Shown here one piece after another: positions 1 through 64,000 of a stretch of 64,000 nucleotides of DNA (its first letter is position 1; each line of letters starts with the position of its first letter). The notes beneath the pieces are model-generated. The model saw nothing but the letters and a program-made list of their open reading frames with translations. It did no database searches and was not told the DNA's origin. A program made the translations under genes and the position numbers. Source of the stretch: Octopus vulgaris. Lineage: Eukaryota. The DNA lies in contig OX597829.1 of the NCBI GenBank assembly GCA_951406725.2, positions 23,994,001 through 24,058,000 of the forward strand. The letters are read 5' to 3'.

Positions 1-334
1 ATAAAGCTGAAAACCAAATCTGATGTGAAAAGTACAATTGGATCGTATGTGCAACAAAAGCCAACGGTCATTAAGGAACCGAAACCTGTGAAAGAAATAC
101 CCAAAGTTACACATATTCCTCAGCCTGACTATAGTAAAGTAAAAAGCAAACTGTTTTCTGCCACTGCAAGTACGTCTACCAAACAGAAAATATCTTTAAA
201 AGCAACTAACAAAGTGACAAATAATTTGAAGACTAGACGAGATTCCACTAAATCTGTTGCTAGCAGCACTTCGACCCTAGAGTGTTCTAGTGACCATCAG
301 TCCGAAGACAAAGTAAAGAAAGAAAAAGAAAAAG
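1..334 (+). CDS. Internal coding exon (5' end outside window) of a basic, low-complexity, probable microtubule-associated (tau/MAP2/MAP4-like) protein
   Basis: Open frame from base 1 (IKLKTKSDVKSTIGSYVQQKP...PDYSKVKSKLF...VKKEKEK). Ends at donor AAG|GTATGA (GT at 335-336, phase 1), after which the sequence turns T-rich. KSDVKSTIGS and PDYSKVKSKL resemble the tau/MAP2 motif PDLKNVKSKIGS, so the family call is inference. Confidence 0.8.
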
Positions 335-949
335 GTATGAACTTTTCTTTTTGCTCTTCTTTTACTTCACCTCTAATCAACTTTGCCTGTATTAATAATT
401 TTTTTTTATTTTTTTTATTTTTTGTTTTTTTTAATAATGTAAGTGTAGAAAATAAGTTGCATTTGGTCTTTTTTAGTATTTTCTTTAATCCCTTTCTCCA
501 TGTTCCAATATCACCAGATCTCCTTTGTTCCATACTAAATAAGTGTAATATAAGCAAAGGTTGGGGTAATTGTAATTAATAAAATTCCACTTCCTTGAAA
601 GATATTGTCCTTATACTAAATTGAAACTAATCGTTATAACAGACATATACAGCATCTTGCGTACAGAAAGCAATTAAGCTCCTGGATGAATTCATCTTAG
701 TTTCAACTCTTGGTAGGAGCTTTTTCTCTTCCCTAACATCAAGCCACTTAAGAAAACGCATTGTCTCAGCCTCCTCATTTTGTGAGACAATAGTTGCAGC
801 CCATTTTGAATCTGTCTCTGATTTCCTTAGACAGGCTTTGAACCAAAGGCTGACATGAGACAATAACAAGGTAGAAAATTATAATATAAATTTTTATTAG
901 CCTAATAATAATAATAATAATAATAATAAAACATTGTGTGCACTACAAC

Positions 950-1225
950 TCATCTAAAGTGTATGTATAGTACATAGGGTAATGTACAAGCGTCAGGAAA
1001 AGAACAGTGCATGAATCATGACATACACATATGTGTATGAGTATGGAAGGGGGACAATCAGGTGTAGTTTTGGCGGATTTCGGAAAGCATGAGGGCCTTA
1101 AAGGATGCAGTGTCATGGCAGTCAACAACTGACGCAGGCAGTTTGTTCCACGCTTCAGCAACTCTGAGCGTGAAAAAATGTTTCCGAAAGTCATGGGAGC
1201 TGTGCTGTTTTCTGACTTTGTAAAG
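950..1225 (-). mobile_element. CR1/L2-type LINE 3' fragment
   Basis: Minus ORF HSSHDFRKHFFTLRVAEAWNKLPASVV...FK matches the CR1-clade ORF2 C-terminal motif (FFxxRVxxxWNxLP). Confidence 0.75.
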
Positions 1226-1821
1226 AGTCAAAAGTATCATTAGTATTTAAAACATGTCTCTTTATTAGTTGGGGGGGGGGGGGTCATACCACACCTCTTT
1301 ATTAGTCAAATGAAAGAAGTTATTTGTAGTTACACTGCCTACACCACCAATCTATTATCTTCAGGATCTCTGAGATAAGAAAATGGTAATAACTGCAAAA
1401 ATAGTGTGATGAAATATTCAATTTAAGCTTTTGTTAATGAATGTTTTAGATGTAAGGGAAATAGGATTGAAGAAAACATCAGCATCTCAAAGGATTGCAT
1501 GAAAGATTTATGAGCCAATGAGGGTGCTTCTGTGCAGTTTCTCCACCTGCTAGACATAGAAGTTAAATTTCCGTCAGATATACAGAGTCTTAAGAATAAA
1601 GGGTTCAATGAACACTCTTGTCTTAGATACACTATTCCTGAACGTCAGGTGGTGATCATAGCTCTTCATTCTCAGTTTGATTAATGAGGGCAAATCTGGA
1701 TCTAAGCAACAACATCAAAACAGTTTGTCAGTCATTCCTGCTGCAGCAGTCTTCTGGAATTAAAATAGCAAAATGTGTAACTCAAATCCTAAGCAGCCAT
1801 GGGTAATGACCTATAGTTATT

Positions 1822-2000
1822 CATCATCATTATCATCATCATTTAATGTCTGTTGTCCACGTTGACATGGGCTGAATAGTATGACCAGAGCTGGCAAGCT
1901 GGTGGGTTTTACATCAGACTCCAGTTTGATTTGACATGGTTTCTATGGCTGGATGCCCTTCCTAATGCCAACCACTTTACAAAGTGTGCTGGGTACTCCT
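1822..2000 (-). mobile_element. SINE or LINE-tail family with (ATG)n tail (RTE-tail-like)
   Basis: (TCA)n, then tttaatgtc...ggatgcccttcctaatgccaacc. The same family recurs at about 28547-28825, 32280-32430, 37170-37260, 41098-41430 and 44438-44690. Confidence 0.65.
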
Positions 2001-2704
2001 ACATAGCATCACACAGGCACTTTTATGTGATACCACACAGGTACTTTTACATGGCACCATATGGGCACTTTTATATGATGCTGCATTGGCACTTCCACTA
2101 GTGCTGTACGCCACCAGAAGGATCAGTCTTAACACTTCTGTTGCAGAGTACAGGTCTTCTTGAGTACAGCCAGGTAGGTGCCAGGTATCTCAGTCCTTTA
2201 TCAATTCACCTGAAAGGTTCACCTTACTGAGGCCATTCTTCAGTACTTATACATAGGTACACAGCTTATCAACCATTCAGTGGTTACTTTTGTGTTGTGC
2301 TATTCGAGAGCCTGTCCATGCTGTATCTTTTTTGCTGATCTTTTTTTTTTTGTTGTTGTTCTTACTTACTAGTCATCGTTAACCAAACAACCCTAATATC
2401 AAAAATATCTCAGCCATGACCACCCTGTACTTCCTTTTCTAAGGCAGTCGGATGTTATTCAACAGAGACTGGCTGTTATTTCTAGTAGGTCAAACAGCCT
2501 CATAGAAGCTCCTTCGTTTGTTCATCTTCATGTTAGTTCTGACTAAATGTACATGTAATCAAAGCCTTCCCAACAACGACTATCCCATCATGGATATCTA
2601 GAACTATATTATCCAGTTTGACCTTTATCCAAGCAAGTAGATGTGACTCAAAGATTTGGTTGCTATTTCTAATATATTGAATAACTATATATATATATAT
2701 ATTA

Positions 2705-2900
2705 AAAGTGGGAAAGGCTGGTTTATGGGATTACCCTGGGTTTATCATCTACAAAGAGTTTAGCTTTATGGCATATCATCAGACCCCAAAACAGGTCTTG
2801 TAGCCAACAGGTTTTGGGGTCTTATGATACACCATAAAGCTAAACCCTTTATAGACAGGAAACCCAGGATAATCCCATAAACCAGCCTTCCCCACTTTTG
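2705..2900. repeat. About 195-bp imperfect foldback palindrome (MITE-like or Penelope-derived)
   Basis: aaaagtgggaaaggctggtttatgggatta...taatcccataaaccagccttccccactttt; arms about 90 bp; TA-rich flanks. Confidence 0.8.
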
Positions 2901-3237
2901 ATATATACTGCTCTATATCTTAGAGTGTGCTTCTTCTCCACGTTTATTTTCTACAAACAATATATGTTTTTTTTTTCTTTTCAAAATGTAACCACATGTG
3001 AATCATTGGCGATTTTTTTTTTTTTTTCCCTTCATCTTCCTCTTCTATTGGGCTTTCCTCTTTCTCCTGTTTCTGAAGCAGAGCTTTGCTCGAAACATAA
3101 AACCACCTTTCTTTCCTTCCCCAAGCATCTGCTAATACTTTACATATACCATGTCCTTGTGTTGTTGTTTGTTTTTGTTTTTTTTTTTTTGTTTGCTCTT
3201 CATTTTTGGGGATTTATATATATATACATATATATAT

Positions 3238-3271
<34 letters not shown>

Positions 3272-3533
3272 GCATATAGTGTCCCTCTTTAATTCCTTCA
3301 TATGCAATATTCAGTAGCATGGCATGTCTTGTTTGCCTTTGTTTGAATATTTTTTATTTGTTTATTGAAGGAGTAGGTAACAAGGACTGATTGGTTATAG
3401 AGCAGATGTAACTCATGATAAGTGAGGGCTTACTAGAAGGGATGAGTAATTGACTAAATACATAAAATATATATATTAGTGAACAAATGTCGAAAATAAG
3501 ATAAGGGGTGATGTACTGAATGCTATGGTGGTG

Positions 3534-3569
<36 letters not shown>

Positions 3570-3668
3570 GAGCAGAGTAACAATCCTTGTGCATTTTAAT
3601 TTGCTTAAAATAAATTAAATTGATCCAAGGGAAATAATCTATGATGTTATATATATATATATATATAT

Positions 3669-3868
3669 TTCTTTACTACCCACAAGGGGCTAAACACAGA
3701 GGGGACAAACAACGACAGACAAAGGGATTAAGTCGATTACATCGACCCCAGTGAACTAGTACTTAATTTATCGACCCCGAAAGGATGAAAGGCAAAGTCG
3801 ACCTCGGCGGAATTTGAACTCAGAACGTAGTGGCAGACAAAATACCGCTAAGCATTTCGCCCGGCGTG

Positions 3869-3871
<3 letters not shown>
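3669..3871 (-). mobile_element. tRNA-derived SINE, family with the gcctttcatcctttcggggtcgataaa core (OK/Meta-like)
   Basis: Reverse complement of the consensus gagctggcagaaacgttagc...gagttcaaattccgccgaggtcgactttgcctttcatcc. Many copies in the window. Confidence 0.8.
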
Positions 3872-3919
<48 letters not shown>

Positions 3920-4714
3920 ATGATGTAGTTAGCAGTTCTTGATTGAAATTTCTCTTGACTGAAAGAAGAAAAGCAAACCTGGTGGCAAATGTTAAAAACT
4001 CTTAAAGGTAAGGGAGATAATTTCACGAATATAAAAATTTTTCCTGTTAAAATTTATATAACAAAGGGAAGGATAGATTAGTTTTCATTTACAGACATGG
4101 GAAAAATTTAGGCCAACTGCATCTGAGGGACAGGGAATGATATATGGTGGTTGCTTAATATATATTTAAGATAGATGGTGAAAAATAAGTAAGTTGTTCT
4201 TGTTGTTTTGCATTAGGTCACATCCAATCAAACAGATTGATGGCTAAAAGGCATTTCTATAGTGACCGTCCAGTCTTCTTATGGTTATCTAGGCCTACAT
4301 TATCTAATAGGTCACTTTTTTTTTATTGAAATTTGCTTTTTAGTTAGAGAAAAAAACAAAAGCATAGCAGCGGGTATTAGCTAATGTCTGTTAGAAGAGG
4401 GGAGATAATTACAAGAAAGACAGTGGTGTGAGATTTGGCTGCTGTTATTTCTAGCAGTTACGGCTGCTAGGTGGAGACTCCTTCAAATTAAATATAATAG
4501 ATATGGAATATCATTCACATACACAAGTGCCAGTCCTGGTGTTGTTAAGTACCCTGGCCAAATTTCAGTACCCTTACATGTATAATTTGACATATTATTT
4601 TTGACTAGGAGCAAAAACTTACAAATGTTACAAATAAAGTATTTATTACAATTTATTAAAAGTTAGAAATAAATTGTTTTATTCTATTTTATTATTTTTC
4701 AAATTTTTTATCCC

Positions 4715-4960
4715 CGAAAATTTAGAAATAGCAGCCAAAGACAGCTTATTCCTTTCAACTACAGAAATTACTCCACAGTTATTTTTCTTCTTTTGCCTCT
4801 GTGAGTTACAAGTATTGTTATCTGTGGAGTAATTTCTGTAGTTAAAAGGAATTAAGCTGTCTTTGGCTGCTATTTCTAAATTTTCCATGTTGCTTAACCC
4901 TTTATTATATTTATATATAAAAAGACTTTTTGTAAAAGTTCCTACCAATAACGGTTCTCT
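4715..4960. repeat. Truncated duplicate of the foldback element at 6055-6360, including its right flank
   Basis: Near-identical to about 6096-6360, including aaagacttttt...cctaccaataacggttctct. Confidence 0.8.
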
Positions 4961-6000
4961 TTTGAACAATTCTACTACTGCTGTCTGAAAATAGCTTATC
5001 AAGGCATGGCTGTATAGCAAGGAATTTGCTTCCCAATTGCATTATTCCAGGTTCATTTCCACTGTGTGGCACATTGGGCAGGTGTCTTCTGCTGTATCCA
5101 TGGGACAATCAAAGCCTTGTGACTGGATTTGGTAGACAGAAACCAAATGAGGCTTGTCGTGTGTGTGTGTGTGTGTGCGTGCATTATTGTATCCTTGCCT
5201 TGATATCAGGTGATAGTTGTGAGTATCATCATGCAAGTGGTGTCCATCATTTCCAACAGAGAGCATATGAAGTATTTTGCCCAGATTGATAATCCCTCAC
5301 TATTAGCTGTGTGTGTGTACACAACAGGCTTCCACATAGTGTCTGTCTACCAAATCTGCTATAGTAGAAGGCACTTAAGGTGTCATGCAGTGGAACTGAA
5401 CTCAAAGCCACATGATTGTTACAGAGCAAGGCTTTTTTGTACATTTTATTTTTTTCAGTCAATTTGTTTTGTTTCTGGGGGTTTTTTTTTTACAATTGTT
5501 GTCTTTATTAATCTATTAGGAGCTATTATTATAAATTAATGATACCTCACAACTTCCAATAATCACTATGAGTATCTTAGCTTAACAACAAAATGTCAGC
5601 AAACATAGTATTGCCAACATAGCAACCATCGGCTCACTGGTGCATGAACTGATGTATTTTGTGTGCGTGTGTATTTTCCTTGCAATGTGTTTTGTCATAC
5701 ATCAGTTTCCATACTGCAGAAGCAAAGATGGTGCTTATATTTAATTCTTTTTTGATCACTTAAATCAGTCATCATTTTGTCATCAACTTTGATGACTCAT
5801 CAGTCTGTATACACTTTGCTTGCACCTTTTTAACTATCATATTGGCTGAAACAACATTTAGAGAACGTGTTGCTTAACATCATTTACTAAAACTTGTCAG
5901 AAACAATAACAATTTCAGGTACGATGGATAAATTATGAAGCACTCATAAATTTTAAGGTATTTCCACTACATGAAGTTACATGAATTCTAATGAATGCAT

Positions 6001-6054
<54 letters not shown>

Positions 6055-6056
<2 letters not shown>

Positions 6057-6308
6057 AATTAAGGGTTAAGCAACAAGTTGTGCTTAACCACATACCGAAA
6101 ATTTAGAAATAGCAGCCAAAGACAGCTTATTCCTTTCAACTACAGAAATTACTCCACAGTTATTTTTCTTCTTTTGCCTCTGTGAGTTACAAGTATTGTT
6201 ATCTGTGGAGTAATTTCTGTAGTTAAAAGGAATTAAGCTGTCTTTGGCTGCTATTTCTAAATTTTCCGTATGTGGTTACGGAAAATTTGTTGCTTAACCC
6301 TTAATTAT
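6055..6308. mobile_element. Foldback/MITE-like element with about 105-bp inverted arms
   Basis: ataattaagggttaagcaac...gttgcttaacccttaattat; inner arms gaaatagcagccaaagacagctta / taagctgtctttggctgctatttc; follows a (TA)n tract. Confidence 0.75.
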
Positions 6309-6425
6309 ATTTATATATAAAAAGACTTTTCGTAAAAGTTCCTACCAATAACGGTTCTCTTTACATACCGAAACTACTCAGTAAAATTTATTAATTTTAA
6401 ATTAATAATTATTTACCCTTATATT

Positions 6426-6459
<34 letters not shown>

Positions 6460-6646
6460 TGCTTATGCTTACATAAATTCCTTTGAATATGATGGACACC
6501 TATACTTTGTGTGAGGGGGTGGATATATACACACACATTTATAGGAATATGATAAAAAATCAAGGCTGTACAGATATTAGAGCATTTATAGATAGATATA
6601 AATACACACACATATGTATGTATATATATATATATACACACACACA

Positions 6647-6687
<41 letters not shown>

Positions 6688-7189
6688 CTCAAAATTAAGT
6701 TGAGTCACTTCTTATATTAACTCTTACTATATTAACTTATATGATTTTTAATATTTAGGCTATATAATTTTGAATATATTTTTGACTACAATGTCCTTTA
6801 TAAGTCTTTATAATTTTATATATACATATATTTAATGAAAAGAAGAAGGCAAAATTAAATTCTTTAACAATTGTTGCTGTACCAGCTCTACTTGCAACGC
6901 CTGTTTATGCAAAAATTCAAAATGAAAATTTATTTAATGTTTGCAGCCTTAGACATTAGAGAGGTACTCTATCAGACTTGCATCAAAGGTGTGTTGTCAC
7001 ATTGTGTGTCTTCCAGACCTTGCTTTATGACTTATATTGGGAGGAAACAAAGAAAAAGGGGGAAATAGCAAGTGTGGACATGGGATGAGTAAATGGGGTA
7101 GAGATTATATAGGGGTGGGGGAATCAAGAGGAAGGATACGCAGAAGAAGGAGAAGGATATATATATATATATGTATTCTCTATTATTAA

Positions 7190-7401
7190 CCCTTTCATTA
7201 CCAACCCGGCTGAAACCGGCCCTGGCTCTGAGTACAAATGTCTTGTTTTCATAAGTTTTGAATTAAAATCTTCCTTAGTCACAATTTACATTCCTAACAC
7301 TAGCTGAATGATAATCAAGTTATTTTACTAAATTATTTGTTATATTTAAAATAATTGAGAGAAACACAGAGCATCTCAAAATAAATACAGTAACGAAAGG
7401 G
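7190..7401 (+). mobile_element. piggyBac-type MITE, copy 1
   Basis: TTAA|CCCTTTCATTAC...GTAACGAAAGGG|TTAA: TTAA target duplication with CCCT...AGGG termini. Confidence 0.85.
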
Positions 7402-7741
7402 TTAAGCTATATAATTTTTAGTTTGCATTTATCACAAATGATTTACATATTTGATAAATATTTATTACAATTTCCTATCATCTCTCTATTATATATTTAT
7501 TACAGTTGATTGTCATTTTATATGAAAAAAATTCTTTTGTCTTTTTATGACATTTTAATGTAACAGTAGACTCACTGCCATCATATGATGTCTATAACTA
7601 TAATTGATGTCCTTTCCTTGCTAAAAATACAGAATTCAACTTTGTATCTTTTTATATCAGTACATATATATACATATATACAGAAAACAATTTCTCTCCC
7701 CTCACTCCATTTGTTTCACATTTCTGTATGTGTACTTTTTA

Positions 7742-7963
7742 TAAGAAACACACAAAAAAACTGTTAGATTCACTTCAACAATTAAATTTAATTTGTCAAA
7801 ATATTTTCATTGCTTTGAGTCCGCGACCTGTTCATTGACAAAATTCCGTGCTGCAGCACGGAATTTTGTCAGCGAACAGGTTGTGGCCTCAAAGCAACGA
7901 AAATATTTTGACAAATTAAATTTAAATGTTGAAGTGAATCTAACAGCTTTTGTGTGTTTCTTA
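7742..7963. mobile_element. About 220-bp palindromic foldback MITE
   Basis: taagaaacacacaaaa...ttttgtgtgtttctta, self-complementary through the centre gtgctgcagcac. It gives near-identical ORFs on both strands in the track. Confidence 0.85.
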
Positions 7964-8319
7964 AATGGCTTATAAACACCTTCCATGCTGCAATTGTTTT
8001 TGTTCCAGCACACGATCTCAGATCAGAACACTTGCTATGCAAGTACATCTCCGTAATACTTTTTATATTTTTAGTAATATGATCATATCAATCTGTTTAG
8101 TTTTGCATTCAATGATTTCTACATATCTTGATGTTTTTTTTTTTTGTTTCACTTGTCTTTTAAATATGATTCTCATTATATTGCAGTTTATCTTTCCTTT
8201 ACTTATATGCTGGGTGTTTGGGTTATATTTGACAGTTTGCATAAAAGAGAAATAAATCACAATATTCCATCCAAGAATAAAAATATTTTTTAAATCAAAA
8301 AAGTACAACTAGATTATGA

Positions 8320-8960
8320 CTGGGAGGTAATAGTTTACTTGAAGAAGCCACCCTCAGCTTCCATCATGGCCTCAAGACAGCTTAGAAACTTGGAACATGC
8401 ATTCCTTACTCTGTCTCAAGAAAATCTTCAAACACTTCCTTGATATTTGCCATCAGCTCAGCCTTGGTGTTGCATGCAGAGCAGTTGGTGTCTTTCTCAA
8501 CCATGCCCCAAATAGTAAAATCCATGAGATTTCAATCAGGGAAATTAGAAGGCAAGAAATTGGGGCTGATGAAATCACTGAAATTTTTCAGCAATCAAAT
8601 CTGACTCTTTCTGGAGGTATGTCAGGGAGCTAAATCCTGCTGCCACACATGTCCTTCCAGCAGCTACCCTCTCCAGTAGCTTCACATAGCTGTCTCAATT
8701 GAGTCAAAGGCCTTGTTCATCAGTTGTTCGATGAATTCTAGTCTGCAGATACAGCCAAAATTTGTGCTGTGTCCCTTCCTGCTGGTCATGGCTTCATAGT
8801 CTCCCTTACAGCTGTCCATATCACATCTTACAGCCTTTACAGTGTTCACAGAGCATTGAACAGCAAATCATCATGATACAGGTAACTCTTTCCTAATAAT
8901 CTGATGGCTTCCAGTCTTCCATGTCAGCTAACTATTTTTCAATTACAACTTTAATCTTTA
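8320..8960 (-). mobile_element. Decayed Tc1/mariner transposase, DD37D (maT-like)
   Basis: Minus strand reads VWQQDLAP*HTSRKSQI*LLKNFSDFISPNFLPSNFPD*NLMDFTIWGMVEKDTN. There are 37 residues between the 2nd and 3rd catalytic D, and in-frame stops. Confidence 0.75.
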
Positions 8961-8974
8961 TGCCTTCCAATACC

Positions 8975-9205
8975 TATTTCTTTACTACCCACAAGGGGCT
9001 AAACACAGAGGGAACAAACAAGGACAGACAAATAGATTAAGTCTATCACATCGACCCCAGTGTGCAACTGGTACTTATTTAATCGACCCCGAAAGGATGA
9101 AAGGCAAAGTCGACCTCGGCAGAATTTGAACTGAGAACGTAACGGCAGACGAAATACGGCTACGCATTTCGCCCGGCGTGCTAACGATTCTGCCAGCTCG
9201 CCTTC
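8975..9205 (-). mobile_element. OK/Meta-like tRNA-derived SINE
   Basis: Full-length reverse-complement copy of the family consensus. Confidence 0.8.
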
Positions 9206-9544
9206 CAATACCGTTGGTTGTTCACCAATACATTATGTTGTTGTTCCTGCAAAAAGAAGACATTGAAAAAAATCATCAAATTTAGCCCAAACACCTTTAT
9301 ATAAGCCTAGTACTTATTCTATCAGTTTCTTTTACCAAACCGCTAAGTTACAGGAACATAAACACACCAGTATCAGTTGTCAAGCGATGGTGGGGGGATA
9401 AATTCAGACACGCAAATATATATATATATAAAAGAGTCCTTTCAGATTGTATCACTTAGGCCAATCAGCTGGCCCAGGTATCCCAAAGGGTTAAGATTAC
9501 ACAAGGACACATCTTGAATTATAATCCCTTCTATACAGTATAAG

Positions 9545-9940
9545 TTAAGGTGTGGCTGTGTGGTAAGAAGCTTGTTTTCCAACCACATGATTCTAGGTTC
9601 AGTCCCACTGGATGACACCTTGGGCAAGTGTTTTCTACTACAGCCATAGGCTGACCAAAACCCTGTGAATGGATTTGGTAGACAGAAACTGAAAGAAGCT
9701 TGTTGTGTACATACATATGTGTATGTGTGTATTTTTGTGTCTGTGTTTGTCCCCCATCTCCATCACTTGACAATCTTGTTGGTGTGTTTATGTCCCCTCA
9801 ACAAAGTGCTTCAGCAAAAGAGACCAAGCTTTAAAAAAAGAGAGACTGGGGTTGATTCACTCATTCACTTGACTAAAATTTCTTCAAGGCAGTGCTCCAA
9901 CATGGCCATTGTCTCATAACAGAAGCAAGTAAAAGATGAA
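9545..9940 (+). mobile_element. CORE-type tRNA-derived SINE (OR-like) with internal microsatellite
   Basis: A box gtggctgtgtggtaag, B box ggttcagtccc, CORE-like caccttgggcaagt, 3' end gtgctccaacatggcc. Confidence 0.75.
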
Positions 9941-10199
9941 AAATATATATACACACACACATGCACGCTTACACACACACAGGCGCAGGTATGGCTATGT
10001 GGCCATACAGAAAGTTAAACATAACTTTAATTTTTTTTTTTATATGTAGAGGTTACTTTCTGATTTTAAAATAAATAAAATGTCTTATGTAATTATACTA
10101 GAAAACCAGCTGTTAGCTAATCATAATTTGGATTGATTTGATTGTTTGAAGGGAAGCCGCTCCTGCAGCACCCTGCTATCTTGAAGATAGCATGTTAGC

Positions 10200-10595
10200 A
10201 TTACTCTTTCACTTCTTTCAGTCATTTGACTGTGGCCATGCTGAAGCACCACCTTTATTCGAGCAAATCTCAGGACTTATTCTTTGGAAGCCTAGTACTT
10301 ATTCTATCAGTCTATTTTGCTGAACCGCTAAGTTACTGGGACATAAACACACCAGCATCGGTTGTCAAGTGATTGGGGGGGACAAACACAGACACACAAA
10401 CATACACGCATGCACGCACACACACACATACGACGAGCTTCTTTCAATTTCCATCTACCAAATCCACTCACAAAGCTTTGGTCAGCCCGAGGCTATAGTA
10501 GAAGACACTTGCCCAAGGTGCCACACAGTGGGATGAACCCAGAACCATGTGGTTGGTAAGCAAGCTACTTACCACACAGCCACTCCTACGGCTAT
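10200..10595 (-). mobile_element. CORE-type SINE (OR-like)
   Basis: Full-length reverse copy. Other copies at about 5005-5300, 19225-20110, 30360-30745, 33955-34330, 35870-36262, 46955-47495, 50135-50498, 51635-52052, 58722-59120 and 62228-62480. Confidence 0.8.
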
Positions 10596-10803
10596 AGTAC
10601 AACTCCATATATATTTATCAAAATAAGCAATGTAATTTTATTTACATTCACTACATTTTTATATAGATTTATTATTTACTACAATAAGCAATTAAATATG
10701 TAAATTCTTACTTCATTTTTACATATTCTACTTATGACCATTTTATTATATTTTTTTCGCTAGTTTTCAGTTAGCATATCCAGGGCAACATTATCAAACA
10801 TAT

Positions 10804-10945
10804 ATAAAACTGTATACAGCTATGGTACGACCACACTTGGAATTCGTATCATATTTCTATGCTATATCTAATAAACCTCCTGGAATCTGTCCAGAGACGT
10901 GCAACCAAACGCATACCCTCCATCAGACACCTACCATATTCTGAC
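10804..10945 (+). mobile_element. CR1-type LINE ORF2 fragment
   Basis: Reads LYTAMVRPHLEF...LLESVQRRATKRIPSIRHLPYS, the typical CR1 'RPHLEY...ESVQRRATK' motif. Confidence 0.7.
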
Positions 10946-11447
10946 TTGATTATATCAGTTCATGTACGTTTGATGTAAAGGTACATTAATTAATTAACAA
11001 TCTTCCTCCAATAAAGGTAAATCATTTTTATTTTTTCTAATGATTCGTTAGATATTTATCATTTAGTGTCCAGGTACTACTATGACAGATTATTAGTCAT
11101 CAGACATTTCATAAGTTTATTGATTCTCTGTCCATTCCTTATCAAACATATTCTACTTATGACCATTTTATTATATTTTTTTCGCTAGTTTTCAGTTAGC
11201 ATATCCAGGGCAACATTATCAAACATATCCTTTACCTCAAAGACTCTAGAGTGTGTGATTTGAGGAACTTAGTGGTTCGGCAAAAGAGAATGATAGAATA
11301 AGTATCAGGCTTAAAAAACAAGAAGAAAAAAACCCTAAATACTGGGGTCAATTCATTTGACTAAAATTTCTTCAAAGTAGTGCCCCAGCATGGCCACAGT
11401 CTAGTGAATGAGACAAAAGATAAAAGATAAGATATATATGTGTGTAT

Positions 11448-11680
11448 AAGGCGGTGAGCTGGCAGACACGTTAGCGCACCGGGTGAAATGCTTAGCAGTA
11501 TTTCGTCTGTCGTTACGTTCTGAGTTCAAATTCCGCCGAGGTCAACTTTGCCTTTCATCCTTTTGGGGTCGATAAATAAAGTACCAGTTACGCACTGGGG
11601 GCGATATAATCGACTCAATCCCTTCGTCTGTCCTCGTTTGTCCCCTCTATGTTTAGCCCCTTGTGGGCAGTAAAGAAATA
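11448..11680 (+). mobile_element. OK/Meta-like SINE
   Basis: ggcggtgagctggcagacacgttagc...gtttagccccttgtgggcagtaaagaaata. Confidence 0.8.
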
Positions 11681-12227
11681 TATATATGTGTGTATATATG
11701 TATACACACATGCACACATATGTGCATAGGCATGGCTGTGTGGTAAGAAGTTTGCTTCCAAACTGCATGGTTCTGGATTCTGTCTCATTGCACAGCATAT
11801 TAGGCAACAATCTTCTACAATATCCCTATGGCAACCAAAGCCTGGTGTCTGGATTTGGTAGATGGAAACTAGAAAAGAAGCTCTCCACTCACATACTTGT
11901 GTGTGTGTGTGTGTTTGTGTTTATCTTGACATCACATGATAGTTGTAAAATGCTTGTCACAAGAAATACCATTCGTTTCTGATATTCTGCAAGAATAGGT
12001 CTGGGCATGAGGAAACATTACTTTACTTGGAAACAGCTAAAGGTTGGTGGCAGAAAGGGCATCTGACTGTAGAAAATCTGCCTCTGTGTGTGTGTGAGAG
12101 AGAGGGAGGAGATGCAAGACATATTGTCAGGGTGTTGTTTTTTAGTCTTAGAGCAATCATGCTGAAGCTTTGTCATCCTGCCTTTTTCAAAGCTGTCTAT
12201 GTTATGTGTACTTTCTGTTATAAAATA

Positions 12228-12577
12228 CTAGCAGTATCACCCGGCGTTGCTTGGGTTTGTAAGGGAAATAACTATAAAGCATTTTTAGAGAGTTATAGCC
12301 AAAAAGTAGCAAAACAATGCATTAAAAATGGAAAAAAAATTATGGTAAATTTTTTTAAAATCGTTGACTCATCGTAGACATTTTTAGAGAGTTACTTCCC
12401 TTATATAATAGCGAAAAAAATGCATTAAAATGGAAAAAAATTATGGTAAATTTTTTTTTAAATCGTAGACTCATTGTGGACACGCGCTAATACCCAGAAG
12501 GGCTCGATATGAATCACGACTATAAGATACCCGGTTTTGGTTAAACTGACACACAACTTCACTTTTATATATAAAGA
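12228..12577 (-). mobile_element. Non-autonomous Helitron, copy 1 (internal deletion)
   Basis: On the minus strand: A|TCTTTATATATAAAA at the 5' end, a subterminal GC hairpin, and CTAG|T at the 3' end. Confidence 0.75.
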
Positions 12578-13349
12578 TATATCTCAAATCAGTATCGTAT
12601 GATTCACATGTGATTTAGCTGAGATTTCTAGCAAGTCCACACTTATGTTATTGAAGGAGAGAGGGGCAAGTGTTTCTATAGTTTTATAATGACCAGTTTC
12701 ATTTGCGTCAGTGTTTCATCTTGGAAGCAACAATTGGCGAGGAAATGGAAAACTGAAGAAGGATACATAAATGGACTGAATTTGATAGACAGACAAATGC
12801 AATACACCAAGAGTGAGAGAGAGTGTGTGTGTGTGAGAGAGAGAGTATTTCTTTATTCATCATAAGGTTGAGAAAAAGAGGGGACAAAACAAACGTTGGG
12901 GGTCAGGGTATCGAATGAGACGAAACATATGAATAAACAAACAATTAAAATATATACAATTAAATGAGAATGAGTGATTAACAAAAAATGAAGCGGAGGA
13001 CGCGGTCGACCCCACAAACCACATACTGAGAGTGAGAGTGTGTGTGTGTGTGTGTGTGTGTCAAAGAGAAAGAGAGAGAGAGGGCAGAGAGAAAGAGAGA
13101 GAGAGGGCAGAGAGAAAGAGAGAGAGAAAGTGACATTTCCAATGTAGTTACCATGTTATTTCTTTTTTTGTATTTATGTATGTGTTTCTTCTTATCAAGT
13201 ACAGATTTTAGAATTTGTTTCTGGAATTTCTTACATAACTCTCAGATCCTTTGTATTTTTTTGGTCGATGGCATTTGTATTGCCCTACACTTACTTATTT
13301 ATTCTGTTCAACATATCACGTATTGAATGAATGAAAGAGTAGCCGAGCA

Positions 13350-13400
<51 letters not shown>

Positions 13401-13549
13401 ACGTGCGTGCATGTGTGTGTACATGTGTGCGTGCGTGTGACATTAGTGTGTTGTGGAGTGACATCAGATAGATGATTGTGTTAGCTGTTTCAGAGCTAAT
13501 CAACTGACTGGCTTGGATGAGTGGCACACTCTCTCTCTCACACACACAC

Positions 13550-13590
<41 letters not shown>

Positions 13591-14944
13591 CTGTTCTGTC
13601 TGTCTCTGTGTGTGTCGTCTGGTATCTAGGGCATCCTCCATCCGATTGCACTCAAATTTGATATGTAGATACCGACGGTATCAGGGCGTGTATAAGTCTT
13701 GAAAAAAATTACAAAAACCAATTCCAGGTGAGAATGCGATCAATAAAGCCGTTTTTGTCCTGCTTTTCTTCCGTCAACCTGTACATAACTGCACTTTCCA
13801 TTTTTAGTTGTTTTTGTACTGCTTAAAGGCACATTTCTTTCCTGCCAAGCTTACTGTTTAAACCATGTTTGTGTTCTCCCAGTCAACAGCCTTATTATTA
13901 CTGGTACTTTAAACACTTCGGTTGCATATTTGTGTGAATAAAATCGTTTTTCTTTGGAATAGAAAAAAGTCTATCTTTATTTCTTCTTTTGCTGGTGTCT
14001 CAAATTTAGGTTAAATCAGTGTTTCTCAAAGGGGAGGCCTATGGGACGGTCGGACAAGTTGTTTTGAGAAAATTTGGTTTAAATGTTTGACAACTCAGCA
14101 CCGTCCATTGGACGGGAGGCGTTTTGCTTGTGTATGTATATATATATATATACACAAACATACACACATATATATGCACACTCACACACACACACACACA
14201 TTGATATATACATACACTTGTAGATTATTAAAGGAAAGTATGACATAGTCCCTGGCCCATCTTGGATTTGAAACACCTCCAAACAGGTAGCACAATGACA
14301 ATCAAATTTTTGCCAGCATGGAAAATGAATGATGATAATGTGTGTGTGTGTATTCTACAAAGTGTTAAAAAGTTTAGGTGTGCATCTGTGACTGGGTCAC
14401 TGAAATACAGTAGAATTTTGTGTTATGAGACCATAACATTAACTAAAGTTTAAAACATTTCCTTTTGTTTGATTTAAGAAATAAACAAAAGTGAACATAA
14501 CAGTTTTTGTAGTTACTGGTGTCTTCTTAAGTGTTTGTCATGTTGATTGCATAATGTTTTTTACCACTGTTATGTAATTTATTTTGGTATTTTGATGAGA
14601 TGTGTGTATATACTATAAAGCATTGAATAACATACCTGGTTTCTGCTTATTATATATGTTTGATTCAGCCCAATGCAACTCAGTTTCATTGGATCATTAT
14701 AGGAACCTGGCTCAACAGGTTCAGTGTATATATATATATATATATACACACATACATACATACATACACATATATAAATAAATATGTGTGCATATATACA
14801 TCAATATCTATCACATACACACACTGCACGCATATTCATATTATCCTGTTTATATAAACATATACAGAAACAAGATGATGAAAGGGACAAATCAAAGAAA
14901 ATGCTTTTCAGTATAATTACTTAGACCAAGATTATTTTCTCTTT

Positions 14945-15760
14945 ATCACAAGTTTTGTTTGAGCTCCTGGAGTCTTGCATGCGTAGCGGGCTCACTACCT
15001 GCAGCCTACAGTACCATGCTATTTATTCTTTTCAGCTATCTAATACTTTCCTGATTATTCTGGCCGTGCCAAGGAGGAAAACCTTTTGTGACAGTTCTGC
15101 TGGGCATTCTATTCCAATTTCATTTATATTCTTCTTGATGCCTTCTGATACTGTTCCCAAGGACCCAACAATAATTGGCACTATCTTCACTGTCTTCATT
15201 TTCCATAACCAGGCTATTTCATACTTAAGAGGGTTGTATCTATCTTTACCTCTTCTTTCTTGACTATTCATGAGTCAAAGGGGCATGCAACATCAACTAT
15301 ATAGCATATGTTGTGCACCCCATCCACCATCACTAGTTCTGGTCTGTTATGCTCTAGCACCTGATCTGTTTAGAATGGGAAATCCCAGATGTTTTTGCTA
15401 GTCTCCAACTCTGCCACTCTCTGCAGTTTGTGCTCATACCACATCTTGCCTCTCTCTAGCCCCCACTTTTCGTGCAGTTTCCAATGTAACACTTTTGCTA
15501 CCTGGTCATGCCACCATAACTTGTAGTGGTGGTTTTGGGCAAGTCTAGGACATTTGTTTGTGATATGGACAATGGTTTCATCCACTCTATTGCAGATGTG
15601 GCACAGTGGAGACACTTGCTCATTCCTCGGGTTGACCCTTCAGTTCAAGGCCAAAGCTTGGTCCTGCACTGCCAGTATAGTGCTCTCAGTCTCTTTTTTT
15701 TAGGGTTCCTTTCATTAGCCATTCCCACCTATTTTTTTCCAATGACTTCTGTTGTAGATA
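14945..15760 (-). mobile_element. Decayed RLE-type non-LTR retrotransposon (R4/NeSL-like) 3' part
   Basis: CCHC knuckle CHICNRVDETIVHITNKC, HDQVAKVLHWKL, then restriction-like endonuclease tail RYNPLKYEIAWLWKMKTVKIVPIIVGSLG; frameshifted. Confidence 0.75.
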
Positions 15761-15784
15761 CATGGAATTGTTTATTATTATTAT

Positions 15785-15836
<52 letters not shown>

Positions 15837-16859
15837 GGTGGTGGTGGTGGTGGTGGTGGTGGCGGTGGCAGCGGCAGTTCTTAAATGCAGTGAGAGAAGG
15901 ATAGTTGTTTGTATCAACCCTAAGCTCTTGACTGGGTTTTTTTTATTTCATCAACCCTGACGTATATGGAAACCAAATTAACTCTGAAATTTGAACTCAG
16001 AATATAAAGAACTGGTTAAAATTCTGCCTTCTTACCATTTCTACAGAAGGAAATAAAATTTGAAGAGAGTTTGTAATAAATCAAAAGCAACTCCAGTGCA
16101 TCATTCTTACAAAATTTTGACACCTGGAAGAATGGCAGGCAAAGTTAACCCTGGTGGGTTTCAAACTCAGAATATTTGGAGTGATGTTATTAACGAATAT
16201 AAAAAATTTTGTCTGGTATTCTACTGGTTCTGTTCTACCAACTCTGCTAAATTATTGACATAATAGCAGACATTTTGTTGTAGACAGACAGACAGATACA
16301 GATAAAATAAATTTTTGTGTGTGTGTGTGTGAGAGAGAGAGAAACAAAGACAGAGAGGTAGATAGAGAAACAGAAAGTGGTAGACAGACAAATACAGGAG
16401 ACCTGCATATATAGATAGGTTGATATAAAAAATAGATAAACAGACAGGCAGACAGACAGAAATCAATAGACTGCTTTGAGATTCCTGTAATCTGTCTATG
16501 ATTTAGAAGATGTTTATTGTCTCTTTTTTTGTTTTTGTTACTTGTTTTTGTTTGGTGGGCGTTTTGTGTCAAAATATGTAATTTAGTGCAGATTACAGTT
16601 AACTGTGCCATCACTGCTACTGCTACTGCTACAACTAAGATCACTACCATTGCTGCTGCTGCTGCTGCTACTACTACTATTATCAATGCACTCTTGATCT
16701 GTTTACATAATTCTTCTCATTTCTTAATTTCTTTCTCACTTTGCTCTCATATATATCTCCATCGTGTATAATTTGTCAGCTATAACTTGTTTCCAAGTAT
16801 ATAGTATATTTCGGTCCAGAGGGGTGGGGTTAGGGATCACTTGTGCTGTAGGTGACAAA

Positions 16860-19000
16860 GGGCTTTCTGGTGGCTAATAAGCCCAATTCTTGCTCTAAAC
16901 AGTCAGTCGCATGAATCACAGGTGTAGATTAGGCCTGGGTTGCACTGTCTTTCCTGTTCTATTTTCATTCCAATATCTGTTCTTCAAAATGGGATATTCC
17001 TGCCTCGGTCAAATTATGCCGATCATTGCATTGGTTGGCTGTCATTTCTCAGGAATTTTGGTCTATGTCAGTACTCTTTGGAGTTTCCTTCAATTAGTCT
17101 TTGTAGTGTTGCAGGGGGTATCTCTGAGGGCATCTCCCATTGTTCATTTATACAAACAGGAACATCTTTGGGAGCCTGTTTTCCCCCATGTGAGCCACAT
17201 GGCCTGCTCGTCTGAGGAAGTGCTTGATGATGTAACCTCCATGCTAATTTGTCCCACTCTGTATTAATACATCAATATTGGAAACATAGTCCTCTCTTTT
17301 CGTGTTCAGGATAGACTGGAGTTTCTTTTGATGGAATTATTCAAGTGTTTGCAGGTCATGGCAATACAGGGTCTACATCTCACATTCATACAGCAGAGTA
17401 GACACAACTATGGCATTGTACACCACCATTTTCATTTTAAGACTACTGATTACCAAAGGCTGAGTGGCTGCTTAGATCCTGTTTTCTAAATCCTTTGATG
17501 ATGTACATTAGACAAGCAGGAGGCTGTCAATATAAGGGAAAAGATAAAGGAAATGTTCAACATATTCAATGGAGGTTCTGCTAATGGTGATGTTACACTT
17601 TGGTGAATTACAATGATTTCGGTTTTGCCTTTGTTAAATGTTAGGCCAAACTGGGAATATGCCATTCAGAAATTGCTGACAGATAGTTGTAAGGCCTCAG
17701 ATGGGTGGGTAGGGGCAGCATTGTCATCTGCATACTGCATTACATTTATTTTGATGGTGCTGGTGGGATGCTGAAAGTGGAGCCTTGATAGATTAGAAAG
17801 TCCTCCATCAAACGGTACTTGATTTCTACACCTGAGTTGTTCTAAGGGATTTCATGAAGCATGGCAATAAGGTTAAATGAGAAGAGTGTGGGTGCAGGAA
17901 CACAGCCCTGTTTCAGACTGCACGGGATGGGAAATTCTTCTGAGGTGTTAGCTTGGTGGATAACACACACCATCATGCATTGATCTAATCATTCCCACAA
18001 AGGGTTTTGGTAGGCCAAATCATTGCATAACAGCCATTTTCCTTATGGCACTGGCTTGCACTGCTGTAGTTGAGGGTGTACCACTTTTTTGATTGTGAGT
18101 GTTTCAAGGTTGTCTTATGTCAGGTGTCAGAACTGGGTGTTTGTGATGAACAATTCGTGTTCAGTATCGAGGCCCAGAAAGAGCTGACCTTTTTCATTAT
18201 AGTTTCAAATTGTTTCTCTCTCAATTATATTTGGCCATAACTATTGGTCTTTTCTACTCTATCATTAAAGTCACCCAAGAGTAGGAGGTGGTCTCCCTTT
18301 GGAAGTAGTGAGATAATAATAGTACCTAATTGATGGTAAAATGCCTATTTGATGTCTTCCTCTGTATCAAGTATTGGGGCATAGGCAGATACCAGCCATG
18401 AAATGGCTCCTTTGAAGTAGGATGTGGCCTTGGGTACCAGGCTGTTGTGTTCTGACTAGTTGGCTCTTAATGGCAAAGTCAACATCATGGTAGTGTTGAT
18501 CGTCATGGTTTCTTCATGATGGCCTACACTCAGTACGTGGGTCTAATTTAAAGTAGTAGTAGCAATGTCAACTTTGAATCTGGCAAGTTCCCTTGAGATG
18601 GATGCTGATCTTCATTCAGGGTATTCTGTGCCTGTCTGGTCCAAGAGAGTTCATACATTTGTGGATCCACAAGTGATCTGGGTGGGTTTTATTTGTGGGT
18701 TTCTTATATTATGACAGCATTGATGAGTGTCTTGTTTGGGTGCAGTTCCCCACGATCAGGAGTATAATGTGACTACTGATGTTTATCCAACATTTTCTAG
18801 GGCCTTCTCCATTTGGGGTGGGCAGTGGTACTCCTAAAACGGATTGGGCAGTCAAAGGTGCGGGACTGAATTTCTGTGTAATCACAAGTCACAGGAAGGT
18901 GACCATCACACACCTGCCACCAAAGTGTGAGTCTAGACTAGGACCTTCCTGCTACACTATACCTTGCTCCCAACAATTTTATCTCATCACCTTTGGAGTT
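16860..19000 (-). mobile_element. Decayed RTE-clade LINE (APE + RT remnants)
   Basis: Minus strand QYADDNA (about 17715-17737), AYAPILD and LLLGDFND (APE motifs, about 18265-18390) and KQGCVPAPTLF; many stops. Confidence 0.7.
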
Positions 19001-19390
19001 TTGTAAAATTTAGGGATTAAGAAAGGAGTGGGCAGAGATGGGGACTAACTGACAGTAACCAACAACTACATTGATTATTATTGCTCAAAAGATTTTAGCG
19101 TGCTTTTTGTGGGGGGACTTATGAACAACTGACTGGTTATATGTATGCATGACTGTGCACATGGTTTCAGGTTCAGTACCACTGCATGGCATCTTGGGCA
19201 ATATATATATATATATATAATCTGTAGTCATGGCTGTGTGGTAAGAAGCTTGCTTCCCAACTACATAGTCCCAGGTTCAGGTCCACTGACTGGAACCTTG
19301 GGCAAGTGTCTTCTATAACCTCGGGCTGACCAAAGCCTTGTGAATGGATTTGGTAGATGGAAACTGGAAGAAGCTCATCGTGTGTGTATA

Positions 19391-19424
<34 letters not shown>

Positions 19425-19751
19425 GCCAAAACGAATTTGTGTGTGTCAGTGTGTCACTCTTTGACTGCCTCTCTCACTATTCAGTGGCACTTCTACTATT
19501 ACTCATGATGGGGTGAGCGTAATAGTAGGCATAGAGATGGTGAGGGTGGTAGTATATTGATGGTAATAGTATGAGCTGTAGTTGTGATAGAGGTGACGGT
19601 GATTATGGTGGTGGTGGTGATGGTGGCCAAGGTAGCCAAGGATGACGGTGATCGTAAACAATGTGAAAGACAGTAGTGATGGTGGTGAAGGAGAAGGCAG
19701 CGAAGCCAAAGGTATTGATGGTGGTGGCCCGATAAGGCGGCTTTTAATATA

Positions 19752-19790
<39 letters not shown>

Positions 19791-21354
19791 GTAGATGCAT
19801 GCATGGCTGTGTGGTAAGAAGCTCGATTCCCAACTACATTGTACTGGGTTCAGTCCCACTGTGTGACACCTTGGTAGATGGAAACTGAAATCAATTCATT
19901 GTGTGTGTCTTTGTTTCTGTGCTTGTCCTCCACCACTGCTTGCCAACTGGTGTTGGTATGTTCATGTCCCCATAACTTAACAGTTCAACAAAAGAGACCA
20001 ACTGAATGAGCTTTAAAAGAAGATTTATAAAAAAAAAGTAATAAGTCCTGGGGCCGATTCGTTTGACTAAAAACCTTCAAAGTGGTGCTCCAGCATGGTT
20101 GCAGTCAAATGGCAGAAACAAGTAAAAGATACACACTCACACACACACACACACACATATATATATTTGTGTGCATGTGTGCATATATTTGTGTCTGTAT
20201 ATATTTCTGTATACACACCAACACAATTTGGTTAAATTACAATTGGAAGAACTTCAAAGTCACTGTCAAAAAATCATGGACATGTGGGAGTATACACATA
20301 TATTGAGTCCTTTCTTGAGATAGTTTTCAATATTTTTATGCATGTAAAAGTCTCAATTTTTTGCAATATTTTGTGTGTGGTGAGTGGGGTACAAATATAC
20401 ATGCATATATATATGCACCCGCCTATACACACATGTATGTATAATTTAGCTGTTTGGCAGAAGCTACTGATAGGCTTTTAAGTACTTAAGTCAATTTGAT
20501 CAACTAAGCACTTCATGGCTCCAGCCTGGCCACAGTCCAATGACTCAAACAAGTAAAAGCTCATACATAAACACATACACACTGACATGCACACACACGC
20601 ATTTCATTTCTTTTATCTCTTTTTTTTTTTTTCATTCTTCCTCTCTCACTCCATTATCACATATTCTTCATTCTCTTTCCTCCCCCTCTCTCTCTCTCTG
20701 TATTGACCAACACTCTGGACTCTGTTACCAACCAATGAACACACTTTGTCAGTAGCGTTTTGTATTCTTCATTTTACTTACCTCTCCTCCCACCGCTCTT
20801 GGCACCTCCAAGACAAATGTTCAAAGGGGTGTGTGCTGCTGGCTGTATGGCAGAATTACTGAAGCATTTTATTCTCTGTTTTACATAGTAGTAGACTGGT
20901 AAACACTGGGACCAAAAAAAAAAAAAAAAAAGAGAAAGAAGAAAGAAATCAAATAACCAAACACCCCCCATTCCTGCATCTCTCGCCCCTTTACTTTTAC
21001 TTTCACTTTTCCTCCTGTTGATCATCTGGTGTCATCAATATACTATAAATGACAACATTAGAGTAACCACTCTAGATCTGGTGGTTTACACAGGAAAAAG
21101 GTAGGGTTTCTTTTCCATTTGAACTTGTGTAATTTCTGTTTTGCTCTAATATATTCACAATATACATTCAGAGATTCTAATACATTCAGAAATAATTATA
21201 TACACGCATGACATAGTGTGTCTGTCTGTTTGTCTATTTTAAATTTCTCTCTTCTTCCTTTCTTCAGAGCAGTTGATGTTGTTTATCATTATTTTAGCAA
21301 ACAGTAACGTATTTTTATCTGCAATATCTCTTAGTGTTTCTCACTGATATTTAT

Positions 21355-21395
<41 letters not shown>

Positions 21396-21595
21396 GGGTT
21401 TGTATGATTGTGTATAGAGGGATATACTAGTCCCTTAATATTTGATATTCAATATTTCATCTATTCAATAAGACAATCAATACTTCATTTCATCTTACTA
21501 TATATATACTATTTATACTATATATTCTATATTCTACATTAATATTATTTAGAATATAAATAAAACATAAAAAACAGACAGTTGGAATTCCTTTG

Positions 21596-21631
<36 letters not shown>

Positions 21632-22616
21632 CAATACAAATATATATATTATCATCATCAAATGCCTGTGTTTGATGCTGGCATGGGTTAGACTAATATG
21701 CATACATACATGTGTGTGTGTAGTTGTATGTAAATTCTTTTCCCCTTTTTCTCCCTCCTTCAACTGTCTTTCTAGTTGTGTGTGTGTGTGTGTGTGTGTA
21801 TTTCTACTTTTTGGTCTGGTCTTGCTAGCTGCACATGACAATCTTGTAATGGTTCCATGACATGTCGCAAACCATTAGGAAAGCAATGTTTAATTTATAT
21901 GATATTAAACTGTTGCATTGCCATCTGTTTTATATTCTGTTATTCTGATATTCTGTTTCATAATGTAATAAATTTTCTCACTGATTGTCTTTAGTAAAAT
22001 GTCATTATCGTAATCCAGCAAAATACAAATATTTTCACTTAGAAATATAGAATTCTTACATAGAATTCTCATGTGTGTATGTATAATTTCTCTGTATGTA
22101 TATAGCTGTGTGTATGCACGTAACTATATATATATATGAATTTGTGTGTGTGTGTGTGCTATATCTTTGTGAATGCATATCTACATGTTTTGAATATGCA
22201 TGCAAATTCTTGTGTATGTATTACATGTTTATATGTGTATGTGCATATGTAATTTTGTGTGTGTGTGTGTGAGTTTCAAAAGACTAATTATTCAAAAATA
22301 TATTAATTCTAATTAGCTTAAGGAGTAAGTGTTCTTTTTGGCAACACTTTAATATATGTATGTGTGTGTGTGTGTGTATGTGTCTGTGAGTGCGTGCATC
22401 TGTGTGTTTGGGTGTGACTGGGTGTTGGTCAAACATTATTCTAATGTCCGGACCTGACTATGACTCATAATCGCATTTTCTTTTGTTGTTGTTTTTTACT
22501 CCTTTTTATTTTATTTTTTTTTCGCTTTTTTTTATTTTGTTCTCTTATGCCTTTTATTGTTGTCATTGTATCTTGTCACAATTTTCTAAATTAATTCCGA
22601 AATTCCTTCGGTGAAG

Positions 22617-22621
22617 AACAA
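22617..22621 (+). CDS. Candidate 5-nt microexon AACAA
   Basis: About 225-nt AG-free, pyrimidine-rich zone, then gaAG|AACAA|GTGAGT (strong donor). TCAT (YCAY) cluster downstream. Confidence 0.25.
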
Positions 22622-22974
22622 GTGAGTCTAAATATCCAATGTGATTTATTTCTGTCTCCATGTTTTTCCTTTCGTCTTTTCTTTTGTTCTTCTTTCCTTC
22701 CTTCATGCCTTCATTCCTTACATCATACACTCATTCATTCATTCATTCTTCCGCTGCAATGATCAATGCTTTCTGCCATTGATAAACTCAACTAATCGAC
22801 CATACTTATATCTCCAATATGTTTCGTCACTACTGAAATAATCAATAAATTTTCTTTAGGTGTGTGTGCGCGCGCGCATGTGTGTTTCTTTAATTTGTCT
22901 TTATTTTAATTTAAATTAAGCAAAATATATTTGAGTTTGACAGTTATGTTTCAACCCTTGCAGACAACACACAC

Positions 22975-23150
22975 ACACCACACCATATCACACGCACGTC
23001 ATACCACACATGCACACCACACACTCACACACACACCACACCATATCACACGCACGTCATGCCACACATGCACACCACACACTCACACACACACCACACC
23101 ATATCACACGCACGTCATGCCACACATGCACACCACACACTCACACACAC
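22975..23150. repeat. 58-bp CA-rich tandem repeat, 3 copies
   Basis: ccatatcacacgcacgtcat recurs at 22983, 23041 and 23099. Confidence 0.85.
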
Positions 23151-23378
23151 ACACACACACACACATACACACACAAAGGTGGTTAATATTTCTTTCTCCT
23201 TCTCTCCTTCCTCTCTCTCAATCTCTCTTTTACTATCAGCCTTATTGGTATATTCTTTTTTTTTTACTCCATAGTTTTTTTTTATGAAGAAGATTTGCAC
23301 AAGAATGGGATGTTTTCTTTGGGGCTGCAAGAATTGTGCCTTTTTTTTCCCCCATTTTATCCTTTTTACTCATCGCAG

Positions 23379-23394
23379 ATTTCGGTTACTGCAA
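23379..23394 (+). CDS. Candidate 16-nt microexon
   Basis: Polypyrimidine tract plus cgcAG|ATTTCGGTTACTGCAA|GTGTTG, with a TGCATG cluster downstream. Weak donor; keeps frame only together with the 5-nt candidate. Confidence 0.25.
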
Positions 23395-23884
23395 GTGTTG
23401 TTGTTGTTGATGCTGACGTTAAATAATCATCTATATGCATGCATGTGTGTGTATATGTGTATATTAATGCCACACAGAAGTCTTAGACTGAGTTTTCAGT
23501 GTTGGGCATGTTCCCATAGCCATATAACTGTGGGTGCATGAGTGTGTGCATGTGCATGCGTGCAGTGTGTGGTGGAGTGCATGGTGATTATGCTAATTTC
23601 CAAAGAACTGTCATTCTTTTCAAAACTGCAATTTAAGTTTCCAAAGGTCCAAATTTTGCAAATAAAATGGGTACTGCTCCCTAGAGGAAACTAAATTTTC
23701 CTATCCCTTAGGTAGTCTAAAGATTCGGATGATGTGTTCAAAGCCCTTATGGTAGTATTATCAGTTCTGCCCATTTGAAACATATTTTATGTAATTCCTT
23801 TCATTTTTGCTGGATGGTGGTTCTGTTTTCTTAATAGGTGATAATTCTACTACTACTAATAATAATAATAAAATTATTATTATA

Positions 23885-24767
23885 TAAGACGGTGAGCTGA
23901 CAGAATCATTAGCATGATTCCGAATCATTAGGGATAGGAATAGCAGAATTGTTAGGGATAAAGGCGCCGAGCTGGCAGAAACATTAGCACGCCAGGCGAA
24001 ATTCTTAGTGGTATTTCGTCTGCCATTACATTCTGAGTTCAAATTCTGCCACGGTCGACTTTGCCTTTCATCCTTTCAGGGTCGATAAATTTAGTACCAG
24101 TTATGCACTGGTGTTGATGTAATTGACTTAATCCCTTTGTTTGTCCCCTCTAAGTTTAGCCCCTTGTGGGCAATAAAGAAATAAGAATCATTAGCCTGCC
24201 AAATCAAATGCTTAGCAGCATTTCATCCGTCTACACATTCTGAGTTCAAATTCCGCCAAGTTCAACTCTGCCTTTAAATTAAGTACCAGTGAAATACTGG
24301 GGTCGATGTAATCGACTAGTTCCCTCACCCAAATTTCTACTATAGTAGAAAGGATTATTATTATTATTATGATGATGGCAGTGAATTGGCAGAATTGTTA
24401 GCACACTGGATGAAATGCCTTGCAGCTTTTCATGTCTTTGTGTTTTGTGTTCAAATTCTGTTGGGGTTGATCTTGTCTTTCATCCCTTTCAGGGGTTGAT
24501 AAAATAAGTACCTGTTGAACACTGGGCCTGATTTGATCAACTTACCGTCTCTCCTGAAATTGCTGGCCTTGTGCCAAAATTTGAAATTATTAAGTAGCAA
24601 GCTGGCGGAATCATTAACATATCAGAAGAAATTTCTTTGTAGCATTTCTTTTAGCTTTTCGTTCTCATTCAAATTCTGATAAATTAAGTACCAGTTATGT
24701 ACTGGGGTCACTGTAACTGACTATCTCCCTCCCCAAAATTTCAGGCCCTGTACCTATAGTAGAAAGG

Positions 24768-24805
<38 letters not shown>

Positions 24806-25299
24806 CATCATCATCATCATCATCATCATTATTAATAATAATAAGGCTGTGAGCTGGCAGAATTGTTAACCTGGTGGGTGAAATGCTTAGTGATATTTCA
24901 TCTGCCACTATGTTTTGAGTTCAAATTCCACCAAGGTCAACTTTGCCTTTCATCCTTTTGAAGTTGATAAATTAAGTATCAGTGATACACTGGAGTCGAT
25001 TCAATCAACTAGCCACCCCCCCAAAAAAAATTCCAGGTCTTGTGCATATAGTAAAAAGGATTATTATCATTATTATTAATAAAGTGGCGAGCTGGCAGAA
25101 TTGTTAGCCCACTAGGTGAAGTGCTTAGTGGTACTTCATTTGCCACTATGTTCTCAGTTCAAATTCCGCCAAGGTCAGCCTTGCCTTTCATCCTTTCGGG
25201 GGTCAGTCAATAAATTAAGTACCAGTGGAGTACTGGGGTTGATGTGATTGACTGTCCTCCTCCCCACAAAATCCAGGCCTTGCGCCTATAGTAGAAAGG

Positions 25300-25340
<41 letters not shown>

Positions 25341-25570
25341 CATTATTATTATTAAGATGGGTGGGGACTGGCAGAATCATTAGAGCATCAGGGATAAAAA
25401 AAATATCTTTTGTAGTATTCATTCTGACCCTTTATGGTCCAAGTTCAAATTTTGCCGTGTTCAACTTTAGCTTTTATCCTCTTGGGGTTGGTGCCAGTCA
25501 AATACAGGCAGTCAATATAACTGAGGTACCCACTCCCTTCAAAATTGCTGGCCTTGTGCCAAAATGATAC
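23885..25570 (+). mobile_element. Head-to-tail cluster of about 8 OK/Meta-like SINEs separated by (ATT)n
   Basis: Repeated gagctggcagaa...gagttcaaattc...aagtaccag...tagtagaaaggattattatt units, all on the + strand. Confidence 0.8.
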
Positions 25571-25983
25571 ATTATTATTATTGTTGTTGTTGTTCCAAAG
25601 AAGAAGCCCCTACACAGACATTTGACCTAAAAGTAGCAGCCAAATCTCCCTCAAATCATACACAAAACTGAAGAACAATGTCTAAAAAAACAAAAAAGAC
25701 CAGATGTCCAAACAAAATAACTTTGATCATAGATCTGGCAGATCTGGGTAGACCTGGGGTTAAATTAATCTCAGATCAAATCCAACTGTCTGAATAAAGC
25801 AACAAACAGGATGGTTACAGCAGAAGCATCTTTGATCAGAGGTCTACTACAATGGTTTTCAACCATTTTTTACATATGGGCCCCTCTGATTCCTATTTTA
25901 CTCTGGGTTAGGAGGAGAGGACCCCCTAGCCATTCAATGTCTAAAAACTCTTGGACTTATTTAAGGACTATATAACAGCAGAT

Positions 25984-26291
25984 CACGTGATCACGTGACC
26001 GACCAGACCATCAGATGTTGTTACACATCACTGGTCACAATGCATTCGCATTGTTTTTTTTTAGCCTTCGAATGATGCCACCCCGCTGGCTAAGCGAGCA
26101 GGCCAACAGAAGAAAGAGTGAGAGGAGTGGTGAAAGAGTACAGCAGGGATCACCACCCCCTGCCGGAGCCTCGTGGAGCTTTTTAGGTGTTTTCGCTCAA
26201 TAAACACACACAACGCCCGGTCTGGGAATCGAAACCGCGATTCTACGACCGTGAGTCCGCTGCCCTAACCACTGGGCCATTGCGCCTCCAC
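25984..26291 (-). mobile_element. Young tRNA-derived SINE with a 12-bp TSD
   Basis: tRNA-like head on minus (ggcgcaatggcccagtggttagggc...ggtttcgattccc). TSD ATAACAGCAGAT at 25972-25983 and 26292-26303. Confidence 0.85.
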
Positions 26292-26399
26292 ATAACAGCA
26301 GATATTAATGGAATTTGTGATATGTGAATGCATTCTTGGGAATTCCTGTTTTGGAAATTTCCCTTCAGGACTCATTTAATTATAGTTAATTAATCATGG

Positions 26400-26780
26400 A
26401 GACTTACATATTACAGCGACTATATTACATATTACAGGGGCTGTATTAGATATTATAAATACTACATTGCAGATTACAAATACATATTACTGGGATTCTA
26501 TTACGCATTACAGGGACTATATTACACATTACAGGGACTATATTATACATTACAGGGAATATATTACACATTACAAGGACTATATTACACATTACATATT
26601 ACAGGGACCATATTATATATTATAGGGACTACATTACAGATTTACAGTAACTGTATTACATATTACTGGGACTATATTACATATATTATGACTTTATTAC
26701 AAATTACAGATACTATATTACATATTACTGAGACTATATTATGTATTGCTGAGACTACATTACATAATTACATATTACAG
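26400..26780. repeat. Degenerate minisatellite, unit about 20-23 bp (attacagggactatattacac)
   Basis: Repeated ttacagggactatatta variants. Confidence 0.8.
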
Positions 26781-26949
26781 CAGATAACATAACCTAATTC
26801 AGGGGTCACTTTTTAATTTTTTTTTTTTTTTTTTGTAATTACTAAAATCTGAAAATATTAAAAATTATACTGATCAGGTTCCTACTTTAATTATCTCTTC
26901 TGTCATGTCACTTGTTTTAATGTGGTTTTGGATTCAGTACTATATATAT

Positions 26950-27165
26950 ATAAAGTTAAACCAAACAAGAAAGCAAAAACAAAAAAACAACAACGCAAGG
27001 ACGTGGAACAAATAAAGTATTATTGGACGCTCAGGAAAGAAGGGAAGAAGGAGGGTTTGACATTTCGAGCGGAGCTCTTCGTCGGAAACATAGGAGAAGG
27101 AAAGATCCCGAGAAGGGAAGACAGGGGAAAATAATCGCTAGTGATACAGACGAGGTCACATGTAG
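26950..27165 (-). mobile_element. Short element with a minimal hammerhead-like motif (Penelope-related)
   Basis: Minus 27089-27055 reads GTTT CCGACGA A GAGC TCC GCTC GAAA TGTC AAAC; the element abuts (TA)n. Confidence 0.5.
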
Positions 27166-27405
27166 AATAAAAATTATATTTTCATATAAACATTATAAGG
27201 CAGTGCAATAGCAACTGAAATAACTTTCTCTCAGGTTGGGCAAACCTGTTTCTGTTCTTAGTGAAATCTTATCTGCCTATTTACTCGCTTAATTCTTGTG
27301 AAGGTATCACTCTTATACTTGGATCTCTGTCCATTTAAGTTATTTGGTTTCTTTGGTTATTCCACCTCTTTCTCTCTTTGTAAATATTCCAGCAACAACA
27401 TCCAT

Positions 27406-27440
<35 letters not shown>

Positions 27441-28418
27441 TCTTATATTTTTCCAGTAGCCTTCTTTTTCTAAGAATTTCTAATACGATTAACCCATATC
27501 TGGCAGTGGTGGCAGTAGTGGCTGTAGTAGTAACAGCAAGAGCAGCAGCAATAAGGACGGGGGTGGGGGGCAACAGGATAGTGGTGAAAGTAGTGGATGT
27601 GTTGATGATACTTATGATGATGATGATGAAGTGGTGTCATGATCATGGTGGTGGTGGTGGTGGTGGTATAGATGATAATAGTGTGATGATGGCAGATGTG
27701 AATATCTGAAGATTTTACAAGTTGTTGTTTATCCCCCAGGATAGTCCCGATTCAGTTGAAATTATTTATAGCCACAGCTTTTCCAATCATAGCCATTTGA
27801 TCTTTCTCACATATTCCTCACTACATTATACAAAATATCTTGCCTTTCTCAAGATAGATAATAAGGATGTGATTTTGAGAATTCAGTTGTTATTTCTTGC
27901 AGTTCATGTGACCACGTAGATTACTTGTGTACAAGAATTAAATACAAATTAATTTTCTCTAGTGCACAGCTAATTACTATACAAATAATTATATTACATT
28001 CTGTACTAGTGTCGTCCCATAACATGTTGTGATATCGGGAAAAGTCGATAACCGCCTGCAACAGACTGTTATCTTAGATTTATTTTAAGCGATTTTACTG
28101 CTTCACTTTGGTTTGTTGAAGAATTTGATAATGAAAAGAATTAGTCCTAACTTCTAATTCCAACTTTCGAACTGGTCTTTTTCCATTATTACTACTATCT
28201 TCATGTCATGATATATATTTGAATGGTATTTTAAACTATAAGGACCCAACAACTGTTAGGGGAAGGCTTGAGTAATGGTGGTGGTAAGGGTGTGCAGGAG
28301 GCATTAACGCACTTTACCAGGAATGTAGTATGGATGTATGGCCATTTCTCGGCTAGCAACAGTGTCTTTCTATTCTAACTATATGTATATGCATGTGTGT
28401 GTGGGTGTGTCTATATAC

Positions 28419-28455
<37 letters not shown>

Positions 28456-28849
28456 GTGTGAGCCAAAAGTCATGAAGGGGTTTGAATGCTTTATAACCCC
28501 TTTATATTTTGTTTTAAATTTGCAAAAACTATAGTGTCATAAACAATCATCATCATCATCATCGTTTAACGTCCGCTTTCCATGCTAGCATGGGTTGGAC
28601 GATTTGACTGAGGGCTGGCAAACCAGATGGCTGCACCAGGCTCCAATCTTGATCTGGCAGAGTTTCTACAGCTGGATGCCCTTCCTAACACTAACCACTC
28701 CAAGAGTGTAGTGGGTGCTTTTACATGCCACTGGCATGGGGGCCAGTCAGGCGGTACTGGCAACGACCTCACTCAAATCTTTTTACACATGCCACCGGCA
28801 CAGGTACCAGTAAGGCGACGCTGGTACAGTACATATAGAAAATGTATTT

Positions 28850-29420
28850 ACATTACATATGAAAACTCACATCTCATAAATGGCCTCTATTTTCTACTTC
28901 ACACAAACGTGCCCTTTCTAAGGTGTTTTCTATGACAACCCTTAATGTTTCAGGTTCTAGTGCTCTGATTTCAGTCTAAATATTGTTCTTAAGCTGTTGA
29001 AGTGTCTGAGACTTGTTAACATAATTTTTCTTCCTTGAGATAACCCCATAGGAAGTAGTCAGGAGCTGTCAGATCTGGAGAAAGTGATGGCCAGCAGATG
29101 TCACAACTGCAGGAAATTATTCTTCCCTTAAAAATATGCTCAAACAGTTATGTTGTGGGCCTTGTGCTGTGTCTCTGTCCTGTTGGAATGACATGCCAGG
29201 TTTATTACAAACTGCTGGGAGTAAAAAAATTTTTGATCATAGACCAATGTCCATACCCTGTAATTGTGGAAAGTTCTTCACAAAAATAAGGTCCCATCAC
29301 GTCTTCTCACATCACTCCACACCAGACTGTACACTTAAGGGGATACAATTCCCTTTGGTGAATTGGTCTAGGATTTTCCAAACCCCAAATCTCTCACACC
29401 ATAAGGGCAACAGTATGCTC
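28850..29420 (-). mobile_element. Decayed Tc1/mariner transposase (rosa/DD41D-like motifs)
   Basis: Minus strand TVWCGV...VMGPYF and CWPSLSPDLTAPDYFLWGYLKE. A SINE lies immediately to its left at 28547-28825. Confidence 0.65.
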
Positions 29421-29860
29421 ATTGAGTTAGAATTATTGATCCTTAGTTTTGATAATAAAATTGCACAATTTATGTTTGCTGTTTGGTCATGAACTTTTCC
29501 ATGGTTTAATCTCCAAGGTTTTTATAAAAATCAATAAAAACATTAAAAAATCTAATTTTTAAATAAACTTATTTTAGACCACCTATACATACATGTATGT
29601 ATGTATGTATTTACGTATGTATGTATGTATGCATGCATGCCTGCAGGCAGGCAGGCCGGCAGGATAAAATTTTTTTCGAAAAAAAATTCTTTTCAAAAAA
29701 AATTTTATCAATGGCCAGCATATTAAAAAGTACCTTTAAAGGTTAAATTTATTTGGCATTAGAAATTTTTTCGTTTGCCCTTATTTATAATATGTATGTA
29801 TGCATGCATGCATGCACGCAAATACACACACACACACATTAATGTTTGTTTTTATTTCAA

Positions 29861-29917
<57 letters not shown>

Positions 29918-31442
29918 GCAATTTAACATCAAACTAAAGGCCCACTCAGTACTTTTTAATGGAAGTTTAATTACTTTTACATGGAAATAGTTGACATCCA
30001 TTTTGGTTGCCATCATGGAATTTATTGCAATGGATTTTCTACAGCCTGATGCCCTTCCTGTCACCAACTCTTCCTTGTTTGCTAGTAAGGTAGTATTTAC
30101 TCATGACCAGACATATCTCAGAAGCTTGGAAACAATCTTACCACTATCATGTGATATCAAAGCAAGAAGACAATACAACACACCCACACACACAGACACA
30201 TGCGCATAGGTGTGTGTGTGTGTGCATGATACTTTGTCAACCCAGGCTTATAGTTGAAGACACTTGCTCAAGGTTCCACACTTGGACTGAACCCAAAACC
30301 ATGTGGTTGAGAAACGAAATTCTTACCACACAACTATGCTTGTAGTGTTTTATACATATTTTCTTGTTTCTGTCATTTGACTGTGGCCATGCTGGAGCAT
30401 CGCCTTTAGTCGGACAAATCAACCCCAGGACTTATTCTTTGTAAGCCTAATTACTTAGTATATCGGTCTCTTTTGCCACACTCCTAAGTTATGGGGATGT
30501 AAACACATCAACATCGGTTGTCAAGTGATGGTGGGGGTACTAACACACACTCACACACACACACACACATACATATATACGGTGGGCTTCTTTCAGTTTC
30601 TGTCTACCACAAATTCACTCACAAGGCTTTGGTCGGCCAGATGCTATAGTAGAAGACACTTGCCCAAGGTGCCACACAGTGGGACTGAACCCGAAACCAT
30701 GTGGTTGGTAAGCCTGCTGCTTACCACACAACCACTCCTACGCCTATGTAAGACTGAACCTGAAACCATCTGGTTGGTAAACAATCTTCTTACCACGCAG
30801 TTATACCTGCACCTATACAGACAGAAAAATAGACATAAAAAGCAAAATGAAATTGTCTCCTCTCCAAATCTTTTGCTAAGAATTCCTTCTCTATATGTTT
30901 CATTTCCAAAGTCTCACTATAGATTTCTTTGTATTACACATGGAATATGTCATATGTGGGGTACGCTATTGAATTACAAAAGTTCATTTAACATATTGAA
31001 TTGATTGTTCTTTGGAGAGAACATTTACCAAAATTCTTTTGCATTTATATTCTATATATTTTCTGTTAAGTTTTACAACGTACAAAAATAGACTTCAACA
31101 ATAATTTACAACATTAGTCATAATATTATTACAGAAATAAAAGTGAATATAATAGAATAAGTGCATAATGGAATAATGATGTAATGGAATGTTTTGTTTT
31201 GATTTTTTTTGTTTTTGAATGTTTTTAAATGATTCTGCCATCATTGTTTCAATTTGACACATGATCTCGGATCACGTTACTCAAACAAATAGTACTTTGG
31301 AGGGGGGGGCGACTTTTACCATTCAAAAAAAAAAATGTGTATATGTGTTGATGTTCATATATATATATATATATATACATGCACACCTACATACTGTGTT
31401 TAGGCATGTGTGTATATATATATATATATAATATATATATAT

Positions 31443-31686
31443 AAGCTCTACCTGCGACGATTTCATCTCAATCGAAGGAGAGGAGCTTTCTCCGTCCGGG
31501 TTGTGGATCCTTGGAACAAGCTGCCAGACGAGATGGTGAAGATGCCGACGACCGCTTTGTTCAAAGCCTCCCTTGACCTCAAGTGGCCTGAACTCTTTAC
31601 ATGAACACCACCCTGTACTTAACTCCATGTCCCCCTACATGGCCTTGCTATTTGCTTTTGAGCCAAATTAACTAACTAACTAACTA
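31443..31686 (+). mobile_element. CR1-type LINE 3' end with (TAAC)n tail
   Basis: RRGAFSVRVVDPWNKLPDEMV...FKASLD, then a short 3' UTR and aactaactaactaacta. Confidence 0.8.
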
Positions 31687-32029
31687 TATATGTATATAAC
31701 GTATACTTGTCTCTCTCTCCGTGTATATATATATATGTATATATATATATATCACAAATAACAGACACCATAGAATAGCATCAGAGTGCAGATCATAGGT
31801 ATAGGGCTCTAGAAATTGATATCATAAAATGAAACAAAAGGGTTTTTAAAATGTCTTTAATTTCAGCTCAATGATCTCATATCAAATCATCCATCAAACA
31901 TAGACAACTCCAAAACGCTTGCCTTAATTATTCTGATACATAATAGTTTGAGAATGCACACACACACACACACACACAGATTTTATTGTATTTTAAAATA
32001 TTCATCACTTGTCCTTAAATCTGTTTCAG

Positions 32030-32118
32030 ATGCAAAGTCCCAGAAAAAACCTCTTGGATCAAAGACATCATTACGATCTGGAAGCATTTCAAGTTTAAAG
32101 GGTTCAACTACGGCTCAG
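32030..32118 (+). CDS. Coding exon of the same gene, (D)AKSQKKPLGSKTSLRSGSISSLKGSTTAQ
   Basis: Acceptor ctgtttcAG, donor CAG|GTAAAA. Phase 1 start matches the donor at 334; ends phase 0. Same K/S-rich composition. Confidence 0.78.
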
Positions 32119-33114
32119 GTAAAAATGATGTTTTCTAACTGAATCATGTGACTTGTCTGAGATTTGTATTATTGTTATTACTATTACAAAGAGCTATGTA
32201 ATCGGTTATTTTTATTGAAAACAATTGAAGAGGCAGTAGAGAGAGAGCAAGAGAGAGACAGAGACTGTCACAGTCATCATAATAATCATCATCGTTTAAC
32301 GTCCGCTTTGACTGAGGGCTGGCAAACCAGATGGCTGCACCAGGCTCCAATCTGATCTGGCAGAGTTTCTACAGTTGGATGCCCTTCCTAACGCCAGCCA
32401 CTCTGAGAGTGTAGTGGGTGCTTTTACGTGCGAATAAAAATTTTTGTGATTGAAGTACGTACATGGAATTTTCAATAATAAAAGAAATTAAAAACCTCAT
32501 TTTGATTTTTGAAAAAAAGATATTTTAGAATTGGAATTTCTAAACAGTGTATACTTTAATAAGTGCTTTCTTTAAGCAAAAGTTACACACTCCAAACTAA
32601 TAAATATGCTACTTTCTTTGTCATAGTATAAATTGGAAGATGGTGAATTTGCAGATCCTTTAGAATATCAGAAAAAATACCTTGTAGAATTTATTTTGGT
32701 TCTTTCCGTTCTGAATTCAAATCCCACTGGGATCAACTTTGCTTTTCTTCCCTCCAAGGTTGATAAAATGGAGCAACCTGTTAAGTAATAGGAGTCAATA
32801 GCATTGGCTAATCTCCTGCCCTTCAAAATTGCTGCCTTTGTATCTAAATCAAAAACCATTATAGTTGTTAGGAAGAAGGCAAAATTATGGGAGAGGACAC
32901 TGTTCTCTTCAATATATCAGAAAAATCTGAAAACACTGGGTGATATCTTTTTAGCCTGAAATTATTCTTCTCTACCAACACATGCAATTTGAATGACTTG
33001 TGTTATTTATGGCTGGTATGGGTCATTCAAGTTATGCTCACTTTGCTTTACTTTCAGTACAATTCTTGTGCATGCATAAGTATTTGAGTGTGTATAAGAG
33101 TATGTATATAGGTA

Positions 33115-33627
33115 CCGTAAATCCTCAAGTATAATCTGCATTTTTTTCCCAAAATTTAACGGTCAAAATCCCTCGTGCGTATTATATACGAGGTTAAAAA
33201 CGAAAATTATTTCCTAAGCAATGTCCGAGTCTCTATTTGCTGTCAGGCAATGTTTATTCAGACGCATTTTGTGATGTTGGACGCGAAAATACCTTAAGCT
33301 AAGCCTGAAAGCAATGACATCATAAAAAAAATCATCCTTAACTTGCAATAAGCAACATTTATTAAACGTTATTAGTGTTATTTCTTTATTTTCTGCAAAC
33401 AAAATACACAAAAATGCTACACGTTTGCATTATGTTATATATACAATAATAATAAAGGACGTTACCGTATACATTTTTACAAACCATGGACGTTATATAG
33501 ACCTCCTTGACTCAAGTTAGAGAAGGGGTGCATATTATACACAAGATTTGGGTTTTTCAGAGGTACAGTCCCCTAAAAATCCCCTGTGTATTATACTCAA
33601 GGGCAGACTATACTCAAGGATTTACGG
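33115..33627. mobile_element. Non-autonomous Tc1/mariner-superfamily (Tc2/pogo-like) element
   Basis: TA|CCGTAAATCCTCAAGTATAATCTGC...GCAGACTATACTCAAGGATTTACGG|TA: about 25-bp TIRs, TA TSD, subterminal tattatac repeats. Confidence 0.8.
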
Positions 33628-34765
33628 TATTTACATTGTGTAATATATAGTCATTATATATATTTCAGGTTTGTGGTTTAGTGGTTAGGTTGTTGGATTC
33701 ATGATGAGCTTTTGGTTTCAATTCCTGGATTGGCAGCATATTGTGTTCTTGAGCAAAACATTTAGTTTCACATTGCTCCAGTCCACCCAGTTAACAAAAA
33801 TGAGTATTCCTGCAATGGGCTGGCATCCCATCCAAGGGTTTACATATGTGTCACAGAAACCTAAAAATTGGCCCTAGGAGTCTATATTACCCAAGAAAAA
33901 TCTCATATTTCATAAATCGATAAATGTATATTTTTTTTTAAAAATACATATATAGGTGCAGGTGTAGCTGTGTGGTAAGAAGCTTGCTTCTCAACCACAT
34001 GGTTCCAGGTTCAGTTCCACTGTGTGACACCTTGGGCAAGTATATTCTACTATAGCCTTGGGCCAACCAAAGCCTTTTGAGTGGATTTATTAGAAGGAAA
34101 CTGAAAAAAGCCTGTTGTATATATGTATGTATCTATGTGTGTGTTTTCCCCCCATCACTACTTGATAACAAGTGTTGGTGTGTTTGTGTCCCCATAACTT
34201 AGCGGTCTGGCAAAAGAGACTGATAGGATAAGTACTAGGCTCAAAAAATGTCATGAGATCCATTTGTTTATCTAAAACCCTTCAAGGCAGTGCTCCAGCA
34301 TGGCCACAGTAAATTGACTGGAACAAGTACAAAAAAAAATAAAAGAATAAAAATATATATATATAAGAAAAACTAGGTGCAGGCATTGTCTTTTGGTAAA
34401 AAGTTTGCTACCTAATCACATGGTTCTGAGTTCAATCCCAATGCAAGTCACCTTGACCATGTGTCTTCTGCTTTAGTCCCAGGCCAATGAAAACCCTGTG
34501 AGTGGATTTGGTAGGTGGAAACTGACCCCTGTTGTACTCTTTTACCCCAACTTTCTCTCACTCTTTCTTCCTGTTTCTTGAGTAATGCTGCAATGGACTG
34601 GCATCCCATCCAGCTGGGGGGAACACATACGCCACAGAAACTGGGAAACCGGACCCATGAGCCTGGCTCGGCTTGAAAAGGACGCATAAATAAATAAAAT
34701 TACATGCTCATACATATAATGCATGTAGACTTATATACATTTATTTGTGTATTAGTGTATATTAA

Positions 34766-34988
34766 CCCTTTCGTTACTGTATTTATTTTGAGATGCTCTG
34801 TGTTTCTTTCAATTACTTTGAAATATAACAAAGAATTTAGTAAAATAACTTTGTTATCATTCAGCTATAGTGTTAGGAACATAAATTGTGACTAAGGTTT
34901 GGTGGAAGATTTTAATTCAAAACTTATGTAAACAAGACATTTGTATTCAGAGCCAGAGCTGGTTTTAGCCAGGTTGGTATTGAAAGGG
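34766..34988 (-). mobile_element. piggyBac-type MITE, copy 2
   Basis: TTAA|CCCTTTCGTTAC...GAAAGGG|TTAA; reverse complement of the 7190 copy. Confidence 0.85.
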
Positions 34989-35368
34989 TTAATATTTAAC
35001 AGAAGCAACAGAGTGACTTAAGGGCCGAGAGCTTCTTGCATCTGCTAAATATCAATAGAATTATACACATACTCATATTTTGAGATCTGTTTTTCCTGTT
35101 TCCACCACAATACCTCTGTATGTGTGTGGATAGACAGATTAGATAGATGTGTATATGTACAAACATATGCACACACACACATACGTGTGTATATATTAAG
35201 ATGAGTTGATGTTGTCATTGTCACACCATTGCTCATGTGATATAACTTGTCAGTTTATTGCTTTGATTGGTTCGTGTTGTTGCCGCTCTTGTCATGGTTG
35301 TAGAAGTAATGGGTTGGTGAAATTTTGATAAATAATTATAATATCACCTATTCCCATATATATATATA

Positions 35369-35765
35369 CTAGCAGTATCGCCCGGCGTTGCTCGGGTTTG
35401 TTAGGGAAATAACTATATAAGCATTTTTAGAGAGTTATAGCCAAAAAGTAGCAAAAAAATGCATTAAAAATGGAAAAAATATTATGGTAAATTTTTTTTT
35501 AAATCGTTGACTCATTGTAGACATTTTTAAAGAGTTACTTCCCTTATATAATATCGAAAAAATGCATTAAAATGGAAAAAATGATGGTAAATTTTTTTTT
35601 AAATCATAGACTCATCGTAGACGCGCGCTAATACCCAGAAGGGCTCAATATGAATCATGACTATAAGATACCCGGTTTTGGTTAAACTGCACCGCAAAAT
35701 GTGGGAGTAGTTAGGAATCTAAATCGTAGGAGACAGACACACAACTTGACTTTTATATATAAAGA
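35369..35765 (-). mobile_element. Non-autonomous Helitron, copy 2
   Basis: Minus strand 5' TC start; 3' CCCGAGCAACGCCGGG hairpin, then CTAG|T; internal tandem duplication. Confidence 0.8.
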
Positions 35766-36737
35766 TATATATATATTTGTCCACCATGTTTTGTCTCCAT
35801 CTGTCCTTTTGTAGCTTCACTCTCTCCTTACCTCTCTCTTTCTCTCTATTCATTGTGTGTGCGCATGTCTTTTATCTTTTACCTGTTTCAGTTATTAGTC
35901 TGTGGCCATGCTGGAGCAATGTTTTGAAGAACTTTTAGCCAAATGAATCGACCCCCAGTACTTTTTTCTTTAGCTTGGTACTTATTCTATTGGTGTCTTT
36001 TGCTGAACCACTAAGCTACAGGGACATAAACTCACCAACACCAGTTGTCAAGCAGTGGTGGAGGACAAAAGGCATATACACACCCACATATACATACATT
36101 AATATATATATATATATATATATATATAATGGCTTCTTTCAGTTTCTATCTACCAAATCCATTCATAAGGCTTTGGTCAACCCAAGGTGTCATGCAGTGG
36201 GACTGAACCCAGAACCATGTGGTTGGGAAGCAAGCTTCTTACCACACAGCCACCCATATGCTATAGGTGTCTACATTATTGTTTCAATAACCACTTTTCC
36301 ATGCTTGCATGCATCAGATAGAGTTCATTGAGGCAGGTTTTCTACTGCTAAATGTCCTTCAAGTTGCCAACCCTTACCTATTTCCAAGCAGGGTAATATT
36401 TCCTCATTGCCAGGTATGTCTATGCAAGGCGGCGGAAATGAATGGAAACTGCTTGTATGACAGTGACACTCATTTACGACAATCACAAAATGTCGAAACA
36501 AAGATACACAAACACACATATGCAGAAATACATACACACACACGTGTGTGTGTGTGTATGACAGGCTTCATTCAACTTCCATCTACCAAATCTACTTGAT
36601 GCTTTGTTATTGTAACAAAACCTCCATAAGCAAGAAACCTCTAATTTATTCCATTATTGAGTTCTCATTGTACCTGTCCGCCTTGTTTCACCATGTCTAG
36701 TTTGTTTGTGAGAGAGAAAAACAGTCGCCCATCTACT

Positions 36738-36768
<31 letters not shown>

Positions 36769-38859
36769 ACACGCACACAATGACTCTTCAATCTGAACTG
36801 ACATGAACAGCAATAAAAGCAACAACATCCTTAGTTATACAAACCTCCTTACAGTATAATTGACCTCAACAATATGTCATACACTCTGCTATTCTTACTA
36901 AAAGCACTCTTATTTACTTCCCCAATTGTTTCCTGTTGCAATTTCTATTTAAATCTTGCCAAATTCAGGCGTAATTCTTACTATTTCGTGGGCATTATTC
37001 AAATTAGTTTCTTTGTGTTTACGGTTTTATGTTCTTTGTGTGTGTTTTTCTTTCTTCCTTCTCAAAGAGACAAAAAAAAAAAGATAGTTGGTGCTGGGGT
37101 GACAATAAGAGATATTTAATTAATTTTAAATAATGGCATCTGGTAGTGAGTTACAGAATGAACGCTTATATATCATCATCATCATCATTGTTTAATGTCT
37201 GTCTTCCATGCTGGCATGGGTTGGACGGTATAACAGGAGCCGGCCAAGCAGACAACTACACCAGGCAAGCTGGCAGAAACATTAGCACGCCAGGTGAAAT
37301 GCTTAGCGGTATTTCGTCTGCCATTACGTTCTGAGTTCAAATTCCACCGAGGTCAACTTTGCCTTTCTGCGTTTAGCCCCTTGTGGGTAGTAAAGAAATA
37401 GGTATTTCGTCTGCCATTATGTTCTGAGTTCAAGTTCTGCCGAGGTCGATTTTACTTTCATCCTTTCAGGGTCGATAAATTCAGTACCAGTTACGCACTG
37501 GGGCCAATGTAATCGACTTAATCCCTTTGTCTGTCCTTGTTTGTTCCCTCTATGTTAAGCCCCTTGTAGGCAATAAAAAATTTTTAAAAAAAGACTACAC
37601 CAGGCTATTGTGTCTGTTTTGGCATGGTTTTTACAGCTGGATGCCCCTCCTAATACTAACCACTCCATAGAGTGGACTCAGTGCTTTTTATGTGGCATCA
37701 GCACAGGCGAGGTCAATTTTGGCATGGTTTTTACAGCTGGATGTCCTTCCAAATACCAACCACTTTACAGTGTGAACTGGATGCTTTTTACGTGGCACCA
37801 GCACTGGCAGGGTCACCAAGTAACTTGCAAGACAAAGATCCTTTGGGAGGGGATGTAGCATTGGAGGAGGGGATCTTGTGTCAGATGATGAAAGGCTAGA
37901 GTGTGACAAAGACAAAGAAGCAGAAACAGGTGTCTTGCTATAGATGAGGTACATGGTTACCCGGCTAGAGAGAAAGGTAATAAGAAAGAGGACAGAAACA
38001 GGTGTACTGCTGTAAATGGGATACTTAGTTACCTAGCCAGAGGGAAGAGCAACTCACACACACAGGGACACAGGTGTGTCTACCTGTGTGTTTGCTTGTG
38101 TTTATGGTCTGTCATCCTATATTTATTTTTCGTGTCTACTCACATAGAAACACACAGGCATGCCCTTAAGAAATGTATAATTTTTTTACAGACATAAATA
38201 AAGTTATGTAATAAGAATTATAATTATTAGAATAATAAGTAGAACCCTTTCTTATTTTGGCTCAAGATCAGTAATTTTGAGGAGGAGGTTTGATTTGATA
38301 TCGAGCCCTGTGCTTAACTGGTGCATATTTTAATGACTCCAAAGCAATAAATGGCTAAGTTGACCTCAGCAGAATTTGAACTCAGAACATAAAGCTCAAA
38401 GAAATAATGCAAAGCATTTTGACCAGTGTGCTAACAATTCTGCCACCTCATCATAATAATAATCTTTTCTACTCTAAGCACAAGGCCTGAAATTTTGGGT
38501 AAGGTGAGACAGTCAATTAGATTGACCCCAGTATGCAACTGGTACTTAATTTATCGACTCTGAAAGGATGAAAGGCAAAGTCAACCTCGACGAAATTTGA
38601 ACTCAGAACCTAAAGACAGACAAAATACCACAAAGCATTTCGCTAACGTTTCCGCCAGCTTGCCACCTATAATAATAATAAGAAGAAGAAATTCTGACTT
38701 AAACATTTTGAATTCTAATTTAGAAATTAACTAATGTATATCTATAGACTTTCTATTTATATAACATTATTATGTTGGTATAAGGGCAATAAAGAATTCC
38801 ATCAAAGAATCTAAGAGTACTAAGAATACATGCATACATCTACAGACGTACATGCAGAT

Positions 38860-38895
<36 letters not shown>

Positions 38896-38903
38896 TCTCA
38901 GCC

Positions 38904-39051
38904 AAAACAGTCCGACAAACGAGAACATGAAACTCTGAGTTACAGTTTTTGTGATGTCTTTGCAGCTTTATTAATAAAGCATACTACTCTACCTCTGGTA
39001 TTTGAGTACTGTTTTTAGCACTTTGTTTCACATTTATGTGCTTACTCTGGT
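38904..39051 (+). mobile_element. About 150-bp hammerhead-like element, family H copy 1
   Basis: aaaacagt CCGACAA acgagaacat GAAAC tctga GTT acagttttt, followed by a tail shared with 60124-60273 (minus); flanked by (TG)n. Confidence 0.55.
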
Positions 39052-39323
39052 GTGTGTGTGTATGTGTATATATATATATATATTTATATTTATATGAGGA
39101 CAAGTGTCTTCTGCTATAGTCTCAAGCTGAACAAATCCTTGTGAGTGGATTTGTAGATGGAAACTAAAAGAAGCTTGTTGTATATATATGTGTATGTGTG
39201 TGTATGTCTGTATGTGTTTGTCCACCAACACCACCACCGCTTGACAACCAGTGTTGGTGTGTTTATGTCCCTGTTACCTAGCAGTTAAACAAGAAAACTA
39301 ATAGAATTAAGTGCCAGGCTTAA

Positions 39324-39544
39324 CCCTTTCGTTACCAACCCGGCCAAAACCGGCTCTGGCTCTGTGGAACAAATGTCTTGTTTCCATAAGTTTTGCATCA
39401 AAATATACCACCAAACCTTAGTCACAATTTATGTTCCTAACACTAGCTTAATGATAATTAAGTTATTTTACTAAATTCTTTGTTATATCTAAAATAATTG
39501 AAAGAAATACAGAGCATCTCAAAATAAATACAGTAACAAAAGGG
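39324..39544 (+). mobile_element. piggyBac-type MITE, copy 3, nested in a SINE
   Basis: TTAA|CCCTTTCGTTACC...GTAACAAAAGGG|TTAA. Confidence 0.85.
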
Positions 39545-40737
39545 TTAATAAGAAAATAAATACTGGAGTTGATTAGTTCAACTAAAATTCCTCCGGGTAG
39601 TGCCCCAACATGGTCGCCATCTAAAGACTGAAACAAGTACTAAAGATAAAAGATATGTTCTAGTTCATTATATAAACTACCACAGTGATTTGTAACATAG
39701 GTACCACCGGTAACTCCTGCAATACAGAAAAAAAATATATATTCACAAACACACGTACACATATATATATACATATATACTACAGGCTTCTTTCAGTTTC
39801 CGTCTACCAATCCACTCACAAGGCTTTGGTCAGCCCAAGGTGTCACGTAGTGGGACTGAACCCAGACCATGTGGTTCGTAAGCAAGTTACTTACCACACA
39901 ACCACTCCTACGCCTATGCACTGTATAAACTTTGATGGCTTTTCTTTTATAAAATATATTTTATTGAAAGCAGCACTCCAATCATGGAGATGACAGTGAC
40001 TTGCACCCTTCTAATATCAAGAACCTCATCTCTCATCTTCTGATGAATTCCATGTATCCACAACTATTTATTCAAATTGAAAAACCATCCGAGAAATACA
40101 AAGAAACGCCTTCTGTCATTTCCAAAAATCCAAATAATGTAATTTGCATCACAGTAATGTGAGGCTCCGAAAAAAAGGAAAGCGTCACCAGTGATTCCTG
40201 TGGCAGGCAAAGTGTTAAACATATTATTCATTAAAATAGATTTTTTTATTTCCTAGCTTATTCATAGTTGCTAATAAGATGTAAGGGAGAATACTTCATA
40301 AGTGATTTTACCAAGTAGTCTTTCCTTGATATTATTATTATTATCATTATTCAGGAATGGTTGAGTTGTAAGAATGAAGTAAATTACCAGTAGAAGGATA
40401 GTTTTGTATGTCTACATTCAGAGTTCAAATACACGTAGTGCCAATTTTGTTTTTTATCTTTGAGTCTGCAAAGTGCTGTAATATTTGGTATAATTATAGC
40501 CACATTTGGGTGTGTATGAGAGGAGTTGGTCTGGTTTTTTTTGTTGTTTTCTAAATAATTTTAATAATTTAGAGAATGAGAGAATTGGTAGTATGTTTGT
40601 TACACAGAATATTTTGTGCTCTTTTGTTAATATCATTTTATATTCTGAGCTCAAATCTTCATTATTTATCCACAAAGTGGAACCAAACCAAAGTGTGTAA
40701 CTGTGACACAAACTTCTTAATCACATATTCACACCTA

Positions 40738-40876
<139 letters not shown>

Positions 40877-41445
40877 GCTGGAATTTGAGAAGTACAGGGT
40901 TCAATTTTCAGTAAAAGCCTGGTAGACACTTATTTTTTTTCCATCTTGTTAAGTTATTTACCTGATCTTTTTGACTTGCTTTCAGGGCCATCTTGTGTTC
41001 AAGAATTCTTTTATTTTCTTTAGAATTCCAACTCACTTAGTGCATCTGTTTGTTAACAAGATGACCTCTCTCTCTCACACACACACACACACACATATCA
41101 TCATCATCATCATCATCATCATCGTTTAGCGTCCGTTTTCCATGCTAGCATGGGTTGGACGGTTCAACTGGGGTCTGGCAAGCCCAAAGGCTGCACCAGG
41201 CCAGTCAGATCTGGCAGTGTTTCTACAGCTGGATGCCCTTCCTAATGCCAACCACTCCGAGAGTGTAGTGGGTGATTTTATGTGCCACCAACACAGGTGC
41301 CAGACGAGGCTGGCAGACGGCCACGCTCGGATGGTGCTTGTTACGTACCCTCAGCACGGAGGCCAGTCGATGCGGTACTGGCTACGGTCACGTTCGGATG
41401 GATTTCTTATGTGCCACCGGCACTGGTACCACAAGGATACAAATT

Positions 41446-41490
<45 letters not shown>

Positions 41491-42639
41491 CACACACATG
41501 CATCATCTTAATTAATATCCATTTTCAATGGCTTGATGGTCTGATAGAGTTCAACAAACCAGAGGACTGCATTGAGCTCCATAGTCTGTTTTCATATGGG
41601 TTCTACAACTGAATGCCCCTCCTAATGCCAGCCACTTTACAGTGTATACTGAGTCCCTTTTTTTTTTCATGACACCAGCACAAGTGAAGTCACTATGTAG
41701 CCCAGAAGACGAAGAAAAGAGCTTCCAACTGAGTGAAGTTTTAGTAGAGAGGGAGGTAGCATTATACCAAATGTTGAGAGGTATGAGGTGTGATAGAGGT
41801 ACAGGCATAGGTGTCATATTATAGAAGAGAAACATGTATTATATAAAAAAGTATATGGTAGTAGAAAACTGTGATGGTGGTGATGAGGTGTCAAAGAATG
41901 CTCTCGAGATACAAGGTAAAGTATAAGAGTGATATGACCTGAGTATGGGAAGGTGAGGGTGAATAAGTTCATTAGTGTTCAAAAGGAGAGTGACAGATAG
42001 TTGGCAGTAGAGGTAAATGTAGTGAGTGGAACATGGATGGAGTGTGATTAATGGTAAATATCAGTCTGAGAGGAGGAAGGTTAGAGAATAGGAGTGACTT
42101 AGGAAGAAGAAGGTGTTAAGTGGCGGTTACAGAAATTGAGGAGAGTAGCAATATATAAAACTGCAGGTAGATCAGGAGAAAAATTATGTGCTGGGTAGAA
42201 AAGTGGAGTGTGTGAGGGATGTACAGTGACAGAAGAATATTAGAAGTATGTAGGGGTGGCTATAGTGAGTGTCGGACAAAGGTTTGGGTGCAGACCCACT
42301 GACAGCAGATATGTGAGGCTGATGAGAATGATAGTAGATAAGAGGAGGTGTTGAAGATGAGATATGGCAGTTCAAAGTTATTGCTTAGAAGAGACGGAAA
42401 GATAACTGGAAGCAAAGAAAGGGGCAGCTGGTAAAGTGGGGATGATACTGATGTTGAGGAATGGATGTCGAGAGAAGAGAAAGTAACTGGGAGCACAAAG
42501 GGAGATAAATGTATATTTCTGCGTGTATGACTGAAGCAGCTGAGAGACGTAGTTATATGAGTGGAAGGATGAATGGTAAGAATGAGAGAGGAACAGATTG
42601 GGTACAGATTCAGGATCCAGTGAATGAACAAGCATAAAC

Positions 42640-43910
42640 ATAATGCTTTCAGGCCTTTAATCATCTCAATCTTTTATCATCTCTATAAGGCTCAACTTCC
42701 AGGAATCATTCTTTATTACTTCGTCCCATGTCTTTCTAAGTTTGCTTCTCCCCCAAGCTTCATTTACATTTAATGATCAGTAGTTTTTTTATGTAGCTAT
42801 CCTCCTCCAAATGCATCACATGACCATATTGGCACAGTTTTCTCTCTTACACATTTCAAATGATTCCATTTATGTTCAGTTTTTCTCTCAACACATTCGT
42901 GCTCTGTTGTACATGCATACTGACGTTGCCCGTCCAATGGAGTATACTAGCTTCATTCTTTCTAGCTTTTGTATGTCCTCTGCATTCACTGCCCACCTCT
43001 CACAATCAAGAATTGTTGCTGTTCATACACAAGGATCATATAATCTGCATTTCACTCTGAGAGAGAGAGAGAGAGAGAGATTTTTTACAGAGGTAATAGC
43101 TCTTTAGACTTTATCCAACCATTTCTTATTCTGGTGATTATGCTTTCAGAACATCCTCCTCCATTGCTAATTAGGTCAACTAGGTAACAGAAACTATCAA
43201 CTACAGCCAAAGATCATTTTGGATATTCAAGAAAATCTATTTCTCATGTGTTATTCGTGTTTATTATTCCTGCATATCTGCCACACATGCAATTACTACT
43301 TTGTTAACATTTCTGTGATTCTAGAATTTCTACCTACACCTCTTCTACATATAGAACCAGACCATTTTCATGAAGAGATTAGTGTACTGTTTGTTTTCCT
43401 GCTTACTAGGACTTTAATAGTTTTTTTTAACTTAATGTTAAGGCCCCTTAATTCCAGGTTTTGCTTCCACACCAAAATTTTTTTTTTTAATTCTACCACA
43501 TATTCCACTTGGTAGTTCCTAAGAGCAACCAATCTTAAATTTCCCTGTTATGACCTGGAGGGCTTTATTGAATGGGAGGGGATTGAGAACTGTGACCTAA
43601 TTAACTCCTATCTCTACACTAAATTCATCGTTGTACTCATTGCTAACTCTTGGCTTACAGACAGCACCCCTCTACATGGATTAAATGGCTCTCACCAGCC
43701 ATTCATCTACATCTACTAGCTTCCTTAGAGACCACTAAATGAAAAAACAAGGGACCCTGTCGAAGGTTTTCTTCAGGTCAACTAATGCCAAGTACAATTA
43801 ATTACTTTTAGCTAAATATTTCTCTTGCAGTTTTAGTAGAAAGAAGGCATCTCCCTGGCACAAAACCACACTGCATCTCGTCTAGGTTAACACTCTTTCG
43901 AATTAATTCA
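42640..43910 (-). mobile_element. Decayed RTE-clade LINE RT region
   Basis: Minus strand YLALVDLKKTFDRVP (about 43755-43796) and downstream RTE-like remnants; many stops. Confidence 0.6.
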
Positions 43911-44407
43911 CACACACACATACATGCATGTAGGCACAGTACAATCTAAATGCTTCAGGATTTAGTCCTGCTGCTTGGCATCTTGGATAGATGTCATGTT
44001 CTAGAAGTTTTGGTTGATTTTATGCATTGTGAGTGAAATTAGTTAAGCAGAACTTGTGCAGAGACCCATCAGATAGATTTTTTTTTTTTTTTTTTTGGTC
44101 AGTCAAAATGTGACACAGTGTCATACTGATTCTGCCTTAGAACTACATTCTGAGTACACATATCTGGAATACTCAGCCAATTAAACAATAATTCAATGAA
44201 CAGAAAATTTTGTGAGTGGGTTTATATCTATACAAGTTCTCTCTCTCTCTCTCTCTCTCTCTCATATTTATATATATATATATATTCATATGACAGCAAG
44301 CAATCTGCAAAACTTCAAACTCACTGTTAACTTTCTCTTTGTAAAAATCAAAAAATATGTACTCTACTAAAAAGTACTGAGTAATATTTCTGTTTAATAT
44401 TAAATTG

Positions 44408-44438
<31 letters not shown>

Positions 44439-45334
44439 CATCATCATAATCATTTAACGTCCGTTTTCCATGCTAGTTGGACAATTTGACTGACATCTGG
44501 TGAACCAGATGGCTGCACCAGACTCCAACCTAGTCTGGCAAGATTTCTACAGTTGGATGCCATTCCTAATGCCAACCACTCCGAGAGTGTAATGGGTGCT
44601 TTTATGTGCCACCGGCACAAGGGCCGGTCAGGCAGTACTGGCAACGGCCATGCTCAAATGGTGCCTTTTATGTGCCACCTGCACAGGAGGAATAAAAATA
44701 GACCTGGTGTGTTTTAAATATGTTTTTAAGCCAAGACAATGTGAGTTATAAAAATTAATAGCACAGTTCAATGGTATGTACTTTTACCTGATACGTCTAT
44801 GTTTCGGGGTTAACACCCCTTTTTCAGGAAATCTTTAGAAGAAGGTGTTATTAATTTTATAACTTGCATTGTTTTGGCTTAAAAACATATCAAACATATC
44901 TTGCAAACTATACACCTTTATTATATATATATAATCTGCATTCATAACAACTCAAGTTACTAACTGCAGGCTATAAAGAAATATTTGTGGTGGATAATTG
45001 ATCTTCTATATGGGAAAACCTCACAACCCTCACCAACAAATTATTATTGTTCCTGAATGTTGTTACTACAGACTGCTCAAAGCTTACAAATTTCCTACAC
45101 TTAGATCCTCACATTTTACAATTACATATTAATATGTATGTATGCATGCATTATCATCATTATTTAATGTTCATTTTCCATGATAGATTTAATTGAGGCA
45201 CATGTTTTTCTGGTTGGATGCTCTTCTGTCATCACCTATTTCCAAGTAAGGTAATATTTTTCACATTGCTAGACATTTTCTTCATGGAAGACTGCAAATG
45301 AACAACCTTGCGTATATGACCATCTTGTAATGGT

Positions 45335-46020
45335 CGCTATACACACGCTATACACACGCCAAGAGTGTCGCCTAAACATCTTTCACCTGCGCTGCCTCCG
45401 AAAAATCCTCCACATCAAATGGCAGAATCATATCCCCAACAAAGATGTCCTCAGGCAAGCAGGAATACCAAGCATGTTTGCACTCCTCACACAAAGACGT
45501 ATGAGATGGCTTGGGCATGTTAGCCGTATGAAAGATGGCAGAATCCCCAAGGACATACTCTACGGAGAGCTTGCTAGGGGTACTAGGTCTGTGGGTAGAC
45601 CGATCTTACGTTACAAGGATGTTTGCAAAAGGGATATGAAGGCCTGCAACATCAACATTAGCGGTTGGGAGGCAGTCGCCGGCAACCGTGGAGAATGGCG
45701 ACGTACAGTAAAAGAGGGTATACAAAGGAGTGACAGAAAGAGAGAGGAGAAATGGAAAGAAAGGAAGTGACATAAACAAGAGACCATGGCACTACAACCA
45801 GCCAGGAACAGTCTTCGCTACATTTGCAGTACCTGCCAGAGGGAGTGTTTGTCCAGGATAGGACTACACAGCCACAGCAAGAAATGTATCAGGAAATAAA
45901 ATATAACAGCCGGACTAGACCTAGAAAAAAAAAAAAAAAAAAAAGCGCAACTCCATTGTCTCCCGAGACAGAAAGGATGCCAATACAATACAATACAATA
46001 CAATACAATACAATACAATG
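45335..46020 (+). mobile_element. RTE-clade LINE 3' end with (CAATA)n tail
   Basis: ORF FHLRCLRKILHIKWQ...RRMRWLGHVSRMKDGRIPKDILYGEL...GRPILRYKDVCKRDMK, then a C2H2-like C-terminus and caatacaatacaata. Confidence 0.9.
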
Positions 46021-46179
46021 TCTAGACAAGGGCAAACACACATTGGGCTTCTCTCAGTTTCTGCCTGCCAAATCCACTCACAAGGCTTTGGTTGGCCTTG
46101 TACTATAGTAAAAGACTCTTGCTCAAGGTGCCATGCAGTGGGATTGAACCCAAGACCACTTGATTTAGAAACTTCTTAA

Positions 46180-46401
46180 CCCTTTTGATACCAACCCGCC
46201 TGAAACCGCCTCTGGCTCTGTAGTACAAATGTCTTGTTTTCAAAAGTTCTGAATTAAAATCTTCCACCAAACCTTAGTCACAATTTATGTTCCTAACTCC
46301 AGCTTAAAGATAAACTAAATTATTTTACTAATTTTTTGTTATATTTAAAATTAATTGAAAGAAACACAGAATATCTCAACAGAAATATGGTAACAAAAGG
46401 G
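46180..46401 (+). mobile_element. piggyBac-type MITE, copy 4, nested in a SINE
   Basis: TTAA|CCCTTTTGATACC...GTAACAAAAGGG|TTAA. Confidence 0.85.
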
Positions 46402-47168
46402 TTAAGCACCACATAGTTGTTTTCAAGCATAAAAAATTCATGAATTTTGCAACATCATTGTAAAGTAAAAAATAAAAATCAGTAGTTGACGGGTATTGCA
46501 ATTTCTCTTATTTCCTCTCCTCTCCTTATCTATTTCTATAATTATGAATGTAGGTTCCTGAAGACAAAATGCTAATAAACTACTGCTATAATTTCAGTCA
46601 CCATTTGTTCCCTGTTTCCACAGTTACATTGATTGATTCACAACCTTAAATGAGAATCCTAATCTCTTCACACTCAACCTTTCCTCATCCATCATATAAT
46701 AATGACCAGCTGACGAGGTTCTGAATCATTGCTTCGTCATAGTCATTTTTTTTTTTTTGTTTTGTTTTTTTAAACATTAATTCAGTAAATAAAGATGCCT
46801 ATGTATGCTGTAAGGGAAAGCTAATTCTGCAAGAACACTTCAAGTTGCTGTTATGACTCATCTCCTCATCATAGCTATTGCATTTCTGGCTCTGGTTGTA
46901 TTTTAATATTTCTGCAATCCTGACAGAAATATGCCAGATCAGTTTGTTTAGTATTACTCTTTCACTTGTTTCAGTCATTTGACTGTGGCCATGCTGGAGC
47001 ACTGCTTTCAGTTGAGCAAATCAACCCCAGGACTTATTCTTTGTAAGCCTAGTACTCATTCTGTCGGTCTCTTTTGCCAAACCGCTAAGTTACGGGGATG
47101 TAAACACACCAGCATTGGTTGTCAAGCAATGTTGGAGGGGAACAAACGCAGACACACAAACATATACG

Positions 47169-47235
<67 letters not shown>

Positions 47236-47250
47236 ATATATATATGTATG

Positions 47251-47316
<66 letters not shown>

Positions 47317-48617
47317 TACATACATATATACGACAGGCTTCTCTCAGTTTCCATCTACCAAATCTACTCACAAGGCTTTTGTCGGCCCGAGGCTATAGTA
47401 GAAGACACTGCCCAAGGTACCATGCAGTGGGACTGAACCCGGAACCATGTGGTTCGTAAGCAAGCTACTTACCACACAGCCACTCCTATGCCTATTGTTT
47501 ACAATTTTTTATAATATTTTTAGTTCTAACTCTTCAATATATATAAAATGGTATTAAATTTATATATGTAGATATATATGTATAGTTGTATAAATAAAGT
47601 GATATATAGTTAAATAACTATAGTTTTATATACATATATTATTGATTGCACATAGATAATGTATTTTGTTTAAATGCCCTTTTTCTGTGGGATAGCATCC
47701 TGGGAAAGCTCCCTACACAATGCCAAGTGTTAAAGTACACCAAATGTCCTAGACCAGATGAGACAACTTACCCCAAAGTGATCAAGAATAGTAGATTCTG
47801 ATTGTGACTTATCAATACCATGTACCATCATGACTTATCAATACCATCACCTTGAAATTAAATAAATTGCTGGTTCAGGACTTATATATATATACAAATA
47901 GAATGAAGTTTATTTGCTGATGTGCTGTGGCTTATAAACATTGTTTTGTAGTTTTAGTGAGCCTTGAAAATTTTAGTTGTCGCTGTTGTTTATCTCAGGC
48001 CAGCCCCAACCGAGCAAACTTATAACCAAAAGCATTCTTGTCTCGACCATCCTATCAAGAATTGCACTTCCTTTTTCTTAACATAAATATATGTATTTGG
48101 AGAAGATCTGGCTGCTAAATGACCATAGAGGGGCATCCTTGTTGATGTAGGAAGTGTTTAGTAATTTCTTTAGTTATGAAACAGTAATTATAAAATGTTT
48201 ATGACATTACTTACGATATAATGTAACAATTACAGTGTGTTATGACATTACTTATGATACAACCTAGCTATTATACAAGCGTTATGACTTCAACTATGCT
48301 GTTGTTGTACATATTTAGGAGTGGTGGTGTTTTGTAGAGATATCTTTGCTTTGCTATCATTGAGTAAGACTAAATTAAGTCTCCACTCTACTTTACAATA
48401 TATTGATATTGTTGAGTAAGACTAAGTTGTCATGTTTCCACTCCATTTCACAAGATATCCAGGATGTCTGCTTCTGAAAGAGGTACTGAACAGATCAGAA
48501 TTATTAAAGATTACACATGCAGTGAATTTCAATTCTATTTATTATTGTTTTGTTGTTCATTCAATATGAAAATATTGATAATTTCCATATATCTAATAAT
48601 GCCGTTTTGTATTTCAG

Positions 48618-48705
48618 CCCACATCAAAGAGCATGAATACCAAAAACCCCTCCACATGGACAAATGACAAAAATGTAATAAACAAATCCCTCACCATACA
48701 GAGCA
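48618..48705 (+). CDS. Coding exon of the same gene, PTSKSMNTKNPSTWTNDKNVINKSLTIQS
   Basis: Acceptor ttttgtatttcAG, donor A|GTAAGT. 88 nt, phase 0 to phase 1, which exactly bridges the neighbouring exons. This frame is not in the supplied ORF track. Confidence 0.78.
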
Positions 48706-49477
48706 GTAAGTAAAAAGAAAATCATTTGTTATTCTTTGGGAATATTTTTCTCCATTCTTTGGCGGAATAATTAATCAATACTCTAGGATATTTTAAATTA
48801 CATTTCTTCTCCTCCACACGATTTTACTTTAAAACACACCCTCACATACAAATGCATAAGGCTTGCTGTTGCTAATACTTCAATTTTTGCAAAGATAATA
48901 ATAATTATTAATAATAATTTCAATTTGTTTTTCAAATAACCATCTACTTATAGCTTTAGTTTCTAAAAGACTATTTCAATAGCATTAGGTTAATAAACCA
49001 ATTATTAACTATTATCTTGATAATTAATTTTAAATGAATGCTAATATTTAAAATTTAAAATTTATATAAATGCATTTTGTATTTTATTCATTAACTAATT
49101 TTGACTAACAGAATAGGACACACTTGTGTGTATGTATATGCATGTATATATGCATGCATATATATATATATGCATATATGTATGCATATATATCTAATAT
49201 ATATATATATATACATGTATATATATGTATATGCATATATATGTATATGCATATATATGTGTATGTATGCATATATATGTATATATGTATATGCATATAT
49301 ATGTATATGTATATGCATATATATATGTATATATGTGTATTCATGTATATATATGTATGCATGCATGTATATATGTTTGTATGCATGCATGTATATATAT
49401 ATATATGCATGCATGAATATATGTATGCATGCATGTATATATGTATGTATGCATATATGTATGTACGCATATATGTA

Positions 49478-49508
<31 letters not shown>

Positions 49509-49769
49509 GGTTCAAATTTATAGAAAAAACAGAAGACAATGACAGGTGTAGGAACAACAAGTAAGAGTATTAGTTTGATGCTCGGGAAAAATGGAAGAGG
49601 CATTTACGTCTCAAGCCTACACTCTAACAGAAAGGAATGAGAGGAAATAATGGAGAGGGAATGAAAAATGCATGTAGAGTTTGAAAGTCCAACATGGTAA
49701 AAGGCTGGGGGCGGGGAAGAGGTTGAATGAAAGGGAGATAATAATGGTGGTGATCCCAACAAGCTAAGG

Positions 49770-49924
49770 TGTGCAAGTGAGTCTGACATGTGTGTGTGTT
49801 GGGTGTAGCAGTTGTATGCTTTTTCGGGTGCTGTGTGCACATGTGTGTGTGTGTGTGTCTCTCTGACCCAATAATGTGTATAGTGTATGTATGTGAGCAA
49901 AAGTTATCTTTGCCTCTGTGTGTA

Positions 49925-49974
<50 letters not shown>

Positions 49975-50123
49975 GAGGCAAAGATAACTTTTGCTCACAT
50001 ACATACACTATACACATTATTGGGTCAGAGAGACACACACACACACACACATGTGCACACAGCACCCGAAAAAGCATACAACTGCTACACCCAACACACA
50101 CACATGTCAGACTCACTTGCACA
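49770..50123. repeat. 354-bp near-perfect palindrome centred on (TA)n
   Basis: tgtgcaagtgagtctgacatg...ctttgcctctgtg / cacagaggcaaag...catgtcagactcacttgcaca. Confidence 0.92.
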
Positions 50124-50495
50124 GTATATATATATACTCTTGTTTCAGTCATTTGACTGTGGCTATGCTGGAGCACCGCCTTTAGTCAAACAAATCAATC
50201 CCAGGACTTATTCTATCAGTCTCTTCTGCCAAACCACTAAGTTACAGGGACGTAAACACACCAGCATCAGTTGTCAAGTGATGTTGGGGGGACAAACAAA
50301 GATACACAAACATACATATATACATATATATACGATGTGCTTCTTTCAGTTTCCATTTACCAAGTCCAGTCACAAGATTTTGGTCGACCTGAGGCTATAG
50401 TAGAAGACACTTGCCCAAAGGTGCCATGCAGTGGGGCTGAACAAAAAAACCATGTGGTCGGTAAGCAAGCTACTTACCACACAGCCACACCTGCG

Positions 50496-50542
<47 letters not shown>

Positions 50543-51815
50543 CACATTTCTAGCATGTGGTATTCTGATACCCTACTTAATTTATTTGCATATTTTACCT
50601 AAATAGGTTTAGGCTTGCTGGCCACTTTATCAATAATGGTAATAATACCTTATTTAATTTTATAAACGTATATATATATGTATGTATGTATATATTTATA
50701 GGAACTTAACTATACAGCCAGTCCTAGAGTGACCATTGGTTTTGCATCTATAAAGTCTGATGAGCCTTATAGACAGCTCATCAGACTCAGACTCCAATGA
50801 CTATAGATGTTATGTTTATATATGTATATATATGTTTATGTATGTGTGTGTGTTTATATATATGTGTGTGTGTGTTAGTGTATACAGTATTATAGATACA
50901 TTTCAGTTGATCTTATCAATTGGCTTCATACTGGATATTAAACAACTGACTCTTATCATATAACAGCACAGTTAAATAATACTACGCATCTCTGAAGAGT
51001 ATATGGTATTATTCAACTGAATTATAATTATCTGATTATTTAATACCCAGTGTGAAACTCATTGGTAATATTAACTTAAATGGATCTAATACAGTTAAAA
51101 TCAGCATGTGGCCTTAAGAAGCCACAAGGGAAAGTAGATTTGGTATTCAGACCAAAATACAGATTCTTTTAGTTTTTAGTTTTATTCAAAACAACAGCAG
51201 CAGCAACAACAACAACAATCAAATAATTAATGCATTTGCTTGTCTAATTTAACAATATGTGCCTGTTTCTTTGATTAATCTGTTTCATATTTAAAATATT
51301 TAAAACTAATCTTTCACAAAAATAGATTAAGTAAAAATAGAAATGGGTTAACAGAAAAGAATTGTTTTGACAACATAGTAGATTAATATGAGATTATTGT
51401 AACCTGATTCAGTATTGTATACAGTTACCCATCAAAGAAGGGTAAAAGTGGAGATAGAAAGCAGCATTAAGCCGAGTTAAGAAAGATGGTAAAAATAGCC
51501 ACATGTATACAATGTGGCTAAGCAAGATAAAGCATACCCCTAAAAAAAAGAATATAAACATTAAAATAGCGTTAAGAAGGAAATAAGCACATCAATAGGT
51601 CAAGAGTAGTGTTGAAGGATTGCAAGAAACTTTCTCTTTTACTTGTTTCAGTCATTTGACTGTGGCCATGCTGGAGCACTGCCTTTAGTCGAGCAAATCG
51701 CCCCCAGGACTTATTCTTTGTAAGCCTATCAGTCTCTTTTGCCGAACTGGTAAGTTACGGCGACCAGCATCAGTTGTTAAGCAATGTTGGGGGGGACAAA
51801 CACAGATACACAAAC

Positions 51816-51852
<37 letters not shown>

Positions 51853-54609
51853 CACACATATATATATATGTATATATACACACACACATATATATATTTA
51901 CATATATATGACAAGCTTCTTTCAGTTTCCGTCTACCAAATCCACACACAAGGCTTTGGTCAACCCGAGGCTATAGTAGAAGACACCTGCCCAAGTTGCC
52001 ACGCAGTGGGACTGAACCCGGAACCATGTGGTTGGTAAGCAAGCTACTTACCATGTGGAATTTTTGAAGAATACCATTTTCTGATCATTAAGCCTTTAAA
52101 CACCAACCTGCCTAAGATTGCCCCTGGTTCTACAATTGGTAGGAAAGACACTGAATTCAAAGAGGTGAACAAAGATGTTTTGAAATTGTTATTTACTTCT
52201 GCAGCAAGTCTATAAACTAAGAATTGTTGCTGCTTTCATGATAAAGATATTCTGTCTAAAAATGGTAGGTTGGTTGTCCCACATGTAATTCCTAGTTACA
52301 ATCAGCCAAAATTTAATGGCAAGTTGGACCATATTATTATGAACTCTGATTTTGGTCTGAATACCAAATCTACTTTCCCTTGTGGTTTCTTAAGGCCACA
52401 TGATGATTTTAACTTATTGTTGCAAATAATAAATTAGAACACAGTGAGCTGTACCTTTACTTGCAGCAAAGTAGAAAACAGTAGCAAGAATTAAATGCTC
52501 ACAAGCTGAAAAAATATGTAATGTTAGTCTTTTAGCTTGTGTTCTGATAGTTACCAGCTTGGGGTGGCTAACTGTAAACTCTACACTAAGAGAATATTTG
52601 TCTTTAAGGTTCATAAAATTTCCTTAAGATTTATACAGCATTTTTTGTGGCCTCAATAAAATTCACTCAAAGTGCTCTGAAGATCACATATCAGATTCCA
52701 ATAAAAACTCTGTAAAATCTTACAAAGAATTTCTAAATAATTTTTTTTTAATTTGTAGTTCCTTGAAGTCTTTTTTAAAAAATTTATTGTCATATTAAGA
52801 GTACTGTCATGCAAAATATTGGTCCTTTTTATTGAATAAACTTAATTAAAATTGGTTTATGTAACTTATGCTTGGTCATCTAAATTTTATGATGCTCCAG
52901 CATGGTCTTCGTCATAATAGCTTAAATAAAGTAAGGTACAAGACAAGAGGTAGGAATGAAGAATACAAAATCCTTTTTTTTTTCTTTTATTTTTCTCCAA
53001 TTTTAATCATTTTAACTCCATTTCAAGAGATTACATAGTAAATTATTAATGATATTGTCTCAGAATTTAAAAACATATTAATTAATGTGTTAATCAAGAA
53101 AGCTATTTGAAATTAAAGTTGTATAAATATTGATCTTCAGAATTACCATTATCTAAAATATTGATTGAGAGTAAGAAAGTAATCAATTTTTTTAAGTCAC
53201 CACCAGCTTTAATTTAGCACAGGCCACACACATACAATATGCAACATAAAAACCAAAAATGTGTTAACAATCTGGGAATATTTTCCATTTTTGCTGCTTT
53301 TTTTTCTTTTTGGTCTGCTTTACTTTATTCTTTGCTTGCCAATATAACATTACAGATTATGTAATCTAATAAAAATATTTATAGGTTTTTTTTTTATGTT
53401 AATTGTGGGCGTGAGTATGAAATGTGGACATAACTTAAAAGGCCTATCCCTCATAAAACCAACCAATGTTGAATTTCAGACACTCAGCTCTATGGTTTAG
53501 TTACCTCTCTCATGCTCTTTAAACTATCCAAGCACTAATGTTGTATTGTCACATGCGAATTTATCAAGGTGTTCACAGATAAATGTAAATATCTCAATAA
53601 TCAGCTCAATTCTAACAGGTCTGTGGCACAAATACTACCTGGGAATCACTGAAGGTCCCTTAGTGCAGATAACCATCTTGTGAATTCAAATGTAAATATC
53701 TGATAATCAGATATTTATGGGGGTCATTTTATTAGGGGTGCTTAGTAAAACAGTAACAACATTAGATTTCATATTGTAAGAATTTAGTAACTTCAAGAGG
53801 TATAAAAGTAAATCATTAACAGTGGAAGTTATAAATAATGTATAGAATATTGGGCTAAAAAAAACCTTTGGAAGGAAAAAGTCAAAGGCTTTTATTTTTG
53901 GTCTTATTCATTTCAAGGTTCGCCATTAAAAATATTTTAACTGATATTAAATTGATTGTTATGTAATTATTATAGTTTCATTAGCTGGTATTTTTAGTTA
54001 AACAATAACAACAAAACTAATATTAGATTGTTTATGTAATTTATACAACTTGTGTAATTAGGTGGTATTTTTAATGAAATAACAACAAAAATATTAGATT
54101 GTTAAGCTCAAAGAAGATAAGATTATAAAAACTGCATAGATATTAGGTTAAAAAAACCTTTTGGGTAGAAAAAATCAGAGTCTGCCATTGTGATTCAAAC
54201 CTTTAACTTTTTCAACCCAACAAGTTTTTTTTTTCTCTCAATGTTTACATGCTATTATTTATAGCTTTATCTACTTCAAGTTCAGCCTCAAATTTTCTAA
54301 ATTCTTATGACATAAACAGTATTAATTTGTTGTGTAATTAGTTGGTATTTTTAATGAAACAACAGCAACAAAAAAATTAAGGCTATCTAGAAGCAAAAAA
54401 AAAAGTGCTAAATTGTATAAAAACAGCATTGCTATGCAAATATTTATTCAAGTTGCAAGCTTAATCTCAAAAATAGTTTTCTTCATATTGAATCATCAGA
54501 TTTTAATGAAACAATGAATCCATTATCTTTGGGGATCAGATACAATAAAAAATAAAAAAAACATTTCAATGTATTTCAGTTGGGACGGGGTAAAAGCAAA
54601 TGGAAGGTG

Positions 54610-54648
<39 letters not shown>

Positions 54649-56870
54649 CTACTGTCTTTTGAATATCTTGGGTTTTCTTGAAAGTTATGTGACTCATCAA
54701 AAATATTTTCCAAGTAGAATAATAATAGAAAGGAACAGTTAGAGATTATAATCTTTGAAGTTATGTTGAAACCACCATTATTGCAAAGATAAGGAAGCAT
54801 AATAAATACATTTATTTGAACAGCAGAGGCAGGCTTATGTGGTCTCTACATCTGCCCCCTCATGTTATACACGGCCATCAAAAAGAAAAGAAAAACGAGG
54901 TAAAGACACTTTAGATGGTGTAGTCCCATGGCTGGATTGCCTTTAATGAGTAGTCTGCTGAATCAGAGTTGACCTAGGGTTGAACAACAACAATGGCAAC
55001 AAAGAATAGATTCCCTGCAATAAAATCTAACAAGAAAATGCTGTAAAATATTTAATTTTCTTAATTGCACAAATGTTTTCAATAGACAAGGAAAAGCATA
55101 AAATAATTATACATTCACACAGACATGTACACACACTCATGCCCACATACATTGTATTTGTGTGTGTATGTTACAGAGCTTGTTTCTTGATGACAGAGGC
55201 ATTTATCAAGATAAAATTCTTTGGTGTAGGGTCCAAAGAACCCAAAGATTTCTTGCATCAATGTTGCTTGGTACAACTAGAGAGAACAGATATTGTCAGA
55301 AGACTGAAATATTGATACTATGCCGTCATCGTCATCACCATAATTGTTTTTATGTCTGTTGGCTTGTGTCATACAAGACTTTTTGAGTCAGGACTTTGTG
55401 GTCAGAGACACTTCTTTGGAATTCATGCATCAAACCTGCTGAGCTATTGGTCTTTTGTCCATGCAGGACATAAACCCATATCACCACTGCTCATGTGGTA
55501 TCAATGCAGACATCTTCAGACAGCTTCCCATCCACTGCATGACACCTAAAAGAAACCCGTCACGTATGTGTTTGCATCCATAAAAATTGCTCTCTTTGTG
55601 CAGTGTTGCTGTTGTTACTTCTCTTGTCTGCGAAATGCCCGTTCACTCTGTACCTTTAAAGTGTATGGAATAATTTATCCCTTGTTTGAAGAACATACAA
55701 TGATCAGTGATAAGGTTATCCAGCTGTAAAATAATACCTCAATAACATATACATCCAACCAATTCCAGCATTCGTGAGAAAAAAAAAAAACATAAAGGCA
55801 AACACACACACACACACACACATACATATATATGCATATAGTTGTTCAATAAGTGTTTGCACGTCAGAAAAAGCAGTCTCATATTAATAGAATAGGTGCA
55901 TTATCATTATTTATATAATATTATGGTTTCAAAGGTGGAGCTGGCAGAAACGTTACCATGCCAGGCGAAATGCTTAGCAGTATTTCAACTGTCTTTACGT
56001 TCTGAGTTCAAATTCCGCCAAGGTCAACTTTGCCTTTCATCCTTTCGGGATTGATAAATTAAATCCCAGTTGTGCACTGGAGTCGATCTAATCAACTGGC
56101 CCCCTCCCCCTAAATTTCAAGCCTTGTGCCTAGAGTAGAAAAGAATATTATGGTTTCACAACAGCCAAGTAATGTTACTGAATCGTTTCATGCTGATGAC
56201 CTTCAAGAAATAGAAAGGTAAATTAGCAATCATTGAACATGGCTAAATGGAAGCACCTGTTCAAGCATGTACTATGATTGCTAATTTATACTCTACGTTG
56301 TTTAGAGGAATTAGCAAGATATTATCAAGAAATATATAAATACAAGAGCAGGGATAACTGTCACTCACAAGCAAGTATGACTTGATAGCAAGTATCATGC
56401 ATTTACTAATTGTTTTAGGAGCTTATGTAACCACAAACAGACATAACAGCATCTTAGCCCTATCACACTTGCCCCAGCAGAACATTGAGGATTGACAGCT
56501 AAAGAGAGAGGGGGGGATGCACTACCAGTTGGTTGGTACTTAATTACAGCCAAGTAGGCTGAGGCAGTGTGAAATGAAGTGCATTGCCTAAGGACACGCT
56601 GTGCCACCTATTTTAGGAATTGAAACCCACTACCTTATGATCGGGAGTTCTGTGTCAAACCACTAGACCACATGATGCCTTCATACACTTCCTCAATTAC
56701 AATGGATTATCTTTTGACTCTGTTTGTCATGGGTGTGTTATGTGTGTGTTTCTAATACTTCAAAGATGCATGAAAAAATTTAATAGCAAGTGAAAGAATG
56801 CTTTTTTTTATAAATTTTTTTTTTTTTTTTGGAGCTTATTTCTTATTTTTTCTGCATGGTTTTTATTCAG

Positions 56871-56975
56871 CACCAAAGAAAATCTCATCTTCAAAGACTC
56901 CCAGTACTGGGAAAATTAATGTGACAAACAATGTGACAAAGGACAAAAAGTCTCCTGCCTTAAAACATTCCTCGC
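56871..56975 (+). CDS. Coding exon of the same gene, (T)PKKISSSKTPSTGKINVTNNVTKDKKSPALKHSS
   Basis: Acceptor ttttattcAG after a long T tract, donor C|GTAAGT. 105 nt, symmetric phase 1-1, in frame with 48618-48705. Confidence 0.8.
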
Positions 56976-57431
56976 GTAAGTTACTAACTATGTTAGACTG
57001 CCTGTCTTTAGTTATGAATTCAAGCTCCGTTGAAGTAGCTTGACCATTCCTATATTTTTTATCCTTCCATCACATCTGTTTTTCCTGGTTTCGTTTATTT
57101 ATTTACATATATATATATATGTTCATATTTGTTTCCTGTTTTTGTAATCCTACTTTAAAAAAAAAAATTGTCATTCCATTTAAATATTTTTTTGATCCCA
57201 GTTTTAACAATTTTGTTAATTCAGTTTTAACAATTTCATTATCCCTGTTTTAAAAGAAATTTTCTGTTATTTTTATGTAATGTTTTTTAATCATATAATT
57301 CTTTTCTTTTCTTTTTTTGTAATTTTATTCACATTCCATGATAATTTTTTTTAAACTTCCAATTTCAGATTTAGGGTGGTTTGGGGTTTTACTTTTTTTT
57401 TTTTCTTTTTTCTGTTACTCATTGTCATCAG

Positions 57432-57446
57432 GTGCTTTCCTTACAC
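57432..57446 (+). CDS. Candidate 15-nt microexon, (R)AFLT
   Basis: Long polypyrimidine tract, then tcatcAG|GTGCTTTCCTTACAC|GTAACT. Phase 1-1, frame-preserving, no stop. Confidence 0.5.
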
Positions 57447-57984
57447 GTAACTCTGTACTTTATTTGTAGGAAAATATTAATATATTCAAATAGAAACATG
57501 AATCATCATAATGGCTCATTTACTTGAGAGAGAGAGAGATCCAATATCATAGAAGCACTTTTCACGCCTTAGGTTAGAGGTTACAGGTCATAGGTCACCA
57601 AGTAGTTAGCATTATATAACACTAAACTTGCATGCTGCCCACAATTATTACTTGTCTGTATTACACAGACAAACTCACACATTCACGTAAATACACATAC
57701 ATATAAACACATTCACATAGACATTAATACATATAAAATTCACACACATTTGTATTCACATACATATAAAACACACATATTTACACACATGTATTCACAT
57801 ACACTCACACTACCCATACACACATATGTATATATGTTCTCACACACATCTATATACATATATGCACTCACACACACACACACACTTATACACATTCACA
57901 TACACCACTCATATCCACATGCATATATGCACTCACACACACTTGTACACTAAAATATACATACACACACATAGACATTACTGA

Positions 57985-58369
57985 GTCATTAGAATGCCTT
58001 GTGGTATTTTACACTGTCTGTGCTCTTAGTTCAAATCTCAACAAGGGTAGCTTTGCCTTTCACCCTTCAAGGTCAGTTTTATTGATTGCACTCCACACTC
58101 TGAAAATTGCTGACTTTTTGCCAAAATCAGAAACTATTTCTATTGTTGTTGTTATTTTTATTAAGGTGGTAGAATTGTTAGCACACTGGGGAAAATGCTT
58201 AGCAAAATTTCATCTGTCTCTAAATTCTGAGTTCAAATTCTGCCGAGGGGTCAATAAAATAAGTCCAAGTTCAGTACTGGGATCAATGTAATCAACTTAC
58301 CTCACCCCCGAAGTTGATAGAATTGTACCAAAATTTGAAACCATCATCATCATAATCATCATCATCATC

Positions 58370-58401
<32 letters not shown>

Positions 58402-58412
58402 TATCAATATTA

Positions 58413-58458
<46 letters not shown>

Positions 58459-59830
58459 GGCAGAATCATTAGCTGCCAGGCAAAACACTCATCAGCATTT
58501 CATCTATCTTTACATTCTGAGTTCAATTTCTGCTGAGATTGACTTTACCTTTCATCCTTTCAGAATCAAAAAATTAAGCACCAGTCAAGTACTGCTGTTG
58601 GTGTGATTGACTATATCCCTCCCCAAAAATTTCAGACCTTGTGCCTATAGTATAAAGGATTATTATTGTTATTATTAAGGCAGCAAGCTGATAGAATTGG
58701 TAGCACCAAGGGCAAAATATAAGCGTAGGAATGGCTGTGTGGTAAGTAGCTTGCTTACCAACCACATGGTTCCGGGTTCAGTCCCACTACGTGGCACCTT
58801 GGGCAAGTGTCTTCTACTATAGCCTCAGACTGACCAAATCTGTGTGAGTGGATTTGGTAGATGGAAACTGAAAGAAGCCCATCGTATATATGCATATATA
58901 TATATATGTGTATGTGTGTGTGCCTGTGTTTATTCCCCCAACATCGCTTGACAACCAATGCTGGTGTGTTTACGTCCCCCATAACTTAGCTGTTCGGCAA
59001 AAGAGACCGATAGAATAAGTACTAGGCTTCCAAAGAATAAGTCCCAGGGGTCGATTTGCTCGACTAAAGGCGATGCTCCTGCATGGCCACAGTCAAATGA
59101 CTGAAACAAGTAAAAGAGTAAAATGCTTAGTGACATTTAATCTGTCCTTGTGTTCTGAGTTAAAATTTCAGCAGGGTCACTAAAATAATACCAGTTGAAC
59201 CCTGGGGTCAATGTAATCAACTTGCCACTCCTCTGAAATCACTGTGCCAAAATTTGGAACTATTATTATTATTATTATTATCATCATCATCAACAACAAC
59301 AACAAGAGGAAGAGGAAGAAGATGGTGAGCTGGCATGATCATTAACATGATCGCCAGTCACCATGTTCTGTGTTCTGCCAAGGTCAACTTTTCGTTTCAT
59401 CCTTTTGGGGGTCGATTAACTAAGTACCAGTTACACACTGGGGTCAATGTAATTGATGTGCGTGTGTGTGTGTTTGCCTTTACATTTTTTTTTAACTCGA
59501 ATGTTGGAATTGATTGGAAGTATATGTTATTGAAGTATTTTTTTACAGCTGGATAACCTTCTTATCCCGCCTTTCCCAAAATTTCAGGCCTTGTGCCATT
59601 AGTAGAAAGGAATATTATTAAGATAACAAGCTAGCAGAATCATTAGCATGCTGGGCAAAATTCTTAGTGACATTTCTTTCATCTTAATATTCTGAGTTCA
59701 ACTTTGCCTTTCCTGCTTTTATCAAGGTCAATAGAATAAATACCCGCCAAGTTTTGAGGTTGATGTAATCAACTTCCCCCTCCCCTCAAAAACTACTGGG
59801 TGGCGCTGTGCCAAAATTTGAAACCACTTA

Positions 59831-59865
<35 letters not shown>

Positions 59866-60073
59866 TACATATCACCAGTAGAAACAGTCTTGTCAGACTG
59901 AAGTGTATTGTATTACGCACTAACGATACCGAATAATCAAAGCTAGGTGCTGCTTTATTAATGATATTATTAATATCAATTTATTTAAAATGTAGTGACC
60001 TAGTCTTTCAGCACCTAACTGGCATAAAAGCAAAAATTAGAAGGCAAAGAAAATGAGCAAGAGAAACAAGGAT

Positions 60074-60126
<53 letters not shown>

Positions 60127-62030
60127 GGAGTAAGCACATAAATGTGAAACAAGGTGGAAAAAAGAGTACTCAAATACCAGAAGCAGAGTAATATGCTTTA
60201 TTTAAAAGCAGCAGAAATATAACAAAATCTGTTACTCAGAGTTCCAAGTTCCCGATCGTCGGACAGTTTTGTTATAAAAAAAAAAAAGATTATTATTAAG
60301 AGAACAAGCTAGAAGAATCATCAACAAAACTGTCTGACAAACGGGAACGTGGAACTCTGAGTAACAGCTTTTATATTTCTGCTGCTTTTAAATAAAGTGT
60401 ATATATATATGATTTTAACTTTTTCAGTGTGAGATTACATTTCAAAGAAAAAAAACATGGTAAAATTTTGAAGAGATTCTTATTGTTTGTTTCTTTTTTT
60501 TTTTTTTTTCCTAATAAGGCTTGGGTAGTTGATGAGCCCTTCCACCAAATCATCTTTAAAGAAAGATATTGAAGAAATCTAAGTATGCATACATACATGC
60601 ATCATACATCCATTCATTCATTTTGTGTCTGTGCTTGTCCCCAGCCACTCCTTCACAACCAGTTCAGCAAAAGAGACCATTAGAATTAGTACCAGGGTTT
60701 AAAGAATGAAAATAAATACCCAGCATGGACACAGTCTAATGACTGAAATGATAAAGTAAGTGGATAGAGATAGATATGTAGGTAGATAGCTAGATAGACA
60801 GTCAGACACAGAGAGATATATGTTGACAGATGATGGATAGGTAGGTAGGTAGCAGGCAGACAAATAGACAGACAGACAAATATGTTGTACTAAATAAGTA
60901 AGGAGAGGTTCCACTCCTCTGGGCTTTGGCCATTATTTTGTCTTTAATGCTAAGCATGGTATTTTACAGTTCTTTTAATTAAAAGATGTGGTCTCTATTT
61001 TTAAAGAGAGTGAGTCTGTTGTGGGAGCGTTTGCTGTTACACTGAGCAGGTCAAGTCACTACATAGAAACTTTTTATGTGGCATCCATTGAGGTGAGGGA
61101 TGTGGGTGATACATTAAACTGGTCAACTGACCACATAGCTTCTTCTTCCTCTCTGCCCTCCTCTCCCCCTCTTGTTCATTTTCTTCTAATTTAACTAAGA
61201 ATCTGGGTGTTAGTCACCAAACTTCAAGACAACAATCCTCAGCTACCTAAAGTGGCATGTAAAAGTTTTATAATAATGATGATAATAATAATAATCCTTC
61301 CTACTAAAGGCGGAAAATTTGAAACTTTGGGCAAGGCCAACATTGCTTCACATCCTTTTGGAGTTAATAAATTAAGTACCAGTGAAATTGACTATCCCCC
61401 ACCCTGAAATTCCAGGTCTTTTGCCTATAGTAGAAAGGATTATTATTATTATTATTAACGGCGGTGCATCAGCATGGCCACAGCTCTGAGCCAAAACTAC
61501 AGAAAAGAAATTATTATTATTAAGGCAGTGAACTGGCAGAATTGTTAGCATGCCAGGCAAAATGCTTAGTGGCATTTCATCTGTCTTCATATTCTGAGTT
61601 CAAATTCTGCCGAGGTCAAGTTTGCTTTTCATCCCTTCAGGGTCGATAAAATAAGCACCAGTTGAACACTGAGGTCTATGTAATCGACTCATCTCCTCTC
61701 ACAAAACTGCTACCCTTGAGGCAAAATTTGAAATCATTGATGATGATGTTGTTGTTGTTGTTGTTGGTGTTGTTGTTGTTAAGGCGTCAGGCTGGCAGAA
61801 TCGTTAGCATGACAGCCAAAATGCTTACCAGCATTTCATCTGTCTTACCAGCATTTCATCTGTCTTACCATTCTGATTTCAAATTCTACCAAGGTCGGCT
61901 TTGTGTCCTTGCAGAGTCAATAAATTAAGTACCAGTGAAGCACTGTAGTCAATGTAGTCAACTATTCCCCTTCCCCTAAATTTCAGGCCTTGTACCCTAA
62001 GTAGAAAGGATTATTATTATTATTATTTCG
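57985..62030 (+). mobile_element. Second cluster of + strand OK/Meta-like SINEs with (ATT)n/(ATC)n spacers, plus a nested CORE SINE
   Basis: Repeated ttctgagttcaaattc...aagtaccag...aaaggattattatt units. Confidence 0.7.
60124..60397. mobile_element. Inverted pair of hammerhead-like family H elements
   Basis: Arms 60196-60273 and 60323-60397 are reverse complements, each carrying a CYGACRA...GGAAC TCTGAGTA ACAG motif; abuts (TA)n. Confidence 0.6.
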
Positions 62031-62276
62031 CGCAAGGCCAGCAACTTTAGAGGAAGCGGTTTAGTTGATTACATAGCCCCCAGTGCTCAACAGTCACCTA
62101 TTTTATCAACCCTGGAAGATAGCGAAACAAAATCAACCTTGGCAGCATTTGAACTCGAAAAATAAAGAGCTGGATGAAGTGCTGTAAACATTTTTGTCCA
62201 ACATATGATTCTGTCATCTCATCACCTTAAACACACCAGCATTGGTTGTCAAGCGATGTTGGGGGGACAAACATAT

Positions 62277-62322
<46 letters not shown>

Positions 62323-64000
62323 CGGACTTCTTTCAGTTTCCGTCTACCAAATCCACTCACAAGGCTTTGGTTGACCCGAGGCTGTAGCAGAAGACACTTG
62401 CCCAAGGTGCCACACAGTGGTACTGAACCCGGAACTATGTGGTTGGTAAGCAAGGTACTTACCACACAGCAACTCCTGCTAACGATTCTGCTGGCTCACT
62501 GCTTTAATGATAATAATAATAAGAATTTAAGTTTTATGTTATTTTATATTTATTTAAGATTTTCAGATTTTGGAAGCTTAGTTTATGAAAATCTTAAGTT
62601 GTAGTTTAAAGGGAGAATATATATTTATAAACATTTGTTGCATGCTCTTTAACTTCTCACTCCTCTCTTTCTGTTTATTTATTTATCTATCTGTCTATCT
62701 ATATCTATCTATCATTACCACTACCTAAATGCTGTCTTCCAAACTAGCATCGTAATCTTTAAGATGTCTTATACCTGTCATCTCTTCTGGTTTCCACTGA
62801 CTTCGAGAGGAAGTTTTATAATTGGATGTTGCCATATGTACAGCTTCTATCATATTTTCTATGCCATCTACCAGCTTTTTGGAGCTTGTGGAGAGAGAGA
62901 GAAGTTACGATGATGATGATTATAATAATAATAATGATCATGATGATGACAACAACAAAAATTTTAAAGGTAGCAGCTTGTAGATGGCAGTTTACATGTA
63001 ACATTGTTGATATGTGGCTTCCTTCTATTACAGACAGACATTCTGAAAGAGATAACCCACTTTTTCCCTTCTCTCTTTTTTTTCCCTTCCTAATTTTAAA
63101 TCAAAGTGTTGCATGGTGGTGACGGGGAGCAGGGCAGGAAGAAAGTAAATCTTATTGATAGATGTTAAGAATTTTATACTTGATTTTTTTTCTTTATATA
63201 TATATGAGTGTAAGGTTCACATAAACAAGAGAAAGGGGAAGTTCCATCTATGAGGGCTATTTTGTTTATCAAAAAACTCGAGCAGCTAACAGTAACCACT
63301 TTTATTGGTAGTTCCTTAACTTCCTGAAATTTAGTGCTTCTCATTTTCATCTTATAGTCCAGAATATTTAAAAGTTGATTTCTTTCTTTCTTTCATTGGC
63401 CCTGACAATCCAAAAGTGACATCTTCTTTCTATATGTACTTTCTTCTTCTGTTCTGTTTCTTTAGATAGTTCAGAAAACTTTAATCTTTGAATCAAAGAC
63501 ATGTGGCGGGATCTTCCATTTCACAACTATACAAACTAATATTCTTTATCTTTCATAGCTGTAACTAATTCCAAACTCCTCACTCTTCTATTCTTTGTCT
63601 TCTCTACATTTCACCAAAAAACAGAAAGTAAACCTCTTTGTTTTTTCCTTTTATCTTTTCTTCTCTGTATCTCTCTCTCTTTACATACATGTGTGTGCAT
63701 GTCTGTGTGCATGGTGTGTATCTTTGAAGAAAAGAGCCCACTTATGTCCTTAATATCTTGGATTCTACCCATGTCCACTTTATTCTTCAATGCCATGTCT
63801 TCGTTGGCTTATTCCGTATTGAATGCTTCTACCAAACTCTACAGACTGCTTTTAGGGCACAGAATTTTAAAAGTTGGAAGTTATTTACCGAAAAAGACTT
63901 CTTCTGTAGGTATGTTCCATGTATCTGAAATATTGTTTTTATGCTAAAACCTGATTTTCCTTTCTTTCCTTACATATGTAGAAACATTGTAGAGTAATTT

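What the first reader, a model, noticed from the sequence alone, without database searches (positions are those of the whole stretch)
60124..60397. Inverted pair of type-I hammerhead-ribozyme-like motifs (family H)
Seen: the + arm reads aaaactgt CTGACAA acg-ggaa-cgt GGAAC tctga GTA acag (60326-60367). The minus arm reads aaaactgt CCGACGA tcg-ggaa-ctt GGAAC tctga GTA acag. Together with the copy at 38904 these give the consensus AAAACTGT-CYGACGA-ACG GGAA CGT-GAAA-CTC T GAGTA-ACAGTTTT. That has stem I CTGT/ACAG, a CUGANGA-like core, a 3-bp stem II, GAAA, a palindromic stem III (ACTC/GAGT) and an NUH triplet (GUA). Established: minimal type-I hammerheads with short or palindromic stem III occur in Penelope-like elements and retrozymes, can work as dimers, and PLE ends often form inverted repeats. 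Inference: this is a short non-autonomous ribozyme-bearing retroelement family. Each copy here has core mutations and may be inactive.
Basis: partly seen in the sequence, partly recalled or inferred. Interest (0 to 1): 0.8.

Follow-up and report, generated by a model that had tools for sequence, protein, structure and literature searches.

The report
Head-to-head Penelope retroelement tail ends
These are two damaged, mirror-image copies of the tail end of a very common repeat, likely left by a Penelope-type jumping gene of the Hydra kind; the repeat carries a hammerhead (self-cutting RNA) motif with one unusual core letter and a small hairpin that would mark where copying starts, but cutting is untested and these copies are predicted to be dead.

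Summary
Arms at 60126-60273 (-) and 60323-60397 (+) and a third copy at 38903-39051 belong to a repeat found on thousands of contigs in public runs. The family majority has a full type I hammerhead layout, but with C instead of U at core position 4 and no compensatory stem changes within the family. Its 4-bp stem I, stem III and cut site are the same letters as in the published coral Hydra-2_Amil Penelope-like element. Copies end next to (TA)n at two fixed points 70 nt apart, the one-sided 'tail' of Penelope-like elements. The short end lies 6 nt before a bulged hairpin whose variable sites are all unpaired (3 of 3, p about 0.01) and which, by eye, recurs in three published Hydra elements. All three window copies have core damage, and the two arms lie on opposite strands, so they cannot form a dimer ribozyme. 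No coding parent was found; a short non-autonomous family is neither shown nor excluded. The scan noted this layout and hairpin before on other DNA. Verdict: known kind of insertion, with two details I did not find in print.

The parts
60076..60125 (.). (TA)n microsatellite next to the long 3' end of arm A; likely the insertion target
   Evidence: Sequence; other copies also run into (TA)n here (loose ends at 60128-60129)
60126..60273 (-). Arm A: hammerhead motif, spacer and 70-nt tail; long 3' end
60126..60195 (-). Tail: present on arm A and copy C, absent from arm B; lies between the two fixed 3' ends
60167..60190 (-). Bulged tail hairpin: 5-bp lower stem, 3-nt 3' bulge, 4-bp upper stem, 3-nt loop; its ACTC starts 43 nt after the predicted cut site and 6 nt after the short end
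   Evidence: Predicted in A and C fragments (z only about -0.9); family variants at 60172, 60179, 60181 all unpaired
60229..60266 (-). Hammerhead motif of arm A: core with C4 intact, but A13 is G and two of three stem II pairs are broken; predicted cut between 60233 and 60232
60274..60322 (.). 49-nt spacer between the facing 5' ends; T-rich on the minus strand, likely upstream element sequence of one or both arms; junction not located
   Evidence: T-rich upstream loose ends in other copies; inference
60323..60397 (+). Arm B: hammerhead motif, ends at the short fixed 3' end, no tail
   Evidence: short end recurs in other copies
60330..60367 (+). Hammerhead motif of arm B: all three stems intact (10 of 10 pairs Watson-Crick), core has U4, G8 to A and A13 to G
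60398..60411 (.). Short TA run after arm B; likely the other side of the target
38903..39051 (+). Copy C: solo copy with tail, between a (GT)n run and a TG/TA run; GAAA intact, G8 to A, damaged stems I and II

Best explanation
The locus holds two mirror-image, shortened copies of one repeat end lying head-to-head between TA runs, one with a 70-letter tail and one without, and it is likely a single old insertion made by a Hydra-type Penelope-like retrotransposon. Inferred steps, by analogy with the lizard element PAc tested in vitro: the element's reverse transcriptase-endonuclease cut both strands of a TA repeat, started copying its RNA on each strand at two fixed internal points (the long end and the short end), both copies stopped just upstream of the hammerhead, and the two were joined 5' to 5'. 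The short start point would be set by the bulged hairpin 6 letters downstream. The family's hammerhead is a minimal type I variant with C at position 4, predicted to be slow and to need a second copy or the element's protein. Both arms share a rare core change (A13 to G, under 2% of family depth), so the template RNA likely already had a dead ribozyme and was copied anyway. Today the locus is likely inert: a read-through RNA would fold into a long hairpin that hides both motifs.
For: Two fixed 3' ends beside (TA)n: long end in 107+41, 72 and 108+46 contigs of three runs, short end in 24 and 38 contigs of two runs (24 of 514 loose-end rows shown), and 4, 31 and 18 contigs running through the arm B junction into (TA)n. 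One contig of run X18 (record 9) is a different head-to-head pair with the same asymmetry: one arm to 60126, the other to 60196. Stem I (4 bp), stem III and cut site equal the Hydra-2_aMil row of File S2; the same stem III occurs in 5 of 26 Hydra rows, U at 11.1 in 18 of 26 (counted by eye). The family's most variable hammerhead site is the loop III letter, which also varies among those rows. Hydra elements insert in (TA)n. Inverted 5'-truncated copies and a one-sided tail are described PLE features. PAc cuts and extends both strands, starts at two sites that delimit the tail, and inserts normally with a dead hammerhead. Stem III self-duplex -7.9 kcal/mol against no monomer fold; whole-locus hairpin -114.5 against -2.1 for the hammerhead fold.
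Against: No coding sequence was tied to this end: no Penelope-type RT or GIY-YIG match in 96 screened frames (91 of the 138 that passed my filter plus 5), no genome held, nothing in three contig collections. The one published octopus Hydra element, Hydra-1_Obim, has a different hammerhead and end, so it is not the parent. All three window copies lose mutual similarity at nearly the same 5' point, and laid depth falls about 10- to 100-fold there, which would also fit a short element. C at position 4 is in 0 of 26 Hydra rows. The tail (70 nt) is longer than the 30-40 bp described. The comparison with published tails was by eye only. Folding z-scores of single copies are weak (-1.65 to +0.42). 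The shared A13 change could come from later gene conversion between the arms.
Confidence: 0.6

Rival explanations
1. One reading: a self-standing short non-coding element (SINE-like or retrozyme-like, possibly circular RNA) that borrows a Hydra-type Penelope enzyme through a shared 3' end. Same insertion mechanism, no coding parent of its own.
For: Thousands of contigs cover the 150 bp and depth drops just upstream of stem I. All three window copies stop resembling each other within 3 nt of the same point. No reading frame found. Non-autonomous PLE partners with shared 3' ends are described in algae.
Against: At least two T-rich upstream sequences recur in other copies (19-37 contigs per row in the DNA-type runs, agreement 0.46-0.56), so the element goes on upstream and the drop may only reflect subfamily differences. 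No head-to-tail tandem in the window; shown loose ends at the long end are (TA)n, not a next unit. Animal retrozymes are tandem arrays.
Confidence: 0.3
2. A DNA-transposon MITE whose terminal inverted repeats only look like a hammerhead.
For: The locus is an inverted pair in TA-rich flanks.
Against: Arms are unequal (148 and 75 nt) with two alternative fixed outer ends; copy C is solo; opposite-strand joints in other copies fall at many places (table 5); the motif matches a published PLE hammerhead row.
Confidence: 0.04
3. The repeat is Penelope-derived but the hammerhead lost all function before the family spread; the fixed C4 is just a founder mutation.
For: Single changes in the CUGA turn gave low activity in a mutagenesis study. 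No compensatory changes inside the family. PAc inserts without ribozyme activity. Both arms carry A13 to G.
Against: Other core letters and the pairs of stems I and III show no family-level variant at 3% while the loop III letter varies. A U4C viroid variant keeps enough activity in vivo. A second, unrelated repeat in the window has the same C4 core. This rival concerns the ribozyme only and is compatible with the first two readings.
Confidence: 0.35

Closest known systems
Hydra clade of Penelope-like elements, closest Hydra-2_Amil and Hydra-2_Ajap (Craig et al. 2021, PMC8557442; section 11, passages, Files S1, S2 and parts of S7 read)
   Same: Same 4-bp stem I (Amil), same stem III with a 1-nt loop, same cut triplet and following four letters; hammerhead about 100 nt from the 3' end; (TA)n targets; by eye a bulged hairpin 43 nt (Amil), 38 nt (Ajap-2) and 47 nt (Crog-1, one mismatch) after the cut site, against 43 nt here.
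   Different: C at core position 4 (0 of 26 Hydra rows); stem II only 3 bp with a GGAA loop; no reading frame linked; not the published octopus member Hydra-1_Obim.
Minimal type I hammerheads of animal PLE pseudo-LTRs (Cervera and de la Pena 2014, PMC4209133; parts 1-2 of 4 read)
   Same: Short stem I, palindromic stem III suited to dimers, mostly single or opposite-strand pairs 100-700 bp apart, linked to truncated PLEs; low activity expected.
   Different: That consensus has a long stem II, an extra letter after A9 and G10.1-C11.1; here stem II is short, A10.1-U11.1, no extra letter, and C4.
PAc, Poseidon element of the green anole (Frangieh et al. 2024, PMC11167929; parts 1-2 of 4 read)
   Same: Two start points that delimit a one-sided tail, AT-rich targets, both strands extended, a stem-loop at the start region, hammerhead dispensable for insertion.
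   Different: Different clade; its starts lie inside an AC-rich stem-loop within the reading frame, whereas here the short end lies 6 nt 5' of a bulged hairpin in non-coding sequence; nothing here is tested biochemically.
Animal non-LTR retrozymes (Cervera and de la Pena 2020, PMC7229834; passages read)
   Same: Small non-coding repeat with a type I hammerhead in an invertebrate genome.
   Different: Retrozymes are head-to-tail arrays of 150-450 bp with mostly canonical hammerheads and circular RNA; no tandem seen here.

Membership tests
Type I hammerhead ribozyme (canonical) | Three stems around the core, ends in stem I | tested here: met
   Arm B forms 4+3+3 Watson-Crick pairs; family majority keeps them
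Type I hammerhead ribozyme (canonical) | Core C3 U4 G5 A6 N7 G8 A9 | tested here: not met
   Family state is C4: no variant at 3% in 4 of 4 runs; other six positions met. Filed as a variant, not canonical
Type I hammerhead ribozyme (canonical) | G12 A13 A14, A15.1-U16.1 pair, H17 | tested here: met
   Family majority (A13 98.4-100%); not met in arms A and B themselves (G13)
Type I hammerhead ribozyme (canonical) | Compensatory changes in stems | tested here: inconclusive
   None inside the family; stem II differs in sequence but pairs across Hydra rows (by eye)
Type I hammerhead ribozyme (canonical) | Self-cleavage at the predicted site | not testable with these tools
   Only contigs were available, which cannot show RNA ends
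Endonuclease-positive Penelope-like element insertion | Inverted 5'-truncated copy and tail on one end only | tested here: met
   Arms A and B; two fixed 3' ends in other copies; second asymmetric pair in run X18
Hydra clade of PLEs | Insertion into (TA)n | tested here: met
   clade trait
Hydra clade of PLEs | Canonical hammerhead near the 3' end | tested here: inconclusive
   Hydra-type stems and position, but C4
Hydra clade of PLEs | Single frame with RT (RWK, DKT motifs) and C-terminal GIY-YIG lacking CCHH; tree position | not testable with these tools
   No linked frame found and no genome held; so 'Hydra-type', membership not claimed
Animal non-LTR retrozyme | Head-to-tail tandem units | tested here: not met
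   0 of 3 window copies in tandem; shown long-end loose letters are (TA)n (only 24 of 514 rows shown)
Animal non-LTR retrozyme | Circular RNA expression | not testable with these tools
   No raw RNA reads offered
DNA-transposon MITE | Symmetric terminal inverted repeats with target duplication | tested here: not met
   Unequal arms, solo copy C, two alternative outer ends

The most novel reading that the evidence does not exclude
The bulged tail hairpin is a conserved start signal for the Hydra-type reverse transcriptase, fixing an internal priming point 6 nt upstream in the way a telomerase RNA stem sets its template boundary, and the family-wide C4 core is a throttled hammerhead that cuts only when the element's protein or a second copy is present, a core that CUGA-based searches miss in many animal repeats.
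Probability: 0.3. Interest if true: 0.6.

Novelty: new variant of a known kind. Interest (0 to 1): 0.32.

Why it matters
As a locus it is ordinary: one of very many fossil Penelope-type ends. Two details could matter. First, how Penelope-like reverse transcriptases, the closest kin of telomerase, choose their internal start points is known from one lizard element only; a 24-nt hairpin at a fixed distance from both the ribozyme and the short end gives a small, directly testable signal in a second clade. Second, a hammerhead family fixed for C4 widens the natural core and would be skipped by descriptors that demand CUGA. Neither detail turned up in my paper searches, which cover open-access papers only; Repbase and Dfam could not be searched.

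Tried and rejected
No whole genome is held, so no genome-wide alignment, copy count or covariance model of the family. Rfam: 0 gathering matches; the E-value matches are microRNA models picking up the fold-back, far below their thresholds. Pattern scans of viral, metagenome and prokaryote contigs: 0 of 5 scans found anything. Earlier-findings look-ups by sequence and by relatives, and two of the word look-ups, were empty. Pfam on 96 frames: 4 weak matches below cut-off, none Penelope-type; no host gene identified, so I cannot say whether the locus is in an intron. Hydra-1_Obim rejected as parent. The O. vulgaris repeat paper does not mention hammerheads or Hydra elements in its text or its one supplement (passages only). 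Dimer action of the two arms rejected (opposite strands). Rows set aside before the hairpin and core counts: arm A's own private changes (60182, 60184, 60244, 60255 and the main change at 60247) and three variants that pass 3% only in run X18 at one contig's depth (60229, 60233, 60237; two are in paired positions). The minor change at 60247 (6.7-12.2%) breaks a stem II pair without compensation and looks like CpG decay; it counts against strict selection on stem II. One search listed no variant rows at arm B's three core departures, probably because contigs fitting both arms were scored on A; unresolved, so I rely. Depth shares are biased: contigs had to be 80% like arm A and rare variants are dropped, so a distant U4 subfamily could be missed. 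Runs guessed to be RNA do not show transcription. The published Hydra tails were compared by eye, with no score.

Full report
What is there. The two arms read as reported. Arm A lies on the minus strand at 60126-60273 and ends in a long (TA)n run; arm B lies on the plus strand at 60323-60397 and is followed by a short TA run; their 5' ends face each other across 49 nt. They align over 78 columns at 89.7%, and a solo copy C at 38903-39051 aligns to A over 149 columns at 84.6%; these three are the only copies in the window. That the host is an octopus-like animal rests on my recall of its repeats and on the scan's own notes for this genome, not on a taxonomy result.

The family. No genome is held, so I used public runs. 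22 of 24 listed runs hold part of the stretch. Eight runs were laid, giving 309-5043 contigs on the whole locus and 97-8203 on arm A alone; these are contig counts, not copy numbers. The spacer is covered in 7 of the 8 runs, under five organism codes, so the insertion is shared and not recent. The majority letters repair arm A's hammerhead: A at position 13 in 98.4-100% of depth, and both broken stem II pairs in 98.0-100% and 86.6-93.3%. No variant reaches 3% at core positions 3-9 in any of the four runs, so the family state is C at position 4; arm B's U4 is then most simply CpG decay (inference). The sites that vary at family level are the single loop III letter (up to 15.6% and 7.1% in the deep runs), the letter just outside the 4-bp stem I, and one CpG site in stem II (6.7-12.2%, uncompensated). 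Three further variants passed 3% only in run X18 at the depth of one contig and were set aside. No compensatory pair was seen. So the hammerhead layout is real at family level, but covariation inside the family is not shown.

What it resembles. An earlier scan note pointed to the Hydra clade, and I checked the source. In File S2 of PMC8557442 the coral element Hydra-2_aMil has the same 4-bp stem I, the same stem III around a 1-nt loop, and the same cut letter; Hydra-2_aJap shares stem III, cut letter and the next four letters. Counted by eye, 5 of 26 Hydra rows have this stem III, 18 of 26 have U at 11.1 as here, and 0 of 26 have C4. Almost all Hydra families insert in (TA)n. The published octopus member Hydra-1_Obim has a different hammerhead and end. 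The clade is defined by its protein, and I found no linked frame, so I call the family Hydra-type and do not file it as a member.

Two fixed ends. Other copies end next to (TA)n at the long end (107+41, 72 and 108+46 contigs in three runs) and at a short end (24 and 38 contigs in two runs; 24 of 514 loose-end rows were shown). In one search, 4, 31 and 18 contigs run through arm B's junction into (TA)n. A C-to-T difference at the first letter past the short end (7.0-17.1%) fits target TA joined directly after position 60196. One contig of run X18 is another head-to-head pair with one arm to 60126 and the other to 60196. The 70 nt between the ends are the one-sided tail of Penelope-like elements, described as 30-40 bp together with an inverted 5'-truncated copy. 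In the lizard element PAc the tail is the stretch between two internal reverse-transcription start sites, both DNA strands are cut and extended, AT-rich DNA is preferred, the hammerhead cuts only with protein, and dead hammerheads insert normally.

The tail hairpin. Fragments of A and C fold into a bulged hairpin at 60167-60190 (the z-scores, about -0.9, are not significant alone). All 3 family-level variable sites in its 24 positions fall among the 6 unpaired ones (p about 0.01; the fold was chosen before the count but on the same family, so the number is a guide). Its ACTC begins 43 nt after the predicted cut site and 6 nt after the short end. Reading File S7 by eye, Hydra-2_Amil, Hydra-2_Ajap and Hydra-1_Crog have a similar bulged stem with different upper-stem letters, 43, 38 and 47 nt after their cut sites; Hydra-1_Amil, Hydra-1_Ajap and Hydra-1_Obim have shorter tails in which I did not see it (3 of 6). 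I noted this before seeing that the scan had reported the same hairpin on other DNA; those notes are not independent proof.

How it likely works. Shown: layout, ends, flanks, family letters. Inferred: a Hydra-type RT-endonuclease cut both strands of a TA repeat, primed on one strand at the long end and on the other at the short end, both copies stopped just upstream of the hammerhead, and they were joined head-to-head. Both arms carry G at position 13, which is under 2% of family depth, so they likely come from one template whose ribozyme was already dead; gene conversion between arms is the alternative. The family hammerhead is predicted to be weak: stem III does not fold alone but forms a -7.9 kcal/mol self-duplex, minimal PLE hammerheads cut poorly even as dimers, single changes in the CUGA turn gave low activity in one mutagenesis study, and a U4C viroid variant is slow in vitro yet supports infection. 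At this locus the arms are on opposite strands, so no dimer can form within one transcript, and a read-through RNA folds at -114.5 kcal/mol into one hairpin, against -2.1 for arm B's hammerhead fold.

What stays open. Whether the parent is a coding element or a short dependent one. The three copies stop resembling each other at nearly the same 5' point and depth falls there, but at least two T-rich upstream sequences recur in other copies, so no fixed 5' end is shown. No tandem array was seen, which speaks against a typical retrozyme.

Novelty and score. The insertion type and the hammerhead type are in print. The family-wide C4 and the tail hairpin were not found in seven paper searches (open-access library only; repeat databases not searchable; supplements of PMC4209133 and PMC11167929 were not opened and may bear on this). 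Papers seen: PMC8557442 (abstract, passages, section 11, supplement parts 2, 52, 53 and searches), PMC4209133 and PMC11167929 (parts 1-2 of 4), PMC3088659 (passages, section 8), PMC13282606 (passages, supplement search), PMC7229834, PMC9901934, PMC6155905, PMC3376415 (passages). New variant of a known kind; interest 0.32.

Noticed in passing
window 26940-27160 (-), core at 27085; related copy 3021-3195 (+): A second, unrelated repeat with a hammerhead-like motif that also has C at core position 4 (4-bp stem I, 4-bp stem II, almost no stem III), ending in (TA)n. It was the only match to my descriptor in the window (1 hit; 3 hits in 20 shuffles). The copy near 3021-3195 is 74% alike and has U4 with other core damage.
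   Followed up: partly
window 60193-60210 (-) and 38965-38980: A second small hairpin or palindrome sits right at the short 3' end, just before the tail hairpin; in copy C it is a perfect 16-bp palindrome.
   Followed up: partly
window 60239-60242 and 60186-60189 (-): The lower stem of the tail hairpin has the same four pairs as hammerhead stem III in this family, so the two could swap partners in one RNA; the published coral and sea-cucumber tails differ at the base pair, so this may be chance.
   Followed up: no
window 45273-45770 (+): 165-codon open frame that looks like the C-terminal end of an RTE-type LINE protein (recalled; no Pfam match).
   Followed up: no
window 15373-15639 (-): Weak zf-RVT match (E 0.001, below cut-off), probably a LINE remnant.
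   Followed up: no
window 49600-50190: An inverted duplication of about 250 bp around 49900 is visible in mirrored frames and in a paired match at 49805-49822 and 50071-50088.
   Followed up: no
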